Source: Mycobacteriales bacterium (GTDB lineage Bacteria > Actinomycetota > Actinomycetes > Mycobacteriales > Pseudonocardiaceae). Taken from it: a stretch of DNA of 64,000 bases. The position numbers and the translations under genes were made by a program. This document shows, piece after piece, positions 1 through 64,000 of this stretch (the stretch's first letter is position 1; every line of letters begins with the position of its first letter). The stretch spans positions 52,580 through 116,579 of the forward strand of contig JBBRLM010000010.1 in the NCBI GenBank assembly GCA_038231335.1. Reading direction: 5' to 3'. Under the pieces are notes generated by a model. The model searched no databases. It was not told where the DNA came from and was given only the letters and a program-made list of their open reading frames with translations.

Positions 1-431
1 TCGTCTGGGCGCCGGTGCTGCACTACGGCTGGCCGCACCTGCTGAGCAACACCGTGCCGTTCCTCGTGTTCGGGTTCCTGGCCATGGCGGGTGGTATCCG
101 GCAGTGGGTGGCGGTGACGGCGCTGGTCTGGCTGATCAGCGGGCTGGGGGTGTGGCTGATCGGGCCGCCGGACACGTCCACGATCGGCGCGTCGGGAGTG
201 ATCTTCGGGTGGCTGGTGTACCTGCTGGCCCGTGGCTTCTTCGCCCGCAGCGCCCGGCAGATCGGGCTCGCGATCGTGCTGTTCGCGATCTGGGGCAGCG
301 TGCTGCTCGGCGTCATCCCCGGGCAGCCGGGCATCTCCTGGCAGGCGCACCTGTTCGGGGCGCTGGGTGGCCTGCTGGCGGCGTCCGTGGTGGCGCGGGC
401 CGATCGTCGGCCGGCGGCCCTCACCCCGTGA
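1..431 (+). CDS. Rhomboid-family intramembrane serine protease (5'-truncated by window edge)
   Basis: HxxxN (HLLSN), GASG catalytic Ser, SWQAHLFG catalytic His; lies upstream of murI as in the mycobacterial Rv1337-1341 block. Confidence 0.9.
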
Positions 432-513
432 TCGCGCCGCCCGCAACCCCACGCCGGCGGCTGGACGCGGCAGGTTACGCGGGCGGCGATCACCGGTGCG
501 CCACAATCAGGCC

Positions 514-1338
514 GTGAGCATGGACGCGCCGATCGGCATCTTCGACTCCGGGGTCGGCGGGCTGACCGTCGCGCGCGCGGTCATCGACCAGCTACCCGCC
601 GAGCAGGTGATCTACGTCGGTGACACGGCCAACGGGCCGTACGGCCCACAGCCCATCGCCGACATCCGCCGCCACGCGCTCGCGCTGGGTGATGCCCTGG
701 TCGACCGGGGCGTCAAGGCCATGGTCATCGCCTGCAACACCGCCTCCGCCGCCTGCCTCGCCGACGCCCGGGAGCGCTACCCGGTGCCGGTGGTGGAGGT
801 CGTGCTGCCCGCCGTGCGACGCGCCGTCGCGGCCACCCACACCGGGCGCATCGGCGTGATCGGCACGAGGGCCACCGTCGCCTCGGGCGCCTACACCGAC
901 TCGTTCGCCGCCGCCCGCGACCTCGAGATCACGGCCGTGGCGTGCCCGCGGTTCGTCGACTTCGTGGAGCGCGGCATGACCAGCGGCCGCCAGATCCTCG
1001 GGCTCGCCCAGAGCTACCTGGAGCCGCTGCAGCGCGCCCGCGTCGACACCGTCGTCCTGGGCTGCACCCACTACCCGCTGCTCGCGGGCGTCCTCCAGAT
1101 CGTCATGGGCCCGGACGTGACCCTCGTGTCCAGCGCCGAGGAGACCGCCAAGGACCTGGTGCGCGTGCTCATGTCCCGGGACCTCGCCCGCCAGCCCGAG
1201 GACCCGCCGCACGCCCCGCACGAGTTCCTCGCCACCGGCGACCCCGAGCCGTTCCGCCGGCTGGGCCGACGCTTCCTCGGCCCCGAGATCGCCTCCGTGC
1301 AGGCGCTGTACGCGGCCCCGGTAGCGTCCTCCCCGTGA
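514..1338 (+). CDS. murI: Glutamate racemase
   Basis: FDSGVGG, IACNTAS and LGCTHYP motifs; leaderless-type start (CACAAT 6 nt before GTG 514). Confidence 0.96.
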
Positions 1339-1718
1339 TCGCTGCGCTCGAGGTGGTGGTGCTCGTGGCGCTCGGCGTGCTCGCCGTCTACGGGCTCGTC
1401 ACCACCGTGCTGAACCGGCCGCCGGACCGCACCACGAAGATCGCCGTCGGGGTCGTCGTCGCGCTGCTCGTGGTGCAGGCCGCCGTCGCCGTGGTCCAGG
1501 TGCTCGGCGGTGTCCAGCTCGCCGAGACCTCCACGTTCCTCATCTACCTGGCCGTCTCGATCGGCGTGCTGCCCATCGCCACCCAGTTCGCCACCGCCAC
1601 CGACGAGAACACCGGCGACGGCCCCACCCGCTGGGGCGGCACCGTCGTCGCCGTCGGGGCGATCGCCGTCGCCGTCGCCGTGGTCCGCCTCCAGTACCTG
1701 TGGGACGCCCGTGTCTGA
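1335..1718 (+). CDS. Small integral membrane protein, ~4 TM, unknown function
   Basis: GTGA overlap with murI stop; four hydrophobic segments; GC3-rich codons. Confidence 0.8.
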
Positions 1719-2136
1719 GTTGCCCGGGCCTGAGCCTGCTCGTGCCACCTCGTCCGGCGCCGGGCGTGTGCTCATCGCCGTCTACGGGATCTTCGCGCTC
1801 TCGGCCACCGCCCGCGCTGCGGTGCAGATCGCGTCGAAGTTCCAGGAGGCCCCCGTGGCTTACCTGCTCTCGGCGTTGTCGGGTGTCGTCTACATCCTCG
1901 CGACGATCGGGCTGGCCGGGCGCCGGCCGTGGTCGCGCGGACTGGCGTGGACCGCCGTCGCGATCGAACTGGTCGGGGTGCTCGCCGTCGGCACGTTCAC
2001 GGTGCTCGACTCGGGCGACTTCCCTGACGACACCGTGTGGTCCTTCTACGGCCGTGGATACGGCTTCATCCCGCTCGTGCTCCCACTCATAGGACTGTGG
2101 TGGCTGCGGCGCACGAGGGCTAACGTTCGGCCATGA
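1711..2136 (+). CDS. Small integral membrane protein, ~4 TM, unknown function
   Basis: Overlaps upstream stop; hydrophobic segments; WSxYGxGYGFIPLVLP C-terminal motif. Confidence 0.8.
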   Translation: MSELPGPEPARATSSGAGRVLIAVYGIFALSATARAAVQIASKFQEAPVAYLLSALSGVVYILATIGLAGRRPWSRGLAWTAVAIELVGVLAVGTFTVLDSGDFPDDTVWSFYGRGYGFIPLVLPLIGLWWLRRTRANVRP

Positions 2137-2906
2137 GGCTGATCGTGCTGGGCTGTTCGGGCAGCGGGCCGGGGCCGGTGTCGCCCGCATCCGGGTACCT
2201 GCTCGAGGCCGGCGACGCGCGGCTCGTCATGGACCTCGGCAACGGCACCTTCGGCGCGCTGCAACGCCATCTCGACCCCTGGACGCTCGACGGCCTGCTG
2301 TTCTCGCACCTGCACCCGGATCACTGCTCCGACTTCGCCTCCCTGGCCGTGTTCCGCCGCTACCACCCTCGCCCGCCCTACGACGCCACCGCGCGCCGGC
2401 TGCCGGTGCTGGCCCCCGTCGAGGCCCCGACGAGGTTCGCGGCCGCATACGCGCCGTCGGCGGCCGAGCTGGCCGGCACCGACATGAGCGACGTGTTCGA
2501 CTTCCGCGTGATCTCCGACGGCAGCTCGGCCGAGCTGGCCGGGGCCACCGTGCGCGCCGGGCGCGTCGACCACCCCTGCGACGCCTACGGCCTGCGCGTC
2601 GATGCCGGCGGCCGGAGCATCGTCTACAGCGGCGACACGGGCCCGTGCGACGGCCTGGTCCAGCTCGCCCGCGGCGCCGACGTGCTGCTCTGCGAGGCCA
2701 CCTGGCCGCACCACGAGGACGCACCGCCCGGCGTGCACCTGTCCGGACGTCAGGCCGGGGAGCACGCGGCCGCCGCCGGCGTCGGGCGGCTGCTGCTCAC
2801 GCACGTGCCCGCCTGGTTCGACGGCGAGCAGCTGCTGGGGGAGGCCAAGGAGGCCTTCGACGGGCCGGTGGAGCTCGTGGCGCCGGACGCCGCGTACGAC
2901 GTCTAA
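2133..2906 (+). CDS. MBL-fold metallo-hydrolase (Rv1339-like cyclic-nucleotide phosphodiesterase/RNase Z-like)
   Basis: SHLHPDH metal motif, YSGDTG; syntenic between murI and rph. Confidence 0.88.
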   Translation: MRLIVLGCSGSGPGPVSPASGYLLEAGDARLVMDLGNGTFGALQRHLDPWTLDGLLFSHLHPDHCSDFASLAVFRRYHPRPPYDATARRLPVLAPVEAPTRFAAAYAPSAAELAGTDMSDVFDFRVISDGSSAELAGATVRAGRVDHPCDAYGLRVDAGGRSIVYSGDTGPCDGLVQLARGADVLLCEATWPHHEDAPPGVHLSGRQAGEHAAAAGVGRLLLTHVPAWFDGEQLLGEAKEAFDGPVELVAPDAAYDV

Positions 2907-3382
2907 CCGCCCACGCCCCGCCAGACCGCCGCGGCACCGGCGTCGCCGATCCACACGACGAGGCCGGTGACGACGACCCCCAGGACGGCCGCCACCACCG
3001 ACGCGATCGTGGTGAGGCGCGACGAGGTGCGCGTGGTGCCCCCGTCGACCGGTCGACCCGGCCGGAACTCCGTCAGCACCGCCACCGCCAGCACCACGAG
3101 GAACGCCACCGCCCACGGCAGCAGCGTGTCGCCGCGCTGCTGGTGGAGCTCGATCAACGGGTTCGGACCGGGCAGCGCACGCTGCAGCTGCTCGCCGGTC
3201 TGCGTCGCCAGCGGGACCGCGGCGACGCCCACGACGGCGATGAACAGCACCGCGCCCCCCAACGAGCGTCGCCACCGTGGCCGGACCGCGATCAGCACGG
3301 CTCCGAGCGTGGCGAGCGGGAGCAGGACGACCACAGCGTGGATCACCAGGGGGTGCGCCGGGATCCCGTTGATGGTGAACAT
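2903..3382 (-). CDS. DUF2231-type membrane protein
   Basis: GIPAHPLVIHAVVVLLP start, HQQRG, GDAGAAAVW end; 4 TM. Confidence 0.8.
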   Translation of the reverse strand: MFTINGIPAHPLVIHAVVVLLPLATLGAVLIAVRPRWRRSLGGAVLFIAVVGVAAVPLATQTGEQLQRALPGPNPLIELHQQRGDTLLPWAVAFLVVLAVAVLTEFRPGRPVDGGTTRTSSRLTTIASVVAAVLGVVVTGLVVWIGDAGAAAVWRGVGG

Positions 3383-3443
3383 TCAAGTAGTAAACCGGTG
3401 AGGTCGAGCGGCCGCTGTGAAGTCGCGTCCTTAAGCTGGGCCC

Positions 3444-4205
3444 GTGACTCAGGCGACCGGTACACGCGCAGACGGCAGGACCGACGACGAGCTCCGGCCG
3501 GTGACCATCACCCGTGGCTTCCAGAAGCACCCCGCGGGCTCGGTGCTGGTGGAGTTCGGCGACACGAAGGTGCTGTGCGCGGCCAGTGTCACCGAGGGGG
3601 TTCCGCGCTGGCGCAAGGGATCCGGGCTGGGCTGGCTCACCGCCGAGTACGCGATGCTGCCCTCGGCCACCAACACCCGCAGCGACCGCGAGTCGGTCAA
3701 GGGCCGCGTCGGCGGGCGCACCCACGAGATCAGCCGGCTCGTCGGCCGCTCCCTGCGCGCCTGCATCGACCTCAAGGCGTTGGGGGAGAACACCATCGCC
3801 CTGGACTGCGACGTCCTGCAGGCCGACGGCGGCACCCGCACCGCTGCCATCACGGGCGCCTACGTCGCGCTGGCCGACGCCGTCACCTGGCTGGGCGCGC
3901 GCGGCAGGCTGTCGGACCCCAAGCCGCTGTCGTGCCAGGTGGCGGCGGTCAGCGTCGGTGTGGTGGACGGGCGGGTGCGGCTGGACCTGCCCTACGAGGA
4001 GGACTCGCGCGCCGAGGTCGACACGAACGTCGTCGCCACGAACACGGGCACGCTGATCGAGGTGCAGGGCACCGGCGAGGGCGCCACGTTCAGCCGCCGC
4101 ACCCTCGACGCCATGCTCGACTCCGCGCTGGCCGGCATCGAGCGCATCGCGCAGATCCAGGCCGAGGCCCTCGCCCTGCCCTACCCCGGACAGTTGCCGG
4201 GATGA
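3444..4205 (+). CDS. rph: Ribonuclease PH
   Basis: [37 protein letters not shown]; TAAGCT -10 6 nt before GTG. Confidence 0.97.
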
Positions 4206-4807
4206 CGAAGGTCCTGCTCGCCACGCGCAACGCGGGCAAGCTCGTCGAGCTGCGGCGGATGCTCGAGGCCGCGGATCTCGGTGGCGTGACGGTCCTCGGG
4301 CTCGCCGACGTGCCCGATTTCCCCGAGGCGCCGGAGACGGGCGCGACGTTCGCCGAGAACGCGCTGGCCAAGGCCCGGGACGCCGCGGCGGCCACCGGCC
4401 TGCCCTCGGTGGCCGACGACTCCGGGCTCGCCGTCGACGCCCTCAACGGCATGCCCGGGGTGCTCTCGGCGCGCTGGTGCGGGAAGCACGGCGACGACCT
4501 CGCCAACCTGGCGCTGCTGCTCGGCCAGCTCGGCGACGTACCCGACGAGCGTCGCGGGGCCGCGTTCGTCTGTGCCGCGGCGCTCGTGGTGCCCGGGGGC
4601 GCGGAGACCGTGGTGCACGGTGAGTGGCCCGGGCGGATCATCCGGGCTCCGCGTGGCGCCAACGGCTTCGGCTACGACCCGATCTTCGTCTCCGAGGGGG
4701 AGGAGCGGTCCTCGGCGGAGCTGTCCGCGGAGGAGAAGGACGCGGCCTCACACCGCGGCCGCGCCCTCCGCGCCCTCGTGCCTCACCTGGTCGCGCTCAG
4801 ATCGTGA
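4202..4807 (+). CDS. rdgB: dITP/XTP pyrophosphatase (Ham1 family)
   Basis: [28 protein letters not shown]; ATGA overlap with rph. Confidence 0.96.
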
Positions 4808-5747
4808 TCTGCTCCAGGCGCTCGAACAGCTCGGTGCGCCGGTGCTCGAACTGCTCGGGCAACTGGAACGCGCTGCCGAGCTCCTTCGGCGACTCGTCGC
4901 AGGTCCAGCCGCCCTCGGGGTGTGTCACGGCGAGCTCGAACAACGCGCCGCCGGGGCTGCGGACGTAGACCGACTTGAAGTACTTGCGGTCCTTGAGCTC
5001 GGAGATGTCGGTGTAGCCGGCGCCCTCGATGGCGAACTTCAGCTCGTCCTGGTTCGCGAGGTTCTCGGCGTTCCACGCGAAGTGGTGGATCGTCCCCTCG
5101 CCGTAGCGCCACGTGCCGGGGTCGTCGGTGCGGTTGACCACCAGCTCCACGGCGCCGCCGCGGCCGGGCTCGCCCACCTGCAGCAGTACGCGGTCGCCCT
5201 CCTCGGTGAGCTCCTTGGCGAACAGCGACTCGCCGACGAACTCGACCATGTTCTCCGGGTTGGCGACGTGCACACCCACCCCGTGGATGCCGTGGATGGC
5301 GTGTTCGGCCGGCACGCCGCCGCCCGTCCAGCCCTCGCGCAGGTCACCGTCCACGCCGACGAGGGCGTACTCGATGCCGCACGGGTGCCGGAACAGCAGC
5401 CGGCGCCGGTCGAGGACCTCGGCGTCGGTGACCTCCACGCCGCGCTCGCCGAGGCGGGCGTTCCAGTAGTCCAGCGAGCCGGACGGCGCGGCCAGCAGCA
5501 CCTCGCGGGCCTGGTTGGTGCCCCGGCGGCCCATGAGCCCGGCCTGCCGGAACGGGAACGTCGTCAGCACCGAGCTCGGGTCGCCCGCGGCGTTCGAGTA
5601 GTAGAGGTGGTAGATCGGCTCCGAGCCGTCGAAGAGCACGGTGCGCTTGATGAAGCGCAGGCCGAGCGTGCGGACGTGGAAGTCGACGTCCTCCTGCGCG
5701 GCCCCCACCGACATCGTGACGTGATGGCTGCCGTTGACGTGGGCCAC
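4797..5747 (-). CDS. Two-domain VOC ring-cleaving dioxygenase (PcpA/LinE/MhqO-like)
   Basis: HHVTM, YHLYY, HHFAW and DRKYFKSVYVRSPGGALFELA metal ligands. Confidence 0.85.
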   Translation of the reverse strand: MAHVNGSHHVTMSVGAAQEDVDFHVRTLGLRFIKRTVLFDGSEPIYHLYYSNAAGDPSSVLTTFPFRQAGLMGRRGTNQAREVLLAAPSGSLDYWNARLGERGVEVTDAEVLDRRRLLFRHPCGIEYALVGVDGDLREGWTGGGVPAEHAIHGIHGVGVHVANPENMVEFVGESLFAKELTEEGDRVLLQVGEPGRGGAVELVVNRTDDPGTWRYGEGTIHHFAWNAENLANQDELKFAIEGAGYTDISELKDRKYFKSVYVRSPGGALFELAVTHPEGGWTCDESPKELGSAFQLPEQFEHRRTELFERLEQITI

Positions 5748-5773
5748 GGGTGCTCCTTCGCTGGTCCGGGACG

Positions 5774-5813
5774 CTGTGGTTGGAACCTCAACTGTGGTTG
5801 AAACCTAAACCAC
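5774..5813. promoter_or_regulatory. Tandem 18-nt imperfect palindromic operator upstream of the dioxygenase
   Basis: ctgtggttggaacctcaa / ctgtggttgaaacctaaa direct repeat; each unit is GTTG..CAAC or GTGGTT..AACCAC dyad. Confidence 0.55.
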
Positions 5814-6197
5814 ATCCGCCTCCTCGGCCAGTACCCGGCGGGCCACCCCGAAGGCGCTGTTCGCCGCCGGCACACCGCAGTAGATCGCGGTCTGCATGAG
5901 GATCTCGACGATCTCCTCGCGGGTCAGCCCGTTGCGCAGGGCGGCGCGCAGATGCAGCTCCAGCTCGGCGAGGTGACCGTGGGCGACGAGTGCGGTAATG
6001 GTGACGGCGCTGCGCATGCGGCGGTCGATGCCGGGGCGGGTCCAGATGTGGCCCCAGGCGTACTTGGTGATCATCTCCTGGAACTCGGCGGTGGTGGCGT
6101 CGGCCCTGGCCAGTGCGGCGTCGACGTACTCGGGGCCGAGCACCTCGCGGCGCACCGCCAGGCCGTCGGGATCGAGGTCGAGGTCGGGTGTGTTCAC
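5805..6197 (-). CDS. pcaC: 4-carboxymuconolactone decarboxylase
   Basis: GLAVRREVLG, AWGHIWTRPG, QTAIYCGVPAANSAF. Confidence 0.88.
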   Translation of the reverse strand: MNTPDLDLDPDGLAVRREVLGPEYVDAALARADATTAEFQEMITKYAWGHIWTRPGIDRRMRSAVTITALVAHGHLAELELHLRAALRNGLTREEIVEILMQTAIYCGVPAANSAFGVARRVLAEEADVV

Positions 6198-6296
6198 GGT
6201 GGATCACGGTAGTCGCGGTGACGGGCAGGTGTACCGGAGATGATCGCGTCACCCCTTCCCCGCGGCCGGGCCCCGGACGTGGGTACCGTCGGTGCC

Positions 6297-7019
6297 ATGA
6301 CCCGACCCGGCACGTGGCGCGCAGCGACATGGTGGCGTGCGGTCGCCGGTGTCCTCGTGCTGGTCGCCCTGCTCGTGGTGGTCGTGCTGCTGGTCCGCTC
6401 GGGGGGCATCCACCACGTGCGGCGCACCGTGGCCGAGGCCGGCGCCTGGGCGCCTGTGCTGTTCGTGCTGCTGCAGGGCGTGGTCACGATCACCCCGCTG
6501 CCGCGCACGGTGTTCACCGTGGCCGCCGGCGTGCTCTTCGGCCCGGTCTTCGGGGTCGTGCTCACGGTGCTGGCCACCCTGCTCGCCGCGCTGGCGGCGT
6601 ACTGGCTCGTGGGGTTCGTGGGCGGCAGCTTCGTGGACCGGCACTCCCACCGCCCGGGCGTGGCCTGGGTGCGCGGCCGGCTCGACCACAACGGCCTGCT
6701 CGCCATGGTGTCGCTGCGGCTGATCCCGGCGGTGCCGTTCGCGGTGATGAACTACGCCGCGGGCCTGGCGAAGGTGCGCGTGCTGCCGTACGCGGTGGGC
6801 ACGGTGCTCGGCGTGCTGCCCGGCACGGTGGCCATCGTGGTGCTGGGTGACGCGGCCACCAGCGGAAGCATCCACCCGGCCTCGTTCGCGGTCTCGATCG
6901 CCGGCGGCCTGCTGGGCCTGGCCGGGGCGGCGGTGGCGTCGCGACGGGGCCCGGCGGCTCGCCCGGACCTCGCCACTTCTGTGGCAGCGCCGGAATCCGG
7001 TCCGGAAACAGCCGCATAG
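6297..7019 (+). CDS. TVP38/TMEM64 (SNARE-associated, DedA superfamily) membrane protein
   Basis: PLPRTVFTVAAGVLFG, LRLIPAVPFAVMNY, GVLPGT; TACCGT -10 7 nt before ATG. Confidence 0.88.
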   Translation: MTRPGTWRAATWWRAVAGVLVLVALLVVVVLLVRSGGIHHVRRTVAEAGAWAPVLFVLLQGVVTITPLPRTVFTVAAGVLFGPVFGVVLTVLATLLAALAAYWLVGFVGGSFVDRHSHRPGVAWVRGRLDHNGLLAMVSLRLIPAVPFAVMNYAAGLAKVRVLPYAVGTVLGVLPGTVAIVVLGDAATSGSIHPASFAVSIAGGLLGLAGAAVASRRGPAARPDLATSVAAPESGPETAA

Positions 7020-7051
7020 CTGCTGTTGCGCAGAGGTGGACCTCAGCGCGT

Positions 7052-7128
7052 TGGTGTCGGCGACGGGATTCGAACCCGCACTGTCTTGATCCTAAATCAA
7101 GTCTCTCTGCCAGCTGGAGTACGCCGAC
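7052..7128 (-). tRNA. tRNA-Leu(UAG), 77 nt incl. encoded CCA, short (5-nt) variable loop
   Basis: Acceptor GTCGGCG/CGCCGAC, discriminator A, anticodon stem CTTGA/TCAAG with loop TT-TAG-GA, T arm GCGGG-TTCGAAT-CCCGT. Confidence 0.93.
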
Positions 7129-7449
7129 TCCTGTTCCGCCCGCACCACGTGTCCGTGAGTGCGTGGCAGTTCGGACACAGGATACGGAGGTTCTCGAGCC
7201 GGTTGTCGGTGTGGTCGCCGTTGATGTGGTCCAGGGCCAAAGGGAGTGGCTTCTCCTGTCACTCGCTCAGACCGCACTCCTGGCAGTGGGCGGGCAGGAC
7301 GCGTCGAGGCCCAATCGCTTGATGTGGGCGCGCATCGTGTCGTACTTTCCCGGTCGCAGCCCGAGTCGGATGTGCACCTCCGCCAGCGTGCGGCTGGCCG
7401 CCACCGCGGCGGCGAGCTGCTCGTCGGTCCAGCTCCGAGGTCTCGGCGT
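7097..7449 (-). pseudogene. HNH endonuclease pseudogene whose reading frame ends inside the tRNA-Leu
   Basis: N-part (T)PRPRSWTDEQLAAAVAAS...RLGLDAS in one frame; C-part HCQECGLSE*QEKPLPLALDHINGDHTDNRLENLRILCPNCHA in another; nonsense at 7259-7261, frame break near 7300. Confidence 0.88.
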
Positions 7450-7455
7450 GTCCGA

Positions 7456-7477
7456 ATCATACCGAACGTCGGTTCGA
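7456..7477 (-). promoter_or_regulatory. LexA (SOS) box abutting a TATGAT -10 of the HNH gene
   Basis: CCGAAC-GTCG-GTTCGA at 7462-7477, 1 mismatch to actinobacterial TCGAAC-N4-GTTCGA; TATGAT at 7461-7456. Confidence 0.75.
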
Positions 7478-7501
7478 TCGAGTCGGGGTTGTCCGCAGGG
7501 G

Positions 7502-7969
7502 TCAGACCTTGAGGTCCTTGCGCAGCTTCGCCACGTGGCCGGTGGCGCGGACGTTGTACTGCGCCTCCTCGATCTTCCCGTCGGCGTCGATGACGAAGGT
7601 GGAGCGGATGACGCCGGTGACCGCCTTGCCGTACGTCTGCTTCTCCCCGAAGGCGCCCCACGCGGTGAGCACCTCACGACCCGGGTCCGACAGCAGCGGG
7701 AACGTCAGCCCTTCGGCGTCGCGGAACTTCGCGAGCTTGGCCGGCTTGTCGGGGGAGACGCCCAGGACGTCGAGGCCGGCGCCGTTGAGCTCGGCCAGGT
7801 TGTCGCGGAAGTCGCAGGCCTGCTTGGTGCAGCCGGGGGTGCTGGCGGCCGGGTAGAAGTAGACGACGACGCGACGGCCGCGGTAGTCCGAGAGCGACAC
7901 GGGCTTCTCGTCGGCGTCGGGCAGGGTGAAGTCGGGGGCCGGGTCGCCGGCCGCGAGTCGGGTGCTCAT
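7502..7969 (-). CDS. bcp: Thioredoxin-dependent peroxiredoxin Bcp
   Basis: YFYPAASTPGCTKQACDFRD; PrxQ-type. Confidence 0.95.
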   Translation of the reverse strand: MSTRLAAGDPAPDFTLPDADEKPVSLSDYRGRRVVVYFYPAASTPGCTKQACDFRDNLAELNGAGLDVLGVSPDKPAKLAKFRDAEGLTFPLLSDPGREVLTAWGAFGEKQTYGKAVTGVIRSTFVIDADGKIEEAQYNVRATGHVAKLRKDLKV

Positions 7970-8058
7970 GCACCGATCCTGGCACGCCACTCCGACGGTG
8001 ACCGACGGTGTGATCTACGGTGACCACCTCAGCAACCATCTGTACGTCAGGAGGCGTC

Positions 8059-8280
8059 GTGGCGCGCGACCCGGACACCATCCAGCGCGAGATCGAGAAG
8101 GCGAGGGATGCCCTCGCCGACAGCCTCGACGTGCTCAGCGAGCGGGCGAATCCGAAGAAGCTCGTCGACGCGGGCAAGCAGAGCGTGACCGACACGCTCA
8201 ACCAGCCGAAGGTCCGCTACGCCCTGATCGCCGTCGGCGCGATCGTCGGGCTCGCGATCCTCCGCAAGCTCTTCACGTAG
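8059..8280 (+). CDS. DUF3618 small membrane-anchored protein
   Basis: ARDPDTIQREIEKARDALADSLDVL; AGGAGG RBS; usual bcp neighbour. Confidence 0.85.
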   Translation: MARDPDTIQREIEKARDALADSLDVLSERANPKKLVDAGKQSVTDTLNQPKVRYALIAVGAIVGLAILRKLFT

Positions 8281-8284
8281 AGGA

Positions 8285-9454
8285 CTACAGGGTCGCGGCG
8301 TACTCCAGCGCCGCGGCCCGGTCCGCTCCGTCGGCCACCAGCGCGCGGTAGCGGGCAATGAGCCGCGCCGCGCCGAAACCGGCCACGGCCACGAGCCGGC
8401 CGTCGGCCAGGTAGCCGGCCACCGTGCCCTTGACCGGCCCGCCGTCCAGGCCCGTACCGTGCAGCGGGATCACCTCGTCGGCCTCGTCGGGCCGTCCGAT
8501 CAACTGGATCTTGAGCCCGAACTGGTCGGACCAGAAGTACGGCACGGTGGCCGGCGGGGCCTCCTCGCCGACGATGTCGCGGGCCACCACCGCGGCCTGG
8601 TCGCCTGCGCTCGTCCAGTGCTCGCTGCGGTGCCCGTCCCAGGATGCGACGTCGCCCACGGCCCAGACCGCGTCCAGCCCGTCCACGCGCCCGCTCGGGC
8701 CGCAGAGCAGGCCCCTGGAGGTGTCGACGGTGTCGATCCACTCCAGGTCCGGCACCCCGCCGATCCCGACGACGACGGCGTCGGCCGTGACCGTGCTGCC
8801 GTCCTCCAGCGCAACGCCCCCGTCGACGAAGCCGGTGATCCGGGCGTTCGTGCGCAGGTCCACCCCGCCCTCGGTGAGCAGGCGCCCGTTGAGGGCGCCC
8901 AGGTCGGGCCCCAGCGCGCGCGACGACGGCGCGGGCAACGCCTCCAGCACGGTCACCTCGACGCCACGCGAACGGGCGGAGCTGGCCACCTCGGCCCCGA
9001 TGAACCCGCCGCCCACCACCAGCAGCGACCCGATCTTCTCCAGCTCCGCGCGCAGGGCCAGCGCGTCGTCGAGCGTGCGCAGCGTGTGGACGGACGCGGG
9101 CTGGTCGGGCAGCTCGCGGGCCACCAGCCCGGTGGCGATCACGATCGCGTCGGCGTAGAGCGTGGCGCCGTCGGACAGCTCGACCTCGCCCGGGCGCAGC
9201 GCGACGGCCCGCAGGCCCAGGTGGGTACGCACCCCCAGGTTCTCGAGCTCCTCCACCGTGCGCAGCCCGGTGCGCTCGGGCTCCCAGGCGCCGGTGAGCA
9301 CCTGCTTGGACAGCGGCGGCCGGTCGTAGGGCGCGTGCTCCTCGGCGCCGACGAGGCTGATGCGGCCCTCGTAGCCCGTGGCGCGCAGCTGCTCCACCGT
9401 GCGCAGGCCACCCAGGCCCGCTCCCACCACGAGGACATGTTCGGGCTGGCTCAT
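8285..9454 (-). CDS. FAD-dependent ferredoxin reductase-like oxidoreductase
   Basis: GAGLGG, YDRPPLSK, GGGFIGAE, PYFWSDQFG motifs; AAGGAG RBS. Confidence 0.92.
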   Translation of the reverse strand: MSQPEHVLVVGAGLGGLRTVEQLRATGYEGRISLVGAEEHAPYDRPPLSKQVLTGAWEPERTGLRTVEELENLGVRTHLGLRAVALRPGEVELSDGATLYADAIVIATGLVARELPDQPASVHTLRTLDDALALRAELEKIGSLLVVGGGFIGAEVASSARSRGVEVTVLEALPAPSSRALGPDLGALNGRLLTEGGVDLRTNARITGFVDGGVALEDGSTVTADAVVVGIGGVPDLEWIDTVDTSRGLLCGPSGRVDGLDAVWAVGDVASWDGHRSEHWTSAGDQAAVVARDIVGEEAPPATVPYFWSDQFGLKIQLIGRPDEADEVIPLHGTGLDGGPVKGTVAGYLADGRLVAVAGFGAARLIARYRALVADGADRAAALEYAATL

Positions 9455-9539
9455 GCTGCCGAGGTCTCCTTGCTGGTGGGGCGGCTGGGACCGGTGCCGT
9501 GATCGTGGCCGGCCGATGAACACAGATCCTCGCCGACGC

Positions 9540-10319
9540 TCAGCCGGAGCGCGTGTCCGGGTCCAGCCGGCTGCGCAGGCGGTCGAGGGTCTGGGCCAGC
9601 AGCCGCGAGACGTGCATCTGCGAGATGCCGACCTTGTCGGCGATCTGGGTCTGCGTCATGTTGCCGAAGAACCGCAGCAGCACGATGGTGCGCTCGCGCT
9701 CGGCCAGCTCGGCGAGGACGGGCCGCAGGGCCTGCTGGAAGTCGACGCGGGCCAGCTCGGCGTCGGCCTCGCCGACCAGCTCGCCCACCGTGGCGCTGCC
9801 CTGCTCGGACGAGAGCATCTCGTCCAGCGACGAGCTGCGGTACGCCTCCGACGCCTCGAGTCCCTCCAGCACGTCGGCGACGGGGACGCCGAGCTGGTCG
9901 GCGATCTCGCTGGGGCGCGGGGCCCGGCCCAGGTCCTGGGAGAGGTTCGACACGGCGGTGTTGATCGACACGTGCAGGTCCTTGAGTCGTCGCGGCACCC
10001 GCATCGACCAGCCGAGATCGCGGAAGTGTCGTCGTACCTCACCGCTGATGGTGGGCACGGCGAAGGAGAAGAAGTCGGTGCCGCGGTCGGGGGAGTAGCG
10101 GTCGACGGCGTTGATCAGGCCGACCGTGGCCACCTGCACGAGGTCGTCGAGCGGCTCGCCGCGGTTGTTGAACCGCCGGGCGATGTGCTGCGCGACGGGG
10201 AGGAAACCGGTGACGAGCTCGTCGCGCAGCGCTTCGCGTCGCGGGTCGTCGGGGTCGAGGGCGGCGTACTTCTCGAGGAGCGGAGACAGGTGGCCGTACT
10301 CGGGGTCGCCCTGGGTCAC
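9540..10319 (-). CDS. sigF: SigB/SigF/SigG-family sigma factor (SigF-like)
   Basis: DDLVQVATVGLINAVDRY, FAVPTISGEVRRHFRD, GISQMHVSRLL; GTGA overlap with anti-sigma. Confidence 0.93.
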   Translation of the reverse strand: MTQGDPEYGHLSPLLEKYAALDPDDPRREALRDELVTGFLPVAQHIARRFNNRGEPLDDLVQVATVGLINAVDRYSPDRGTDFFSFAVPTISGEVRRHFRDLGWSMRVPRRLKDLHVSINTAVSNLSQDLGRAPRPSEIADQLGVPVADVLEGLEASEAYRSSSLDEMLSSEQGSATVGELVGEADAELARVDFQQALRPVLAELAERERTIVLLRFFGNMTQTQIADKVGISQMHVSRLLAQTLDRLRSRLDPDTRSG

Positions 10320-10756
10320 CGGGAGGTTTCGCCGGCGTGCTTGTCCAGCCGGATCCCGACCGTCGGGCCGTTGCCGTCGACGCCGGGGGTGCGCAGCGCC
10401 TGCACGTCGTCGGCGAGGGTCTGCAGCACCCGCCAGCCGAACGTGTCGGTGGAGACGGCGGCGTCGGGCTGCCCGGCGTTGACCTCGGCGCGCACCTCGA
10501 TGCGTTCCTGGCGCACGAGGAACGTGCACCGCAGCGTGGACGAGGGAGCCGCGACGTCGACGAGCGTGGCGCAGGCCTCGTCCACGGCCATGCGCAGGTC
10601 GGAGATCGCGTCGAGGTCGAAGTCGGCCCGTGCGGCGAGATCGGAGGCGACCGCCCGGATGGTGGGGATCAGCGCGGCGTTCGCCGACGTGCGGACCTCC
10701 ACGGTGGACACCCCGTCGAGCGTCTCGGCGGATGAGGGGAAGTCCAGGTCGGACAC
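10316..10756 (-). CDS. rsbW: Anti-sigma factor, UsfX/RsbW type
   Basis: DLRMAVDEACATL, FGWRVLQTLADDV; directly upstream of sigF. Confidence 0.88.
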   Translation of the reverse strand: MSDLDFPSSAETLDGVSTVEVRTSANAALIPTIRAVASDLAARADFDLDAISDLRMAVDEACATLVDVAAPSSTLRCTFLVRQERIEVRAEVNAGQPDAAVSTDTFGWRVLQTLADDVQALRTPGVDGNGPTVGIRLDKHAGETSR

Positions 10757-10808
10757 GCTGGCGGTCTCCTTCCGGTGGAACTGGCGAGGTGGTGATCGGT
10801 CATCTTGC

Positions 10809-10833
10809 TACCCGAGCGGGTGATCGTTCAAAC
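10809..10833 (-). promoter_or_regulatory. SigF-type promoter of rsbW-sigF
   Basis: Minus strand GTTT-N16-GGGTA. Confidence 0.8.
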
Positions 10834-11214
10834 GACCGCTGCGGACACATCCTCGTACATGTCGAAAAGCTGGTCGGAACCGGTGATCTGCAGGGGCCTG
10901 CGCACGGCCCGCGAGGGGGCCACGAGCCGCAGCCGCAGGTGCCGTTCCGTGGCCCGGTGGGCGGCCCGGATGAGCACCGCCAGCCCGCTGGAGGCGAGGA
11001 ACGTGACCCCGGTCAGGTCCACCACCACCAGCTGCCCGGCGCCGGGATCGGCCAGCAGATCGCGCAGGGCCTGCTCCAGCGCGGGCGCGGTGAGGGTGTC
11101 CACCTCGCCGTGGACGTCGAGGAGGGCGGTGCCGGGCCGCGGCGCGGTGATCGAGGTCCGCAGTGGCGGGGTGTCGACGGTGGGCCGGGACCCGGGAGCC
11201 ACGGGCTCGGTCAC
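10828..11214 (-). CDS. STAS anti-anti-sigma factor (RsfB/RsbV-like)
   Basis: GEVDTLTAP, DLTGVTFLASSGLAVL; GGAGG RBS. Confidence 0.92.
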   Translation of the reverse strand: MTEPVAPGSRPTVDTPPLRTSITAPRPGTALLDVHGEVDTLTAPALEQALRDLLADPGAGQLVVVDLTGVTFLASSGLAVLIRAAHRATERHLRLRLVAPSRAVRRPLQITGSDQLFDMYEDVSAAVV

Positions 11215-11342
11215 GGCGGGTCACCTCCGGCTGGTCGCGTCAGCGGTACTGGGAGCGGCTGGAGTCTCAACCACGTTGTGCGCAACATTAGCGGCGCGCC
11301 CACGTCTCGCGACCCCGGGGCGTCCGGTCCTAGGCTGTCCGG

Positions 11343-13538
11343 GTGGTGGATGTTCACGGAATGCCGCCGGCGGTGGCGGCTGCGGCGCAGCTGCCCCAGG
11401 TACTGGGTGGGGCTCCGGCCGCCATCCTCGTGATCGACCTGCGGGAGCGGATGGTCGTCTACGCCAACGCCGCGGCGATCGAGCTCACGGGTGACCGGGT
11501 CACCCTGCCCGTCGACATCGACGAGTGGGGCGACGCGGCGGGCCTCACCGACCTCGGCCGCAGGCGCATGAGCGAGACCCACTCCCCGCTGTCGATGGTG
11601 GCCAGCGGCATCCCGGTGGCCGGCGAGCCGGTCGCGGTCCACGACGAGGCGCGGCGCGGGTCGTCGGCCACCTCGGAGCAGCGGGAGGCCTCGGAGGGGC
11701 GGCTGCTGTGGGTCACGGGCTTCGGGCTGTCCGGCGTCATGGACCAACCGATCGCCGGGCCGGCTGACGGCGACCTGGAGACCCGCGCCCTGGTGGTGTT
11801 CCAGCAGCTCTCCGACACCGAGCACGGGCAGCGCCGCCGGCTCGAGGTGCTGCGCGACCGGGCCGTCGTCGCCACCGAGATGTCGTTCACGATCACCGAT
11901 CCCCGGCTGCCCGACGACCCGTTGGTCTGGGTGAACCCGTCGTTCACCCGGCTCACCGGCTATCCGCTGGACGAGGTCATCGGCAAGAACTGCCGGCTGC
12001 TGCAGGGCCCGAACACCGACCGGGCCGCGATCGACCGGATCGTCGGGGCATTGCACCGCCGGGAGCCCGTCACCGAGGTGCTGCTCAACTACCGGCGCAA
12101 CGGCACCGCCTACTGGAACCAGGTGTCGATCTCGCCGGTCTTCGACGGCACCGGCGAGCTGGTCAACTTCGTGGGCGTGCAGAACGACGTGACGGAGCGG
12201 ATCGTCGTCGAGCAGGAACGCCGGGCCGCGCTCGCCGACGCGGAGGAGGCCCGCGGGCAGCTCCGCCTGCTCGCCGAGGCCACCACGCAGATGACCGAGG
12301 CCCTGGACGTGGGGGATGCCTGCGAGCGACTCGCGAGCATCGTCGTTCCGCAGCTGGCGGACCTGTGCGCGGTGGACCTGCTGGAGCGCCCGGACTCGGC
12401 CACCCCGGTCCGGATGGCCGTGGCGGCGCGGGACGCCGCCGACGAGGCCCGTCTACGCATCCTCGGTGAGCGGCGCGACTACCGGGCGGGTGGGGGCAGC
12501 GACACCGGGTCCGTGCTCGGGGGCCGGGAGCCGGTGCTGCTGGCCGACCTGCCCGAACGGGGCACCGACCGCTATCCCGACGCCGCGGACACCGGGGCCG
12601 TCACCGCGTACGACCACCTCCGGCTCCGCTCGGCGATGGTGGTGCCGGTGCGCGCCCGGGGCCGGGTGCTCGGGTCGCTGACGCTGATGACCCAGCACCC
12701 CTACGGCCGGCGCTACGGACCGCGGGACCTGCACCTGGCCACGGACCTGGCCGGGCGCGCCGGTCTGGCCGTCGACAACGCCCGCCTCTACGAGCGCGAA
12801 CACGACGCGGCCGTCACGCTGCAGCACAGCCTGCTGCCGGCCCTGCCGGTGGTGGCCGGCCTGCAGCTCGCCGCGCGCTACCTCGTGGGCATGGACGGCA
12901 ACCAGGTCGGCGGGGACTGGTACGACGTCCTCCCGCTGCCCGACGGCGCCGTGGGTATCGCCGTGGGTGACGTGGTGGGCCACGACCTGCGCGCCGCGGC
13001 CGCCATGGGCCAGCTGCGCGGTGTGGTGCGCTCCTACGCGTGGGACGGCGGTCTGCCCGGGTCGGTGCTCGACCGTTGCGACCAGCTCGTGCAGGGCCTG
13101 GAGATGGCCGCGATGGCCACCGCGGTGTACGCCCGCATCGAGGAGCCCGATGCGACGGGCCGCCGGGTCGTCCGCTACGCCAACGCCGGCCATCCGGCGC
13201 CTCTGCTGCTGGAGCCCGACGGCACGCTCGTGCGGCTCGACCGGCAGCGGAGTCCGATGATCGGCGCGGTGCCGGACTTCGGCCGCCGCAGCGGGCCCGG
13301 CCGGGCGGAGGCCGAGGTCTCGTGCGCTCCGGGCTCGATCCTGCTGCTCTACACCGACGGCATCACCGACATCGCGGGTGAGGACGCCGACGAGCGCACC
13401 GAGCTGCTGGAACACACGGTGGCGCACCTCGAGCCGGGAACGGACGCCGAGAGCGTGGTGGAGGAGGTGCTCCGCGTGTGCGTGACCGAGGGGCTCCGCG
13501 ACGACGTGGCGCTGCTCGCGGTGCGGCTCGACGACTGA
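11343..13538 (+). CDS. PAS-LOV-GAF-PP2C (SpoIIE/RsbU-like) phosphatase, putative blue-light sensor
   Basis: LOV: TITDP..VWVNPSFTRLTGY..GKNCRLLQG..NYRRNG..WN..VGVQNDVT; PP2C: VGGDWYD, GDVVGH, NAGHP, YTDGI, DDVALL; TAGGCT -10 6 nt before GTG. Confidence 0.92.
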   Translation: MVDVHGMPPAVAAAAQLPQVLGGAPAAILVIDLRERMVVYANAAAIELTGDRVTLPVDIDEWGDAAGLTDLGRRRMSETHSPLSMVASGIPVAGEPVAVHDEARRGSSATSEQREASEGRLLWVTGFGLSGVMDQPIAGPADGDLETRALVVFQQLSDTEHGQRRRLEVLRDRAVVATEMSFTITDPRLPDDPLVWVNPSFTRLTGYPLDEVIGKNCRLLQGPNTDRAAIDRIVGALHRREPVTEVLLNYRRNGTAYWNQVSISPVFDGTGELVNFVGVQNDVTERIVVEQERRAALADAEEARGQLRLLAEATTQMTEALDVGDACERLASIVVPQLADLCAVDLLERPDSATPVRMAVAARDAADEARLRILGERRDYRAGGGSDTGSVLGGREPVLLADLPERGTDRYPDAADTGAVTAYDHLRLRSAMVVPVRARGRVLGSLTLMTQHPYGRRYGPRDLHLATDLAGRAGLAVDNARLYEREHDAAVTLQHSLLPALPVVAGLQLAARYLVGMDGNQVGGDWYDVLPLPDGAVGIAVGDVVGHDLRAAAAMGQLRGVVRSYAWDGGLPGSVLDRCDQLVQGLEMAAMATAVYARIEEPDATGRRVVRYANAGHPAPLLLEPDGTLVRLDRQRSPMIGAVPDFGRRSGPGRAEAEVSCAPGSILLLYTDGITDIAGEDADERTELLEHTVAHLEPGTDAESVVEEVLRVCVTEGLRDDVALLAVRLDD

Positions 13539-13739
13539 CCGCCCGCCGACCGTCCACCGTGGACAGGAAGAGATCCCGATCACCCTACCCGCGGGTAGTT
13601 CACCGTTCACGGATCTCCGGCGGCCGCTCGACCCGCAGGTGTCGGGGTGCGCTGGATCTATGTGGTGCACGACCTGTCTACTGCACCGTGAAAGACCTGG
13701 AGGCCCCGCGCGGGGCCCGCGTCGAAGGAGACGTACTCG

Positions 13740-14345
13740 ATGGTCGCGGTTCCGGACTTGCCTGCCTCCGCCGTGCCGGTGGCGGTCCACGCCCCCGGGC
13801 GGATCGGTCTTCCCGTCCATCGCCGGAGGGCGGTCGCGGTCGCCGCGAGCGCCATGGAGCTCTTCCGCCCCGAGTCCGATCTCGCCCGCCTGCTGGAGAG
13901 CTTCCAGGAGGTCGACCTGCTGCTGGCGGCCGACGACACCCCCGTCCAGGCCTGCGGATCCGTACACGTCCTGAGCCCTGCGGGAAGCGAGCCGATCGTG
14001 CTCGACGACAGCGTCGACGACGACGAGCGCGGGGACGACGAGGCGGACGACGTCCAGGCCAGGGCTTCCGCGCTCGACCTCGCCGACCTGCAGGTGCACC
14101 GGCTGGGCCTGCTCCACCCACTCGGTCCGGCCGCGGAGGCCGACGTGGTGGCCGCGATGAGCGAGCTCGTCGGTTTCGACCCGGAGCCCGGCGTCTACTG
14201 CCTGGCTCCGGCCGTGTCGCCGTCCGACGCTGGTCGTACGGCGGTCGGACGGGCGGCACAGCGGATCGCGCAGGTCTACGGCATCCCGCTGCTGCGCTAC
14301 CGCTGCCTCGAGCTCTCGGTGGTCGGCCCGGAGCAGCTCGGGTAG
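13740..14345 (+). CDS. Hypothetical protein with acidic linker
   Basis: GAAGGAG RBS; coding-like GC3; no family recognised. Confidence 0.7.
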   Translation: MVAVPDLPASAVPVAVHAPGRIGLPVHRRRAVAVAASAMELFRPESDLARLLESFQEVDLLLAADDTPVQACGSVHVLSPAGSEPIVLDDSVDDDERGDDEADDVQARASALDLADLQVHRLGLLHPLGPAAEADVVAAMSELVGFDPEPGVYCLAPAVSPSDAGRTAVGRAAQRIAQVYGIPLLRYRCLELSVVGPEQLG

Positions 14346-14348
14346 GGC

Positions 14349-14642
14349 CTAGCTCGCCAGCGCGATCCCCTGACGCTCCAGGATGACGCGCCGCTCCGCC
14401 TCGGCGAGTCCGCCCCACACGCCGAACGGCTCACGCGTCTCCAGGGCGAACTCGCGGCACTGCTCCACCACGGGGCAGCGACCACACACCTCCTTGGCCT
14501 GCGCGGTGCGGCGGGCCCGGGACGGGTTGCGCTCGCCGTCCGGGTGGAAGAAGACGCCGCTGTCCATGCCGCGGCAGGAGCCGAGGCGCTGCCACTGCCA
14601 GGCGAAGTCCATGGGACCGGGAAGCCGCGAAACGTCGCTCAT
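14349..14642 (-). CDS. WhiB-family Fe-S regulator, WhiB3/WhiD-like
   Basis: SRLPGP..WQ..GSCRGMDSGVFFHPDGER, C-x2-C-x5-C, GVWGGL; GAGGTG RBS. Confidence 0.93.
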   Translation of the reverse strand: MSDVSRLPGPMDFAWQWQRLGSCRGMDSGVFFHPDGERNPSRARRTAQAKEVCGRCPVVEQCREFALETREPFGVWGGLAEAERRVILERQGIALAS

Positions 14643-14691
14643 CGTCACCTCTTCGCTCGTGCCCGGACGAGCCGGGCGATCGAGGTGCAAC

Positions 14692-14716
14692 TTCCCGGGT
14701 GGTTGCGCGACCAAAC
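14692..14716 (-). promoter_or_regulatory. SigF-type promoter of whiB-like gene
   Basis: Minus strand GTTT-N16-GGGAA, ~50 nt upstream of ATG. Confidence 0.7.
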
Positions 14717-14831
14717 GCCTGGATTCGGTCCGCGTTCGGAGCAGCGGGCATCAGCGACCGTCACCGGGTGGCGAATCTGCAGCTCAGGGCGTTGGCGCCG
14801 GAGGCACCCCGAGCCGCACCCCACTGGTGGA

Positions 14832-14847
14832 TGTGAGGTACATCACT
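14832..14847. promoter_or_regulatory. CRP/GlxR-like site
   Basis: TGTGA-GGTACA-TCACT, 1 mismatch to TGTGA-N6-TCACA, intergenic. Confidence 0.5.
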
Positions 14848-14852
14848 CTCGA

Positions 14853-15260
14853 TCAGGTCTCGGCGAGGGCCTGGTCGACCGTGTCGTGGATGTCGAACAG
14901 CGGGACGAGGCCCGCGATCGACAGCGGCCGCAGCACCCGTCGTGCGGTGCACGCGAGGCGGAGCTCCACCCCGGCCGCGTGGGCGGCCTCGCGCACCTCG
15001 ATGAGGACGGCGAGCCCGCTCGTGCCGAGGAAGGTCACCCCGTCGAGATCGAGGACGACGAGCTCGGTGCCCGCCGCGTACTGGTCGAGCACGGCGGAGC
15101 GCAGGTGCGGCGAGGTGACCATGTCGACCTCACCACCCACCTCGATGACCGTCTGCTTGTCGCCCGGGGTGCTCAGCGAGAGGGTGATCTGGTCGTCGGC
15201 ATCCCCGCCGCGGGGTACCGGCGGCGGATCGAAGGCGGGGTTCTCTCGCGTCTCAGACAT
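14853..15260 (-). CDS. STAS anti-anti-sigma factor
   Basis: GGEVDMVTSPHL, DLDGVTFLGTSGLAVL; TACGGT -10 7 nt before ATG. Confidence 0.92.
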   Translation of the reverse strand: MSETRENPAFDPPPVPRGGDADDQITLSLSTPGDKQTVIEVGGEVDMVTSPHLRSAVLDQYAAGTELVVLDLDGVTFLGTSGLAVLIEVREAAHAAGVELRLACTARRVLRPLSIAGLVPLFDIHDTVDQALAET

Positions 15261-15318
15261 CGGGGTCACCGTAGGGCTCGCGGGCTCCACCTGCCACCGC
15301 AGGCCATAGCCTCGACGG

Positions 15319-16422
15319 GTGACCCGCTCCGTCGACCGTTCCTGCTCCCGCACCCGCGCCTGGGTCGACGAGGCGATCCGGCTCGTCGAGGCCGACGCCA
15401 ACCGCTCGGCCGACACCCACCTGCACGTCTTCCCGCTGCCGGCCGAGTGGGGCGTCGACGTCTATCTCAAGGACGAGTCGGTGCACCCGACCGGCAGCCT
15501 CAAGCACCGGTTGGCCCGGTCGCTGTTCCTGCACGCGCTGGTCAACGGCTGGATCGTCGAGGGCACCACGGTGGTGGAGGCCAGCTCCGGCTCCACCGCC
15601 GTGTCGGAGGCGTACTTCGCACGGCTGATCGGGGTGCCGTTCGTCGCCGTCATGCCGCGCTCCACGAGCCCGGAGAAGATCGCGCTCATCGAGCGGTACG
15701 GCGGGCGCTGCCACTTCGTCGACCGGGCCGCGGACATGTACGGGGAGGCCCAGCGGCTCGCGGACGGGTCGGGCGGGCACTACCTCGACCAGTTCACCCA
15801 CGCCGAGAGCGCCACGGACTGGCGGGGCAACAACAACATCGCCGAGTCGATCTTCAGCCAGCTCGCGCTGGAGCGCCACCCCGTGCCGTCGTGGATCGTG
15901 GTCGGGGCCGGGACGGGCGGTACGTCGGCCACGATCGGCCGCTACCTGCGCTATCGCCGGCACCCGACGCGGCTGGCCGTCGTCGACCCGGAGAACTCGG
16001 CGTTCCTGCCCGGGTGGGCGAGCGGCACCCCCGACCACACCACCGGCATCTCGTCGCGGATCGAGGGCATCGGGCGGCCGCGGATGGAGCCCAGCTTCGT
16101 CGCCGGGGTGATCGATCGCATGATCGCTGTCCCGGACGCGGCGAGCGTCGCCGCAGCGAGGCACCTGCACGCCGTCACGGGGCGCTGGGCGGGTGGCTCC
16201 ACGGGCACCAACCTGTGGGGTGTCTGGCAGCTGGTGGCGCGGATGCGCGAGAAGGGCGTGCGCGGCAGCATCGTCACGCTGATCTGCGACGGCGGCGAGC
16301 GCTACCGGCACAGCTACTACGACGACGGCTGGGTGGCGGGGCAGGGTATGGATCTCGCTCCGTACACGGCCGCACTCGAGGAGTTCATAGCCAGTGGGGA
16401 ATGGTCCCCTCCGCCCGTTTGA
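15319..16422 (+). CDS. cds1: PLP-dependent cysteine synthase-family enzyme, L-cysteine desulfhydrase Cds1-like
   Basis: [50 protein letters not shown]. Confidence 0.85.
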
Positions 16423-16554
16423 GTAGTTGTGTCCGATAGCGGTTGTATATCCGGTGTTCACCTTCTGGACGGTTCGGTCAGAGACGGTGACGCACGGCCA
16501 CCACCCGATCGAAGGATCTCGATCGGCCGTGCACGGACACTGGAGACGCATCGC

Positions 16555-17979
16555 ATGACTGACGGACTGAACCGGCGGGACTTCCTGGCGCGCAGCGCCA
16601 TGGCGGGCGCGGGAGTGGCGCTGATCGGCAGCACCGAGATGCTGCTGACCACGCCGGAGGCGTCTGCGGCTCCCGCGGCGCGTCCCGCCCCCGCGGCCGG
16701 CTACGGCGCGCTGGTCGCCGACCCGGCCGGGCGGCTGGCCCTGCCGAAGGGCTTCTCGTACACCGTCGTGACCCAGGCCGGTGCCACGAAGCTGGAGTCG
16801 GGTGAGTTCACTCCCCGCAACCACGACGGCACCGGCACGTTCAAGGGCAGGAGCGGGCGCACGCTCCTGGTCAACAACCACGAGATCCGCGAGCCGTTCG
16901 GCACCCACCTTCCCGTGCCGCACCTCGACGGCCTGACCTACGACCCGGGCGCCGCGGGCGGCTGCACCATCATCGAGGTCGACCGCGACGGCAAGCGGAT
17001 CAGCGAGCGCGTCGGCGTCGCGGGCACCCGCACCAACTGCGCGGGCGGAGTCACGCCGTGGGACACCTGGCTCACCTGCGAGGAGGTGTACTCCACCGCG
17101 GGCACCGACGGGTTCCAGAAGGACCACGGCTACGTCTTCGAGGTCGACCCGTTCGACCGCGAGGCCAACAAGAACCCGCAGCCGATCAAGGCGTTGGGCC
17201 GCCTCGAGCACGAGGCCGTGGCGGTCGACCCCCACCGCGACCACATCTACCTCACCGAGGACGCGTCCACGCCCACCGGCCTGCTCTACCGCTGGGAGCC
17301 CCCCAAGGGCTACCGGGGCAAGAAGGGCGCGTTGCGCAAGCTCGGGGCGACCGACGGGGTGTTCGCGGCGATGAGGGCCTCGAACGAAGCCGGCAAGCAC
17401 GTGGCCGACCTGTCGCTGGTCACGCAGCCGGGCACCGTCCTGAAGGTCGGGTGGAAGGCGATCCCCGACCGCGACGCCCGCACCGTCCCCACCCGCAAGC
17501 AGCTCCCCGACACCGAGGTCACCCGCTCGAAGAAGCTCGAGGGTGCCTGGTGGGGCGACGGTGGCGCGTACATCGTCTCCAGCTTCTCCCGCGAGACCGA
17601 CAACCCGGGCGTCTCGAAGGTGCACGACGGGCAGATCTGGTTCTACGACCCGAAGCGCTCCACGATCACGCTGAAGCTGCTGTTCGGCAAGAACCCCGAT
17701 CCCACCGTGGACGGGGCGTTCGACGGCCCCGACAACGTCAGCGTCTCGCCGTACGGCGGCGTGATCCTGGCCGAGGACGGAGAGGGTGTCCAGCACCTCG
17801 TGGGTGCCACCGACAGCGGCACGACGTTCCCCGTGGCACGCAACGACTTCTCCGACGCCACGAAGAACGTCGAGTTCACCGGGCCGGTCTACTCGCCCGA
17901 CGGGAAGGTCCTGTTCGCCAACATCCAGGAGCCCGGCTACATGTTCGCCATCACCGGCCCGTGGCGGCGCCAGAAGTAG
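16555..17979 (+). CDS. phoX: Tat-exported PhoX-family alkaline phosphatase
   Basis: NRRDFL Tat signal; NCAGGVTPWDTWLTCEE, EHEAVAVD, DGPDN, EFTGP. Confidence 0.9.
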   Translation: MTDGLNRRDFLARSAMAGAGVALIGSTEMLLTTPEASAAPAARPAPAAGYGALVADPAGRLALPKGFSYTVVTQAGATKLESGEFTPRNHDGTGTFKGRSGRTLLVNNHEIREPFGTHLPVPHLDGLTYDPGAAGGCTIIEVDRDGKRISERVGVAGTRTNCAGGVTPWDTWLTCEEVYSTAGTDGFQKDHGYVFEVDPFDREANKNPQPIKALGRLEHEAVAVDPHRDHIYLTEDASTPTGLLYRWEPPKGYRGKKGALRKLGATDGVFAAMRASNEAGKHVADLSLVTQPGTVLKVGWKAIPDRDARTVPTRKQLPDTEVTRSKKLEGAWWGDGGAYIVSSFSRETDNPGVSKVHDGQIWFYDPKRSTITLKLLFGKNPDPTVDGAFDGPDNVSVSPYGGVILAEDGEGVQHLVGATDSGTTFPVARNDFSDATKNVEFTGPVYSPDGKVLFANIQEPGYMFAITGPWRRQK

Positions 17980-19018
17980 CGGCGGCGCAGAGATAGCGGC
18001 GGCGCAGGCCCGGGTTCTCCAGCGCCGGAGGTCGGTAGGCCTGGTCGAGGGTGCCGACGTCGGTGCCGGGCGGCACGATGTCGTCGATGCGGTCGAGGAC
18101 GTCGTCGGTGAGGGTGACCTCCAGGCCGGCGAGCAGGGCGTCGAGGTGGTCCATGGTCCGGACGCCGACCAGTGCGCTGGTGACGCCGGGGTGGGCGACG
18201 GTGAACGCCATCGCGAGGTGGGTCATCGGCAGGCCCGCCTCGGCGGCGAGCGGGATGAGCTTCTCGACCGCGTCGAGCCGTCGCTCGTCGTCGAGATGGC
18301 GCATCATGCCGGCGCGCCGCAGGGTGTTGTCCTGGTCCTTGCGGACGCGGCCGGTGAGCAGACCCTGTCCGAGCGGCCCCCAGACGAGGGTGCCCATGCC
18401 GAAGCGCTGGGTGGTGGGCAGGATCTCGCGTTCGATTCCGCGGTTGAGGATGGAGTAGACCGGCTGCTCGGTGTGGAAGCGCGCGAGCCCGCGCCGCTCG
18501 GCGACCCACTGGGCCTCGACGATGTCGGCGGCGGGGGTCTGCGACGCGCCGATCGCGCGAACCTTGCCGCTGGTGATCAGGTCCGTCAGTGCGGAGAGGG
18601 TCTCCTCGACGTCGGTGTCGGGATCGGGGCGGTGGAGCTGGTAGAGGTCGATGTGGTCGGTCTGCAAGCGGCGCAGCGAGTTCTCCACCGCGGTGACGAT
18701 CCAGCGCCGCGAGGCGCCCTGGCGATTGGAGCCTTGGCCGTGCGGGCCCTGCTGGGTGGGGTCCTGCCTGGTCGGGCGGCCGAACTTGGTGGCGAGCACG
18801 ACGTCGTCGCGGCGCCCCCGCAGGGCCCTGCCGACCACGTCCTCGGAGTCGCCGTAGGCGTCGGCGGTGTCGACGACGTTGATGCCCGCGTCGAGCGCCT
18901 TGTGGATGATGCGGGCCGAGTCCTCGGGAGCGTTGCCCATCGTGGTGGCGAACATCAGGGCCCCCAGGGCGTAGGGGCTGACCTGGATACCGGTCCGGCC
19001 CAGTGTGCGGTACTGCAT
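17951..19018 (-). CDS. Aldo/keto reductase
   Basis: DTADAYG, ATKFG, SLRRLQTDHIDLYQLH, WGPLGQGLLTG. Confidence 0.93.
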   Translation of the reverse strand: MQYRTLGRTGIQVSPYALGALMFATTMGNAPEDSARIIHKALDAGINVVDTADAYGDSEDVVGRALRGRRDDVVLATKFGRPTRQDPTQQGPHGQGSNRQGASRRWIVTAVENSLRRLQTDHIDLYQLHRPDPDTDVEETLSALTDLITSGKVRAIGASQTPAADIVEAQWVAERRGLARFHTEQPVYSILNRGIEREILPTTQRFGMGTLVWGPLGQGLLTGRVRKDQDNTLRRAGMMRHLDDERRLDAVEKLIPLAAEAGLPMTHLAMAFTVAHPGVTSALVGVRTMDHLDALLAGLEVTLTDDVLDRIDDIVPPGTDVGTLDQAYRPPALENPGLRRRYLCAAATSGAATGR

Positions 19019-19041
19019 GGGTTCTCCGTAGGCTCGGCTAA

Positions 19042-19081
19042 GCGGAAAGCTGTTCCGCCAACATACGGAAAGATATTCCGT
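19042..19081. promoter_or_regulatory. Tandem TetR operators
   Basis: GCGGAAAGCTGTTCCGC (19042-58) and ACGGAAAGATATTCCGT (19065-81) between divergent AKR and TetR genes. Confidence 0.75.
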
Positions 19082-19102
19082 TTAGGCAAGGGGGGCGATG
19101 GG

Positions 19103-19702
19103 GTGGTGCACGACTCCACGGCGCCGCGGCGGCGGCGTGCCGACGCGCGACGCAACGTGGACGCGGTGATCGAGGCCGCGCGGACCGTGTTCGCCACGTC
19201 CGGGGTGGAGGCGCCGGCGAAGGAGATCACCGACCTGGCGGGAGTCGGGGTCGGCACCCTGTACCGGCATTTCCCGCAGCGCGCCGACCTGGTCAAGGCC
19301 GTCGTGGAATCGGGGATCGACGCCGTCGCCGATGCCGGCCCGGAGCTCGGTGCCGCGCACCGGCCGGCCGACGCGCTCGCGCTGTGGATACGCCGGTTCA
19401 CCGACCTGCTGGCGAGCAAGCGCGGACTCGCCTCCGCGCTGCACTCGGGAGATCCGGCGTTCTCCGGACTGCCCGACTACTTCGTGGCGCGCCTCGGCCC
19501 CACCCTCGCAGCGTTGCTCGAGGCCGCGGTGGCCGAGGGCGCGGTCCGCGCCGACATCGGCGCCGAGGACCTCCTGCACGCCATCACGCAGCTGTCCCAA
19601 CCCGTCCCCGGGCGGGGGTCCGAGCACAACCAGCGCATCGTCGCGGTGTTCGTCGACGGCCTACGCCACAGCGGTGCCGGCGGGGGCGTGTCTCAGGCGT
19701 AG
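19103..19702 (+). CDS. TetR/AcrR-family regulator
   Basis: RRADARRN, AGVGVGTLYRHFP HTH. Confidence 0.93.
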   Translation: MVHDSTAPRRRRADARRNVDAVIEAARTVFATSGVEAPAKEITDLAGVGVGTLYRHFPQRADLVKAVVESGIDAVADAGPELGAAHRPADALALWIRRFTDLLASKRGLASALHSGDPAFSGLPDYFVARLGPTLAALLEAAVAEGAVRADIGAEDLLHAITQLSQPVPGRGSEHNQRIVAVFVDGLRHSGAGGGVSQA

Positions 19703-21069
19703 GACCGCCGGGGTGCGGCCCCGGCCATCGGCACGACCTGCTGTTCCAACCGGGCGGCGGCTGCGAGCAGCGCGGCCTCCGACCCGGGCCTGCCCACGAG
19801 CTGCACGCCCACGGCGCGCCCGCCGACCAGTACGGGCGCCACCACGGCGGGCAGCCCGGCCAGGTTCCAGGCCTGCGTGAACGGCACCTGCGCGGCGGAG
19901 ATCCGCAGCGTGGACAGGTAGCCGCGGCCCGCCATCGACCCGGCGGGCACGGGCGGCCCGGCCACCGCGGGCCCGACCAGCATGTCGTGGCCGCCCTCGT
20001 CGAACCAGGTGATCATCTGCGCGCGCCAGGCCTGCGCCGCGGCCGGACGGGGCCGGGTGAGGAGCTCGAAGCGGCGTCCCTTGCGGGCGATGACGGCGGT
20101 GCGCCGGTCGAGCCGGGACGGATCGAGATCGAGTGCGGCGACGTCACGGGCGACGCCGGCGTGCCAGCGCCGCATCCACTGCGACGTCAGGCCGCGGGGG
20201 TACGGCGGATCGGCGATCGTGACGACGGCGCCGCCGGGGCCGGCGCGGAGCCGGGCAGCGGCCCCCACGGCGGCCGCCCGGTGGTCGGGGTGCAGCCGTC
20301 CGACCGGTGAGGGGTTGCGCACCGACAGCGCGATGCGGGCGGGGCCGGGCACGTCGAGTTCGCACGGCTCGCCGCTCAGTACGGCGAGCATCAGGGCGGC
20401 GTCGCCCGCGGTGCGCGCCAGGGGCCCGACCGCGGACAGCCCGCACCAGTGCTCTTCCGCCCCGCCCGGCAACGGGACGACTCCCGAGCCGGGTTTGAGT
20501 CCCACGATCCCGCAGTAGGCGGCCGGGATGCGGATCGAGCCGCCACCGTCGGTGCCCAGCGCGAGCGTGGCCATCCCGGCCGCGACCGCGGCGGCGCTGC
20601 CCCCGCTGGAGCCGCCGGGGTCCAGGGTGGGGTCGAGCGGGTTGCGGGTGACGCCCAGCGCGGACTGGGTGAACCCCCACACCGCCAACTCGGGCATCCG
20701 GGTCTTGCCGACGACGATCGCTCCAGCCGCACGCAGCCGCTTGACCAGCTCGTCGTCGCGCCGTGCGGGTTCGGTGGAGGTGGCCGCGGAGCCGTGCCGG
20801 GTGGGGTAGCCGGCCACATCGACGCAGTCCTTGATCGCGACGGGCACCCCGGCCAGCGGCAGGGCGAACCGGTCGGCGCGGTTGTCGACGCCGCCGGCCT
20901 CGGCCAGCACCCGCTGCGGGTCGTGGGCCTGGAACGCGCCGATCTCCGGGTCGCGTTCGGCGATGCGGGCCAGGTGGGCCCGGGCCACGTCCACCGCGCT
21001 GCTGCGGCCGTCGTGCACGCGCGCGACGATTCCGGCCGCGGTGAGCGTGGTCAGGTCGACGTCCTCCAT
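19693..21069 (-). CDS. Amidase (amidase-signature family)
   Basis: GVPVAIKD, PGGSSGGSAAAVAAG, GTDGGGSIRIPA. Confidence 0.93.
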   Translation of the reverse strand: MEDVDLTTLTAAGIVARVHDGRSSAVDVARAHLARIAERDPEIGAFQAHDPQRVLAEAGGVDNRADRFALPLAGVPVAIKDCVDVAGYPTRHGSAATSTEPARRDDELVKRLRAAGAIVVGKTRMPELAVWGFTQSALGVTRNPLDPTLDPGGSSGGSAAAVAAGMATLALGTDGGGSIRIPAAYCGIVGLKPGSGVVPLPGGAEEHWCGLSAVGPLARTAGDAALMLAVLSGEPCELDVPGPARIALSVRNPSPVGRLHPDHRAAAVGAAARLRAGPGGAVVTIADPPYPRGLTSQWMRRWHAGVARDVAALDLDPSRLDRRTAVIARKGRRFELLTRPRPAAAQAWRAQMITWFDEGGHDMLVGPAVAGPPVPAGSMAGRGYLSTLRISAAQVPFTQAWNLAGLPAVVAPVLVGGRAVGVQLVGRPGSEAALLAAAARLEQQVVPMAGAAPRRSYA

Positions 21070-21136
21070 CCCCTCACCATTGCACTGATCAGGGGTTGTC
21101 CGCGACCGACCCGCCGCTGACGTTCAGGCGGGCTCC

Positions 21137-21161
21137 GAGTTGAGTCGGACCGGCTCAACTC
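21137..21161. promoter_or_regulatory. HAIR-like (HspR) inverted repeat
   Basis: GTTGAGT-CGGACCG-GCTCAAC vs CTTGAGT-N7-ACTCAAG. Confidence 0.5.
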
Positions 21162-21165
21162 GAGC

Positions 21166-21196
21166 TTGACTCTGCACCATGTCGAGGGCCCATGAT
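21166..21196 (+). promoter_or_regulatory. Promoter with 19-bp spacer (MerR-type), leaderless MFS transcript
   Basis: TTGACT-N19-CATGAT, 6 nt before ATG 21203. Confidence 0.55.
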
Positions 21197-21202
21197 TGAG
21201 CG

Positions 21203-22405
21203 ATGAGGACTCAACTTCTGTCGCGCGGTTTTCGTGTTTGGGTGGGCGCCGCGACGCTGTCGCAGGTCGGCGACGCGATCGTGTACTTCGCTCTGGGCTG
21301 GGCCGCGAGCGGCTACGGGGGTGTGGCCGCGGGCCTGGTGCTGGCGGGGATCACCGTGCCGCGGACCGTGTTCATGCTGGTCGGGGGCGCGGTGGCCGAT
21401 CGGCTCGGCCCGCGCGCCGTCATGCTGACGGCCGACGCGGTGCTACTGGTCGGTTCGGTCGGCGCCGCCGTGGCCGTGGCGGTGGTGGGCACGCCGCTGT
21501 GGCTGCTGCTCACCGTCGCGGTGCTGATCGGCGTCGTCACGTCGTTCTACTTCCCGGCGTCGGGATCGCTTCCGGCCCGGCTGGTCCCGCGCGATCAGTT
21601 GCCCCGGGCCATGGCGCTGCGCAATGCGGGCATGCAGTTCGCGTCGGTCGCCGGGGGACCTCTGGGTGGGCCGCTGGTGATCGTGGGCGGGCTGGCGGGC
21701 GCACTCGGCGCGAACGCCGTGTCGTTCGTGGCTGTCCTCGCCGTCATGTTGCGACTGCGCCCCGCGGTGCCCGAGACGGTCGTGGTCCGGCGACCCCTGC
21801 TCACCGAGATCGGCGACGGGCTGCGGGTGGCGGCGCGGGTGCCGGCCCTGCGGCTGGTGCTCGTGCTCTACGCGCTGGCCGGCGGCTTCGTCCTGCCGGT
21901 CAGCTCGCTGCTCGTCCCGTTGCTGGGCCGTGAGCAGGGGTGGGACGCCGCGCACACCGGTTTCGTCGTCGGCGCGATCAGCGTCGGGGCGCTGGCCGGG
22001 GCGCTCGTGTTCAGCCGGACCGGAACGTGGCGGCGGGTCGGGCTCGCGTCCGGGGCCGGGCTGGTCGTGATCGCCTTCGGGGCGGTGGCGCTGGCCGTGG
22101 CGCCGTCGCTGGGGGTCGTCACCGGGGTGGTCACGGGTGTGGCGCTGGCGGTGTTCATCGCGCACGCGGGGCCGCTGATCGTCGCGTCGACGCCCGACAC
22201 GCACCTCTCCCGCGTGCAGGCGCTGCTCGGGGTGGTGCAGAGCGCTGCGCTGGTGGGCACGAACCTGCTGCTCGGGTGGCTGGCGCACGCCGGAGCCGGG
22301 CTCGCGTTGCTGGTGGCAGCCGGAGTGCTGGGGGCGACCGGTGTGCTCGCCGCCGTACACCCCGCTCTGCGGGCGGCTAGTGCGCCGCGGCCAGTGCCTC
22401 GGTGA
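21203..22405 (+). CDS. MFS transporter (macrolide-efflux/DHA3-like)
   Basis: LSQVGD, GGAVADRLGPR, ~12 TM. Confidence 0.9.
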   Translation: MRTQLLSRGFRVWVGAATLSQVGDAIVYFALGWAASGYGGVAAGLVLAGITVPRTVFMLVGGAVADRLGPRAVMLTADAVLLVGSVGAAVAVAVVGTPLWLLLTVAVLIGVVTSFYFPASGSLPARLVPRDQLPRAMALRNAGMQFASVAGGPLGGPLVIVGGLAGALGANAVSFVAVLAVMLRLRPAVPETVVVRRPLLTEIGDGLRVAARVPALRLVLVLYALAGGFVLPVSSLLVPLLGREQGWDAAHTGFVVGAISVGALAGALVFSRTGTWRRVGLASGAGLVVIAFGAVALAVAPSLGVVTGVVTGVALAVFIAHAGPLIVASTPDTHLSRVQALLGVVQSAALVGTNLLLGWLAHAGAGLALLVAAGVLGATGVLAAVHPALRAASAPRPVPR

Positions 22406-22781
22406 CGTCGTCGGCGATCGTGAACAGCTGGAGCAGGCCGGTGGCCTCGAGCGCCCGCTTGACGATGCGCGAGCCGGGCACGACCACGAGCCGGCAGCCG
22501 CGGTTCTCGGCGTCGTCCTTGGCCCCGACCAGCACGGCGAGGCCGGCCGAGCCGAGGAACGTGACGTCGGAGAGGTCGAGCACCAGGTGCGCGACCTGGG
22601 ACTGCTGCTCCAGGAGCCGGACCTGCAGCAGAGGGGCGGTCAGCGTGTCGAGCTCGCCGACGACGTGCAGCACGTGCACATCCGGGCCGTGGTCGACCAC
22701 GTCGAAACGGATGATCTCGCCGACGTCGGTGCCGTCACCGGCGCCCGTGTCGACAGGCGGATCGACGTTCATACTGCGCAC
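22377..22781 (-). CDS. STAS anti-anti-sigma factor
   Basis: GELDTLTAP, DLSDVTFLGSAGLAVL; AAGGAG RBS (start GTG 22781 or ATG 22772). Confidence 0.92.
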   Translation of the reverse strand: MRSMNVDPPVDTGAGDGTDVGEIIRFDVVDHGPDVHVLHVVGELDTLTAPLLQVRLLEQQSQVAHLVLDLSDVTFLGSAGLAVLVGAKDDAENRGCRLVVVPGSRIVKRALEATGLLQLFTIADDVTEALAAAH

Positions 22782-22888
22782 CGGCTCCTTGATGGACGTC
22801 CCGGACTCGTGACGCGGACTGTGTGCTCAACCGCCTCGGGAACCCTACGGCTCGGGCTACGACGGGCACAACACGACCCCCACTCCCC

Positions 22889-22913
22889 GTTTGAGCGGGT
22901 GTGACGCGGGGTA
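22889..22913 (+). promoter_or_regulatory. SigF-type promoter of DUF2795-like gene
   Basis: GTTT-N16-GGGTA. Confidence 0.75.
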
Positions 22914-22962
22914 CACCGAGTCAGGCGGACGCGGCGGGCGAACGCCTCACGAGGAGGTCACC

Positions 22963-23244
22963 GTGCACCGCAGCACCCCCCGCGCCGACGTCGAACGCCT
23001 CTCCCAGGTGCTCGCCGACGCCACGTTCCCGGCCGCGAAGTGGCAGCTCCTCATGCACGCGGAGCAGTACGGCGCCGACTCCGCGACCCGCACCGACCTG
23101 TGGGTGCTTCCGGCGGGCGACTACCGGTCGCTGACCGACGTGCTGGTCGCGCTCGGGCTGGTCACCGTCCCGGCGCGACGTCCGCCGGCCTACCGTCCGC
23201 AGCCCCGGATCCAGGCGGCGGAACGGGAGCAGAGCCCGGGCTGA
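22963..23244 (+). CDS. DUF2795-like small protein
   Basis: LADATFPAAKWQLLMHAEQYGAD..LP..YRSLTDV; GAGGAGG RBS. Confidence 0.75.
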   Translation: MHRSTPRADVERLSQVLADATFPAAKWQLLMHAEQYGADSATRTDLWVLPAGDYRSLTDVLVALGLVTVPARRPPAYRPQPRIQAAEREQSPG

Positions 23245-23324
23245 GAGCGGCCCGGAGGTCGTCGGGCCGGATGGTCACGCGGGGCGGTCGCGTCTCGTCG
23301 TCCGTGGTGGGAGATCCTGCCGGA

Positions 23325-23759
23325 ATGGCTGATCACTTCGCGGTCCGCGTCGGCGTCCGGAGCTACGAGATCGACGTGAACGGGCACGTCAACCACGCCA
23401 ACTACCACCGCTACGCCGAGCACGCCCGCACCGAGCACATGAACGCGGCGGGTTGCTCCATCGACCGGTTCACCGGGAGCGGCCTCGGCATCGTGCTCCT
23501 GGAGACGACCTGCCGGTTCCAGCGCGAGCTCCGCTACGGCGACGAGGTGGAGATCGACTCGCGGTTGTCGTTCGGGGAGGGGAGGACGTTCCGGATGGAC
23601 CACACGCTGCGCCGCGTCTCCGACGGCGTGGCCGCGGCCGAGATCGGCTGCACGATGGGCCTGCTGGACGCCGCAGCCCGTCGCCTGCTGCCCGAGCCCC
23701 GGGTGCGGCTGCTGGCCATGGCCACGAATCCGGAGCTGATCGTCGGGCTAGGGGGATGA
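23325..23759 (+). CDS. 4HBT-family acyl-CoA thioesterase
   Basis: VRSYEIDVNGHVNHANY hot-dog motif. Confidence 0.9.
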   Translation: MADHFAVRVGVRSYEIDVNGHVNHANYHRYAEHARTEHMNAAGCSIDRFTGSGLGIVLLETTCRFQRELRYGDEVEIDSRLSFGEGRTFRMDHTLRRVSDGVAAAEIGCTMGLLDAAARRLLPEPRVRLLAMATNPELIVGLGG

Positions 23760-23808
23760 GTATGCGAGGTCTGTGCGTGGGGGTCCGCGAAAACGGGTAC
23801 TCCGGCTC

Positions 23809-24000
23809 ATGTCCACACCCCCGGACGACCGCGCCCCCGACCTCCGCATCACGATTCCTGCGCCCCGACGATCGCCGGACCTGCAGCGGATCCTCGCCGA
23901 TGACGAGCTGATCGAGGCCGTCCGGATGGACCGGGTCACCCGCGACAGCCCCCGGGTGGCGCAGATGCTGGCGGTATGGCGCCGGTCGGTGCTCGCCTAG
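23809..24000 (+). CDS. 63-aa protein resembling the sigma-binding region of anti-sigma-D RsdA
   Basis: DLQRILADDELIEAV...VAQMLAVWRRSV pattern; no TM segment. Confidence 0.65.
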   Translation: MSTPPDDRAPDLRITIPAPRRSPDLQRILADDELIEAVRMDRVTRDSPRVAQMLAVWRRSVLA

Positions 24001-24033
24001 TACCGGTCCCCGTCCGCCCGTACCCTGATCGCC

Positions 24034-25011
24034 GTGGAAGAGCGACTCCCGTTCGTGCACGGCGACCGTGACGTCCTGCGCGTGCTGCTCGACCGGCGCG
24101 ACGCGGGCACCACGCCCGGCACCCGCGTCGACGAGCACCGCGTGGCGCTCGTGATCGGTGGCGGCGGCATGCGCGGCTCGTACGTGGCCGGCATGCTGCG
24201 CGCGCTCGACCGGGCCGGCCTGCGTCCCGGCTTCGACGAGGTCTACGGCTCCTCGTCCGGGGCGATCAGTGCGGCCGCGTTCCTCACCGGCAGCGCGGCC
24301 GACTGCGCCGCGTGCTTCCACGAGGACCTCAGCACGCCCGAGTTCATCAGCATGCGCCGGCTCGGCGGCCGGAAGCCGGTGGTCCGGCTCGACCACCTCC
24401 TCGATGAGGTGCTGCGCGTACGCAAGCCCCTGGACTGGGCCTCGCTCGGCCACACGCCCGCCCCGCTGCGGGTCGTGGCCACCGACACCGCCGATCTGCG
24501 GTCGGACGAGCTCCTCGGGATGAGCACGGTCGGAGAGTGGCGGCAGGCGCTGCAGGCCAGCGCGTCGATCCCGCTGCTGGCCGGCCCGCCGGTGTCCTAC
24601 GGCGGTCGCCGCTGGGTGGACGGCTCCGTCGGTGAACCCCTGGCCATGGCCAGGGCACTGCGCGGCGGTGCCACCCACGTGCTCGTGATGATGCCGCGCG
24701 GCACCGAGGCCATGCATCCCGACGCCGACGCGGGCCTGTCGCTGTGGGCCCGCGGTCTCGACCGGCTCGTGCCCGGCCTCGGCACCGTCGCCCAGGGATC
24801 GCGCCGCTACGGCGCCGACCTGCGCATCGTCACCGACGCGGCCCACCCCGACCGCGGCCCGGGCCACCTGATGGCGATCGGGCCCTGCCGTTCCGCGGAC
24901 GTCGGGGCGCTGTGCGTCGACGCCGGCCCGGTGGAGGCGGCGGTGAAGATCGGCGACGAGTCGGTCGTGACGGCGATCGAGGCGGCGGAGCGGGACCTCG
25001 ATCCGGCATAG
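24034..25011 (+). CDS. Patatin-like phospholipase
   Basis: GGGMRG, GSSSG nucleophile elbow, DG motif. Confidence 0.9.
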   Translation: MEERLPFVHGDRDVLRVLLDRRDAGTTPGTRVDEHRVALVIGGGGMRGSYVAGMLRALDRAGLRPGFDEVYGSSSGAISAAAFLTGSAADCAACFHEDLSTPEFISMRRLGGRKPVVRLDHLLDEVLRVRKPLDWASLGHTPAPLRVVATDTADLRSDELLGMSTVGEWRQALQASASIPLLAGPPVSYGGRRWVDGSVGEPLAMARALRGGATHVLVMMPRGTEAMHPDADAGLSLWARGLDRLVPGLGTVAQGSRRYGADLRIVTDAAHPDRGPGHLMAIGPCRSADVGALCVDAGPVEAAVKIGDESVVTAIEAAERDLDPA

Positions 25012-25020
25012 GGTTGGACC

Positions 25021-26328
25021 ATGGACCCAGCCGAGCGCCCCCGTGCCGCCGTCGTCGTCACCGGGAGCGAGTTGCTGACCGGTGTCATCTCGGACCGCAA
25101 CGGCCCGTTCCTGGCTGCGGCTCTCGGTGAGCTGGGCTTCGAGGTGGCGCACCTGCTGGTGGTCGGTGACCGGCCCGACGACCTCGCGGCCGCGCTGGCG
25201 TTCGTCGCCGATGCCGGGGTGGCGCTCGTCGTCACCAGCGGCGGGCTCGGCCCCACCGCCGACGACCTCACCGCCGAGGTCGTGGCATCGTTCGCGGGCG
25301 CCGACCTGGTGCTCGACGAGCCGATGCGCGACCACATCGCCGGCATCCTCGCGGGCTGGGCAGCGCGCACCGGCTTCTCCGGGCCGGCGCTGGACGAGGC
25401 CAACCGCAAGCAGGCGATGGTGCCGCGCGGTGCCGTCGCGCTCATGCCGGTGGGCACCGCGCCAGGGCTGGTCGTCAGCCGGCCGGGCGGCCCGCTCGTC
25501 GTCGTGCTGCCGGGGCCCCCGCGGGAGCTGCAGGGGATGTGGCCTTCCGCGCTCGCGTCCGCGCCCGTGGCCGAGCTGCTCGCGGCCGTGCCCGCGGCCG
25601 CGTCGAAGGAGCTGCGGTTCTTCGGGTTCCCCGAGTCGGAGATCGCGGCCACGCTGCGCGAGATCGGTGCTTCGCGGGACCTGTCGGGCGTCGAGGTCAC
25701 CACGTGCCTGCGCCGCTCCGAGCTGGAGGTGGACATCCGTCCGCTGCCGGGCTCGGAGGACGTGGCCGCGGAGCTGCACGCCGAGCTGGCGGCCCGCCAC
25801 GCGAAGCACCTCGTCAGCGCCGAGGGCACCACCACCGACGAGCTGCTGGCCAGGGCGCTGCTGGAGCGGGGCTGGACGGTGGCCACCGGGGAGTCGTGCA
25901 CCGGCGGGATGCTGGCGTCACGCCTGGTGGACCGGGCGGGGTCCAGCGCCTACGTCGCGGGTGGGGTGGTGGCGTACTCGAACGAGGCCAAGACCGCGCT
26001 GCTCGGCGTGCCGGCCGAGATGATCGCCGAGCACGGCGCCGTCTCGCCGGAGGTGGCCCGGGCACTGGCCGACGGCGCCCGCGCGCGGTTCGGCGCGGAC
26101 ATCGGTGTCGGGATCACCGGGGTCGCCGGGCCCGGTGGGGGCACGGAGGCGAAGCCGGTGGGCTACGTCTGCTTCTGCGTCACGACCGCTTCCGGGATCG
26201 TGCTCGCGCGCGACCCCCGCATGCCCGGCAGCCGCGCCGACATCCGCGAGCGCTCCACTGATCTGGCCATGCACCTCCTGTTGCGCGCATCCGGCGCCCG
26301 TGCGCGCCTATCACCGCCCGGGCAGTGA
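25021..26328 (+). CDS. cinA: CinA (MoCF-like pyrophosphatase + NMN deamidase PncC domain)
   Basis: GSELLTG, SGGLGPTADDLT, ESCTGG, GITGVAGPGGG. Confidence 0.92.
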   Translation: MDPAERPRAAVVVTGSELLTGVISDRNGPFLAAALGELGFEVAHLLVVGDRPDDLAAALAFVADAGVALVVTSGGLGPTADDLTAEVVASFAGADLVLDEPMRDHIAGILAGWAARTGFSGPALDEANRKQAMVPRGAVALMPVGTAPGLVVSRPGGPLVVVLPGPPRELQGMWPSALASAPVAELLAAVPAAASKELRFFGFPESEIAATLREIGASRDLSGVEVTTCLRRSELEVDIRPLPGSEDVAAELHAELAARHAKHLVSAEGTTTDELLARALLERGWTVATGESCTGGMLASRLVDRAGSSAYVAGGVVAYSNEAKTALLGVPAEMIAEHGAVSPEVARALADGARARFGADIGVGITGVAGPGGGTEAKPVGYVCFCVTTASGIVLARDPRMPGSRADIRERSTDLAMHLLLRASGARARLSPPGQ

Positions 26329-26347
26329 TATCCGCGCACGACCCCAG

Positions 26348-26941
26348 TCAGGCGGCTGGGAAGCGCTCGACGGCGTCGGCCCAGTTGACGACGTTCCACC
26401 AGGCCTTCACGTAGTCCGGCTTCACGTTCTTGTACTGCAGGTAGAAGGCGTGCTCCCACATGTCGAGCATGACGATCGGGGTGAGGCCGATCGGGACGTT
26501 GGCCTGCTGGTCCCACAGTTGCAGGATGTGCAGTTGCCGCCCGAGCGGATCGTAGGCGAGGACCCCCCAGCCCGAGCCCTGGATCGTGGTGGACGCGGCG
26601 GTGAACTGGCCCTGGAAGGCGTCGAAGGAGCCGAAGGTGTCGTCGATCGCGGCGGCGAGGTCTCCTGTGGGCTTGCCGCCGCCGTGGGGGGAGAGGTTCT
26701 CCCAGAACAGCGAGTGGTTGACGTGCCCGCCGAGATGGAAGGCGAGGGCCTTCTCCAGACCGACGATGGCGCCGAAGTCGCCCGTCTCGCGGGCGGCGGC
26801 GAGCTTGTCGAGGGTGTCGTTGAGGCCGTTGACGTAGGTCTGGTGGTGCTTGGCGTGGTGCAGTTCCATGATCTCGCCGGCGATGTGCGGGGCGAGTGCG
26901 CCGTAGTCGTAGGGCAGGTCGGGAAGCGAGTAGGCAGCCAC
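26348..26941 (-). CDS. sodA: Fe/Mn superoxide dismutase (Gln in DQQAN suggests Mn type)
   Basis: [39 protein letters not shown]. Confidence 0.96.
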
Positions 26942-26997
26942 GAGCTCTCCATCTGTTGCGCAGTGTTGGCAACAGCGATCCTTGCGCAGAAGGATCG

Positions 26998-27723
26998 TCA
27001 CCGCACGGCGAATCCCCGCAGTGCCCCCGTGTAGGGCTTCGTCGGCGGTCGGGCGAACTCCCCGCGCTTCCCGGTGGTGAGCCCCAGCGTCACGAGGCCC
27101 TCCACCGTCTTCGTGGCCGCGGCCACCCCGTCCACCACGGGCACGCCGACGGCCGCGCTGATGTGGGCGCAGAGCTCGGCCATGCCGGCGCAGCCCAGCA
27201 CGATCGCGTCGCAGCCGTCCTCGGCCACGGCGCGGCGGCACTCCTCGGTGATCACCCGTCGGGCGTCGGAGGTGGGATCCTCCAGCTCCAGGACCGGGAT
27301 CTCGCAGGCCCGGACGTTGCGGCACGCGCGCGGCGCCCCGTAGCGCTCCGCGAGCTCCCAGGCCCGTCCGGCGGTGCGCATGAGCGTGGTGACCACGCTG
27401 TACCCGCGTCCGAGGTAGGCGGCGGTGCGCATCGCCGCCTCCGCGATCCCGACGACGGGCCCGGCGGCCAGCTCGCGCGCGGCGTCCAGGCCGGGGTCGC
27501 CGAAGCAGGCCACGATGTAGCCGTCGGCGGGATGCCGCGCGATGGCGTTCAGGAGGCCGGGGACGGCGAGCGCCTCGTCGTAGTGGCTCTCGATCGACGC
27601 CGGGCCCATTGCCGGTGTCACGGCCACGATCTCGGTGTCCGGGGCTGCGACGGCGGTGGCCGCCACCCGGATCGTCTCCGTCATGGAGGCGGTGGTGTTG
27701 GGGTTGACCACGACGATGCGCAT
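26998..27723 (-). CDS. Asp/Glu/hydantoin racemase family (allantoin racemase-like)
   Basis: [25 protein letters not shown]. Confidence 0.9.
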
Positions 27724-27896
27724 GCGGCCCATTCTTCCCGGGTGGCGGCCGGGCCCCGTATGCCGTAGCTTCCTGCAAGCAAGTTGCAACAGACTCCGCT
27801 GGTGATCGTTCTGGCAGCTCGGCACCCGCGGGGGGTGGTGTGGTCGGCCGCTGTCTCGGAACAGCGGCCGACCCCCGCTCCTGTCACGATGGAGCG

Positions 27897-29084
27897 ATGG
27901 CGGGAGAACGTGAGGGCGTGCCCAGCGGGCGCCGGTTCGGTGACGGCCTCGCCGTCGGACCCGACCTCGAGGGCGCGGCCGAGGTGGCCGTCGGGCAGGC
28001 GCTCGGCGCCCTGGACGGGGTCACGCCCGACCTGATGTGCGTCTTCGTCGCGCCCGGTCCGGGCCACAGCGCCGACCAGGCCGGCACCGCGGGGGCGCGG
28101 GCGATGGAGCTGGCCGGTGCGGGCACCGCCATCGGCGCCACCGCGGGCGGGGTGATCGGCGACGGGCGCGGTGCGGAGAACGGTCCGGCCGTCGCGGTCT
28201 GGGTGGCCACGCTGCCCGGTACCCGGATCCGGCCCTACCGGCTCGAGGCGGAACGCAGCGAGGACGGCGTGCAGGTCACCGGCCTGCCCCAGCTGCTGTC
28301 CGACGACAGGATGGCCGCGATGCTCGTGGACCCCTACTCGTTCCCCGTCGGCGGCTTCCTCGAACGCAGCAACGTGATCATGCCCGGCTTCCCGCTGGTC
28401 GGTGGGCTGGCCGGGGCGGCGGGAGGCCCTGGTGCCAACCGGCTGTTCGTCGACGGTGAGGTGCACTCCCGCGGCGGCGTCGGCATCGTGCTGGGTGGCG
28501 AGGTCGGGGCGCGGGTCGTCGTCAGCCAGGGGTGCCGCCCGATCGGCCCGCCCATGACCGTCACCCGCGCCGATCGCAACGTGCTCCTGGAGCTGGCCGG
28601 CACGCCCGCCTACACACGGCTGGTGGAGATCGTCACCGCGCTGCCCGTCGGGGAGCAGGAGCTGGCCGCCCGCGGGCTGCACCTGGGCATCGTCATGGAC
28701 GAGTACGCGGAGGACCACGGCCGTGGGGACTTCCTCATCCGCGGCGTCGTCGGCGCCGACGAGGAGACCGGGGCCGTGGCCGTCGGCGACGTCGTCGAGG
28801 TGGGGCAGACCGTGCGATTCCAGGTCCGCGACGCCGCCGGCGCGGGGGAGGACCTCACCGAGCTGCTCGGCGGCACCGAGAATCCGGCCCGCGGCGCGTT
28901 GCTGTTCTCCTGCAACGGCCGCGGCACCGCGATGTTCCCCAGCGCCGACCACGACGTCCGCACGGTGCGCGACGCCCTGGGCGCCGAGGGAGTGGCCGGT
29001 TTCTTCGCGGCGGGCGAGATCGGCCCGGTGGGTGGCCGCAACCACCTCCACGGCTTCACCGCCTCGGTCCTCGCCTTCCGCTGA
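27897..29084 (+). CDS. FIST N + FIST C signal-transduction protein
   Basis: GGLAG, VSQGCRPIG, FSCNGRG, GFFAAGEIGP..NHLHGFTAS. Confidence 0.9.
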   Translation: MAGEREGVPSGRRFGDGLAVGPDLEGAAEVAVGQALGALDGVTPDLMCVFVAPGPGHSADQAGTAGARAMELAGAGTAIGATAGGVIGDGRGAENGPAVAVWVATLPGTRIRPYRLEAERSEDGVQVTGLPQLLSDDRMAAMLVDPYSFPVGGFLERSNVIMPGFPLVGGLAGAAGGPGANRLFVDGEVHSRGGVGIVLGGEVGARVVVSQGCRPIGPPMTVTRADRNVLLELAGTPAYTRLVEIVTALPVGEQELAARGLHLGIVMDEYAEDHGRGDFLIRGVVGADEETGAVAVGDVVEVGQTVRFQVRDAAGAGEDLTELLGGTENPARGALLFSCNGRGTAMFPSADHDVRTVRDALGAEGVAGFFAAGEIGPVGGRNHLHGFTASVLAFR

Positions 29085-29111
29085 GGCCTTGGCCAAGCCC
29101 CAACCCCAACA

Positions 29112-29266
29112 CCCCGGCGAGTTCGCCATCTCGACGCGGCGAGTTCGCGATTCCACCGCGCGAGTTCGCCGTTCTGCGCGCCGGAAGCGCGAATCGGCGG
29201 CACCAGATGGCGAACTCGGTCCGCGAAACGGCGAACTCGCGCGGTGAGACAGCGAACTCACCGGGG
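29112..29266. repeat. REP-like imperfect palindrome with ~21-nt internal period
   Basis: GCGAGTTCGC at 29117, 29139, 29160; inverted GCGAACTC at 29210, 29231, 29252; between convergent genes. Confidence 0.85.
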
Positions 29267-29269
29267 GCG

Positions 29270-30388
29270 TCAGGTGAGGGTGGCGAAGAACTTGCGGAGT
29301 TCCGCGACGTAGACCTCCGGCTGCTCCATGCTCGCGAAGTGGCCGCCTGTCTTCTGGCGGGTGAAGTGGCGCAGGTCGGTGTAGCGCTGCTCGATCCAGC
29401 TGCGTGGCATGCGGAACAGCTCCTGCGGGAACTGGGTGACGCCGGTCGGCACCGTGACGGGGTCGGTGTGACGGCGGCTGCGGAAGCTCTCCCAGTACAA
29501 CCGAGCCGACGACGCGCCGTTGCCGGGCAGCCAGTAGAGCATCACGTTGTCCAGGAGGCGGTCGCGGCTGATCACGTTCTCCGGGTGGCCGGCGCAGTCG
29601 GTCCAGTCCCAGAACTTCTCGACGATCCACGTGCACTGCGCCGACGGGGAGTCGAGGAGGCCGTAGCCGAGGGTCTGGGGCCGGGTGGACTGCTCGGCGG
29701 AGTAGCCGGTGCCCAGCCGCTGGAACGTCGCGCGGTCCTCGACGTCCTGCTTCTCGACCTCGGTCAGCGGCGGCACGGTCCCCTCGGCCGGGGGCATGGC
29801 CAGGGGCATCGTCAGGTGGATGCCGGCGAGGCCGGCGGGGGCCGCGACCCCGAGCGCCGTGGTGACGATCGAACCCCAGTCGCCGCCCGCGGCGACCCAG
29901 CGGTCGTAGCCGAGGCGGTCCATCAGCTGGGCCCACGCCGTTGCGATCCGCTCGACGCCCCACCCGGAGACGGTCGGCTTCGCGCTGAACCCGTAGCCGG
30001 GAAGCGACGGCGCGACGACGTGGAAGGTCTCGCTCAGCGGCCCGATCACGTCCAGGAACTCGACCACAGAGCCGGGCCAGCCGTGCGTCAGCAGCAGCGG
30101 CAACGCGTCCGGGTTCGACGAGCGGACGTGCAGGAAGTGGATGTCCAGCGAGTCGTCCCCGCCGCCGTCGAGCCCGGTGACGAACTGCGGGATCGCGTTG
30201 AGCTCGGCCTCGCAGCGCCGCCAGTCGTACCCGTCGGCCCAGTACGCGCAGAGCTCCTGCGCGTAGTCGAGCGGCACGCCCTGCGTCCAGCCCCCGACGG
30301 TGGCGGCCTCGGGCCACCGGGTCAGGGCCAGCCGCGCACGGAGGTCGTCGAGCTGGGCCTCGGGGATGTCGACACGGAACTCGCGCAT
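29270..30388 (-). CDS. Epoxide hydrolase (EHN + alpha/beta hydrolase)
   Basis: LLLTHGWPGSVVEF, GGDWGS, GGHFASMEQP. Confidence 0.93.
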   Translation of the reverse strand: MREFRVDIPEAQLDDLRARLALTRWPEAATVGGWTQGVPLDYAQELCAYWADGYDWRRCEAELNAIPQFVTGLDGGGDDSLDIHFLHVRSSNPDALPLLLTHGWPGSVVEFLDVIGPLSETFHVVAPSLPGYGFSAKPTVSGWGVERIATAWAQLMDRLGYDRWVAAGGDWGSIVTTALGVAAPAGLAGIHLTMPLAMPPAEGTVPPLTEVEKQDVEDRATFQRLGTGYSAEQSTRPQTLGYGLLDSPSAQCTWIVEKFWDWTDCAGHPENVISRDRLLDNVMLYWLPGNGASSARLYWESFRSRRHTDPVTVPTGVTQFPQELFRMPRSWIEQRYTDLRHFTRQKTGGHFASMEQPEVYVAELRKFFATLT

Positions 30389-30390
30389 TG

Positions 30391-31134
30391 CTAGAGCTGC
30401 ACTCCTCGGGTCAGGGCCCCGTCGACGACCAGGTTGGTGCCCGTGATGAACGACGCCCGCGGGCTCGCGAGCATCGTGACGGCGTAGGCGACCTCCTGCG
30501 CGGTGGCCATCCGTCCGGTGGGGTTGAGGCTCATCGCGGTGGAGAACAGGTCGGGGTTGCCGCCCTCGATGCCCTCCCACACCCCGCCGGGGAAGTAGGT
30601 GTTTCCCGGCGACACGCAGTTGGCCCGCGCGCCGGACGGGGCGAGCTGGAACGCGAGCCCGGAGATGTAGTGCACGACGGCGGCCTTCATGGTGCCGTAG
30701 GCGTCCTTGGCGAAGTCGACCTCGCGGCCCGACACCGACGCCACCGCGACGACCGACCCCTTCGACGCCTCCAGGTACGGCGTGGCGGCCTCGGACATGC
30801 GGACGGTGTGCATGAGGTCGACCTCGAAGCCGGCCTTCCAGTTGTCCTCGCCCGGGCCGATGGCCAGCGCGCTGACGTTGGCGACGGCCACATCGATCCC
30901 GCCGAGCTGCTCGGCCGAGGCGGTCACCCACGCGGTGAGCGCCGCGCCGTCGGCGACGTCGAGCGAGGTGCCGACCGCTCCCAGCTCCCCGGCCGCCTTC
31001 TCCACCTCCGCGGCGTTGCGCGCGCAGAAGGCGACCTTCGCGCCCTCGGCCAGCAGCGCCTCCACCACTGCGCGCCCGATGCCTTTGGTGCCGCCGGTGA
31101 CGAGAGCGACCTTGCCCATGAGTCCGAGATCCAT
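30391..31134 (-). CDS. Classical SDR oxidoreductase
   Basis: TGGTKGIG, YGTMK, NCVSPG, TGTNLVVDG. Confidence 0.92.
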   Translation of the reverse strand: MDLGLMGKVALVTGGTKGIGRAVVEALLAEGAKVAFCARNAAEVEKAAGELGAVGTSLDVADGAALTAWVTASAEQLGGIDVAVANVSALAIGPGEDNWKAGFEVDLMHTVRMSEAATPYLEASKGSVVAVASVSGREVDFAKDAYGTMKAAVVHYISGLAFQLAPSGARANCVSPGNTYFPGGVWEGIEGGNPDLFSTAMSLNPTGRMATAQEVAYAVTMLASPRASFITGTNLVVDGALTRGVQL

Positions 31135-32129
31135 CAGACGAGTCCTTTCGAGAGGGAACGCAGGTGGCGGTGCATGCCGCCGTACGCGTCGGCCGCGGGC
31201 AGCAGGGCCTTCTCGATCTTCGTGATCGCGCTGTAGTTCGCGTCGACGACGTTGGCCAGCGGCGAGAGGCTGATCTGGGTGAGCAGCTGGTAGGCGTCGA
31301 GCCGGTCCAGCCCGTACAGCTCGCCGAGCCACGCGATCATGCCCATCTGGCTGGCGCGCCACGCGTCCTCCAGCGGCCGCGCCGACCCGACGACGACGTA
31401 GTGGTCGTCGTGCTCCAGGCGTGGCCATTCCGGAGCGCCTCCCTTCACGAGGTCGACGACCACCGTCACGTCCATCGCGCCCTCGACGGCGGTGCCGCAG
31501 CTCTCCCCCTCGCCCTGCCGGTAGTGCCCGTCGCCGAGGGAGAACAGGGCGCCCTCGACGTTGACGCCGAGGAAGCAGGTGGTGCCGGCCTTCATCTCCG
31601 GGGTGTCCATGTTGCCGCCGAACTTGTCGGGCACCAGGCTCGTGCGCACCTCGCGACCGGCCGGGGCGACGCCGACGGTGCCCAGCATGGGAGCGACCGG
31701 CAGCTCCAGGCTGAGGTTCTTCGCCTCGTAGAGCACCGTGCCCTTCGTCCGGTCGAGCTGGTAGATCCACGTCCGCTCGGGCAGCGGCTCCTGCAGCAGT
31801 GCCGTCCGGTCGGTGCCGGTCAGCGCGCCGAAGAACGGAATGGTGGTGGACGCGGCCCAGTCCCGGGCGGGCGTCAGGTCGACGATGTGGATGGCGAGCG
31901 TGTCGCCCGGCTCCGCGCCCTCGACGTAGAAGGGGCCGGTCTGCGGGTTCACCTCGTTCATGTCGAGCACCGGGCTCGGCATGTCCGTGACCCGCTGCAG
32001 GCGCCCGGAGAAGGCGTCCTCGGTCCACAGCTTCAGTGCCGTGCCGGGCCTGATCCGGTGGGTGGGTGCGGCACCCCCGAACGTCCACGCGAACTGGTGC
32101 GGCTCGGGGCGGAACTCCACGACGTCCAT
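31134..32129 (-). CDS. Acetamidase/formamidase-family protein
   Basis: NPQTGPFYVEGAEPGD, FGGNMD, GDGHYRQGEGE. Confidence 0.92.
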   Translation of the reverse strand: MDVVEFRPEPHQFAWTFGGAAPTHRIRPGTALKLWTEDAFSGRLQRVTDMPSPVLDMNEVNPQTGPFYVEGAEPGDTLAIHIVDLTPARDWAASTTIPFFGALTGTDRTALLQEPLPERTWIYQLDRTKGTVLYEAKNLSLELPVAPMLGTVGVAPAGREVRTSLVPDKFGGNMDTPEMKAGTTCFLGVNVEGALFSLGDGHYRQGEGESCGTAVEGAMDVTVVVDLVKGGAPEWPRLEHDDHYVVVGSARPLEDAWRASQMGMIAWLGELYGLDRLDAYQLLTQISLSPLANVVDANYSAITKIEKALLPAADAYGGMHRHLRSLSKGLV

Positions 32130-32174
32130 CGGCGTGATCGTCGCCCCGCACCGGGCCTTCCGCAAGAGCAGGGC

Positions 32175-32205
32175 TTGACCTTCCAGCAGCTGGAACTCCT
32201 AGCGT
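32175..32205 (+). promoter_or_regulatory. MerR-type promoter/operator
   Basis: TTGACC-N19-TAGCGT with TTCCAGC-A-GCTGGAA dyad in the spacer; 7 nt before ATG 32213. Confidence 0.8.
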
Positions 32206-32212
32206 CGCGGAC

Positions 32213-33076
32213 ATGACCATCGAGGTGATCGACACCTACTCCGCCATGAGGCGGATCCTGACCGCCCCGCGCGGGGAGCGACCGCGGCTCCTGCGGGAGA
32301 TGCTCGAACCGGCCGCGGGCATGTACAGGTACTTCCCGGGCGAGCCCGATCTGGTCGCCCTGCACCACATGGGCAGCGGGTTCCGCGTCGACCGCGACGA
32401 GCCCCGTGCGCTCCCGGCCCTCGAGGCCCTGGACGGGGTGTGGGAGCGGGTCGCCACCGCCCTCGACGACGCAGCGGCGCTGCAGCTGGCCGCCACGCCG
32501 GACATCCGCGTGCCCGACATCCAGGTCGTCATCGTGCTGGGCGATCCGGCGGACGCGCACTTCATGGACGTCACCCTCGGGATGAGCGCCAACGGCAGCA
32601 CCACCGGCTACGTGTGGCTCAACTTCTGGCCGAGCCCCGAGAACCTCGCGCGGGTGGAGGCGACGGCGGTGCACGAGTTGAACCACAACCTGCGCTACGC
32701 CAACGCGCCGCAGTTCTGGAACCCGGCGACAGTGGCGGTCGGCGAACAGGTCGTCAGCGAGGGGCTGGCCGACGCCTTCGCCCGTCAGATGTACGGGGAG
32801 CTCGGCTACACCCGCATCGGCCTGGCCGCGCAGCACGACGAGGCGGCGTTCGAGAAGGTCGTGGCCGGTCTGGGCGTCACCGGCATGCAGAACTTCGCCG
32901 CGTACGTGCACGGCGACGCCACGGCAGCCCGGTTCGGCGCCACGCCGGTGGGGCTGCCGACGGGCGCCGGGTACGCGGTCGGCAACCGGCTGGTCGACGC
33001 CTACCTGACCGCGACCGGGCGGACCGCGGCCGAGGCGTTGCTGGTGGACGCATCGGATGTCATCCGTTTCGCGTGA
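32213..33076 (+). CDS. DUF2268-like predicted Zn-dependent protease
   Basis: HELNH (HExxH) plus SEGLADAFA; GYAVG. Confidence 0.82.
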   Translation: MTIEVIDTYSAMRRILTAPRGERPRLLREMLEPAAGMYRYFPGEPDLVALHHMGSGFRVDRDEPRALPALEALDGVWERVATALDDAAALQLAATPDIRVPDIQVVIVLGDPADAHFMDVTLGMSANGSTTGYVWLNFWPSPENLARVEATAVHELNHNLRYANAPQFWNPATVAVGEQVVSEGLADAFARQMYGELGYTRIGLAAQHDEAAFEKVVAGLGVTGMQNFAAYVHGDATAARFGATPVGLPTGAGYAVGNRLVDAYLTATGRTAAEALLVDASDVIRFA

Positions 33077-33155
33077 TCGCCGCGCTTCGAGGCGAAGATC
33101 GACGTCAGACGCATGTCGTCGTCCTCCGGCGGGCGTTCCGGTGCGCTCGTGGCGA

Positions 33156-33905
33156 TCATGCGCCCAGTGCCCGTGAGATCCCCCGCGCCGCCGCCCGGAC
33201 GACGGGGACGTAGGGCCGCGCGTCGCCGGCACCCGCGCCAGCGCCCTCGGCCGGCACCACCACCGACAGCGCCGCGACCACCTCACCGCGCGGCCCGTGC
33301 ACGGGCGCGGCCACCGACAGCGCGATCAGCTCGATCTGCCCGTCGCTGACGGCCACACCGGTACGCCGCACCTCCGCCAACGCGTGGCGCAGCTCGTCGG
33401 GCCGGCAGAGGGTCTTCGCCGTGTAGCGGCGGAGCCGGCCGGCCAGCACCTGTTCCTGCAGTTCGGGGGAGGCATGAGCCAGCAGCGCCAGGCCGACGCC
33501 GGTGGCGTGCAGCGGCAGCCGCCCGCCGACCCGCGTGATGACGTTGACGGCGCCGCGGCCCGACAGCCGTTCGACATAGACGGCGTCGGTCCCGTCGAGC
33601 ACCGCGAGCTGCACGTTCTGGCGGGTCACCTCGACAAGGTCCTCCAGGAACGGCATCGCCGACTCGCGCAGCCCCAGCCCGCGCGGCGCGAGCGCGCCGA
33701 CCTCCCACAGGCGCAGTCCCACGCGGTAGCGGCCGTCGTCGGCCCGCTCCAGGGCGCGCCAGGCGGTGAGCTCGCCGACCAACCGGTGCGCGGTGGTCAG
33801 GGGCAGCGAAGCGCGGCGCGCGATCTCGGTGAGCATCAGCTCCGTGTGCCCGGCGTCGAACGCGGCCAGCACTGCCAGCACGCGCGCCGTCACCGTGTCG
33901 CCCAC
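33156..33905 (-). CDS. IclR-family regulator (PobR/PcaR-like)
   Basis: LPLTTAHRL HTH, RLPLHATGVG; divergent from pobA. Confidence 0.92.
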   Translation of the reverse strand: MGDTVTARVLAVLAAFDAGHTELMLTEIARRASLPLTTAHRLVGELTAWRALERADDGRYRVGLRLWEVGALAPRGLGLRESAMPFLEDLVEVTRQNVQLAVLDGTDAVYVERLSGRGAVNVITRVGGRLPLHATGVGLALLAHASPELQEQVLAGRLRRYTAKTLCRPDELRHALAEVRRTGVAVSDGQIELIALSVAAPVHGPRGEVVAALSVVVPAEGAGAGAGDARPYVPVVRAAARGISRALGA

Positions 33906-33915
33906 GGGTGAGAGT

Positions 33916-33932
33916 CTTCCGCTCAACGGAAG
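33916..33932. promoter_or_regulatory. IclR-type operator
   Basis: CTTCCG-CTCAA-CGGAAG between iclR and pobA. Confidence 0.7.
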
Positions 33933-33974
33933 GTGCGTCGAGTGCGGGTCGGTCGTCCCGCCATCCTCGGAGCC

Positions 33975-35129
33975 ATGCGCACCCAGGTGGGAATCGTGGG
34001 AGCGGGACCGGCAGGGTTGCTGTTGTCGCACCTTCTGTCCCGCCAGGGAATCGAGTCGGTGGTGCTGGAAGCACGCAGCCGCTCCTACGTCGAGCAGCGG
34101 GTGCGGGCCGGAGTGTTGGAGCACCCGACCGTCGAGCTGCTGCGCGAGGTCGGGCTCGGTGGGCGGATGGACGCCGAGGGTCTGCCGCACCAGGGCATCT
34201 CGCTGCGGTTCTCCGACGAGGACCACCGCATCGACTTCGCCGAGCTGGTCGGCCGCGGCATCGTCGTCTACGGGCAGCAGGAGGTGGTCAAGGACCTCAT
34301 CGCCGCGCGGCTGGCCGACGGCGGGGACCTGCGCTTCGAGGTCTCCGATCTGACCATCGACGGCATCACGGACGACCCCGTGATCACCTACACCCGCGAC
34401 GGGCAGCGCGAGGAGCTGCACTGCGAGGTCATCGCGGGCTGCGACGGCTTCCACGGGATCAGCCGCGGGGCCTTCGCCGGCGAGGTGTTCGACCGGCAGT
34501 ACCCGTTCGCCTGGCTCGGCATCCTCGCCAAGGCCGCGCCGATCCAGGACGAGCTCGTCTACGCCAACCATCCCCACGGATTCGCGCTCTACTCGATGCG
34601 CAGCCCTGAGGTGACGCGCCTCTACCTGCAGGTGCCGCCCGACACCGACGCGAGCACGTGGTCCGAGGCGCAGGTCTGGGACGAGCTGCGGCTGCGGCTG
34701 GGCACCGAGATCAACGAGGGCCCGCTGATCGAGAAGAGCGTGACGGGCATGCGCAGTTTCGTGACCGAGCCCATGCGGCACGGGAAGCTGTTCCTCGCCG
34801 GCGACGCCGCCCACATCGTGCCGCCGACCGGCGCGAAGGGCATGAATCTCGCGATAGCCGACGTGCGGATCCTCGCCGACGCGCTCGAGACGTACCTGCG
34901 GAAGGGGGACGAAACCGGCATCGACGGCTACTCCGACACCTGCCTGCGCCGCGTCTGGCGCGCCGAGCACTTCTCGTGGTGGATGACCTCGATGCTGCAT
35001 AACTTCCCCGACGAGGACGCGTTCCAACGCAAGATCCAGCTCTCGCAGCTGCGCTATACGGTCTCCTCGACGGCCGCGGCCACCAGCCTCGCCGAGAACT
35101 ACGTCGGCCTGCCCCACGGAGCGATCTGA
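33975..35129 (+). CDS. pobA: 4-hydroxybenzoate 3-monooxygenase
   Basis: GAGPAGL, RVRAGVLE, GCDGFHG, GDAAHIVPPTGAKGMNLA, LAENYVGLP. Confidence 0.96.
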   Translation: MRTQVGIVGAGPAGLLLSHLLSRQGIESVVLEARSRSYVEQRVRAGVLEHPTVELLREVGLGGRMDAEGLPHQGISLRFSDEDHRIDFAELVGRGIVVYGQQEVVKDLIAARLADGGDLRFEVSDLTIDGITDDPVITYTRDGQREELHCEVIAGCDGFHGISRGAFAGEVFDRQYPFAWLGILAKAAPIQDELVYANHPHGFALYSMRSPEVTRLYLQVPPDTDASTWSEAQVWDELRLRLGTEINEGPLIEKSVTGMRSFVTEPMRHGKLFLAGDAAHIVPPTGAKGMNLAIADVRILADALETYLRKGDETGIDGYSDTCLRRVWRAEHFSWWMTSMLHNFPDEDAFQRKIQLSQLRYTVSSTAAATSLAENYVGLPHGAI

Positions 35130-35845
35130 TGACGTCCACCCAGCCCGCCGGCTACCGGCCGGCCCCCGAGGGCACCCACCCGCCCCTCCTCTCCCCGGGA
35201 TACAAGAGCACCGGCCTGCGCGCGCCGTCGCAGCCGCTGGTGGTGCTGCGCGACCGGCTCACCGAGGTCACCGGCCCGCTGCTCACCGGGCCCATCGGCC
35301 CCAACGATCACGACCTCACCACCCAGCACGCCGGCGAGGCCGTCGGCCAGCGGATCGTGGTGTTCGGTCAGGTCCGCGACTCCGACGGCCGCGCCGTCCC
35401 CGACACGCTCGTCGAGGTGTGGCAGGCCAACGCGGCCGGCCGCTACGCCCATGCCCGCGACAACTGGCCCGCCCCGCTCGACCCCAACTTCTCCGGTGGC
35501 GGCCGCGTTCTCACCGACGCGCACGGCCACTACTCGTTCACGACGATCAAGCCCGGCGCCTACCCGTGGGGCAACCACCACAACGCCTGGCGCCCCGCGC
35601 ACATCCACTTCTCGCTGTTCGGCCGGGCGTTCACCCAGCGCCTCGTCACGCAGATGTACTTCCCGGACGACCCCCTGTTCGCCCAGGACCCGATCTTCAA
35701 CTCCGTGCCCGACGAGAAGGCCCGGCAGCGCATGATCTCCACGTTCGACCTGGACGCCACCCGCCCCGACTGGGCCCTGGCCTTCCGGTTCGACATCGTC
35801 CTGCGCGGACGCGAGCAGACGCCGTTCGAGGAGGCGCACGCATGA
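35129..35845 (+). CDS. pcaH: Protocatechuate 3,4-dioxygenase beta subunit
   Basis: WQANAAGRY, PGAYPWGNHHNAWRPAHIHFS. Confidence 0.96.
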   Translation: MTSTQPAGYRPAPEGTHPPLLSPGYKSTGLRAPSQPLVVLRDRLTEVTGPLLTGPIGPNDHDLTTQHAGEAVGQRIVVFGQVRDSDGRAVPDTLVEVWQANAAGRYAHARDNWPAPLDPNFSGGGRVLTDAHGHYSFTTIKPGAYPWGNHHNAWRPAHIHFSLFGRAFTQRLVTQMYFPDDPLFAQDPIFNSVPDEKARQRMISTFDLDATRPDWALAFRFDIVLRGREQTPFEEAHA

Positions 35846-36384
35846 CCGAGACGCCTTCGCAGACTGTGGGCCCCTTCCTGAGCATCGGCCTGACCTGGGC
35901 AGACGGTCACCTCGTCGTGCCCGAGGGCTCGCCCGGCGCCGTCCGGATCACCGGGATCGTGCGCGACGGCGCCGGGGCCGTGGTGCCCGACGGGCTCATC
36001 GAGACCTGGCAGGCCGACGCCGACGGCCGGTTCGACCACCCCGACGACCCCCGCGGCGCGTCCGGCTCCGGGTTCGGCGGTTTCGGCCGCTGCGCCACCG
36101 ACCCCGAGGGCCGGTTCACGATCGTCACGGTCAAGCCGGGCGCGCTCGGCGACGGTCAGGCCCCGCACATCGACGTCTCGGTGTTCGCGCGCGGCCTGCT
36201 CGACCGGGTGGTCACGCGCATCTACTTCCCCGACGAGACCGCGGCCAACGCCACCGACCCACTGCTGTCCTCCCTGACCCCGGAGCGGGCGGCCACTCTG
36301 GTCGCGGTGTCAACGGCCGACGGAGAGCTGACGTTCGACGTCCGGCTGCAGGGAGAGGACGAAACGGTCTTCCTGGTCGTGTGA
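35842..36384 (+). CDS. pcaG: Protocatechuate 3,4-dioxygenase alpha subunit
   Basis: ETPSQTVGPF, WQADADG, APHI..FARGLL, ETVF. Confidence 0.96.
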   Translation: MTETPSQTVGPFLSIGLTWADGHLVVPEGSPGAVRITGIVRDGAGAVVPDGLIETWQADADGRFDHPDDPRGASGSGFGGFGRCATDPEGRFTIVTVKPGALGDGQAPHIDVSVFARGLLDRVVTRIYFPDETAANATDPLLSSLTPERAATLVAVSTADGELTFDVRLQGEDETVFLVV

Positions 36385-36402
36385 ACGGTTACCCTGGACG
36401 GG

Positions 36403-36897
36403 GTGTTCGAGCGATTCAGTGATCAGGCCCGTCGCACGGTCGTCCTCGCGCAGGAGGAGTCCCGTCGCCTGGGCCACCGGGTCGTCGGTGCACCCCACCT
36501 CCTGCTCGGCGGGCTGTCCCTCGGCGATCCGCTGCCGCACGGCGATCTGGTCCGCACCGCGTTGATCGAGGCGCTGGGGCCGGGCCAGACCCAGCCGGAC
36601 GGCGGGCACATCCCGTTCACGCCGGGCGCGAAAGCCTCCCTCGAGCGCGCCCTGCGCACCGTCGACGGCGAACATCGGGAGGAGATCACCCGCCACGACC
36701 TCCTGCTCGCCCTCCTGGATCAGCCCGAGGTGGCCGAACCGCTGGAGGCCGTCCTCGACCTCGACGCCCTGCGCGCGGCGGTGGCCGCCGCTCGCGTCAC
36801 CCCGGAGAGATCGACCAACGGCGACACCGAGGTCCTGCGCCTGCTCCGCGAGATCGTGCGTCGCCTGGACGCGATCGAGGCCCGCCTCGACCACTGA
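36403..36897 (+). CDS. Stand-alone Clp N-terminal (Clp-R) domain protein
   Basis: MFERFSDQARRTVVLAQEESRRLGH, HIPFTPGAK; no AAA+ module; C-terminal helix. Confidence 0.85.
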   Translation: MFERFSDQARRTVVLAQEESRRLGHRVVGAPHLLLGGLSLGDPLPHGDLVRTALIEALGPGQTQPDGGHIPFTPGAKASLERALRTVDGEHREEITRHDLLLALLDQPEVAEPLEAVLDLDALRAAVAAARVTPERSTNGDTEVLRLLREIVRRLDAIEARLDH

Positions 36898-37068
36898 CGG
36901 CGCGCCGCCAACGGGCCGGGCGAACCGGTGGCGACGATCACGTCGAACACGCCGGAGATCGCGGAATCACCCGACGATCACAGGGTTCACACCGATGAGG
37001 GACAGCGCACAGCAGGTGTGGCGTGGGAGAAACGCCGGGTAGTGCTCGGCAACAGGTCAGGAGGGGAC

Positions 37069-37569
37069 ATGGTGGACATGACGAGCTCGGCGTTCGGGTT
37101 CAGCGCGCCTGTCGTCGCCGTCCCCGAGTCGTGGCGCCTCCGGCTCCGCCAGGCCCACCCGTTCGCCGCCCAGGCGGCCCGCTACACGATCGTCGGTGCG
37201 CTCGGCACAGCCGCCAACGCCGTGATCTTCCTGGCCCTGCGCACCTGGTGGGAGGCCCTCGCGGCCAACCTCGCGGCGCTGGTGCTGAGCACGCTGCTGA
37301 GCACCGAGGTCAACCGCCGGTTCACCTTCCAGGGTGCCGCATCGGCCCACCGGTGGCGCACCTCCGTGCAGAACGGCGGCACGGTCGTCTTCTACGCGTT
37401 CTACAGCTCCGCGGTCCTGATCAGCCTGGCGCTGGTGGTCGACGATCCCAGCCCGTGGCTGCAGTCGGTGGCTGTGGCGGCCGCGAGCGTGATCGGCGGA
37501 GCGGCCCGCTTCCTGCTGCTGCGCTACTGGGTGTTCGACGGTGCGCCCGGCAACGGCGCGGGCGCCTGA
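37069..37569 (+). CDS. GtrA-family membrane protein
   Basis: ARYTIVGALGT, NRRFTF, RFLLLRYWVF; AGGAGG RBS. Confidence 0.85.
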   Translation: MVDMTSSAFGFSAPVVAVPESWRLRLRQAHPFAAQAARYTIVGALGTAANAVIFLALRTWWEALAANLAALVLSTLLSTEVNRRFTFQGAASAHRWRTSVQNGGTVVFYAFYSSAVLISLALVVDDPSPWLQSVAVAAASVIGGAARFLLLRYWVFDGAPGNGAGA

Positions 37570-37760
37570 CGCTCGTCGCGCACCTGGATCTCTATCCGTG
37601 CGTCGAGCGCGGCGGGGTGCCACATCTCGTCGAACACGCCCATGATCGAGTAGCCGCCCGCGGCACCGCGCCGGCGCACGCGTAACGCCAGCCCCACCAG
37701 TCCGCCCAGCACGACGACGACGGTGGCCGCCGTCAGCAGGACCGCCAGCGCGTCACCCAC
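37524..37760 (-). CDS. 78-aa single-pass membrane protein
   Basis: TM then RVRRRG..MGVFDEMWHPAA; start overlaps upstream stop (GTGGGTGA). Confidence 0.7.
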   Translation of the reverse strand: MGDALAVLLTAATVVVVLGGLVGLALRVRRRGAAGGYSIMGVFDEMWHPAALDARIEIQVRDERQAPAPLPGAPSNTQ

Positions 37761-38910
37761 TCCACAACTGTGCCAGCGCCGCAGCGCGTTCGCGACGGTC
37801 CAGGCCGCGCAGGTCCGCCGAGCCGTGCTCGGTGACCACCACGTCCACGTCGTGCGACGCGGTGGTGACCGGCCGTGACAGCCTCTCCACCAGCGTCGAC
37901 GAGCCTCGGTGGCCCGACGCCACGGCCACCACCGACAGCCCGTGCAGCGACCGCGCTCCGGCCGCCGCGTAGTCGGGGTGCCCACCGACGCCGCCCACCA
38001 CCGCCGTGGCCGTCCCCTCGACGTTCACCTGCCCGGCCGTGTCGATCTCCACCGCGGTGTTCACGGCGATGAGCGGCGACGGGTCGTCGGAGCACAGGCG
38101 GCTCGGGTCGTGGGTGACCTCCAACGGGTGCAGCAGCGGGCGCCCGTCGGCCCAGCCGTAGAGCCGTTTCGTGCCCACCATGTACGCGCCGAACGCGCTG
38201 ATCAGGAGGCCGCGCGCGTCGAGGTCGACGACCGACTCGGGCAGCAACCCGGAGTCGACGCGCACCGGCACCTCGATCGCGTCGAGCACGGCGGCGCCCA
38301 GCCGGCCCGGTCCGACCTGCACGCGGGCGCCCTCGGGCACCCACCGCGCGACGTGGGTGGCGATGCGGCGGTCGATCTCGCCCGGTGCGGAGAACGCCAC
38401 CACGCGCGGGGCGTCGTCGGTCTCGCCGAGCACGGTGATCGCGTCCTCGGGCAGCGGCGGGCCGGCGTCGGAGTGCGGCGCGGTCCGCGAGACGACCGCG
38501 GCCACCGGGACCCCGGCGAGCACGGCCCCGCGCATCCACGACACCTCCGCGCCGAAGCGCAGCCCGTCCGGGGTGCGGACGAGTGAGGCGAGCAGAAGAT
38601 CGGGTCGCAGCGGCCCGGCCAGCAGCGACGGCACCGCCGACAGCCGGGTCGGCACCGACCGCACCGCCCCGGCGTCGACGGGCTTGCGCAGCCCCCAGCC
38701 CGACATCACCGTGCGGGCGTCGGCGAACGCGGAGCCGTCGAGGTCGGGTTCGGCGTGCGGCGTCCAGCCCAGGACGAGGCGCAGGTCGCCGTGGTGCGCG
38801 GCGATCCGCGTCAGCTCGGGGAACAGGGCACGCGGGGTGCCCGTCCCGTCGGCCACCGCGATACGCATTCCCGGGCGGATCAGGTCGTCGAGTGCGGGCA
38901 CGGCTCTCAC
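37753..38910 (-). CDS. Acetyl-CoA hydrolase/transferase family protein
   Basis: QVGPG, NTAVEIDTAGQVNVE, GGVGGHPDY, VDVVVTEHG. Confidence 0.88.
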   Translation of the reverse strand: MRAVPALDDLIRPGMRIAVADGTGTPRALFPELTRIAAHHGDLRLVLGWTPHAEPDLDGSAFADARTVMSGWGLRKPVDAGAVRSVPTRLSAVPSLLAGPLRPDLLLASLVRTPDGLRFGAEVSWMRGAVLAGVPVAAVVSRTAPHSDAGPPLPEDAITVLGETDDAPRVVAFSAPGEIDRRIATHVARWVPEGARVQVGPGRLGAAVLDAIEVPVRVDSGLLPESVVDLDARGLLISAFGAYMVGTKRLYGWADGRPLLHPLEVTHDPSRLCSDDPSPLIAVNTAVEIDTAGQVNVEGTATAVVGGVGGHPDYAAAGARSLHGLSVVAVASGHRGSSTLVERLSRPVTTASHDVDVVVTEHGSADLRGLDRRERAAALAQLWSG

Positions 38911-38924
38911 AGTAGGTTCCGGAT

Positions 38925-39902
38925 GTGACCACCTTCGAACGTGAACCTGTCGCGCTCGACGAGCGGATCACCGCCGACGGCTCGTCGCGGTGGCCCGTCG
39001 AGGCCGGCCGCTACCGGCTCGTCGTCGCGCGGGCGTGCCCGTGGGCCAACCGGGCGGTGATCGTCCGACGGCTGCTGGGCCTGGAGCCGTCGATCTCGAT
39101 GGGGATCGCGGGCCCGCTGCACGACGAGCGCAGCTGGCGCTTCCATCTCGACCCCGACAACCGGGATCCGGTGCTGGGCATCGAGTACCTGGGCGAGGCC
39201 TACCGCGTCGCCGACCCCGACTTCGACGCCGGCATCACGGTGCCCGCGATGGTGGATCTGACGACCGGCGGCGTGGCCACCAACGGCTTCCAGCAGCTCA
39301 CCCTCGACTTCTCCACGCAGTGGACGGCGTTGCACCGCGAAGGCGCGCCCGACCTCTACCCCGAGGCACGGCGCGACGAGATCGACGCGGTGAACGCCGA
39401 GGTCTACGAGGATCTGAACAACGGCGTCTACAAGTGCGGGTTCGCCGGCAGCCAGGCGTCCTACGAGCGGGCCTACGCGGCGCTGTTCGCGCGGCTCGAT
39501 GCGCTGTCGGAACGGCTCGCCACCCGGCGGTATCTCGTGGGAGACGCGATCACCGAGGCCGACATCCGGCTGTGGGTCACGCTCGTGCGGTTCGACGCCG
39601 CGTACCACGGCCACTTCAAGGCGAACCGCCAGAAGCTCACCGAGATGCCGGTGCTGTGGGCGTACTCGCGTGACCTGTTCCAGACGGCCGGCTTCGGCGA
39701 CACCATCGACTTCCAGCAGATCAAGCAGCACTACTACGGCGTGCACCTCTCGATCAATCCGACGGGGATCGTGCCGGTCGGCCCGGACGTGTCGGGGTGG
39801 CTGACACCACACGGGCGCGAGGAGCTCGGCGGTCGCCCGTTCGGCGACGGCACCCCGCCCGGCCCGCCGCCTTCGGGTGAACGGGTACCGGACATCCGAT
39901 GA
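38925..39902 (+). CDS. Glutathionyl-hydroquinone reductase (YqjG/PcpF, omega-like GST)
   Basis: RYRLVVARACPWANR, TVP, NNGVYKCGFA, TLVRFDAAY, HYY. Confidence 0.9.
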   Translation: MTTFEREPVALDERITADGSSRWPVEAGRYRLVVARACPWANRAVIVRRLLGLEPSISMGIAGPLHDERSWRFHLDPDNRDPVLGIEYLGEAYRVADPDFDAGITVPAMVDLTTGGVATNGFQQLTLDFSTQWTALHREGAPDLYPEARRDEIDAVNAEVYEDLNNGVYKCGFAGSQASYERAYAALFARLDALSERLATRRYLVGDAITEADIRLWVTLVRFDAAYHGHFKANRQKLTEMPVLWAYSRDLFQTAGFGDTIDFQQIKQHYYGVHLSINPTGIVPVGPDVSGWLTPHGREELGGRPFGDGTPPGPPPSGERVPDIR

Positions 39903-40489
39903 GTGACGGGCCCGACCTGGACGGCGTGCTGGAGGCCGTCGGCCCGCGCCTGCGCGCCCTGCGCCGGCAACGCGGAGCCACGCTGGCGGAGCTGTCGGAG
40001 TCCACCGGGATCTCGGTGAGCACCCTGTCGCGGCTGGAGTCCGGCCAGCGCCGCCCCACCCTCGAGCTGCTGCTGCCACTGGCTCGCGCCCACCAGGTGC
40101 AGCTCGACGAGCTGGTGGACGCCCCCGCCACCGGCGATCCCCGCATCCACGCCCGCCCGTTCCAGCGGGGTGGCTCGACGTTCATCCCCATGACCCGTCG
40201 CCCGGGCGGGGTGCAGGCGTACAAACAGATCATCCCGCCGCACTGGCCGCGCGGGGAGCCCGACCTGCGGGTGCACGAGGGCTACGACTGGTTCTACGTG
40301 CTCTCGGGCCGGATCAGGCTGCTACTCGGCGAGCACGACATCGTGCTCAAACCGGGGGAGGTGGCGGAGTTCGACACCCACACCCCGCACTGGATCGGCA
40401 ACCCGGGCCCCGAGCCGGCCGAGGTCCTGAGCCTGTTCGGCCCGCAGGGGGAACGCCTGCATGTCCGGGCGCAACCGTCCCCCGGCTGA
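39899..40489 (+). CDS. XRE-family regulator with cupin domain
   Basis: GISVSTLSRLESGQRRPTL; HEGYDW..VLSG; FDTHTPH. Confidence 0.92.
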   Translation: MSDGPDLDGVLEAVGPRLRALRRQRGATLAELSESTGISVSTLSRLESGQRRPTLELLLPLARAHQVQLDELVDAPATGDPRIHARPFQRGGSTFIPMTRRPGGVQAYKQIIPPHWPRGEPDLRVHEGYDWFYVLSGRIRLLLGEHDIVLKPGEVAEFDTHTPHWIGNPGPEPAEVLSLFGPQGERLHVRAQPSPG

Positions 40490-40523
40490 CGCGGGAGCGG
40501 GCCAGGGCGGATGATGGTCGGCG

Positions 40524-41750
40524 ATGTCGTTCACCAGTGGAACCGTCCGATCGCGTCGCAGCCGCTCCGCCGTGCCGTTGCTGGGTGGGCTCGTCGTCGG
40601 GATGCTGGGCAGCCTGCTGGTGGCCCCGGCATCGGCGGCCGTCCCGGTGCCCGCCGCCGCGCCGACATCGGCGCCTGCAGCCGCCCCGGAGCTGACCGGC
40701 CTCGCTCTCGGAGCCGACCGCCTGCCCGACTGCAGTGCGGCCGTCGCCGCGATGACCCCACGGGCCCGGCTGGCGCAGCGCCTCATGGTCGGGGTGCAGG
40801 GCGACGACCCCGCCGGCACCGCCTCGACCGTCCGCGACACCCAGGTCGGCGGCATTTTCATCGGCGGCAACGCCACCCCGCTGCTGCGCAACCAGTCCCT
40901 GCGCGGGGTACAGGCCGCGTCGCGTGTGCCGCTGGCCGTCGCCGTCGACGACGAGGGCGGTCGTGTCCAGCGCATCGACGCCCTCGACGGCGAGCTGCCC
41001 AGCGCACGCACGCTCGCCGCCACCAAGACGCCGCTCGAGGTGCGCGACATCGCCCGCGAGCGCGCGAAGAAGCTCGTGGCCCGTGGCATCACGATGAACA
41101 TGGCCCCCGACGTCGACGTCAGCGACCAGCCCGCCGACGACGTGATCGGTGACCGCTCCTTCAGCAACAACCCCGACACCGTCGCCACGTACGCCATCGC
41201 CTACGCCCTCGGGCAGCGCGAGGCGGGGATCTTCACGGTCCTCAAGCACTTCCCCGGCCACGGGCACGCCAGCGGCGATTCCCACAAGGGCCGCGTCACC
41301 ACCCCGCCGCTGGCGCAGCTGAAGGCCGACGACCTGAAGCCCTACGCCACCCTGCTGGGCGACGGCGGCCCGCTCGCGGACAACAGCGGCCGCGGCCGCA
41401 CCGCGGTGATGGTGGGCCACCTCGACGTCCCCGACCTCACCACGGACCTCCCCAGCTCCCTGACCCCCGCGGTCTACCAGCTGCTCCGCAAGGACTACGG
41501 CTTCGACGGCCTGGTCATCACCGACGACCTGGGCGCGATGAAGGCGATCACCGACGAGTTCACGCTGCCCATCGCCGTGCAGCGGGCCCTGGAGGCCGGC
41601 GCCGACATGGCCCTGTGGACCAGCGGCGACAAGGTCACCCCCGTCCTCGACGCCCTGCAGCAGGCTCTGACCAGCGGCAAGCTGGATGCGGCGGCGAACG
41701 ACAAGGCGGTAACCCGCATCCTGGCCGCGAAAGGCCTCTGCACCCGCTGA
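40524..41750 (+). CDS. Secreted GH3 beta-N-acetylhexosaminidase (NagZ/LpqI-like)
   Basis: Signal peptide; DDEGGRVQR, KHFPGHG..DSH, TDDL. Confidence 0.9.
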   Translation: MSFTSGTVRSRRSRSAVPLLGGLVVGMLGSLLVAPASAAVPVPAAAPTSAPAAAPELTGLALGADRLPDCSAAVAAMTPRARLAQRLMVGVQGDDPAGTASTVRDTQVGGIFIGGNATPLLRNQSLRGVQAASRVPLAVAVDDEGGRVQRIDALDGELPSARTLAATKTPLEVRDIARERAKKLVARGITMNMAPDVDVSDQPADDVIGDRSFSNNPDTVATYAIAYALGQREAGIFTVLKHFPGHGHASGDSHKGRVTTPPLAQLKADDLKPYATLLGDGGPLADNSGRGRTAVMVGHLDVPDLTTDLPSSLTPAVYQLLRKDYGFDGLVITDDLGAMKAITDEFTLPIAVQRALEAGADMALWTSGDKVTPVLDALQQALTSGKLDAAANDKAVTRILAAKGLCTR

Positions 41751-41759
41751 CCCCGGATC

Positions 41760-41894
41760 CGCGCGCCGATTGTGCATCCGCGCGCGTAGCGACACGCGCG
41801 AACGCGAGTTATGCGCGCGAACAGGTCGTGACGCGCGCGTTCCGGCCCGGCGCGCGCGTCCCAACGCGCGCGCAGCGCCCACAATGCGCGCGCG
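41760..41894. repeat. CGCG-rich imperfect palindrome
   Basis: cgcgcgccgattgtg...cacaatgcgcgcgcg arms; about 8 (CG)n tracts. Confidence 0.65.
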
Positions 41895-41897
41895 AGT

Positions 41898-42057
41898 CCT
41901 CGTTGATGGCAGTACAGCAGCAAAACAGCCCCCGGCCGGCCCCTTTTCTGCTGCACCGCCATCAACGAGGCGCGGCCGCGAGTCTTACGCCAGCGCCCCT
42001 GGCAGTGCAGCAGCACAACAGCCCCGATCGGTCCCTTTTCCTGCTGTACCGCCAGGG
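41898..42057. repeat. Two related hairpin units
   Basis: 41898-41970 (13-bp perfect stem) and 41997-42057 share tggcagtRcagcagcaMaacagcccc...ccttttc.tgctgYaccgcca. Confidence 0.8.
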
Positions 42058-42323
42058 ATGTCGGTGGCCGGCTTGGGCAACAGACGAGTAGTGGCTCACG
42101 CGGCCAGCCCTACCGGACCCTGGTCCCCCAGCCACCCACGCATTCCTCCGCTCCCAGCGCCGTCCCGGCCGTCATCCCGTTGCGGGCAGGACAACAGCAC
42201 CACACGTCAGTCCCCATGGACGGGACGGGAGAGCACCCGCGCCAGACCCGGTAGGGCAGGTCGGGGACGGCCGCCAGGTCCCCACGCTCATCCACTCGTC
42301 GCGCCACACCCACCCCCTGGAAA

Positions 42324-42346
42324 GCGAACACATGTTCGAGTAGAAT
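42324..42346 (+). promoter_or_regulatory. LexA box plus TAGAAT -10 of the DUF222 remnant
   Basis: GCGAAC-ACAT-GTTCGA (42324-39), then TAGAAT (42341-46), GTG 7 nt later. Confidence 0.8.
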
Positions 42347-42353
42347 CGGGGAC

Positions 42354-43002
42354 GTGGTGGACGAATAGTGGAACGCAGCCGACAACGAGCTGCTGCACGC
42401 CCTCTCCGCATCGCAACAACGCGTGAACGCCGCCCACCGGGACATGCTGGAACTCGTCGCCGAAGTGGCTGCCCGACAACTCGGCGGAGCACACGGCTTC
42501 TCCACCGACATCGATCTGCTGCGCTGCACCCAGAACGTCACCAAGGCCGAGGCCCGGCGCCGGATCATCGCCGCCCGCGACGTGCTCCCAGGCCGCACCG
42601 TCACCGGGGAGGCCCTCCCGGCCGCGTTGCCGGCCACTGCTGCCGTGGTCGCCGAGGATGCGATCTCCCTCGAGCACGTCACCGTCATCTCCCGGGTGCT
42701 GGCCGGGCTCGCGCCGTACCTGGAGTGCCACCGCGCTGAGCTGGAGACCTACCTGGCCGCGCAGGCCCGCACCTTCGACCCGCACGAGCTGCGCACGCTG
42801 GGGCGCGCTGATCAACCTGGTCCTGCTGTGCGGACACCACCACACCGTGCTCCACCGCGGCGAGTGGTCGGTGACCATGGTTGATGATCACCCGCTGTTC
42901 CATCCACCACCCTGGATACCCGGTGGACCCCGCCGGAACGCGGTCCACCGCATCGACCTCGTCAGTCACCCGCCTTCGCCATCCCGCGCCGCACGGCGCT
43001 GA
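42354..43002 (+). pseudogene. DUF222/HNH (13E12-repeat family) remnant
   Basis: TAG at codon 5; DUF222-like N-terminal part jumps near 42805, with a frame change, to HNH tail NLVLLCGHHHTVLHRGEW. Confidence 0.85.
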
Positions 43003-46000
43003 TCAGGTACGGCCGCAGTCTCGTCGGGGGCACGATCTCGTCCACCGAGCCCACGCTCTGGGCGCGCTGGATGCTGTGCTTGGTGTCGAACTCCTCCGCC
43101 ACCTGGCCCAGCTTCTCCGACCGCACTCCTGGCCGCACGGCTGCCAGCTCCGCCGTGAGCCGGGCCGCTTCGGTCTCCGCCCCGGCCTGCCGCGTCTCGG
43201 CGATGCGCGCCTCCAGGTCGGCGATGCGGGAGTCGCCCGCGGTGCGCTTGTTGACCTCACCGGCGAACACGACGGCCGCAGCGGGGGCGCCGCCGAGCAC
43301 CGACGCGTAGGAGCCCTCGACGGCGGCGATCTCCATGTTGTCGTTCAACGTTCCGGAGAACACGACGAACGCGCCGCCGTGATAGCGGCTGACCACGCAG
43401 AACACGATGGGGCCGTCGAAGTTCACCACCGCCCGCCCGATCTCGGCGCCGTACTCCAGCTGCAGCGAACGCAGCGACTCCGGGGAGCCGTCGAAGCCCG
43501 ACAGGTTGGCCAGCACCACCAGCGGACGGTTGCCGCTGGCGGCGTTGATCGCCCGCGCCGTCTTCTTCGACGACCGGGGGAACAGCGTGCCCGCGGTGAA
43601 CGTCGTCGGCCCGTCGACGGGCACGCGGCCGCGGCGGGGGAGCGGCCGGGACTCGATGCCCAGCAGTGCCACCGGCTGCCCGCCCAGGTGCGCGTCCAGC
43701 ACCACCACACCCTCGGCGTCGATCATGTCGACCCAGCGCTCCAGCGTGGGGTGGTCGGCGTCGGCCACCGACCGCAGCACCGACCGGATGTCGAACGGCT
43801 TCTTGCGGCCCGGGTTGGCCGTGAAGACCTCGCCGACGGTGGCGAAGTCGCAGCCGGCCCCCGAGTGCGGCGAGTCGGAGATGTCGCGCTCCACCGGGTC
43901 GACGCTCGGCGCCGGCCGCGGGAACCGCTCGCCGGGCGCGCGGTAGGTGTGGGCGTAGTGGGTGAGCAGGAGGTCCACCGCGGCCGACAGGTCGGGCGCC
44001 CAGTACTGCGCCTGGCCGTTCGGGCCCATGATGCGGTCGTAGCCGCCGATGCCGAAGTTGTCCTCGGCGCTGACGCCGCCGGAGTAGTCGAGCGACTGCT
44101 TCCCGGTGAGCACCATCGTGCTCTCCGGCGTCATCACGAGGATGCCCTTGGTGTGCATCAGCATCGTGGCCTCGGCGTTCCAGTACGGCTGGGCGCCCAC
44201 GTTGATGCCCGTCACGATGACGTTGATCTCGCCGCCGTCCTGGGTGAACTCGATGATCGCCCGCAGCACGCGCGAGATCCAGTCCATGTTCTCGGTGCCG
44301 GAGCCCATCGCGATCTTCGCGCCCGCCGAGACGGCGAACCACTCGATCGGTGCGTTCAGCTGCCGGGCCAGCTCGACGGCGGCCACGACGCGACGGCACT
44401 CGGCCTCGGCCAGTGCGCCCAGCGCCCGGGTCGGGTCACCGAGCAGGACGACGCGCGTCATGCCCTCGGGGTAGCGCGTGGTCTTCGTGGTGACGGTGCC
44501 CAGCACGATGCTGGCGGTGTTGCCACCGGGCGCGCGGTCGACCGGCACAGGGGCGAACGAGTCGTCCAGGTCGTACTCGGTGAACACACCTGCGGGGCCG
44601 CCGCGGTCGGGGTTCCGAGTGATCATCGGGACCAGCTCGAACGGGTACACCGCCCCGCGACGACGGGCCCGGATCACCTTCTGCGTGTAGGCGTCGAGCT
44701 CGCGCATGGGCTCGGTCGGCGGCTCGGTGACCCGCACGGTGAGCCCGGCGCCCGGCGGCCGCGACATCCGCAGCATGTACTCCTGCGGTTCGGCCGCGGG
44801 ATCGGTGACGTGCCGGAACTGCACGATCACCTGCTCGAGGCCCAACGCCTCCGACCGCGGCGCGAGCACCCGGACGACGGAGTCGAGCTCCTCGAACGCC
44901 ACGTCGACGACGGGCCAGACGTAGAGCAGGACGCGGTTCCAGTCGAGTTTCGCATCACCGCGGTCGGTCGCGCGGGCGGAGCGCAGGGCGTCGAGGCAGG
45001 AATCGAGCACATGTTCCAGCTGGGGGAGGGCGCGGATACGGCCGCCGCGTGCAGCGTCAGCGGAGCGCGCATCAGCGCTGTCGTCGCGCAGGATCGTCAG
45101 GTCGCGGACGTCGGAGAGCACGATGAGCCGCTTGTCGTCGGCCGACTCCTTGCCCACCGCCCGGAACAGGTGGACGTCGATGGGCGAGGGCAGGCGGGTC
45201 AGCTCGAAGCCCGAGAGCCGCCACAACCCGAGCCGCTCGGCGACCATCGGGTGCAGGCCACGCAGGGTCTTGTCCTCGACGGGCCTGCGGTCCGGCCCGG
45301 CGCGGAACGTGAACCAGGCCGACCGCTCGTCCCCGGCCGGGCGCCGCACCGCGACCGCGACGCGCGCGAGCCGGTCGGGCATCCGGCCGAGCAGGGCGCG
45401 GATCTTCTCGGCGGAGCGCTCCGGGTCGGCGTCGGGTGCCTCGCCGGCGATCACGTAGAGGTCCAGCAGCGCGCTGGCGCCCGCGGGGAGCTGGGTGATG
45501 AGGCGGCGCAGGTCGCCCTGCACGGCCATCGGGTCGCCGCCCGTGGGGGCGTCGGGCGCCGTGTGCACGGTGGTGGCCAGCACGACGTGCTGACGCCCGT
45601 CCTGGTCGTAGTGGGCGGTGAGCAGCGGGCGGCCGCCGCGGTCCTGCAGAGCGACGTCGGTGAGCGGGCGCACCCGGTAGTAGCGCCGCGTCATGACCTC
45701 CAGCATCGCGGCCTGGTGGTCGTCACCGAACACGCCGAGGATGGGCTCGGCCGCCGAGACGATCCGGTCGATCTGGCGGGCCCGCTCGCCCGGTTCGTCG
45801 GAGAGCCGGTCGAGCTCGGCCCGCACCTCGGCCTGGCCGGCGGCCCGCTCGGCGTCGAGCAGCGGGGCGTCGAAGCAGGTGTAGCGCACCCGCCGGGCCA
45901 GGCCGCCGACGACCGGATGCCGCAGCTGGGTGGCGGTCACGAGCTGGTCGAGCACCCGCTGGTACTCCTCGCGCCCGTCCCCGAGCGATGTGGTCTCCGG

Positions 46001-48571
46001 CAGCGACTCGGGGTGGCGCAGCCGCCACTGGAGCAGGTCCAGCAGCACCGGCACGTGCGCGGACGCGCGGCGGTGGGCCAAAAACATCCGGTACAGCGCG
46101 CTGTGCAGCTCGGGGGAGGGCTCCAGGTCGGCCACGCCGTAGTGCGCGAGCGCGCGGCGGAGCTTCTCCCGGAACGACTCGGGCAGCCCCTCGACGTCGG
46201 CGTCGCGGGAGCGCAGGTAGGCGTAGAGGTACTCCTGCGGGTTGCGCGCCTGCTCGCCGGCCGGGTCGATCTGCTGCGACTCGTCCTCGGGGCCGCGGCG
46301 GTTGCGCGACAGCGCGCACAGGTCGGCGAAGATCCGGAACGTGGCCATCTCGCCGTGCAGCACGCTGGCGTCGTCGGGCTTGAGCTCGTCGCGGGCGGCG
46401 GTCAGGGCGGCCATCAACGGGCGCGCGTCACGCTCGTCGATGTCGTAGCCGAGCACCAGGAAGCGCAGCGACGTGAGCGCGTCGGCCGCGACCGCGCCCG
46501 CGTCCGACCCCGCGACGGCGGGAGCCGAGAGCGCGGAGAGGTCGGCCCGGTCGCCGCTGGAGGTGGGCCCCGCGTCGGTGTCCGGTTCCAGACGGATGAG
46601 CTTCGTACCGCCCTCCACCTGCGTGTTCGTGTCGACGAGCACCTCGGCCACCCGGCCCGCGACGGGCGCGCGCAGCGCGGTCTCCAGCTTCATGCTCTCG
46701 ACGATGGCGACGACGTCGCCGGCCTGCACCTCGTCACCGGGGGAGACCGGCACGGCCACGACCATCGCGGGTGCGGGCGCGCGGACCAGACCGGCCTCAC
46801 CGCCGGAGATGCGGTGCACGGCGCCGTCGACCTCGACGAGGTAGTCCGAGCCCTGCGGCACCGACAGCACGGCGAACGTCTGCGTGCCGACCACGAGTTT
46901 GCGCTCGAACCGGCCGGTGCGCTCGGCGTCGACGTCGACCGAGTGACCATCCAGTTCGACGTGGTAGCGGCCTGTCCGGGACTGGGCCACCCGTAGCCGG
47001 TACGACTCGCCCGCCGCACGCACATCCACCTGGTGCCAGGTCTCGTGCCCGACCTCGGGACGCCCGCGCTCGGCGGAGGCGAACAGCCGCTCGCGCTGGC
47101 GGGCGACGTGCGCGTCCTGGGCCTCGACGGCGGTGGCCAGCAACGCGACGTCGAGGCGCCGCGGCGGGGTGTAGCCGTCGGCCATCATCGTGTCGAGCCA
47201 CGTGGTGTCGGTGTCGCCGTTACGCACCTCGGGGCGGTCGAGCAGGTCGAGCAGGAACGCCTTGTTGGTGGTGCCGCCGTCGATCACCGCGGCGGTCTGT
47301 TTCAGCGCGCGGGACAGCCGAGCCCGGGCCTCGTTGCGGTCGCGGCCCCACGCGATGACCTTGGCGATCATGGAGTCGAACTGCGGCGGGATCGTGTCGC
47401 CCGCGGCCACGCCGGTGTCGACGCGGACGCCCGGGCCGCTGGGCAGCGCGAGGTGCTCGATGCGACCGGGGGCGGGGGCGAAACCCTGTTCGGGATCCTC
47501 GGCGGTGAGGCGGGCCTCGATCGCGTGCCCGCGGGCCGGCGGGGCTTCCGGCGCGATGTCGGCGAGCGTGCCGCCGCCGGCCACATGCAGCTGCAGCTTG
47601 ACGATGTCGACGCCGGTGGTGACCTCGGTGACCGGGTGCTCCACCTGCAGGCGCGTGTTGACCTCCAGGAACGTCAGCAGGCGCTCCTTCGGCTCGTACA
47701 GGAACTCGACGGTGCCCGCGTTGACGTAGCCGGCGGCCTTCGCGAGCGCTGCGGCGGAGGTTCGCAGCAGCTGCTCCTGCTCGGCGTCGAGCGCCGTGGA
47801 CGCCGACTCCTCGAGGACCTTCTGGTTGCGTCGCTGCACCGAGCAGTCGCGGATGCCGAGCGTCCAGACGTCGCCGGTGGCGTCCGCGACGACCTGCACC
47901 TCGACGTGGCGGCCCCCGGAGATCGCGCGCTCCATGAAGACGGTGGCGTCGCCCGCCGTCTTGGCTGCCTCGGATCCCGCACGCTCGAACGCCTCGGCGA
48001 GCTGGTCCGCCGACTCGACCCGGCGGATGCCACGCCCGCCGCCACCCGCGGTGGCCTTGACCATGAGCGGGTAGCCGATGCGCTCGGCGTGCTCCCGGGC
48101 CGCGGCGATGTCCGGGACGGCGCCGTGGCTCCACGCGGCCAGTGGCACGCCGACCTCCTCGGCCAGCTCCTTCGCCGCGATCTTGTCGCCGAGCCGCTCC
48201 ATCACCTCGGGCGACGGCCCGACGAACACGATGTCGAGATCACGGCACAGCCGCGCGAAGTCGGCCTTCTCCGAGACGAAGCCCCAGCCCGGCCACACGG
48301 CGTCGGCCCGGGCGACCTTCAGGGCCCGCTCCAGCTCCGCGTAGTCGAGGTAGGGGCTCGGGCCCATGTAGTCGGGGTCGTCCGATCCGATGAGGACGGC
48401 CTCGTCGGCCTCGCGGACGAACATCGCATGCCGGTCGACGGCGGTGTGGATCGCGATGGTGCGCAGCGGCCGCAGCCCCTCGGCGTTCCACTCCCGCACC
48501 GCGTGGATCAGCCGCATGGCCGGCTCGCCCCGGTTGACGATGGCGACCCTGCTGAACAGCTGCTCCGACAC
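42962..48571 (-). CDS. Single-chain multidomain acyl-CoA carboxylase (BC-BCCP-central-CT), ~1869 aa
   Basis: NRGEPAMR, GGGGRG, EVNTRLQVEHP, VESMKLE biotin site, two CT halves (GINVGAQPY, ANLSGFDGS); GGAGG RBS. Confidence 0.92.
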   Translation of the reverse strand: MSEQLFSRVAIVNRGEPAMRLIHAVREWNAEGLRPLRTIAIHTAVDRHAMFVREADEAVLIGSDDPDYMGPSPYLDYAELERALKVARADAVWPGWGFVSEKADFARLCRDLDIVFVGPSPEVMERLGDKIAAKELAEEVGVPLAAWSHGAVPDIAAAREHAERIGYPLMVKATAGGGGRGIRRVESADQLAEAFERAGSEAAKTAGDATVFMERAISGGRHVEVQVVADATGDVWTLGIRDCSVQRRNQKVLEESASTALDAEQEQLLRTSAAALAKAAGYVNAGTVEFLYEPKERLLTFLEVNTRLQVEHPVTEVTTGVDIVKLQLHVAGGGTLADIAPEAPPARGHAIEARLTAEDPEQGFAPAPGRIEHLALPSGPGVRVDTGVAAGDTIPPQFDSMIAKVIAWGRDRNEARARLSRALKQTAAVIDGGTTNKAFLLDLLDRPEVRNGDTDTTWLDTMMADGYTPPRRLDVALLATAVEAQDAHVARQRERLFASAERGRPEVGHETWHQVDVRAAGESYRLRVAQSRTGRYHVELDGHSVDVDAERTGRFERKLVVGTQTFAVLSVPQGSDYLVEVDGAVHRISGGEAGLVRAPAPAMVVAVPVSPGDEVQAGDVVAIVESMKLETALRAPVAGRVAEVLVDTNTQVEGGTKLIRLEPDTDAGPTSSGDRADLSALSAPAVAGSDAGAVAADALTSLRFLVLGYDIDERDARPLMAALTAARDELKPDDASVLHGEMATFRIFADLCALSRNRRGPEDESQQIDPAGEQARNPQEYLYAYLRSRDADVEGLPESFREKLRRALAHYGVADLEPSPELHSALYRMFLAHRRASAHVPVLLDLLQWRLRHPESLPETTSLGDGREEYQRVLDQLVTATQLRHPVVGGLARRVRYTCFDAPLLDAERAAGQAEVRAELDRLSDEPGERARQIDRIVSAAEPILGVFGDDHQAAMLEVMTRRYYRVRPLTDVALQDRGGRPLLTAHYDQDGRQHVVLATTVHTAPDAPTGGDPMAVQGDLRRLITQLPAGASALLDLYVIAGEAPDADPERSAEKIRALLGRMPDRLARVAVAVRRPAGDERSAWFTFRAGPDRRPVEDKTLRGLHPMVAERLGLWRLSGFELTRLPSPIDVHLFRAVGKESADDKRLIVLSDVRDLTILRDDSADARSADAARGGRIRALPQLEHVLDSCLDALRSARATDRGDAKLDWNRVLLYVWPVVDVAFEELDSVVRVLAPRSEALGLEQVIVQFRHVTDPAAEPQEYMLRMSRPPGAGLTVRVTEPPTEPMRELDAYTQKVIRARRRGAVYPFELVPMITRNPDRGGPAGVFTEYDLDDSFAPVPVDRAPGGNTASIVLGTVTTKTTRYPEGMTRVVLLGDPTRALGALAEAECRRVVAAVELARQLNAPIEWFAVSAGAKIAMGSGTENMDWISRVLRAIIEFTQDGGEINVIVTGINVGAQPYWNAEATMLMHTKGILVMTPESTMVLTGKQSLDYSGGVSAEDNFGIGGYDRIMGPNGQAQYWAPDLSAAVDLLLTHYAHTYRAPGERFPRPAPSVDPVERDISDSPHSGAGCDFATVGEVFTANPGRKKPFDIRSVLRSVADADHPTLERWVDMIDAEGVVVLDAHLGGQPVALLGIESRPLPRRGRVPVDGPTTFTAGTLFPRSSKKTARAINAASGNRPLVVLANLSGFDGSPESLRSLQLEYGAEIGRAVVNFDGPIVFCVVSRYHGGAFVVFSGTLNDNMEIAAVEGSYASVLGGAPAAAVVFAGEVNKRTAGDSRIADLEARIAETRQAGAETEAARLTAELAAVRPGVRSEKLGQVAEEFDTKHSIQRAQSVGSVDEIVPPTRLRPYLISAVRRGMAKAGD

Positions 48572-48709
48572 GATGTGCACCCTCCGTTGCTCGAACCGCC
48601 GGGATCGTCCGGCACACGTCCACCCAACTCGACCGGACCGCCCTCGCACAACCTGCGTGCGGGGGACCCCCGTCATGATGCCCGCTCGCATCCGGCGGAA
48701 GATGATCGC

Positions 48710-49168
48710 GTGGAACGCATCGTGGTCGGTATCGACGGATCGGACACCTCCAGGGCGGCGCTGCGGTGGGCGGCGACGGCGGCGGCGGGTCTCGGAGCGG
48801 AGCTGGACGTGGTCCGGGCGTTCCGCTACCCGCCCGCACTGCACGACTGGACCGCCGTGCCCAGCAACTACGGCTTCCTGCCCGAGCTGCCTCCGGAGGA
48901 CGTCGTGGAGCGGGGCGCGCACGACGACACCGCCGATCTCGTGACCTCCGAGCTCGGGGCCGATTCCGCCGTGAAGGCGACGGTGCGCGCGGTGCGGGCC
49001 GAGCGACGTCCGGCCGAGGTGCTGGTCGAGGCGGCCGCCGGTGCGTCGATGCTGGTGGTGGGCCGGAGCGGCCACGGCGGCATCAGCGAGATGCTGCGGA
49101 TCGGCTCGGTGGCGCGGGCCTGCATCGAGCATGCCCCATGTCCGGTCGTGGTCGTTCCCGCGTCCTAG
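48710..49168 (+). CDS. Universal stress protein
   Basis: IVVGIDGS, VVGRSGHGG..GSVA, HAPCPVVVV. Confidence 0.92.
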   Translation: MERIVVGIDGSDTSRAALRWAATAAAGLGAELDVVRAFRYPPALHDWTAVPSNYGFLPELPPEDVVERGAHDDTADLVTSELGADSAVKATVRAVRAERRPAEVLVEAAAGASMLVVGRSGHGGISEMLRIGSVARACIEHAPCPVVVVPAS

Positions 49169-49178
49169 GGTCGACGCC

Positions 49179-49724
49179 ATGGCACGTGTTCCGTACGTCG
49201 ATCCCGAGAACGCCCCGCCCGCCACCGGGCGGGCTCTGGGCAACCTGCCGCCGCTGCACGTGTTCGGGCTGCTGGCGCAGGCCGAGTCCGTGTTCGTCCC
49301 GTGGTTGCGCTTCGGCGGGGCGGTGCTCACCGACCTCGCGCTGGAGCCGCTGCTGCGCGAGCTGACGATCCTGCAGGTCGGACGGCTGGCAGCCCGCTAC
49401 GAGTGGGTGCAGCACGTGCCGATCGCGCAGGCGTGCGGCGCCACCGACGAGCAGATCGCCGCCCTGGACGCCGGTGATGTCGACAACCCTTGCTTCACCG
49501 CGGCGCAGCGGGCGCTGCTGGCGTTCGTGGCCGACATGGTGCGCGACGGCGAGGTCCCCGACGACCGTTACGCCGCCCTGGCCGCCGAGCTGGACGACCG
49601 GCGCGTCGTCGAGGTGGCGGTCACCGCGGGCCACTACCTCGGTCTGGCCCGGATCATGACGGCGCTGCGCATCGACCCCGATCCCGCCACCCCGGTGGGG
49701 TCGCTGAAGGCGGCGACCACCTAG
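49179..49724 (+). CDS. Carboxymuconolactone decarboxylase/AhpD-like family protein
   Basis: LRELTILQV, YEWVQHV, GHYLGLAR. Confidence 0.85.
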   Translation: MARVPYVDPENAPPATGRALGNLPPLHVFGLLAQAESVFVPWLRFGGAVLTDLALEPLLRELTILQVGRLAARYEWVQHVPIAQACGATDEQIAALDAGDVDNPCFTAAQRALLAFVADMVRDGEVPDDRYAALAAELDDRRVVEVAVTAGHYLGLARIMTALRIDPDPATPVGSLKAATT

Positions 49725-50089
49725 TGGAGGTCCTCGCCGGCCGGGTGTTGCTGCGGCCCGTCGACATGGACGCCAGCCTGGCGTTCTACCGCGACGTGCT
49801 CGGCCTCGCGATCGCCCGCGAGTTCTCCGGCGGCACGGTGTTCTTCCTGGGCGGCGGGTTCCTGGAGCTCTCGGGGACGGCGGACGCGCGCGCGGGCGGC
49901 ACGATCCGCCTGTGGCTGCAGGTCCGCGACCTCGACGCGGCCCACCGGGAGCTCGTCGGGCACGTCGTCCGCGAGCCGCGGCGGGAGCCGTGGGGGCTGG
50001 ACGAGATGTGGGTGGCCGATCCCGACGGCACCCCGATCGTGCTGGTGCAGATCCCGGCCGACCACCCGATCCGACGCGATCAGCGCTGA
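49724..50089 (+). CDS. VOC/glyoxalase family protein
   Basis: SLAFYRDVLGL, EPWGLDEMWVADPDG. Confidence 0.88.
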   Translation: MEVLAGRVLLRPVDMDASLAFYRDVLGLAIAREFSGGTVFFLGGGFLELSGTADARAGGTIRLWLQVRDLDAAHRELVGHVVREPRREPWGLDEMWVADPDGTPIVLVQIPADHPIRRDQR

Positions 50090-50412
50090 TCGACGGTGGG
50101 GCGCGGTGAGTCGGTGCGCTGCTGCGGCAGCTCGATGCCCAGCACCGGGACCGTGATGATCGGGATGGGCCCGGTGTCGAGGTAGCCCTGCCAGTCGTGG
50201 GTGGGGAACCCGGCGTACTTGCGGGCCAGCCAGTCGTACTCCTGGCCGCGGGCCCCGCACCGTTCGCACATCTTCTCGCGGCCGAACCACACCTCGAGAC
50301 AGCGACAGCACTGCAGGTGCGCCCCACGCCAGCGACGGTCGACCTTGAGGACCACCACGATGCCGACCGCGATCACCGCGAAGCCGGCCACCAACGTCAT
50401 CCAGACGAGCAT
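50080..50412 (-). CDS. 110-aa membrane-anchored protein with CxxC...CxxC
   Basis: N-terminal TM, CCRC..CERC; TAGTCT -10 6 nt before ATG. Confidence 0.7.
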   Translation of the reverse strand: MLVWMTLVAGFAVIAVGIVVVLKVDRRWRGAHLQCCRCLEVWFGREKMCERCGARGQEYDWLARKYAGFPTHDWQGYLDTGPIPIITVPVLGIELPQQRTDSPRPTVDQR

Positions 50413-50490
50413 CGGGCGAGACTACTGAGCCCCGGTGTCTCTGGGTAGTCACTCCATCGCACAAGGTGTGCCGCCGGGCGATCGGCGTAC

Positions 50491-50958
50491 TCAACCTGCG
50501 CGACGCGCCCCGGGTCCGGGCACGGACCGCAGTCGGGTGTCGTCCTCGATCAGGTGACCCTCGGCGCAGCGCAGCTCCACGTGCACGGGCGTGCCGCACG
50601 CCCGGTGGTCGACGCGCATCGGCGGGCCGTCCGGACCGGCGCGGTGGGCGTCGCCCCAGGCCAGCATGGCCATGATCACGGGGCGCAGCTCGCGCCCGGC
50701 ACGCGTGAGCCGGTACTCGTGGCGTTCGCGACGGCCGGGCTCCTGGTAGGGCACGCGGTCGACGACGCCCTCGTCGATGAGCGTGGTGAGCCGCCGGGTC
50801 AGCACGTTGCGGGCGACGCCGAGGTGGGTGGCCAGCTCGTCGAAGCGATGGATGCCGTTGAAGAGATCTCGCAGGACCAGCACCGTCCAGCTGTCGCCGA
50901 CGACCGCCGCGGTGCGAGCCACGGAGCAGCGCGTGCTGTCGAGCTCCTTCCAGTCCAT
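50491..50958 (-). CDS. HxlR-family winged-HTH regulator
   Basis: CSVARTAAVVGDSWTVLVLR, EYRLTRAGREL. Confidence 0.92.
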   Translation of the reverse strand: MDWKELDSTRCSVARTAAVVGDSWTVLVLRDLFNGIHRFDELATHLGVARNVLTRRLTTLIDEGVVDRVPYQEPGRRERHEYRLTRAGRELRPVIMAMLAWGDAHRAGPDGPPMRVDHRACGTPVHVELRCAEGHLIEDDTRLRSVPGPGARRAG

Positions 50959-50974
50959 GGCGCCCACGGTATCA

Positions 50975-50997
50975 CTGGGTTGCTCAATGAAACCCAG
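50975..50997. promoter_or_regulatory. Probable HxlR operator
   Basis: CTGGGTT-N9-AACCCAG between divergent hxlR and thioesterase genes. Confidence 0.6.
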
Positions 50998-51018
50998 ACG
51001 CTCTAGGCTGCGTCTCTC

Positions 51019-51528
51019 ATGAAGACTCAGCAGGGAGATCCCTTGACCGTTCGCGAGCGCACCCACACCTGGCAGGACCCCATGCGTACGGCAGCGGCCG
51101 CCGCCGAGACGGACGGCCTGACGTTCTGGAAGCGCGTCATGACCGGGGAGCTCCCGCCGCCGCCGATCGCCACCACGCTCGGCTTCACCGTGCACGAGGT
51201 CGAGGAGGGGCGGGTGGTGTTCGGCATGGAGCCGGCCGAATATCACTTCAATCCGATCGGCTCGGTGCACGGCGGCGTGTTCGCCACCCTGCTCGACTCC
51301 GCCACGGGCTGCGCCGTGCACTCGGCCTTGCCCGCCGGCGTCCGCTACACCAGCCTCGACCTGTCGGTGAAGTTCCTGCGCGGGCTCAGCGCGGAGTCGG
51401 GCGAGGTCCGCTGCGAGGGCCTCGTGGTGCACCTGGGTGGGCGCACGGCGCTGGCGGAGGCGAGGTTGTGGGACGGGAGCGGGCGCCTCTGCGCCCACGC
51501 GACGAGCAGCTGCCTCATCCTTCGCTGA
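51019..51528 (+). CDS. PaaI-family thioesterase
   Basis: NPIGSVHGGVFATLLDSATGCA. Confidence 0.92.
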   Translation: MKTQQGDPLTVRERTHTWQDPMRTAAAAAETDGLTFWKRVMTGELPPPPIATTLGFTVHEVEEGRVVFGMEPAEYHFNPIGSVHGGVFATLLDSATGCAVHSALPAGVRYTSLDLSVKFLRGLSAESGEVRCEGLVVHLGGRTALAEARLWDGSGRLCAHATSSCLILR

Positions 51529-51533
51529 CCTGA

Positions 51534-51588
51534 TCCGACGAGCGGCACTCTCGTCGGAACCTAGGCGACGAGAGTGCCGCTCGTCGGA
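51534..51588. terminator. Perfect 23-bp hairpin between convergent genes
   Basis: TCCGACGAGCGGCACTCTCGTCG-N9-CGACGAGAGTGCCGCTCGTCGGA. Confidence 0.75.
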
Positions 51589-53015
51589 ACGGGGATCGGG
51601 GCTACCGCGCTGCGAGGGGTCAGTGCCGCGATCACCGACGCCACCAGGGCGGCGCCCGCCGCCGCCAGGAACACCGTCGTGTAGGCGGCCGCGGCGGGGA
51701 GGGTCTGGCCGGCCACCACCGTCGTCAGGCCGCTCGCCACCGCCGCCGCCACCGCGCTGCAGCTGGACGTGCCCAGCATCCGCATCAGGGTGTTGAGGCT
51801 GTTGGCCGCGGCCGTCTCCGTGGCCGGCACGGCCGCCATGATCAGCAGGGGCAGCGCGGAGTAGGCCAGTGCGGCCCCGACCGCCGTGACGCCGGACGCC
51901 ACCATCACCAGCGGGATCGACGGCGGCAGGACGGCCAGCCCGACGTTGCCGAGGGCGAGCACGGACGCGCCGAGCACGAGCGTGGTGCGGGCGCCGAAGC
52001 GGGCCGACAGCCGCGCGGACACCGGCGAGAACACCGCCATCGCTCCGCCGTTCGGCAGCAGTACCAGGCCGGCGGCGACGAGGGAGAGCCCGAAGCCGTA
52101 GCCGACGGCGATCGGGGCCTGCAGGATCTGGGTGGTCACCAGGAACCCGGCGAACATGGCGAACCCGATGAGGATCGACGCCAGGTTCGTCCACAGCACG
52201 GCGGGCCGCGCCGTCACGCGCAGGTCCACGAGCGGGCTGCGGGCGCGCAGCTCCAGGCGCCCCCACAGCAGGAACGCGACCACCGAGAACGCCAGCAGGC
52301 CGAGCACGCGCGGGCTGCCCCAGCCCCACTCGCCGCCCTTCGAGACCGCCAGCAGCAGAGCCACCAGCGCCACCGCCAGCCCGAGGGCGCCCGGCAGGTC
52401 GAAGTGCCCTCCGGAGCGTTGCGGCGACTCGCTCACGATCCGGGCGACGAGGGCGAACAGCAGCGCGCCCAGCACCGCGGCCCCCGCGAACAGCCACCGC
52501 CAGCTCGCCTGCTGCGCCACCAGCCCGGTGATCGGCAGCCCGACCGCGCCGCCGATGCCCAGCGATGTGCTCATCAGCGCGATGCCGCTGCCCACGCGAC
52601 CCGGCGGGAGCAGGTCGCGCATGATGCTGATCCCCAGCGGGACCACGCCGAGCGACGCGCCCTGCAGGACGCGGGCCACGATCAGCGTGCCGACGTCCGG
52701 TGCGGCCGCCCCGAGGGCCGAGCCCACGGTCACCAGCGCGAGCGCGACGAGCAGCATCCGGCGCTTGCCGAACATGTCGCCGAGCCGGCCGAGCACGGGC
52801 GCGCACACGGCGCCGGCCACGAGCGTGGCGGTGACGAGCCAGGCCACCGTGGCCGGCGCCGCGTCGAGCAGGCGGGGGAACTGCGGCAGCAACGGCACGA
52901 CCAGCGTCTGCATCAGGGAGACGACGAGCCCGCACGTGGCGAGCACGCCGATGACGAGCGCAGGACGGGATGCTGGGGTGGCCACCCGATCAGGTGACCA
53001 CGGTTTCGTTGGCAT
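51561..53015 (-). CDS. MFS transporter (14-TM DHA2-like)
   Basis: [23 protein letters not shown]. Confidence 0.92.
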
Positions 53016-53108
53016 TGGCAAGTTCGTCCGGTTCGCCGCGCTTCCGGCGGGCGGGGCTCGCCGACCACGTGGTCCGGCCGCTGGAGCACCTGGCACTACG
53101 GTGATCAC

Positions 53109-53489
53109 GTGGCCTTCGACCCGTCGCCCGAGCTCGTCGCCTTCTGGGCGGAGCGGCACCTGTGCACGCTGGTCACCCTGCGCCGTGGCGGCACGCCGCA
53201 CGTCGTGCCCGTCGGCGTCACGCTCGACGTCGAGGCCGGGCTCGCGCGCGTGATCTGCACCGGTGGCACGCAGAAGGCGCTGAACGCCGAGCGCGGGGGC
53301 GTGGCCGTCGTCTCCCAGGTGGACGGCAGGCGGTGGTCCACGCTGGAGGGGTCGGCGGTGGTGAACGACGATCCCGATGCGGTGGCCGAGGCGGTCCGGC
53401 GCTACGCCGAGCGCTACCGGCAGCCCCGGGTCAACCCCGCGCGCGTGGTGATCGAGATATCCGTCGGGCGGGTGTTGGGGCCCCTCTAG
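53109..53489 (+). CDS. PPOX-class F420-dependent oxidoreductase
   Basis: [28 protein letters not shown]; TACGGT -10 6 nt before GTG. Confidence 0.85.
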
Positions 53490-53587
53490 TCACCCGGGCG
53501 CCGGTCGGGGACACTGGAACGGTCAAGAGGGTCGTCCCCACCGTCGCGGCGTGGCCCGCCGGCATGAACTGCTGCAGGAGCGCCGCT

Positions 53588-54970
53588 GTGACCACCGCGT
53601 TCGGGGACGAGCACGCCCACGACGACAACGTCGTCGCGCTGCCCCGCGTCCAGGACACGCCCGACCTGACGATCACCACGCTCGGCCCGTCCCGGATCAC
53701 CTCGCCGATGGCGCCCCTGCTCGACGCGCGGCGCACCACCGAGCACTACGTCGACGAGCACGACCGCGTGCTGCTCGACGACACCGTCGCCGGCATGAGC
53801 TCGCGTGGCGTCCAGCTCGCCGACCTGCCCGGTTTCGAGCCCTGCGGCCCGCGTCGCAAGATCTTCTTCGACCCGTCCAAGACCCGCGCGGCCATCGTCA
53901 CCTGCGGCGGGCTGTGCCCCGGCCTCAACGACGTGATCGCCGGGCTCGTCCGCACGCTGACCTACCACTACCGCGTGCGCCGCGTCGTCGGCATCCGCAA
54001 CGGCTACCAGGGCTTCGTCGCCGACTACGGCCACGACGTCGTCGACCTCACCCCCGAGAGCGTCCGTGACATCGCCACCGACGGCGGCACGGTGCTCGGC
54101 ACCTCCCGCGGCCCGCAGGACCCCGACGTGATCGTCGGCTGCCTGGAGCAGCTGCACATCAACGTGCTGTTCGTGATCGGTGGCGACGGCTCGATGCGCG
54201 GCGCCATGAAGATCGCGGAGATCGTGGCCGAGCGGGGGCTGATGATCTCGGTCGTCGGCATCCCGAAGACCATCGACAACGACATCCCCTACATCGACCA
54301 GAGTTTCGGGTTCCAGACCGCGTTCAGCATCGCCAGCGACGCCATCCGGGCCGCGCAGGTGGAGGCCAAGTCCACCGCCAACGGGATCGGGCTGGTCAAG
54401 CTGATGGGCCGGCACTCCGGCTTCATCGCCTGTTACGCCGCGCTCGCACGGTCGGGCGCCGACGTCGTGCTCATCCCCGAAGTGCCCTTCGGCCTCGACG
54501 GCGAGCAGGGCCTGCTGGCCCACCTCCGGCGCCGCGTGGAGGAGCGCGGGCACGCCGTGGTCGTCGTCGCGGAGGGCGCCGGGCAGGACCTGCTGGAGGG
54601 GCATGCCGACGCCCGTGACGCCTCGGGCAACGCGAGGCTCCAGGACATCGGGCCCTACCTGCGGCGGCGCATCGGCGACCACTTCTCCGACGCCGGCGTC
54701 GAGACGTCCATCCGCTACATCGACCCCAGCTACGCCATCCGCAGCGTGCCGGCCAACCCGTACGACTCGGTGTACTGCGTGCGCCTGTCCCAGGCGGCGG
54801 TGCACGCGGCGATGTCCGGGCGCACCGAGATGGTGGTGGGCCGCTGGCGCCGCCGCTTCGTCCACATCCCGATGGGGGTCGCCGTGAGCCGGCGCAACCA
54901 GGTCGACCCGCACGGGGACCTCTGGATGGCGGTTCTGGAGTCCACCCAGCAACCGGTCCGCTTCGCCTGA
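53588..54970 (+). CDS. pfkA: ATP-dependent 6-phosphofructokinase, PPi-PFK lineage (plant/trypanosome-like)
   Basis: IFFDP..AAIVTCGGLCPGLN, GGDGS, PKTIDND, MGRHSG; CAGGAG RBS. Confidence 0.92.
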   Translation: MTTAFGDEHAHDDNVVALPRVQDTPDLTITTLGPSRITSPMAPLLDARRTTEHYVDEHDRVLLDDTVAGMSSRGVQLADLPGFEPCGPRRKIFFDPSKTRAAIVTCGGLCPGLNDVIAGLVRTLTYHYRVRRVVGIRNGYQGFVADYGHDVVDLTPESVRDIATDGGTVLGTSRGPQDPDVIVGCLEQLHINVLFVIGGDGSMRGAMKIAEIVAERGLMISVVGIPKTIDNDIPYIDQSFGFQTAFSIASDAIRAAQVEAKSTANGIGLVKLMGRHSGFIACYAALARSGADVVLIPEVPFGLDGEQGLLAHLRRRVEERGHAVVVVAEGAGQDLLEGHADARDASGNARLQDIGPYLRRRIGDHFSDAGVETSIRYIDPSYAIRSVPANPYDSVYCVRLSQAAVHAAMSGRTEMVVGRWRRRFVHIPMGVAVSRRNQVDPHGDLWMAVLESTQQPVRFA

Positions 54971-54993
54971 CCACCCCGCGGGATACTGGCGCG

Positions 54994-55773
54994 GTGCACG
55001 GGCTGGCGATGCGGTTCCTCGGCCACTCCACCGTCCGGATGGAGCTGGCGGGGAAGGTGGTCCTCACTGATCCGCTGCTGACGGGCGGGGTCGGGCCGCT
55101 GCGGCGATTCGGGCCGGTGCCCACCGTCGCGGACTACGTCGACGTCGACGTCGTCCTGCTCTCGCACCTGCACGGCGACCACCTGCACCTGTCCTCGCTG
55201 CGGCTGCTGCCGCCCACCGCCCGGGTGGTGGTGCCGCGAGGCGCAGGGGTGTGGTTGCGCGGCAAGGGCGTCCACGGGGTGGAGGAGCTCGAACCGGGCG
55301 AGGAGTTCACCGACGGCGAGCTGACCGTCACCGGGGTGGAGGCCGCGCACAGCGGCCACCGCTGGGGTCCCCGCTCCACCCACGGTCCCCAGGCCCCGGC
55401 GATGGGCCACCTGCTGGAGACGCCGCGCGTGCGCGTCTACGCCTCCGGCGACACCGATCTCTTCGACGGCATGAAGGACCTGCCCGACCTCGACGTCGCG
55501 CTGCTGCCGGTGTGGGGGTGGGGCCCGTCGCTCGGGCCGGGCCACCTCACGCCCGCCCGCGCGGCCGACGCGGTCGCGGTGCTGAAGCCGCGGGTCGCCG
55601 TGCCGGTGCACTGGGGCACGCTCGCGCTGCGCGGCCTGACGGCGCTCCCGGGGAGCCCGATGAAGAGACTCCTGGTGGAGCCGCCGCACGAGTTCGCCGC
55701 GGCCGTCACCGGTCCGACGCGGGTGGCGATCACCGCGCCCGGCGACGACGTGATCCTGGTGGGCACGCCGTGA
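54994..55773 (+). CDS. MBL-fold metallo-hydrolase (NAPE-PLD/UlaG-like)
   Basis: SHLHGDHL, SGDTD, PVHWGT. Confidence 0.88.
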   Translation: MHGLAMRFLGHSTVRMELAGKVVLTDPLLTGGVGPLRRFGPVPTVADYVDVDVVLLSHLHGDHLHLSSLRLLPPTARVVVPRGAGVWLRGKGVHGVEELEPGEEFTDGELTVTGVEAAHSGHRWGPRSTHGPQAPAMGHLLETPRVRVYASGDTDLFDGMKDLPDLDVALLPVWGWGPSLGPGHLTPARAADAVAVLKPRVAVPVHWGTLALRGLTALPGSPMKRLLVEPPHEFAAAVTGPTRVAITAPGDDVILVGTP

Positions 55774-56396
55774 ACCTCGACTTCACCGACACCGCCACCA
55801 TCGGCTACCCCGTGCTGCTCGGCGGGGTGCTGCTCGGCTCGATCGTGCCGATCGTCCCCACCGGGGCGGTGGTCGGCGCGGCCGCCGCCATCGCCACCAC
55901 CACCGACCACCTGTCGCTGCCGCTGGTGATCCTGTTCGCCACCGTCGCGGCGCTGGCCGGCGACCTCGTCACGTTCGCGGTCGGGCGGCTGGGCAGCGAC
56001 GCCGCGCTGCGCCGGGTCACGCGTGGGCAGCCGCCGGAGAAGCTCGAGAAGGCTCGCAGCCAGTTCGCCACGCGCGGCTGGCAACTCGTGGTGGTCGGGC
56101 GGCTCATCCCGGCCGGCCGGATCCCGGTTCTGCTCGCCGCGGCCGCGCTGGACTACCCGTGGCGCCGGTTCGTGCCGTCGGCGGCGGTCGCGTGCCTGCT
56201 GTGGGCGGTGGCGTACGCCGTGCTCGGCGTCGTCAGCGGCGGTCTCTTCGACTCGCCGTTGATCGCGACGCTGATCGCCACCGTGCTGGTGCTGCTCGTC
56301 GGCGCGGGAGGCACGCTGGTCAGCCGGACCCGCTCAACGAGACCACTCCGACGCCGGCGACGATCAACGCGAGGCCCAGCACGCCCACCGCACTGA
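55770..56396 (+). CDS. DedA/VTT-domain membrane protein
   Basis: GSIVPIVPTG, GDLVTF, GRLIPAGR; GTGA overlap. Confidence 0.85.
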   Translation: MNLDFTDTATIGYPVLLGGVLLGSIVPIVPTGAVVGAAAAIATTTDHLSLPLVILFATVAALAGDLVTFAVGRLGSDAALRRVTRGQPPEKLEKARSQFATRGWQLVVVGRLIPAGRIPVLLAAAALDYPWRRFVPSAAVACLLWAVAYAVLGVVSGGLFDSPLIATLIATVLVLLVGAGGTLVSRTRSTRPLRRRRRSTRGPARPPH

Positions 56397-56640
56397 TGCG
56401 CTCGCCGTAGATCAGCAGCGCCAGCACCGCCACCCCGGCGGTGCCGACGCCGGACCAGACGGCGTACGCGATGCCGACGTTGACACTGCGCAGCGCCAGG
56501 GCCAGCAGCACGAACGACACCAGGTAGCCGACGGTCACGACCGCAGCCGGGCCCCAGCGGAACTCCGCGGCCAGCGAGCGCAGGGCGAGAGTGCCGGCCA
56601 CCTCGGCGCCGATCGCCCCGGCGAGGAGCAGCCATCCCAT
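56320..56640 (-). CDS. SMR/DMT small multidrug transporter
   Basis: WLLLAGAIGAEVAGT, AYAVWSGVG. Confidence 0.9.
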   Translation of the reverse strand: MGWLLLAGAIGAEVAGTLALRSLAAEFRWGPAAVVTVGYLVSFVLLALALRSVNVGIAYAVWSGVGTAGVAVLALLIYGERISAVGVLGLALIVAGVGVVSLSGSG

Positions 56641-56674
56641 GCCGCGGACCCTACGGCCCTGACACACTCCGTCG

Positions 56675-57364
56675 ATGACCTTCGTCCTCGTCCACGGCGC
56701 CTGCCACGGCGGCTGGTGCTGGTCGCGGGTGGCCCCGCTGCTGCGCGCCGCCGGCCACGACGTGTTCACCCCGACGCTCACCGGCTTCGGGGAGCGCGCC
56801 CACCTGCTCACCGCCGACGTCGGCCCGGCCACCGTCGTGCAGGACGTCGTCGCGGTGCTGGAGTGCGAGGAGCTGACCGACGTGGTGCTGGTCGGCCACA
56901 GCTTCGGCGCCCTGGTGGCACTGGGGGTCGCGGACCGCGTGCCCGAGCGGCTGGCCCGGATCGTCATCCTCGACGGGGTGCTGGTCGAGCCGGGGGAGCC
57001 GGGCTTCGCGGGGCTGCCGCCCGAGGCGGGCCCGGAACGCATCGCGCGGGCGGCCGGCGGGCTGACCTACCCCCCGCCCCCGGCCACCAACTTCGGCGTC
57101 AGCGAACCCGACGACGTCGCCTGGCTCGAACGCCGCCTCACCCCGCACCCGCTGCGCACCTACACGGAGTCGTTCGGCCTCCGCGCTCCGCTCGGCAACG
57201 GCGTGCCGGTGACGTACCTCTGTTGCACCGACCCGCCCTACCCCGCTGTCCACTCGGCCCACGCGATCGTGCGACGGGAGGGCTGGGAGTTGCGCGAGCT
57301 CGCCACCGGCCACGACGCCATGATCAGCGCCCCCGACCTGACAGCGCAGGCCCTCCTGACCTGA
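56675..57364 (+). CDS. Alpha/beta hydrolase (methylesterase-like)
   Basis: VHGACHGGWCW, GHSFG, GHDAM. Confidence 0.92.
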   Translation: MTFVLVHGACHGGWCWSRVAPLLRAAGHDVFTPTLTGFGERAHLLTADVGPATVVQDVVAVLECEELTDVVLVGHSFGALVALGVADRVPERLARIVILDGVLVEPGEPGFAGLPPEAGPERIARAAGGLTYPPPPATNFGVSEPDDVAWLERRLTPHPLRTYTESFGLRAPLGNGVPVTYLCCTDPPYPAVHSAHAIVRREGWELRELATGHDAMISAPDLTAQALLT

Positions 57365-57366
57365 AG

Positions 57367-57440
57367 CCGGTTTGCAGGCGATTTTGTGCGTTCGCGATCC
57401 CAATTGGGCGCGCAAGGACTCAAAATCGCGCGCAAACCGG
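57367..57440. repeat. REP-like hairpin/bidirectional terminator
   Basis: ccggtttgc-ag-gcgattttg...caaaatcgc-gc-gcaaaccgg with central cccaattggg. Confidence 0.7.
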
Positions 57441-57446
57441 GTGGGG

Positions 57447-58943
57447 TCAGCTGCCCGTGCCCTCCGGCGCCTGCACCTCGCGGCGCAGGATCTTGCCGGT
57501 CGGGCCCTTGGGCAGCTGGTCCACCACCCACACGTGACGCGGGTACTTGTAGGCCGCCACCCGCTCCTTGACGAACGCCGAGAGCTCCGCGGGCTCCGCC
57601 GACTGACCGGCCTTGAACGCCACGGCCGCGCCGATCTCCTCGCCGAGGTCGGCGTGCTTGATGCCGATCACCGCGGCCTCGGCGACGGCGGGGTGCTCGT
57701 AGAGGGCCTCCTCGATCTCACGGGGGTAGACGTTGTAGCCGCCCCGGATGATGAGGTCCTTCTTGCGGTCGACGATCGTGTAGTAGCCGTCGGCGTCCTT
57801 GGTGGCGATGTCGCCGGTGCGGAACCAGCCGTCCGGGATGGACTCGGCCGTGGCCTCCGGGCGTCCCCAGTAGCCCTTCATGACGTTCTCGCCGCGGATG
57901 GCGATCTCGCCCGGCTCGCCGTCGGCCACCTCGTTGCCGTCGTCGTCGACGACCTTCATCTCGCAGCCGGGCACCTCGACGCCGATGGTGCCGGGCTTGC
58001 GCTCCATGTCCGGCTGGTTGAACGACGCGACGGGTGAGGTCTCCGAGAGGCCGTAGCCCTCGAGGATCACGCAACCGAACTTGTCCTCGAACGACTTCAT
58101 GATCTCCACCGGCATCGCGGACCCGCCGGAGATGCAGGTGCGCAGCGTGGACATGTCGGCATTGTCGGCGTCGGCGTGGTGCAGCATCCCCGCGTACATC
58201 GTCGGCACGCCCTCGAACACGGTGACCTTGTCGCGCGCCACCACCGCCAGCGCCTTGCCGGCGTCGAAGCGGGGGATCAGGGTGAGGCAGGAGCCGTTGC
58301 GCACCGAGGCGTTGAGGCCACAGGTCAGGCCGAAGACGTGGAACAGCGGCAGGCAGCCCATGATCACGTCGTCGGGCGTGATCTTGATCAGGGCCTCGAC
58401 GGTGACGGCCGCGTTGCTCGCCAGGTTGTGGTGGGTGAGCTCGGCGCCCTTGGGCTGCCCGGTGGTGCCCGAGGTGTACAGGATCACCGCGGTGTCGGAG
58501 TCGGCGCGCTCGACCGGCTCGGCGAGCGGCGAGCCCGAGGACTCGTCGGGGCCCATCGCCCCGACGACGATGCTGTCGACGCCCTCGGCCCTGGCTCCCT
58601 CGGGCACCGCGTCGCCCCCGCCGTCCCAGCCGAAGACCAGCGACATGCCCGAGTCCTTGAGGTAGTACTGCACCTCGCGGGCCTTGAGCAGCGGGTTCAT
58701 CGGGACGACGGTGGCGCCGGCCAGCAGCGAGCCGTAGAACAGGATCGGGTACGCGGGCACGTTGGGCAGCACGAGCCCGACGCGGTCACCCGGCTTGATC
58801 CCCTTCTCCACCAGCGTCCCCGCCACCGCGGCTGCGGCGGCGAGGAGATCGCTGTAGGTCAGGACATGGTCATCGAGGCGGACGGCGGGACGGTCGCCGT
58901 GCTCCGCCGCGGTGGCCACCAGGTTGGCCGCAAGATTGGTCAT
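57447..58943 (-). CDS. Long-chain fatty acid-CoA ligase
   Basis: [33 protein letters not shown]. Confidence 0.94.
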
Positions 58944-58993
58944 CGTCGACTCCATCGCTCAGCTCGGGTTGCCGCCACCCTAGATGAGTCAGG

Positions 58994-60622
58994 TCACCCG
59001 AGCAGGGCCTCCTCGGCGTCGGCCTCCTCCTGCTCCTTGCGCGCGGCCGCGGCGACCCGGGCCGTGGGCAGCGCCATGCGCACGCCCAGGAAGAAGACGG
59101 CGACGCTGAACACCGCGACGACGAGCAGGTCCCACCAGTCCGGGATGATCTTCAGTCCGTCGTACTGGCCCAGCAGGGAGATCACGCCGAGCCCGATGAA
59201 CCACGGCAGCATCCAGCCGAGCGACCTGAGGTCGAACGGCGGGCGCTCCATCGGCTTATGGAACGCGTACGACAGCCCGAAGATCACGAACCCGGCGAGG
59301 ATGGCGAGCAGCAGCTTCGACACCGCCGTCCACGACGCCCAGTAGATGATCTCGTTGGCGAAGACGAAGGCCAGCGGGGCCATGAACTCGGCGGCGGGCA
59401 GCTTGTAGGGCCGCGGCCGGTCGGGGTCGACGCGGCGCAGCGCGATCAGCGTGATGGGCGCGAACCCGTACATGATCACCGTCGCCGACGTGACGATCCC
59501 GACGAGGCTCTGCCAGCTCGGGAACGGCAGGAAGCAGATCAGCCCGACGATGAACGCCAGCAGGACCGACGTCCACGGCACGCCGCGGGTGGAGATCTTC
59601 GCGATGCCCTTGGGTACGTAGCCGGCGTGACCGAGCGCGTAGGACAGCCGTGCCGACGTGCCGACGTAGACCAGGCCCGTGCCGGCCGGGGAGATGAACG
59701 CGTCGATGTAGAGGATCACGGCCAGCCAGCCGAGACCGAGCGAGGTGGCCAGGGTGGCGTAGGGGCCGAAGTCGCCCTTGCCGACGGGGTTCTGCCAGCC
59801 GCCGATGATGTCGGCGGGGTTGAGGGCGCCGATGAAGGCGATCTCGAGGGCCAGATAGATCAGCGTTCCCACGATCACGGCGCTGATCACCGCCCGCGGG
59901 ATGTTCTTCTGGGGTTCCTTGGCCTCACCGGCCATCTGCACCGCCTGCTCGAACCCCTGCAGGGCGAACACGACGCCGAGCGGGAGAGCCGCGAAGATGC
60001 CGTGCGCGCCGTAGGGGGCGAAGCCGCCGCCCGCGGTGAAGTTGCTGCCGTGGAACGACACGAACACCAGCACGATGACGGTCAGGACGGGCACCGCGGT
60101 CTTCCAGATCACCGCGACCTTGTTCGACTCCGCCAGCCACTTGACGCCTGCCACGTTGAGCAGCGTGAACAGCAGCATCAGGATCACGGCGTACACCAGG
60201 CCGAGGCCGGTCAGCGCCCCGTTCGCGTCGACCAGTCCGGGGAAGATGTGGTCCATGTAGGACAGCGCCGCCTCCACCTCGATCGGCGCGATGGTCACGG
60301 CCTGCAGCCACGCCACCCAGCCCGCGGTGAACCCGGCGATCGAGCCGAAGGCGAGCCGGGGCCAGCGGGCGGTGCCGCCGGCCAGCGGGTAGGTCGCCCC
60401 CAGTTCGGCGTGCACGAGGGCGAGCAGGATGAGGATGACGCCGGCGAGGATCCACGACAGGATCGACGCGCCACCGGCCACCTGGGCCGCGGTGAGCGCT
60501 CCGAGCAGCCAGCCCGAACCGATGATCGATCCCAGTGAGATGAACATGAGCGACATGAAGCCGATGTCGCGTTTCAGCCCGGTCGAGCCTGATCCTGCGG
60601 GCCTGTCCGAAACGTCCGTCAC
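58994..60622 (-). CDS. APC-family amino acid permease
   Basis: GSIIGSGW, GFEQA, RPRPYKLP; GGAGG RBS. Confidence 0.92.
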   Translation of the reverse strand: MTDVSDRPAGSGSTGLKRDIGFMSLMFISLGSIIGSGWLLGALTAAQVAGGASILSWILAGVILILLALVHAELGATYPLAGGTARWPRLAFGSIAGFTAGWVAWLQAVTIAPIEVEAALSYMDHIFPGLVDANGALTGLGLVYAVILMLLFTLLNVAGVKWLAESNKVAVIWKTAVPVLTVIVLVFVSFHGSNFTAGGGFAPYGAHGIFAALPLGVVFALQGFEQAVQMAGEAKEPQKNIPRAVISAVIVGTLIYLALEIAFIGALNPADIIGGWQNPVGKGDFGPYATLATSLGLGWLAVILYIDAFISPAGTGLVYVGTSARLSYALGHAGYVPKGIAKISTRGVPWTSVLLAFIVGLICFLPFPSWQSLVGIVTSATVIMYGFAPITLIALRRVDPDRPRPYKLPAAEFMAPLAFVFANEIIYWASWTAVSKLLLAILAGFVIFGLSYAFHKPMERPPFDLRSLGWMLPWFIGLGVISLLGQYDGLKIIPDWWDLLVVAVFSVAVFFLGVRMALPTARVAAAARKEQEEADAEEALLG

Positions 60623-60798
60623 GGTGCACCTCCGTCGTGCTGCGAGCCAGTCGGGCCATGCTGCGCCGTCAGGAGTTCGTTAACGTCCGCCGAAAGAGTG
60701 GCCGATTGTTGCGATCACGTTCATCAGCTTGAGCTGCGAGAACATTGCTCCCGTGGTGTTCCCCGTGTCCGTTTCAGGGAAATGGCCAGGCAGCGCAG

Positions 60799-62919
60799 TC
60801 ACTTGATCAGAGGGTCGCGGGGAAGCCCGAGCAGGCGCTCGGCCACCTGGTTGCGGGCGATCTCCGACGTGCCACCCGCGATGGTCATGCTGCGCCCGTA
60901 GAGGTAGGTGCGCATGACCAGCTCGTTGCCGCCCATGACGGCGGCGGCCCCGGCCAGCCGCACTCCCAACTCGGCGACGCGCTGGCCGTGCTCGCTGGAG
61001 AACAGCTTCGAGAGGTTGCCCTCCGGGCCCGGCTCGGTACCCCCGACGGCGCGGGCGGCCTGGCGCAGCAGCATCAGCCGCGTGGTCAGCTCGTCGGCGA
61101 TCAGGGCGCCGACGTCGCGCTGCGCCACCTGCGGGTCGGGTGACGCGGCGGCCAGCGGCAGCAGGTGCCAGGCGCGCAGGGGCAGCACCCCCGCGGCGCC
61201 GCCGCCGATGGACACCCGCTCGTTGCCCAACGTGGCGCGCGCGACCCGCCAGCCCTGGCCGACCTCGCCGACCACGCACTCGTCGGGCACGAACACGTCG
61301 TCGAAGAAGACCTCGTTGAACATGGAGTCGCCGCTGAGCTGGCGCAACGGCCGGACGTCGACGCCGGGCGTCTTCAGGTCGATCGCCATCATCGTGATGC
61401 CTGCGTGCTTGGCCCCCGACGAGTCTGTGCGGACGGTGGCGAAACCCCAGTCGGACAGGTGGGCACGGGTGGTCCACACCTTCTGGCCGGTGACGCGCCA
61501 GCCGCCGTCGACCCTGACGCCACGCGTGGAGATCGCGGCCGCGTCGGAGCCGGCGCCGGGCTCGGAGAACAGCTGGCACCACTCGGTCTCGCCGCGCAGT
61601 GCGGGCCCGGTCCAGTGCTCGATCTGCTCGGGGGTGCCGTGCTGCACGATCGTCTGGATGTTCCAGGCCGTGATGCCCAGCGACGGGGTGTCGATGCCGG
61701 CGAACTCCTGCTCGATGACGAGCTGCTCAGCGGCGGAGGCGTCGCGGCCCCACGGCGCGGGCCAGTGCGGCACCAGGTAGCCCGACTCCGCCATGGCGTT
61801 GCGGAGGGACCGGGCGTCCTTGCCCTCCAACGACGCGACGAACGCCTGGACAGCCGCGCGGTACTGCTCGGCCTCGGGGGGCAGGTCCAGGTCGGGGGAC
61901 CGCCTGACGCCGCTCCCGACCAGCGTGGCGACCTCGTGCTCGGCCACACCCGTGCGCGCGACGTACGCGGCGAGCACGATGGCCCGCCGCAGGTAGAGTT
62001 GGGCGTCGTGCTCCCAGGTGAAGCCGATGCCACCGTGCAACTGGATGTTCATCTCGGCGGCCCGGACGGCGTTCGGCACGGACCGGACGGCGGCGATGGC
62101 CGCCGCCAGCTCGGCCTCGGGGGTGCCGGGCTCCGCACGGGCGGCGTCCCACGCCGCCGCGACGGCGAGCTCGGCGTCGACCAGCAGGTTGGCGCAGTGG
62201 TGCTTGACGGCCTGGAACGTGCCGATCGTGCGCCCGAACTGGGAGCGCTCCTTGGCGTAGGCGACGGCCATGTCGAGGCACGCGTACGCGCTGCCCGCGG
62301 CCTCGGCGGCACCGAGCACCCGGGCGAGCCGGCGCGCCACGGCACCGGCACCGGCGATGCGGCCGATCGTCGCGGACGCGCTCACCTTCGCCGAGCGCCG
62401 CGTCGGGTCCAGACCCGCCTTCGGGATCTGCCGTTCGGTGGTGGCCGCATCGACCACCACCACGTCATCGCCCACCACGAGCAGCACCACGTCGGCCAGC
62501 CCGCCGCCGAGTACCAGGTCGTCGGTGACCCGCCCGTTCTCCTCGACGGCCGCGAGCCCGACGGCGCCGACCTTCGAGCCGTCGACGAGCCCCGGCAGCA
62601 GCGACGCCTTCAGCTCGGCGCTGCCCGCCTCCACGAGGATCGCCGAGGCCAGCACGGTCGGCAGGAACGGGCCGGGCGCAACGACGCGACCCAGCTCCTC
62701 CAGCACGACGGCCAGTTCACCGAGGCCGGCGCCCTCGCCGCCGAACTCCTCGGGCACGGCCAGTCCGAGCCAGCCCAGCGACGCGAGCTCCTTCCAGAAT
62801 GCGGGCAGCGGCTCGTCGGCCTGCTCGAGCAGGCCGCGAGCGGCGACGCGCTGGCCGGTGAGGAAGGACCGGGCCACCTCGGCGAGAGCCTTGTGGTCGT
62901 CGGTGATGGCGAGAGGCAT
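60799..62919 (-). CDS. Fused two-domain acyl-CoA dehydrogenase (FadE22/FadE34-type)
   Basis: 706 aa; RSQFGRTIGTFQAVKH, CQLFSEPGAGSD, GGTSEI. Confidence 0.92.
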   Translation of the reverse strand: MPLAITDDHKALAEVARSFLTGQRVAARGLLEQADEPLPAFWKELASLGWLGLAVPEEFGGEGAGLGELAVVLEELGRVVAPGPFLPTVLASAILVEAGSAELKASLLPGLVDGSKVGAVGLAAVEENGRVTDDLVLGGGLADVVLLVVGDDVVVVDAATTERQIPKAGLDPTRRSAKVSASATIGRIAGAGAVARRLARVLGAAEAAGSAYACLDMAVAYAKERSQFGRTIGTFQAVKHHCANLLVDAELAVAAAWDAARAEPGTPEAELAAAIAAVRSVPNAVRAAEMNIQLHGGIGFTWEHDAQLYLRRAIVLAAYVARTGVAEHEVATLVGSGVRRSPDLDLPPEAEQYRAAVQAFVASLEGKDARSLRNAMAESGYLVPHWPAPWGRDASAAEQLVIEQEFAGIDTPSLGITAWNIQTIVQHGTPEQIEHWTGPALRGETEWCQLFSEPGAGSDAAAISTRGVRVDGGWRVTGQKVWTTRAHLSDWGFATVRTDSSGAKHAGITMMAIDLKTPGVDVRPLRQLSGDSMFNEVFFDDVFVPDECVVGEVGQGWRVARATLGNERVSIGGGAAGVLPLRAWHLLPLAAASPDPQVAQRDVGALIADELTTRLMLLRQAARAVGGTEPGPEGNLSKLFSSEHGQRVAELGVRLAGAAAVMGGNELVMRTYLYGRSMTIAGGTSEIARNQVAERLLGLPRDPLIK

Positions 62920-62954
62920 GCAACGGCTCCAGGTTCTACAAGTGGGTGGATGGT

Positions 62955-63719
62955 CTACTCGCCGGTCCAGACGGGGTCGCGCTTCTCCGCGAACGCCGTG
63001 GCGCCCTCGCGGGCGTCCTTGCTGGTCATGACGGGTCGCATGATCGCCTCCTGGCGCTGCCAGCGGTCCTCGGCGGGCCAGTCGGCCCCCTCGGCGACGA
63101 TCTGCTTCGTGGCGCGGACGGCGAGCGGCCCGTTCGCGGTGATCTTCCGTGCGAGTTCCAGCGCCCCGACGAGGGACTCGCGGGGCTCGGTGAGGTGGTT
63201 GACCAGGCCCCAGGTGTGGGCGTCCTCGGCGCCGAAGAAGTCGCCGGTCAGGGCGTACTCCATCGCGATGGCGCGCGGGATGCGCTGGGGCAGCCGGAAC
63301 AGCCCGCCTGCGCCGGCCACCAGCGCCCGCTTGGTCTCCGGCAGGCCGAACTTCGCCTCCCGGGACGCGACGATCAGGTCGCAGGCCAGCGCGATCTCGC
63401 AGCCGCCCGCGAGAGCGTAGCCCTCGACGGCGGCGATCATCGGCTTGGCGGGCGGGGTCAGCGTGATGCCGGCCAGGCCGCGGCCCTCCACCGACGGGAT
63501 GTCGCCCGTCAGGAACGCCTTGAGGTCCATGCCGGAGCAGAACGTGCCGCCCGCACCGGTGAGTACCCCCACCGACAGCGTCGGATCCTCGTCGAGCTCG
63601 TCCAGCGCCGCGGCCACCGCGTGGGCGAGCGCCCCGTTCACGGCGTTGCGCGCCTGCGGCCGGTTCATCGTGATCACCAGGACCGCGCCGTCGCGCTCGG
63701 TCAGCACCTCGTCGGACAT
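62955..63719 (-). CDS. Enoyl-CoA hydratase/crotonase
   Basis: FCSGMDLK, ALAGGCE, FGLPETKR. Confidence 0.93.
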   Translation of the reverse strand: MSDEVLTERDGAVLVITMNRPQARNAVNGALAHAVAAALDELDEDPTLSVGVLTGAGGTFCSGMDLKAFLTGDIPSVEGRGLAGITLTPPAKPMIAAVEGYALAGGCEIALACDLIVASREAKFGLPETKRALVAGAGGLFRLPQRIPRAIAMEYALTGDFFGAEDAHTWGLVNHLTEPRESLVGALELARKITANGPLAVRATKQIVAEGADWPAEDRWQRQEAIMRPVMTSKDAREGATAFAEKRDPVWTGE

Positions 63720-63759
63720 GTCCCGGAGCCTAACCCCAAACAGGCAGTCCTGACTGTAA

Positions 63760-63773
63760 TCGGACCTGTTCTA
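63760..63773. promoter_or_regulatory. KstR-like operator
   Basis: TCGGACCTGTTCTA, 1 mismatch to TNNAACNNGTTNNA, in divergent intergenic region. Confidence 0.4.
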
Positions 63774-63781
63774 ATCGGGGT

Positions 63782-64000
63782 GTGATCGACGATGCCACGA
63801 CCGGACCTCTCGCGGGAGTGGTCGTCGCCGACTTCTCCCGCATTCTCGCCGGCCCGTACGCCACCATGCTGCTCGCCGACCTCGGCGCCACCGTGATCAA
63901 GGTGGAGGGCCCGCCGACCGGCGACGACACCCGCACGTGGACCCCGCCGGTCTCCGACGACGGCACCGCCACCTACTACCTGTCGATCAACCGCAACAAG
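63782..64000 (+). CDS. CaiB/BaiF family III CoA transferase (3'-truncated by window edge)
   Basis: [35 protein letters not shown]. Confidence 0.92.

Follow-up and report, generated by a model that had tools for sequence, protein, structure and literature searches.

Much is known about the homing endonucleases of phages, organelles, introns, and inteins. In cyanobacteria and plastids, tRNA-Leu(UAA) genes contain group I introns with homing endonucleases, and LexA-controlled HNH genes of the 13E12/DUF222 type are present in mycobacteria. Free-standing homing endonucleases occur in the tRNA gene regions of phages, as in the cases of SegB of T4, the Seg/Mob enzymes of the same phage, and the HNH enzymes of phage T5 (PMC2790892, PMC2988022, PMC13096335). 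The LexA regulon of S. venezuelae serves as an actinobacterial comparison (PMC9380542). A type I tRNA-Leu(CAA), which is leucylated by the single LeuRS of the organism, is present in Streptomyces coelicolor; the UAG and UAA tRNA-Leu of this species were reported to be class II (PMC6614811). A search of the literature yielded no report of a free-standing family that is tied to a single-copy tRNA gene of cellular genomes in several bacterial phyla. The locus described here is likely to hold a decayed free-standing HNH homing-endonuclease gene from a family with a specialisation for the position 5' of tRNA-Leu genes.

The unit lies on the minus strand of the window, by which the whole 64-kb stretch of DNA that was analysed is meant (Table 1). 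A LexA box, a TATGAT hexamer and, 6 nt further on, an ACG in the place of a start codon had been predicted, and all of these were found. The ACG can be regarded as a mutated start codon because at this place intact homologs have ATG or GTG, preceded at the same 6-nt distance by the same box and -10 element. After such a short spacer, the transcript would begin at the first base of the start codon and would thus be leaderless. The genes nearby are bcp and that of a VTT/DedA-type membrane protein; rdgB, which the original prediction named as a neighbour, is not among them.

Table 1 Features of the HNH-tRNA-Leu unit and its neighbours, in window coordinates
Feature	Position	Strand	Basis or remark
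LexA (SOS) box TCGAACCGACGTTCGG	7462..7477	-	One mismatch with TCGAAC-N4-GTTCGA
TATGAT, -10 hexamer of the predicted SOS-controlled promoter	7456..7461	-	Abuts the LexA box directly
ACG, site of the ancestral ATG start codon	7447..7449	-	Intact homologs start with MPRxRRWTDEQL exactly there
HNH endonuclease pseudogene	7097..7449	-	Reading frames and comparison with intact relatives
TATCCT in codons CGT ATC CTG (R-I-L of NLRILCPNCH), 50 nt 5' of the tRNA	7179..7184	-	Probable -10 of the tRNA's own promoter
Intact type I (short variable arm) tRNA-Leu(UAG), A73, encoded CCA	7052..7128	-	ARAGORN and Rfam
bcp (AhpC/TSA peroxiredoxin), conserved upstream neighbour anchoring the locus	7502..7990	-	Domain match and synteny
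Gene of a VTT/DedA-family membrane protein, converging on the tRNA and conserved in the genus as its downstream neighbour	6240..7019	+	

Two LexA-type sites are present in the 64-kb window versus 0.10 expected when one mismatch is allowed, and the motif also precedes recA, a lexA-like gene, ruvC, and a dnaE2-like gene in the same genome. The arrangement of box, -10 hexamer, 6 nt, and start was seen in 22 of the 41 loci with a locatable start, nearly all of them from Pseudonocardia or Actinomycetospora, with a box that is perfect or nearly so and often has no mismatches; L054, L055, L060, L066, and L073 are among the loci in which the box is followed by a TA...T hexamer, 6 nt, and ATG or GTG. 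The recurrence of this layout, together with the use of the motif at canonical SOS genes of the genome, supports the earlier suggestion of SOS control of the HNH gene, which would be repressed by LexA and induced by DNA damage. DUF222-type genes of the genome carry the same LexA box. A second, unrelated LexA-linked fragment, of the DUF222/HNH type, is located at 42423-43002 of the window.

The HNH gene is broken. Its frames give an N-terminal piece, TPRPRSWTDEQL...RLGLDAS, which is followed by an out-of-frame junction at ~7298 and by a C-terminal piece reading ...CQECGLSE, a stop, QEKPLPLALDHINGDHTDNRLENLRILCPNCHALTDTWCGRNRSRRTPAGRET, and the terminal stop. The first frame ends at a stop codon at 7269-7267. 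Loss of the start codon, an out-of-frame deletion of ~110 codons at ~7298, and a TGG-to-TGA change at 7261-7259 were identified as lesions. The deletion took the second helix-turn-helix repeat and the linker, both of which are kept in the intact relatives, and the in-frame TGA stands where the homologs have a Trp residue (SEWRG). Reading of the TGA as Trp was considered and rejected: three independent lesions mark a pseudogene. The prediction of a dead HNH gene with a frame break near 7300 and a TGA at a Trp codon was thus correct, the break being the deletion. The HNH motif region has been preserved in spite of the broken ORF, and the C-terminal piece scores 25.0 bits against Pfam HNH_3 (cut-off, 24.8 bits). 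The pseudogene is the sole copy in its genome. Its frame runs into the tRNA gene, as had been noticed before: the terminal TGA, at 7099-7097, sits in the 5' strand of the anticodon stem, a pattern that is common among the relatives, since about three quarters of the related UAG-linked loci have the HNH stop codon inside the tRNA gene.

The intact Pseudonocardia protein has 216-240 amino acids and consists of two helix-turn-helix repeats, a linker, and an HNH domain. The relatives keep DH(I/V)NG...DNR..N...CPNCH and an upstream CxxC, columns that are invariant in A1, and match Pfam HNH/HNH_3; the architecture of the family is that of HTH_Tnp_1-like repeats with HNH_3 and without DUF222. An AlphaFold model of an intact homolog (mean pLDDT, 80) shows two three-helix repeats and a beta-beta-alpha HNH domain. 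A Foldseek search of the PDB gave no match below E = 0.2 and only generic HNH domains (McrA, Cap5, GVE2), and a profile search of the PDB sequences gave only ScoMcrA (E = 0.048) and no specific relative among the homing endonucleases. The dN/dS ratio of the intact copies is ~0.33, versus 0.32 for bcp, and the intact copies are under purifying selection. Strains with an intact copy include P. endophytica DSM 44969 (L051) and P. spinosispora DSM 44797 (L057).

The tRNA gene was recognised by ARAGORN as a tRNA-Leu(tag) of 77 nt at 7128-7052 and matches the full Rfam model RF00005 with 55.9 bits (gathering score, 29 bits) and a variable region of 5 nt. It is the only UAG isoacceptor found in the genome. 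In 30 tRNA-Leu(UAG) alleles, 99.8 % of the cells are paired and 12 of the 20 pairs show compensatory changes; A73 is invariant, and about one third of the alleles have C33. The tRNA is intact, as had been proposed, and, judging by this pairing, it is functional. The short-arm type is the only tRNA-Leu(UAG) across Pseudonocardia, hence no allele is special to the HNH carriers, and the complete tRNA set of genome G001 contains no class II tRNA-Leu(UAG), which indirectly favours the view that the type I tRNA may be charged with leucine by the LeuRS of the cell. The CAA and UAA tRNA-Leu of the genus are type I too; no HNH genes were found beside these in the genome of the window. Nor is an HNH gene present at 30 Leu-UAA loci of relatives, and the TATTCT sequence that precedes Leu-UAA is simply a variant promoter.

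Promoters were read by the actinobacterial TANNNT logic and by comparison of loci. A scan of 6850-7650 for E. coli-type sigma-70 promoters and terminators gave nothing; the consensus used is not actinobacterial. The TATCCT segment in the 3' end of the HNH gene is conserved at the DNA level: the Arg codon of R-I-L is CGT in 32 of 33 loci versus 10 % elsewhere in the same genes. The segment fits the form cCGTAnnCTg of the tRNA promoters of the genus and outlives the rest of the gene, as it is kept in the decayed loci L002, L006, L007, L008, L011, and L012. It is probably the tRNA's own, likely constitutive promoter. The original prediction of a transcript shared by the HNH gene and the tRNA would thus be incomplete: the ORF does run into the tRNA, but the tRNA appears to have this second promoter in addition.

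Linkage of the HNH gene to a tRNA is widespread. Adjacency was scored for the best 80 of 566 relatives, and in 67 of these 80 loci a tRNA gene on the same strand directly follows the HNH gene, beginning 44-165 nt past the CPNCH motif. The partners are Leu-UAG (43), Leu-UAA (13), Leu-CAA (5), and Glu-CUC (4), with two that were found with Rfam only and are untyped. Three further loci of the best 80 have a convergent tRNA-Leu(UAA). The actinobacterial hosts of the related loci belong to Pseudonocardia, Actinomycetospora, Jatrophihabitans, Acidimicrobiia, and Nitriliruptorales (Actinomycetota); the others are members of Chloroflexota, Acidobacteriota, Myxococcota, Bacteroidota, and Gammaproteobacteria.

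In 137 Pseudonocardia species, the HNH gene is always located at one locus, in the order bcp-HNH-tRNA, and its position was the same in 12 of 12 loci of the genus that were examined. Apparent second copies in some genomes lie at contig ends and were rejected as second loci, these being assembly breaks. The gene is full-length and without stops in ~48 of the species and broken in ~35 (2 full-length copies with a TGA and ~33 fragments, in which the 3' end is over-represented), while no match was obtained in 54 genomes. This pattern and the lesions in the window copy fit the earlier view of a dead HNH gene beside an intact tRNA, decaying after fixation. Inheritance appears to be mostly vertical, since HNH identity tracks Bcp identity within the genus (Spearman 0.70) and no near-identical HNH copies were found in distant hosts within it. 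Exceptions are seen in the trees. L052 and L073 are near-identical sisters by RpoB, and the flanks of their loci are 91-99 % identical, but a tract of ~700 nt, which begins ~100 nt inside the HNH gene and extends through the tRNA, is only 58-72 % identical between them. The HNH data reject this sister pair (AU p = 4.5e-41), as well as the pairing of L050 with L058 (p = 0.014) and the placement of L051 with its host clade (p = 0.010). The conflict between the HNH and RpoB trees, with the divergent tract in L052/L073, indicates that HNH and tRNA have been replaced together between species. L008, which has a remnant, and L010, with an intact HNH gene, share the same tRNA. The original prediction held that presence of one tRNA allele both with and without the HNH gene would speak against homing; such sharing does literally occur, but homing is not refuted thereby, since L008 is a carrier whose HNH gene has decayed and not a naive site.

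The proposed tRNA-linked homing cassette is thus upheld by the tRNA linkage of most of the best relatives, by the occurrence of intact, decayed, and absent copies at a single locus, by the tree conflict, and by the inclusion of the tRNA in the replaced tract. The family has the marks of a homing gene: a catalytic motif in the relatives, no intron or intein, an upstream box with -10 and leaderless start, sporadic presence at one fixed site and, as the sequences suggest, spread with co-conversion of the flank. An intact Pseudonocardia element consists of a leaderless promoter, predicted to be repressed by LexA, and the HNH protein gene, with the sole tRNA-Leu(UAG) immediately behind its final conserved residues. 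LexA would be removed upon DNA damage or by the arrival of single-stranded DNA, after which the nuclease would be made and could cut tRNA-Leu loci that lack the HNH gene or carry a different allele; recombinational repair would then copy the nuclease gene and the adjacent tRNA together. The 3' end of the nuclease gene may have become the tRNA promoter, so that upon decay of the nuclease the promoter stub and the tRNA would be retained. In the window copy the nuclease is dead, and the predicted SOS promoter, the putative internal promoter, and the tRNA are intact. What the sequences show directly is the anatomy of the unit, its conservation, its linkage to tRNA genes, its pattern of decay, purifying selection, and the replacement of the HNH and tRNA tract between species; the activity and target of the nuclease, LexA binding and induction, and the function of both promoters are inferred from them. 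Several observations weigh against homing. Most inheritance is vertical, and a role in the host could also account for long persistence under purifying selection. Replaced tracts were seen between alleles that both carry HNH, and they could be due to ordinary recombination at a fast-evolving segment. Between bcp and the LexA box there is neither a tRNA stub nor a target-site duplication that would mark an insertion. The generic HNH matches of the structure search and the empty sigma-70 scan count on this side too.

A stronger form of this reading, which we regard as possible but doubtful, is that a unit of HNH and type I tRNA-Leu overwrote a class II tRNA-Leu(UAG) at bcp in the ancestor of Pseudonocardia, and did so independently elsewhere, and that the unit is the agent by which short-arm tRNA-Leu spreads in bacteria. 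The synteny of bcp and tRNA-Leu(UAG) spans the order, yet the type of the tRNA varies: some families have a class II tRNA of 82-87 nt and others a type I tRNA of 74-79 nt, and both types occur within genus g17. Neither type can be derived from the other just by a deletion, since they diverge all along the acceptor, D, and T arms. Among the tRNA-Leu of an Acidimicrobiales MAG, the UAG species alone is type I, and it is this one that carries the HNH gene, the CAG, GAG, UAA, and CAA tRNA-Leu being class II. The co-replacement of HNH and tRNA in L052 also fits, as does the location of HNH genes next to type I CAA or UAA tRNAs in other lineages (L088, L105, L111, L103). On the other hand, the bcp-linked type I tRNA-Leu(UAG) has no HNH trace beside it in families f2, f4, and f6, the type I CAA and UAA genes of the genus have no HNH gene nearby, and class II tRNAs are partners too, both in g17, where a longer HNH relative lies flush with one, and in 20 loci in other phyla.

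Somewhat less likely still, with all its parts taken together, is that the unit is a gene drive for tRNA alleles with a lock-in. Each nuclease variant would cut the tRNA-Leu alleles other than its own linked one, and SOS induction would time the cutting to the presence of foreign DNA and RecA. Cutting of non-self alleles would explain why no tRNA of the genus evolves faster than tRNA-Leu(UAG) (77 % identity between two species versus a median of ~97 %), why all five pairs of its anticodon stem covary, and why many alleles have C33. With the stop codon usually inside the tRNA, cleavage by RNase P might leave a nonstop nuclease mRNA and so keep output low. The drive would have become the promoter of the tRNA and may have carried short-arm tRNA-Leu into distant lineages, where class II genes would have been replaced. 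The type I Leu-CAA, which has no HNH gene, likewise evolves fast, so relaxation at rare codons offers an alternative to an arms race as the cause of the hypervariable anticodon stem.

The linkage to the tRNA might also be functional and not selfish, the HNH protein being a damage-induced nuclease or DNA-binding protein of the host in a domesticated SOS module in which co-transcription with tRNA-Leu(UAG) would raise decoding of the rare CUA codon during the SOS response. Conservation of the LexA box and the leaderless design, purifying selection over genus-level divergence (dN/dS 0.33), the largely vertical inheritance, and the physical fusion of ORF and tRNA into one potential transcript are all in agreement with this. 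It is nevertheless improbable, as about two thirds of the species of the genus have lost or broken the gene and kept the tRNA, which apparently has a promoter of its own; moreover, the HNH and host trees conflict, with replaced tracts, and the family is found beside different tRNA-Leu isoacceptors of both structural types and beside tRNA-Glu, in unrelated contexts and phyla. It is hardly credible that the tRNA abuts by chance on a decayed HNH gene of unrelated origin, such as the remains of a prophage or a 13E12-type gene, or on what an integrase island left behind at its attachment site: HNH pseudogenes are common in actinomycete genomes, the window has a second LexA-linked one, and tRNA genes often are integration sites, with tRNA-Leu(UAA) fragments in relatives, but the same junction recurs in the 67 loci, its position is constant in the genus, and there is neither an integrase nor a repeat of tRNA segments elsewhere in the genome. 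An integrase-type island at a tRNA attachment site was rejected as such, no integrase being present between bcp and the VTT gene and no direct repeat of the 3' end of the tRNA: nowhere in the genome is there a repeat of the tRNA that exceeds the shared T-arm. The tRNA-Leu(UAA) fragments seen in relatives are 3' fragments of 47 nt.

If the homing reading is true, a tRNA has come to depend for its expression signal in part on a selfish nuclease gene that is switched on by the SOS response and carries a tRNA allele from one species to another. Replacement of tRNA genes in place would thereby gain a concrete mechanism, perhaps one that also accounts for the puzzling spread of short-arm tRNA-Leu among actinomycetes. 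The family could be a source of natural nucleases with recognition sites of the size of a tRNA gene. Annotators should take a short "HNH" ORF with its end in a tRNA-Leu gene to be this element and look inside it for the promoter of the tRNA.

Each of the known systems shares some features with the locus. Like the LexA-controlled 13E12/DUF222 genes, it has a TCGAAC-N4-GTTCGA box that overlaps the promoter of an HNH-domain gene; unlike these, it belongs to another protein family, is single copy, and is located at a fixed tRNA locus. With the endonucleases of group I introns it shares the association of a selfish element with a tRNA-Leu gene, but an intron-encoded enzyme was rejected: the tRNA is uninterrupted and was the sole hit of an Rfam scan of 6500-8000, and the nuclease gene is located 5' of it. 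The tRNA resembles the tRNA-Leu(CAA) of S. coelicolor in combining a Leu anticodon with a short (4-5 nt) variable region, a standard cloverleaf, and A73, and in both organisms a type I tRNA-Leu coexists with class II tRNA-Leu(CAG/GAG) in one cell. It differs in that the UAG tRNA is type I here, that its gene is linked to a nuclease gene, and that C33 is present in part of the alleles. SegB of T4 and the other phage systems likewise are intron-less nuclease genes with their own promoter, among or beside tRNA genes, that are sporadic among relatives and are co-inherited with adjacent markers by gene conversion, the latter being suggested here by the sequences. Unlike these, the Pseudonocardia element is chromosomal in free-living bacteria and is docked flush on one tRNA, tRNA-Leu, inside which its ORF ends. 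It specifies an HNH protein whose N-terminal part holds helix-turn-helix repeats; SegB, in contrast, belongs to the GIY-YIG enzymes. The element combines a LexA box and a leaderless start with a 3' coding end that apparently is the promoter of the tRNA.

The HNH gene in the window is, as judged from its sequence, a dead copy (pseudogene) from a defined and interesting family of HNH genes. Three-frame translation yields an N-terminal piece, TPRPRSWTDEQLAAAVAASRTLAEVHIRLGLRPGKYDTMRAHIKRLGLDAS, which after a frame switch at about position 7298 goes over into ...PAHCQECGLSE, a stop, QEKPLPLALDHINGDHTDNRLENLRILCPNCHALTDTWCGRNRSRRTPAGRET and a second stop. The C-terminal piece matches Pfam HNH_3 with 25.0 bits, the cut-off being 24.8. 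Same-genus genomes contain intact relatives of 216-240 aa (loci L005, L009 and L010), which begin with MPRxRRWTDEQL and are built of a pair of helix-turn-helix repeats, a linker and an HNH domain. Compared with these, the window copy carries three lesions, in agreement with the original prediction that the nuclease is dead: the start codon ATG has become ACG, about 110 codons comprising the second repeat and the linker have been deleted out of frame, and a TGG has been changed to TGA. The genome has no second copy of the gene; going by the names that homologs carry, the genus is Pseudonocardia. The same prediction placed the locus next to rdgB, but none is nearby; it is flanked by bcp and a VTT/DedA gene.

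Features of the HNH-tRNA-Leu(UAG) locus, and the other type I tRNA-Leu genes of the genome holding the window (contigs C8 and C31)
Feature	Position	Strand	Remark
bcp	7990-7502	minus	neighbour gene
SOS (LexA) box TCGAACCGACGTTCGG	7477-7462	minus	one mismatch to TCGAAC-N4-GTTCGA
TATGAT hexamer	7461-7456	minus	followed by six bases, then ACG
ACG at the start-codon position of homologs	7449-7447	minus	ATG in intact relatives
Internal TGA	7261-7259	minus	Trp at this place in homologs
TATCCT hexamer within HNH gene	7184-7179	minus	50 nt before tRNA
tRNA-Leu(tag), 77 nt	7128-7052	minus	ARAGORN and Rfam
Final TGA	7099-7097	minus	within tRNA anticodon stem, 5' strand
VTT/DedA membrane protein gene	6240-7019	plus	neighbour gene
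Type I Leu-CAA	C8:85545-85619
Type I Leu-UAA	C31:51549-51624

The reading frame runs into the tRNA, as had been proposed, and does likewise in many relatives. An alignment of 14 homologs, scanned against one genome per species, gave 566 relatives, and the best 80 loci were kept. At 67 of these 80, a tRNA is present on the same strand 44-165 nt past the CPNCH motif (43 Leu-UAG, 13 Leu-UAA, 5 Leu-CAA, 4 Glu-CUC and 2 detected by Rfam only), while 10 of the 80 have no tRNA directly downstream. Among these best 80 of 566, the same-strand Leu-UAG partners are all type I (short variable arm) and the same-strand Leu-UAA partners are of both types; three further loci, in Myxococcota (L103, L112, L126), have a convergent type I Leu-UAA. 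In Pyrinomonadaceae-type genomes of the Acidobacteriota (L101, L104, L107, L113), tRNA-Glu(CUC) starts 50 nt past CPNCH. Many homologs end in ...PA or in ...PAYSNWQR, the translated 5' end of the tRNA (GCCGGCGTAG or GCCGGCGTACTCCAAC...), and in about three quarters of the UAG-linked loci the stop codon is located within the tRNA. The HNH-tRNA junction can thus be regarded as a trait of the family. A subgroup with the near-identical C-terminus RGKKLAKCRDETAPS and no downstream tRNA (L115, L120, L121, L122, L124, L128) was found in MAGs labelled as different phyla; either a mobile element or misbinning may account for this. Two similar units of HNH gene and type I tRNA-Leu(UAG) on two contigs of one Acidimicrobiia MAG (L078, L080) reflect either a genuine duplication or heterogeneity between strains.

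Within Pseudonocardia the gene always occupies one locus. The 137 species genomes contain some 48 full-length open copies, 2 full-length copies with a TGA and some 33 fragments, mostly of the 3' end; 54 have no match. Apparent second matches in some genomes were contig-end artefacts. The intact copies have a dN/dS of 0.33. Because HNH identity follows Bcp identity within the genus (Spearman 0.70), inheritance is mostly vertical. The RpoB tree of 24 carriers nevertheless disagrees with the HNH tree. P. yuanmonensis (L052) and P. lutea (L073) are almost identical by RpoB and share 91-99% identity in the DNA surrounding the unit, whereas identity is only 58-72% over a stretch that begins about 100 nt into the HNH gene and takes in the tRNA and its 3' flank. 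Their tRNAs have D-loops of unequal length and differ throughout the anticodon stem. AU tests on the HNH data reject a sister relationship for this pair (p = 4.5e-41) and for L050 and L058 (p = 0.014), where a comparable divergent tract is present, as well as a grouping of L051 and its host clade (p = 0.010). By these conflicts and the divergent tract, nuclease gene and tRNA were replaced together among the 24 species, in one case at the least and probably in three. Together with the junction at 67 of the best 80 of 566 loci, this supports the proposed interpretation as a homing unit. No upstream tRNA stub was found between bcp and the LexA box.

The predicted LexA box was also borne out, as was its spacing to a putative leaderless start. 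The window contains two sites with at most one mismatch to TCGAAC-N4-GTTCGA, where 0.10 would be expected. Such sites precede recA, a lexA-like gene, ruvC, a dnaE2-like gene and DUF222-type genes in the same genome, which identifies the sequence as the SOS motif of the organism. A start could be placed in 41 related loci; 22 of them have a box with 0-2 mismatches (0 or 1 in most), then directly a TA...T hexamer, six bases and an ATG or GTG, e.g., tcgaacatgtgttcga tatgat ccgttc atg in L054; this is the spacing that a leaderless transcript would require. LexA would be expected to bind the HNH box and to govern induction from it. About 85 nt after the second box of the window, GCGAACACATGTTCGA (42324-42339), comes a fragmented DUF222/13E12-like HNH gene (42423-43002, plus strand), which is divided between two frames. 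At contig C6, position 127362, the recA SOS box precedes an open frame of 714 aa, about twice the usual length of RecA, which suggests that this recA contains an intein.

That HNH gene and tRNA share a transcript, as originally predicted, would hold for read-through from the SOS promoter, but the tRNA probably has a second start inside the dead gene. The sequence cgtatcctg has been kept before the tRNA in six loci without the gene (L002, L006, L007, L008, L011, L012). It stems from the codons CGT ATC CTG, which encode R-I-L of NLRILCPNCH, and within it lies TATCCT, a -10 hexamer of the TANNNT type. At this position 32 of 33 intact UAG-linked genes have CGT for Arg, while CGT makes up 10% of their other Arg codons (binomial 3e-31; the loci are not independent, though synonymous divergence is high, with a median dS of about 1). 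Adjoining third positions vary freely, and the Arg codon itself varies in distant clades with other tRNA partners. The tRNA-Leu(UAA) promoters of the genus have cCGTAGGCTg, TACGCT or TACCCT, a form that CGTATCCTG matches. The kept stub, the constancy of CGT and the promoter form all argue for this internal start.

The tRNA, the only one that ARAGORN detected in the 64-kb window, is covered end to end by the Rfam tRNA model (55.9 bits; gathering score 29) with a variable region of 5 nt and, therefore, belongs to class I. It is the normal tRNA-Leu(UAG) of Pseudonocardia: all same-genus genomes examined have, at this bcp-linked locus, a 74-78-nt homolog with the same anticodon. The complete set of tRNAs in genome G001 (L013-L048) has Leu CAG and GAG as class II (long variable arm; 84-85 nt) and Leu CAA, UAA and UAG as type I, 75 nt each, with no class II copy of these three. 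Pairing is kept in 99.8% of cells across 30 tRNA-Leu(UAG) alleles, with compensatory changes in 12 of 20 pairs and covariation in all five anticodon-stem pairs. C33 replaces the near-universal U33 in about one third of the type I tRNA-Leu(UAG) alleles, with the loops CCTAGGA, CCTAGAA and TCTAGGC (L054, L056, L058, L060, L075, L077, L079, L081, L083, L084, L086, L090, L098, L108, L002, L007); positions 32, 37 and 38 vary too. Between genomes G000 and G001, from two species of the genus, tRNA-Leu(UAG) (77%) and tRNA-Leu(CAA) (79%) are by far the most diverged of all tRNAs (median about 97%). Type I tRNA-Leu(UAA) is 97% conserved between them and 100% identical in G035, from another family. In seven genomes of the genus, 47-nt copies of its 3' part (positions 30-76) lie 3-11 kb from the full gene (G001:C1:2691900-2691946, G015:C22:23536-23582, G014:C26:41512-41558, G016:C27:86974-87020, G004:C68:11337-11383, G011:C15:156375-156415, G022:C30:17241-17273) and look like attachment-site repeats of integrated elements.

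A short arm is not new in itself, since Streptomyces coelicolor has a type I tRNA-Leu(CAA) that is charged by its LeuRS (PMC6614811). In that case CAA alone is type I, whereas in Pseudonocardia three of the five Leu isoacceptors are; type I UAG and UAA extend the published type I tRNA-Leu. The bcp-tRNA-Leu(UAG) synteny is order-wide, with a class II tRNA in some families and type I in others. As the two differ in all arms, in-place allele replacement must have happened. An Acidimicrobiales MAG has UAG, accompanied by an HNH gene, as its only type I Leu tRNA, the other four being class II. Genus g17, of the same order, has two states at the bcp locus (L148 and L154 versus L157): either a class II tRNA-Leu(UAG) beginning 5 nt after a longer HNH relative of about 290 aa that has additional HTH domains at its C-terminus, or, with no HNH gene, a type I tRNA-Leu(UAG). 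Type I alleles without any HNH trace also occur in families f2, f4 and f6, and some HNH genes are paired with a class II tRNA; it therefore seems possible, but less likely than not, that the nuclease caused the switch. No description of a chromosomal HNH family docked on tRNA-Leu was found in the literature searched. The closest described systems are the free-standing homing endonucleases in phage tRNA regions, such as SegB of T4 and the HNH enzymes of T5.

Follow-up and report, generated by a model that had tools for sequence, protein, structure and literature searches.

Does a phosphatase that carries a LOV domain bring blue light into the SigF pathway of Pseudonocardia? The question is raised by a stretch of 64,000 nucleotides from a Mycobacteriales bacterium of the Pseudonocardiaceae, referred to here as the window, in which the phosphatase gene is divergent from a STAS gene (STAS1) that is followed by usfX/rsbW and then sigF. 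This order, described in a first-pass annotation, is confirmed by open reading frames and profile searches. On balance, the evidence leans towards the phosphatase being a dimeric, flavin-binding blue-light receptor with a PP2C (SpoIIE/RsbU-type) Ser/Thr output feeding SigF. Light would thereby probably feed into the general stress response of this soil-dwelling Pseudonocardia.

The phosphatase gene (11343..13538, forward strand) encodes 731 aa from a GTG start; a second recorded form of 725 aa begins at an ATG at 11361. The domains follow the order PAS–LOV–helix–GAF–helix–PP2C. Pfam matches comprise PAS_8 (residues 20-56), PAS_9 (190-285; 1.8e-21), GAF_2 (321-478, at 12303..12776; 1.3e-09), and SpoIIE (533-729, at 12939..13529; 1.3e-39), all read on the forward strand. 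In the AlphaFold2 model (mean pLDDT 78), the corresponding folds are a PAS-like N-terminal domain (27-155), a LOV core (181-282), a GAF domain (323-451), and the PP2C domain (507-729), with one helix of 35 residues (284-318) between LOV and GAF and another of 38 residues (460-497) ahead of the phosphatase.

The LOV domain (11859..12212, forward strand; residues 173-290) has the features of a photoreceptor. Among NCBIfam families, residues 173-298 align with the YtvA blue-light photoreceptor family (2.5e-39) and also match blue-light-activated histidine kinases, while the closest solved relatives are the LOV domains of aureochrome, phototropin, and YtvA (2.6e-32). In alignment with solved LOV domains, GKNCRLLQGP stands against GRNCRFLQGP and NYRRNG against NYRKDG, and WNQ and VGVQ are also seen. 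GKNCRLLQ begins at residue 214, and the codon of Cys217 is the TGC at 11991-11993; the full signature proposed at the outset is thus exact to the base. The photoadduct Cys is kept in every one of the 55 intact orthologues from Pseudonocardia, the motif reading GRDCRFLQ in three species, and N216, C217, R218, Q221, N249, N259, and Q280 are invariant even in distant homologues. Judged from these alignments, the LOV signature is under strong purifying selection, and flavin binding and a photocycle would be expected of the domain. It is the single LOV domain in the 7.5 Mb genome.

A LOV domain in a mostly soil-dwelling genus might nevertheless serve as a flavin redox or oxygen reporter, or as a constitutive dimerisation module, in which case the phosphatase would feed redox or metabolic signals into partner switching. 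The acronym LOV denotes light, oxygen, and voltage, and some LOV proteins can be modulated by flavin redox; the additional N-terminal PAS and GAF domains suggest further ligands. Moreover, mycobacterial SigF is sensitive to respiratory-chain status (PMC7693655, PMC10950880). We consider this explanation very improbable, since the invariance of the adduct Cys and the flavin-contacting Asn and Gln residues is typical of photoactive LOV domains, and every one of the best matches is a genuine photoreceptor.

The remainder of the protein is consistent with a light receptor that has an enzymatic output. The helix between LOV and GAF (12192..12296, forward strand) is a candidate coiled-coil signalling helix in the structural model: the linker has the same length in all Pseudonocardia orthologues and is longer by exactly seven residues in one distant homologue, both of which fit a coiled coil. 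Dimerisation through the linker has been proposed as the way in which PAS-, GAF-, and REC-PP2C phosphatases are generally activated (PMC12143880). The metal-binding and catalytic motifs of the PP2C domain are intact (GGDWYD, GDVVGHD, NAGHP, YTDG, and RDDVALL), and the motif positions, Asp residues among them, show no variation when homologues at 40-45% identity are aligned as well. Pfam, AlphaFold2, and alignment thus bear out the GAF domain and metal-binding Asp motifs of the first-pass annotation and predict a helical linker where it placed a coiled one. Taken together, sequence and model support a competent PP2C that is coupled via helical linkers to a LOV domain with all photoactive sequence features. 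Among solved PP2C domains, the nearest belongs to M. tuberculosis Rv1364c (2.4e-19), itself a SigF-pathway phosphatase.

The genes on the other side of the divergent intergenic region form a recognisable SigF module on the reverse strand. The sigF gene (9540..10319; start from a GC3-based gene call) encodes a SigB/SigF/SigG-family sigma factor of 259 aa with sigma-70 regions r2, r3, and r4 in Pfam; it scores 278.5 bits against TIGR02980 (cut-off 234) and 335.7 bits against the SigF model NF005514, under the cut-off of 372. Its start overlaps by 4 nt the stop of usfX (10316..10756; 146 aa), which encodes an RsbW1-like anti-SigF factor matching the M. tuberculosis 'Anti-sigma-F factor RsbW' (8ih8_C) over residues 1-139 (3.4e-17). 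STAS1 (10828..11214; 128 aa; Pfam STAS, 1.7e-17) is an RsfB-like anti-sigma-factor antagonist that matches M. tuberculosis RsfB (8ih8_A) at 7e-14 and 55 bits. The phosphorylatable Ser in its FLASSGL motif aligns with that of RsfB (FLGSVGL) and does not vary among 41 orthologues. No other proteins of the genome match the RsfB-RsbW pair of the solved complex 8ih8 as well as STAS1 and UsfX do, and UsfX is the sole anti-sigma factor of its type.

The N, G1, and G2 kinase boxes are absent from UsfX, its N-box reading EACATLV compared with EACTNAV in B. subtilis RsbW. In this it resembles M. smegmatis RsbW1 and M. tuberculosis UsfX, which likewise lack kinase boxes. Consequently, a separate kinase must phosphorylate the STAS protein, and no kinase gene is present at the locus. 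The chain suggested earlier, from PP2C through STAS and UsfX/RsbW to SigF, thus lacks a kinase. In M. smegmatis, RsfB is phosphorylated by RsbW2, a kinase separate from the anti-sigma factor RsbW1, and is dephosphorylated by the PP2C RsfR, which activates SigF (PMC7693655, PMC10950880). Candidate partners are plentiful in the present genome, which encodes 12 SpoIIE-type PP2C phosphatases, 11 STAS proteins, about 15 strong RsbW-like domains, and three SigB/F-type sigma factors, which leaves room for cross-talk and for alternative pairings.

Downstream of the phosphatase gene lie three further conserved genes. The first, orf201 (13740..14345, forward strand; in 56 of 57 loci), encodes a conserved protein that has no Pfam match and only weak Rossmann/LmbE-like Foldseek matches (TM ≤0.48; AlphaFold2 pLDDT 76.8). 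It is followed on the reverse strand by a gene for a WhiB3/WhiD-like Fe-S transcription factor (14349..14642; Pfam Whib, 1e-24; M. tuberculosis WhiB3, 8cwr, 1.1e-30), tied to the phosphatase gene in 57/57 loci, and by STAS2 (14853..15260; Pfam STAS, 5.2e-20), an anti-sigma-factor antagonist with a 135-aa form on record. The phospho-site of STAS2 is a Thr (FLGTSGL), invariant among aligned intact orthologues.

Across Pseudonocardia, the locus resolves into two conserved modules, [sigF–usfX–STAS1] and [LOV-PP2C–orf201–whiB3-like–STAS2]. The synteny expected between LOV-PP2C and sigF is found in part: the modules are adjacent in approximately 42 of 57 loci but apart in about a quarter of the sampled species, the sigF module being split off in one clade, with STAS1 remaining beside usfX-sigF. 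The second module is contiguous wherever the locus reaches far enough (~55/57), including STAS2 in every such locus; orf201, the whiB3-like gene, and STAS2, not STAS1, are thus the genes most tightly linked to the phosphatase gene by conservation. As the modules are conserved separately, the substrate may be STAS1 (at its Ser), STAS2 (at its Thr), or both.

This partitioning could also mean that STAS2 is the only substrate and that its targets are kinases or anti-sigma factors distinct from UsfX, with an output that is not SigF, such as one of the SigB/F paralogues (contig C9 or C1) or a developmental circuit involving the whiB3-like gene. Besides the contiguity of its module, STAS2 is less similar to RsfB than STAS1 is (1.6e-09 and 41 bits versus 55), one orthologue is named 'BldG' by NCBI, and neither of the other two SigB/F-type sigma genes adjoins a gene for an anti-sigma factor or a STAS protein. 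In Streptomyces, BldG acts as a pleiotropic antagonist with several kinases. However, STAS2 lies two genes from that of the phosphatase and is read from the other strand, the intervening whiB3-like gene has a conserved SigF-type promoter that ties the module to SigF anyway, and the genome offers just one UsfX-type anti-sigma factor. In addition, the sigF module was on the same contig in 10/10 split genomes checked, including one locus (L037) at ~4.5 kb, and lay 14-20 kb from the phosphatase gene in the eight with compared contig coordinates. An output through STAS2 that bypasses SigF is therefore unlikely. Synteny supports a genus-wide tie of the phosphatase to an RsfB-like STAS protein, a UsfX orthologue, and SigF.

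Beyond the genus, LOV-GAF-PP2C proteins occur in several orders of Actinomycetota, often adjoining or fused with RsbW-type kinases. Among the top 150 clusters at 50% identity, approximately 70 contain both NCR(F/L)LQ and a PP2C motif, and the earlier remark that such fusions had been predicted in a few actinobacteria was an understatement. The members with a named source belong to Kineococcus, Jatrophihabitans, and Jiangellales. Homologues in the first two adjoin RsbW-type kinases with an intact N-box, while those from Jiangellales and metagenomes are fused to HATPase_c_2 domains, with STAS genes near the Jiangellales locus. These kinase-linked homologues lend family-level sequence support to a role in partner switching. 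A SigB/F-type sigma gene was absent nearby in 10/10 homologous contexts examined outside the genus, and LOV-GAF-PP2C lies beside sigF in Pseudonocardia only. No experimental study of a LOV-PP2C protein was found in the literature; the architecture is a known prediction, and the pathway assignment is new and testable.

Outside Pseudonocardia, the majority of homologues are 'orphans' or have as partner an RsbW-type kinase of their own instead of a sigma factor, which raises the question of whether the neighbourhood is historical rather than functional. The phosphatase could act on a phosphoprotein encoded elsewhere, for example, in the STAS-RsbW kinase operon C52:41168-42059, with light controlling a process other than SigF; the abundance of paralogues and the missing kinase fit such an arrangement. 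We regard it as distinctly unlikely, because the linkage persists across the genus although orthologues have diverged to 60% identity, and because three of the genome's 11 STAS genes cluster within 12 kb of the phosphatase gene. The third of these is STAS3 (22377..22772, reverse strand; Pfam STAS, 4.1e-21), 9 kb off and closest to SpoIIAA. Chance placement beside the single usfX-sigF operon among ~6700 genes would be of the order of 3e-4.

Promoter sequences connect both modules to SigF. A SigF-type promoter, GTTTGA-N-GGGTA (10809..10833, reverse strand), lies 53 nt upstream of usfX and predicts SigF autoregulation; GATTGA/GTTTGA-N16-GGGTAGCAAGATG is kept in the main clade of orthologous loci. 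The whiB3-like gene is preceded by a SigF-like promoter, GTTTG-N16-GGGAA (14692..14716, reverse strand), kept as GTTTG-N15/16-GGGAA in ~48/57 loci with varying spacer sequence. The divergent promoters appear to be of another kind. For STAS1, a candidate housekeeping-type -10 (TAATGT, 11285..11290, reverse strand; TAGGGT in most orthologues) can be read off anchored intergenic sequences, and the predicted 5' end of the transcript carries a conserved element, GGTTGAG-N4-5-CAGCCG (11256..11272, reverse strand), found in ~27/40 orthologous intergenic regions. For the phosphatase, the candidate -10 hexamer TAGGCT (11331..11336, forward strand) is only 6 nt ahead of the GTG, which implies a leaderless SigA-type transcript; the pattern TA(G/C/A)nnT-N6-(G/A)TG is found again in at least 14 of 24 displayed orthologous regions. 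With apparently housekeeping-type promoters at both genes, there is no visible SigF feedback on them.

The favoured pathway would thus begin with blue light forming an FMN-Cys217 adduct in the LOV core. The signal would pass via the 35-residue helix to GAF and then via the second long helix to the phosphatase, where an altered arrangement of dimer and switch helix would set PP2C activity, as proposed for RsbU-type phosphatases generally. Phosphate, added by a separate RsbW2-type kinase that would be encoded elsewhere as UsfX cannot supply it, would be taken off the conserved residue of either or both STAS proteins. Unphosphorylated STAS would bind kinase-less UsfX and SigF would be freed, the presumed sign of the light effect. 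Transcription by SigF, the putative output, would then extend to the sigF operon itself, the neighbouring whiB3-like gene, and a small regulon of general-stress genes (DUF2795, CsbD, DUF2383, SRPBCC, and others like them).

The predicted SigF regulon holds no obviously light-related genes, save a dodecin gene with a relaxed motif. Photolyase, CarH, and crt genes were not seen in a crude whole-genome motif search or among predicted SigF promoters, both weak tests, which leaves the carotenoid link raised earlier unsupported here. Genome-wide, eight of nine matches to the strict SigF motif lie no more than 60 bp ahead of a gene start, compared with a mean of 1.85 for 39 matched control motifs. 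Within the window, a consensus SigF promoter (22889-22913) precedes a DUF2795 general-stress gene (22963-23244, forward strand).

The phosphatase gene at 11343..13538 (+) encodes a protein of 731 residues, within a window of high GC content (about 72%) from a Pseudonocardia genome of 7.5 Mb in 215 contigs. Its nearest relative is a protein of Pseudonocardia sp. 73-21 (88% identity). Pfam matches comprise a short PAS_8 segment (residues 20-56), a strong PAS_9 domain (190-285), GAF_2 (321-478) and a full-length SpoIIE PP2C domain (533-729, 1.3e-39), the last scoring 136.6 bits against a cut-off of 25 and covering profile positions 1-191 of 192. Among NCBIfam models, residues 173-298 resemble the YtvA family of blue-light photoreceptors (2.5e-39), BluLightHisKinLov aligns over residues 172-298 (4.3e-37), and blue-light histidine kinase families match the same LOV domain at 1e-37 to 1e-40. 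Because the LOV domain alone matches, the whole protein falls below the YtvA family cut-off (135 against 250 bits).

A search of solved structures returned 150 PDB LOV chains (best 2.6e-32), and alignment with them places all signature positions residue by residue: GKNCRLLQGP, NYRRNG, WNQ and VGVQ. The adduct-forming Cys of the GXNCRFLQ motif is Cys217, encoded by TGC at 11991-11993, and the flavin-contact positions Q221, N249, N259 and Q280 align with their counterparts in aureochrome LOV domains. The LOV domain is very probably photoactive. The PP2C metal-binding motifs are also complete (GGDWYD, GDVVGHD, NAGHP, YTDG and RDDVALL), with D525 and D528 in GGDWYD, D543 in GDVVGH, D672 in YTDG and D720/D721 aligned with those of Mycobacterium tuberculosis Rv1364c, a SigF-pathway regulator whose PP2C domain is the closest of known structure. 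The first-pass annotation had placed the photoadduct Cys at this very codon, and had described a full LOV signature, a PP2C domain with all its metal-binding Asp motifs, and a gene divergent from a STAS gene lying directly upstream of rsbW-sigF. These observations on the locus were right in every detail.

An AlphaFold2 monomer model (22 homologues in the alignment, mean pLDDT 78) arranges the protein as an N-terminal PAS-like domain (residues 27-155), a LOV core with a five-stranded PAS fold (181-282), a 35-residue helix (284-318), a GAF domain (323-451), a 38-residue helix (460-497) and the PP2C domain (507-729). A helical linker before PP2C that mediates regulated dimerisation is the mechanism proposed in PMC12143880, whose sensor-linker-PP2C activation model covers PAS, GAF, REC and HAMP sensors and does not mention LOV. 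Spacing between LOV and GAF markers is the same in all Pseudonocardia sequences, and a single distant homologue carries exactly seven extra residues, or one heptad, in the LOV-GAF linker. A coiled-coil signalling helix would be expected to vary in this way, as far as the sequences indicate.

The features needed for light sensing are strongly conserved within the genus. The photoadduct Cys is kept in all 55 intact Pseudonocardia orthologues (60-88% identity). In an alignment of 22 sequences, which takes in 40-45% identical homologues from other orders, N216, C217, R218, Q221, N249, N259, Q280 and the PP2C Asp residues are invariant. Three loci (L039, L049 and L054) have GRDCRFLQ in place of G(R/K)NCR(F/L)LQ, so that the Asn preceding the photoactive Cys is replaced by Asp. 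The start codon assigned by the first-pass annotation, GTG at 11343, is supported, since a conserved TAGGCT hexamer lies six bases upstream and at least 14 of the 24 orthologous regions displayed share the TAnnnT-N6-start layout. Such a layout suggests a leaderless, housekeeping-type transcript.

Proteins of this architecture are widespread. Among the best 150 matches of an exhaustive HMMER search, about 70 distinct 50%-identity clusters join NCR(F/L)LQ to a PP2C motif, and named members come from Kineococcus, Jatrophihabitans, Jiangellales and unclassified Actinomycetota. Ten genomic contexts were read outside Pseudonocardia. An RsbW-type kinase gene with an intact N-box adjoins the homologue in two of them, an RsbW-like domain is fused to it in three, and two STAS genes lie 2-3.5 kb upstream in one. 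Because of these RsbW and STAS contexts, the family looks like one of partner-switching phosphatases. None of the ten contexts has a SigB/F-type sigma gene nearby, and by this comparison it is in the Pseudonocardia branch only that genomic context names a sigma factor. Among the distant LOV-GAF-PP2C homologues (L092:7001-9142; L093:7001-9514; L096:6001-8544), one is that with the extra heptad and several are fused to an RsbW-type HATPase_c_2 domain, which places sensor, phosphatase and kinase/anti-sigma domain in one chain. More distant tblastn loci from Isoptericola, Streptomyces, Modestobacter and Kineosporia (L058-L068) were rejected as LOV proteins; they do not carry NCR..Q and are GAF/PAS-PP2C paralogues.

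In the source genome, the phosphatase gene is divergent from three genes on the minus strand: a STAS gene (STAS1, 10828..11214), usfX, which encodes a 146-residue RsbW-like protein (10316..10756), and sigF (9540..10319), which overlaps usfX by 4 nt. Downstream of the phosphatase lie orf201 (13740..14345, +), which belongs to no family, a whiB3-like gene (14349..14642, -), whose WhiB3/WhiD-like product matches M. tuberculosis WhiB3 at 1.1e-30, and a second STAS gene (STAS2, 14853..15260, -; recorded as a 135-residue form). A third, SpoIIAA-like STAS gene (STAS3, 22377..22772, -) joins STAS1 and STAS2 here, so that three of the genome's 11 STAS genes fall within 12 kb. The same genome encodes 12 SpoIIE phosphatases, about 15 strong RsbW-type ATPase domains, three SigB/F-type sigma factors and exactly one LOV domain.

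Across the genus, gene order resolves into two modules, [FAD reductase-sigF-usfX-STAS1] and [LOV-PP2C-orf201-whiB3-like-STAS2], which are adjacent in about 42 of 57 Pseudonocardia loci. Where the modules are split, STAS1 remains beside usfX-sigF. In all 10 non-adjacent genomes checked, usfX and the phosphatase gene share one contig; these include one (L037) in which an insertion of about 4.5 kb separates the modules. In the eight split genomes for which contig coordinates were compared, the distance from usfX to the phosphatase gene is 14-20 kb. On this module gene order, the phosphatase is linked genus-wide to the SigF system, and most tightly to STAS2. The split arrangement is seen in one clade (L005-L007, L022, L023, L025, L043, L045-L047, L049, L054, L055, and L079-L088), four species of which (L043 and L045-L047) have a phosphatase of about 570 residues that does not include the N-terminal PAS domain.

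SigF itself belongs to the SigB/F/G group, scoring 278.5 bits with TIGR02980 (cut-off 234.35); with the narrower SigF model NF005514 it scores 335.7, under the cut-off of 372. UsfX aligns over its whole length with the M. tuberculosis protein named anti-sigma-F factor RsbW (UsfX, 8ih8 chain C; 3.4e-17). The N-box reads EACATLV in Pseudonocardia UsfX, EVCTRLI in M. tuberculosis UsfX and EACTNAV in Bacillus subtilis RsbW. The N-box Asn is thus replaced, and no G1 or G2 kinase box is recognisable in the Pseudonocardia protein, which, on its sequence, is an anti-sigma factor and not a kinase. There is a precedent in M. smegmatis, where RsbW1 only sequesters SigF, RsbW2 separately phosphorylates RsfB on Ser-63, and the receiver-PP2C protein RsfR removes that phosphate (PMC7693655, PMC10950880).

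The chain put forward in the first-pass annotation, from PP2C through STAS and UsfX to SigF, is still the most likely reading of these genes, but it is incomplete. Because UsfX is not a kinase, the chain needs an additional component that is one. No kinase gene for the STAS proteins is present in the LOV-PP2C/sigF locus. Elsewhere in the genome, candidate kinases with an intact N-box are encoded at C52:41592-42059, in an operon with a STAS gene (C52:41168-42059), and at C21:86935-87333, C37:44715-45149, C37:30286-30573 and C28:75135-75578. Two of the candidates other than that on C52 weakly resemble kinases encoded beside LOV-PP2C genes of other genera.

The STAS proteins are candidate substrates. 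STAS1 is the top match to M. tuberculosis RsfB in the source genome (8ih8_A, 7e-14), and its Ser (FLASSGL), invariant in 41 orthologues, aligns with the Ser of RsfB FLGSVGL that is taken as the phosphorylated residue (PMC7693655). STAS2 is also RsfB-like, but more distant than STAS1. It has Thr at the phospho-site (FLGTSGL), a residue invariant among intact orthologues in the alignment, one of which carries the NCBI name BldG. Judged by gene neighbourhood, a STAS protein is probably the substrate of the phosphatase, and on balance the evidence leans slightly towards SigF as its output.

Promoter sequences provide an indication of what SigF controls. The mycobacterial consensus GTTT-N15-17-GGGTA occurs at nine sites in the source genome, and at eight of these a gene in the same orientation starts within 60 bp; 39 composition-matched control motifs gave an average of 1.85 such cases and a maximum of six. 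Two of the eight promoter sites fall inside the window. One, at 10809-10833, is 53 nt 5' of usfX, and its -10 region, GGGTAGCAAGATG, is kept in the main clade. The other, at 22889-22913, is a perfect match (GTTTGAGCGGGTGTGACGCGGGGTAC) preceding a DUF2795 gene that is divergent from STAS3 (region 22377-23244). The whiB3-like gene is preceded by the SigF-like sequence GTTTG-N16-GGGAA (14692-14716, -), and GTTTG-N15/16-GGGAA is kept in about 48 of 57 Pseudonocardia loci. In the segment holding this gene and its promoter (14349-14716, -) the hexamers are conserved and the spacer sequence is variable, a clear phylogenetic footprint. Further predicted targets are classic general-stress genes encoding CsbD, DUF2383, SRPBCC, DoxX and Hva1-TUDOR proteins. 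Crude motif regular expressions run over the genome's gene calls, a weak search, revealed no photolyase, CarH-type or carotenoid genes. Their one notable match was a squalene/phytoene-synthase-like protein of 569 residues on contig C11, and none of the three large proteins matching a B12 motif is CarH-like.

A close parallel to this arrangement is the SigF system of M. smegmatis and M. tuberculosis, compared here through SigF, RsbW1/UsfX, RsfB, the RsbW2 kinase, the RsfR PP2C and the RsfS histidine kinase. Both have orthologous SigF proteins, a UsfX-type anti-sigma factor without kinase boxes encoded directly upstream of sigF, an RsfB-like STAS protein (STAS1) with a conserved phospho-Ser, an autoregulatory promoter (GTTT-N-GGGTA) upstream of usfX, and a PP2C as presumed activator with the kinase apart from the anti-sigma factor (PMC7693655, PMC10950880). 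In contrast to mycobacteria, the linked PP2C of Pseudonocardia has PAS-LOV-GAF sensory domains rather than a receiver under a CHASE3 histidine kinase, STAS1 is directly upstream of usfX-sigF, and the phosphatase is linked to a second STAS and a whiB3-like gene. A REC-PP2C protein at C20:68492-69643 in the source genome may be the counterpart of RsfR.

In the pathway of B. subtilis and Listeria that runs from YtvA (LOV-STAS) through the stressosome, RsbT, RsbU, RsbV and RsbW to SigB, a LOV domain similarly lies upstream of a PP2C-STAS-anti-sigma cascade that frees a SigB/SigF-family sigma factor. However, LOV is fused to GAF-PP2C in Pseudonocardia and to STAS, within the stressosome, in YtvA. 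The Pseudonocardia architecture does not imply an RsbR/S/T step, and the kinase role does not fall to its anti-sigma factor. Rv1364c and Streptomyces coelicolor OsaC (PAS/GAF-PP2C-RsbW) also combine PAS/GAF sensors, helical linkers and a SpoIIE-type PP2C in SigF/SigB control, and they share the fusion to an RsbW-like domain with some LOV-GAF-PP2C homologues, but neither a kinase nor a STAS domain is fused to the Pseudonocardia protein. The sensor of Rv1364c is a fatty-acid-binding PAS domain, while that of the Pseudonocardia protein is a LOV domain with a photoactive Cys. LovK and Brucella LOV-HK likewise couple LOV, a coiled-coil helix and a catalytic output to a stress sigma factor via partner switching. 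These are histidine kinases acting on PhyR-NepR-EcfG, whereas the output in Pseudonocardia is a Ser/Thr phosphatase that probably acts on STAS.

The architecture itself is already catalogued. In a 2014 survey, SpoIIE-type phosphatases are named as being among the effectors typical of LOV proteins in prokaryotes, and the LOV-SpoIIE/PP2C proteins predicted there have the same domain combination; the survey gives architecture and nothing on function (PMC4844311). Surveys have tallied LOV-PP2C proteins for over ten years, and no paper on the photocycle or photochemistry, substrate, sigma-factor target or regulon of a bacterial member was found in the full-text literature searched; none of these properties has been demonstrated there for any of them. 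Within the family, it is the Pseudonocardia branch whose surroundings in the genome point to a candidate output. What is new is this genus-wide context, which yields a testable candidate pathway from light to SigF without a stressosome. From sequence alone, the Pseudonocardia genes give a full set of candidates for the partners, namely STAS1, STAS2, UsfX and SigF, along with three SigF-type promoters that could serve as reporters, and they thereby make the LOV-PP2C class directly testable.

The light-to-SigF interpretation is, from the genes considered here, the most likely one, although incomplete. In its fullest form, which is put forward tentatively, this would be the first worked example of a photoreceptor with a PP2C output: blue light would alter the phosphorylation of two STAS proteins and, through a kinase-less UsfX, switch on SigF, a general-stress regulon and a WhiB3-like regulator, all free of a stressosome. 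The LOV-GAF-PP2C protein would then be the sole LOV photoreceptor of the genus, and the WhiB3-like protein a redox or developmental regulator. If true, Actinomycetota would possess a way for light to reach a stress sigma factor without a stressosome, as well as a natural light-gated Ser/Thr phosphatase that may be usable as an optogenetic tool. Confirmation would indicate how non-phototrophic actinomycetes tie light to the SigF general stress response with no stressosome involved, and would carry the 'sensor - coiled coil - PP2C dimer' model of Bradshaw and colleagues over to a light sensor that can be activated on demand. If the light-to-SigF reading fails, the protein is still an ordinary, well-conserved partner-switching paralogue.

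Several further features accompany the locus. orf201 lies between the LOV-PP2C and whiB3-like genes in 56 of 57 loci. Its 201-residue product is acidic and variable in the middle, is conserved over the C-terminal half (HRLGL..DLVAALSELxGFDPEPGV.C.AP...RA..R.A.VYG.P.LRYR), and matches no Pfam family. The AlphaFold2 model has a Rossmann-like alpha/beta fold, for which Foldseek returns only weak Rossmann, LmbE-like, CARF or PPAT-like matches (E >= 1e-3, TM <= 0.48), and no catalytic motif was evident from the model and this comparison. A SigF-type promoter was sought in the 128-bp intergenic region between STAS1 and the phosphatase gene, which contains none. What is conserved in this region is a TAnnnT -10 hexamer facing each way, together with the element GGTTGAG-N4-5-CAGCCG. 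The element lies at 11256-11272 (-), at the start predicted for the STAS1 mRNA, and is kept in about 27 of 40 species. It may fold into a 5-bp hairpin (GGUUG/CAGCC) or serve as a binding site for a protein; it showed no covariation.

Elsewhere in the genome, a dodecin (flavin-storage) gene at C15:44208-44417 carries, 11 nt ahead of its start, a relaxed SigF-like motif (GTTG-N-GGGTA), which, if real, would make it a flavin-related member of the regulon. At C37:43665-45149, a perfect SigF promoter precedes a luciferase-like oxidoreductase gene and then an RsbW-like gene with an intact N-box. The latter resembles M. smegmatis rsbW3, which is SigF-dependent. Lastly, a second SigB/F-type sigma gene lies at C9:123078-124438, downstream of an SRPBCC gene with a SigF-like promoter (GGTTGA-N-GGGTA), an arrangement that points to a possible sigma cascade.
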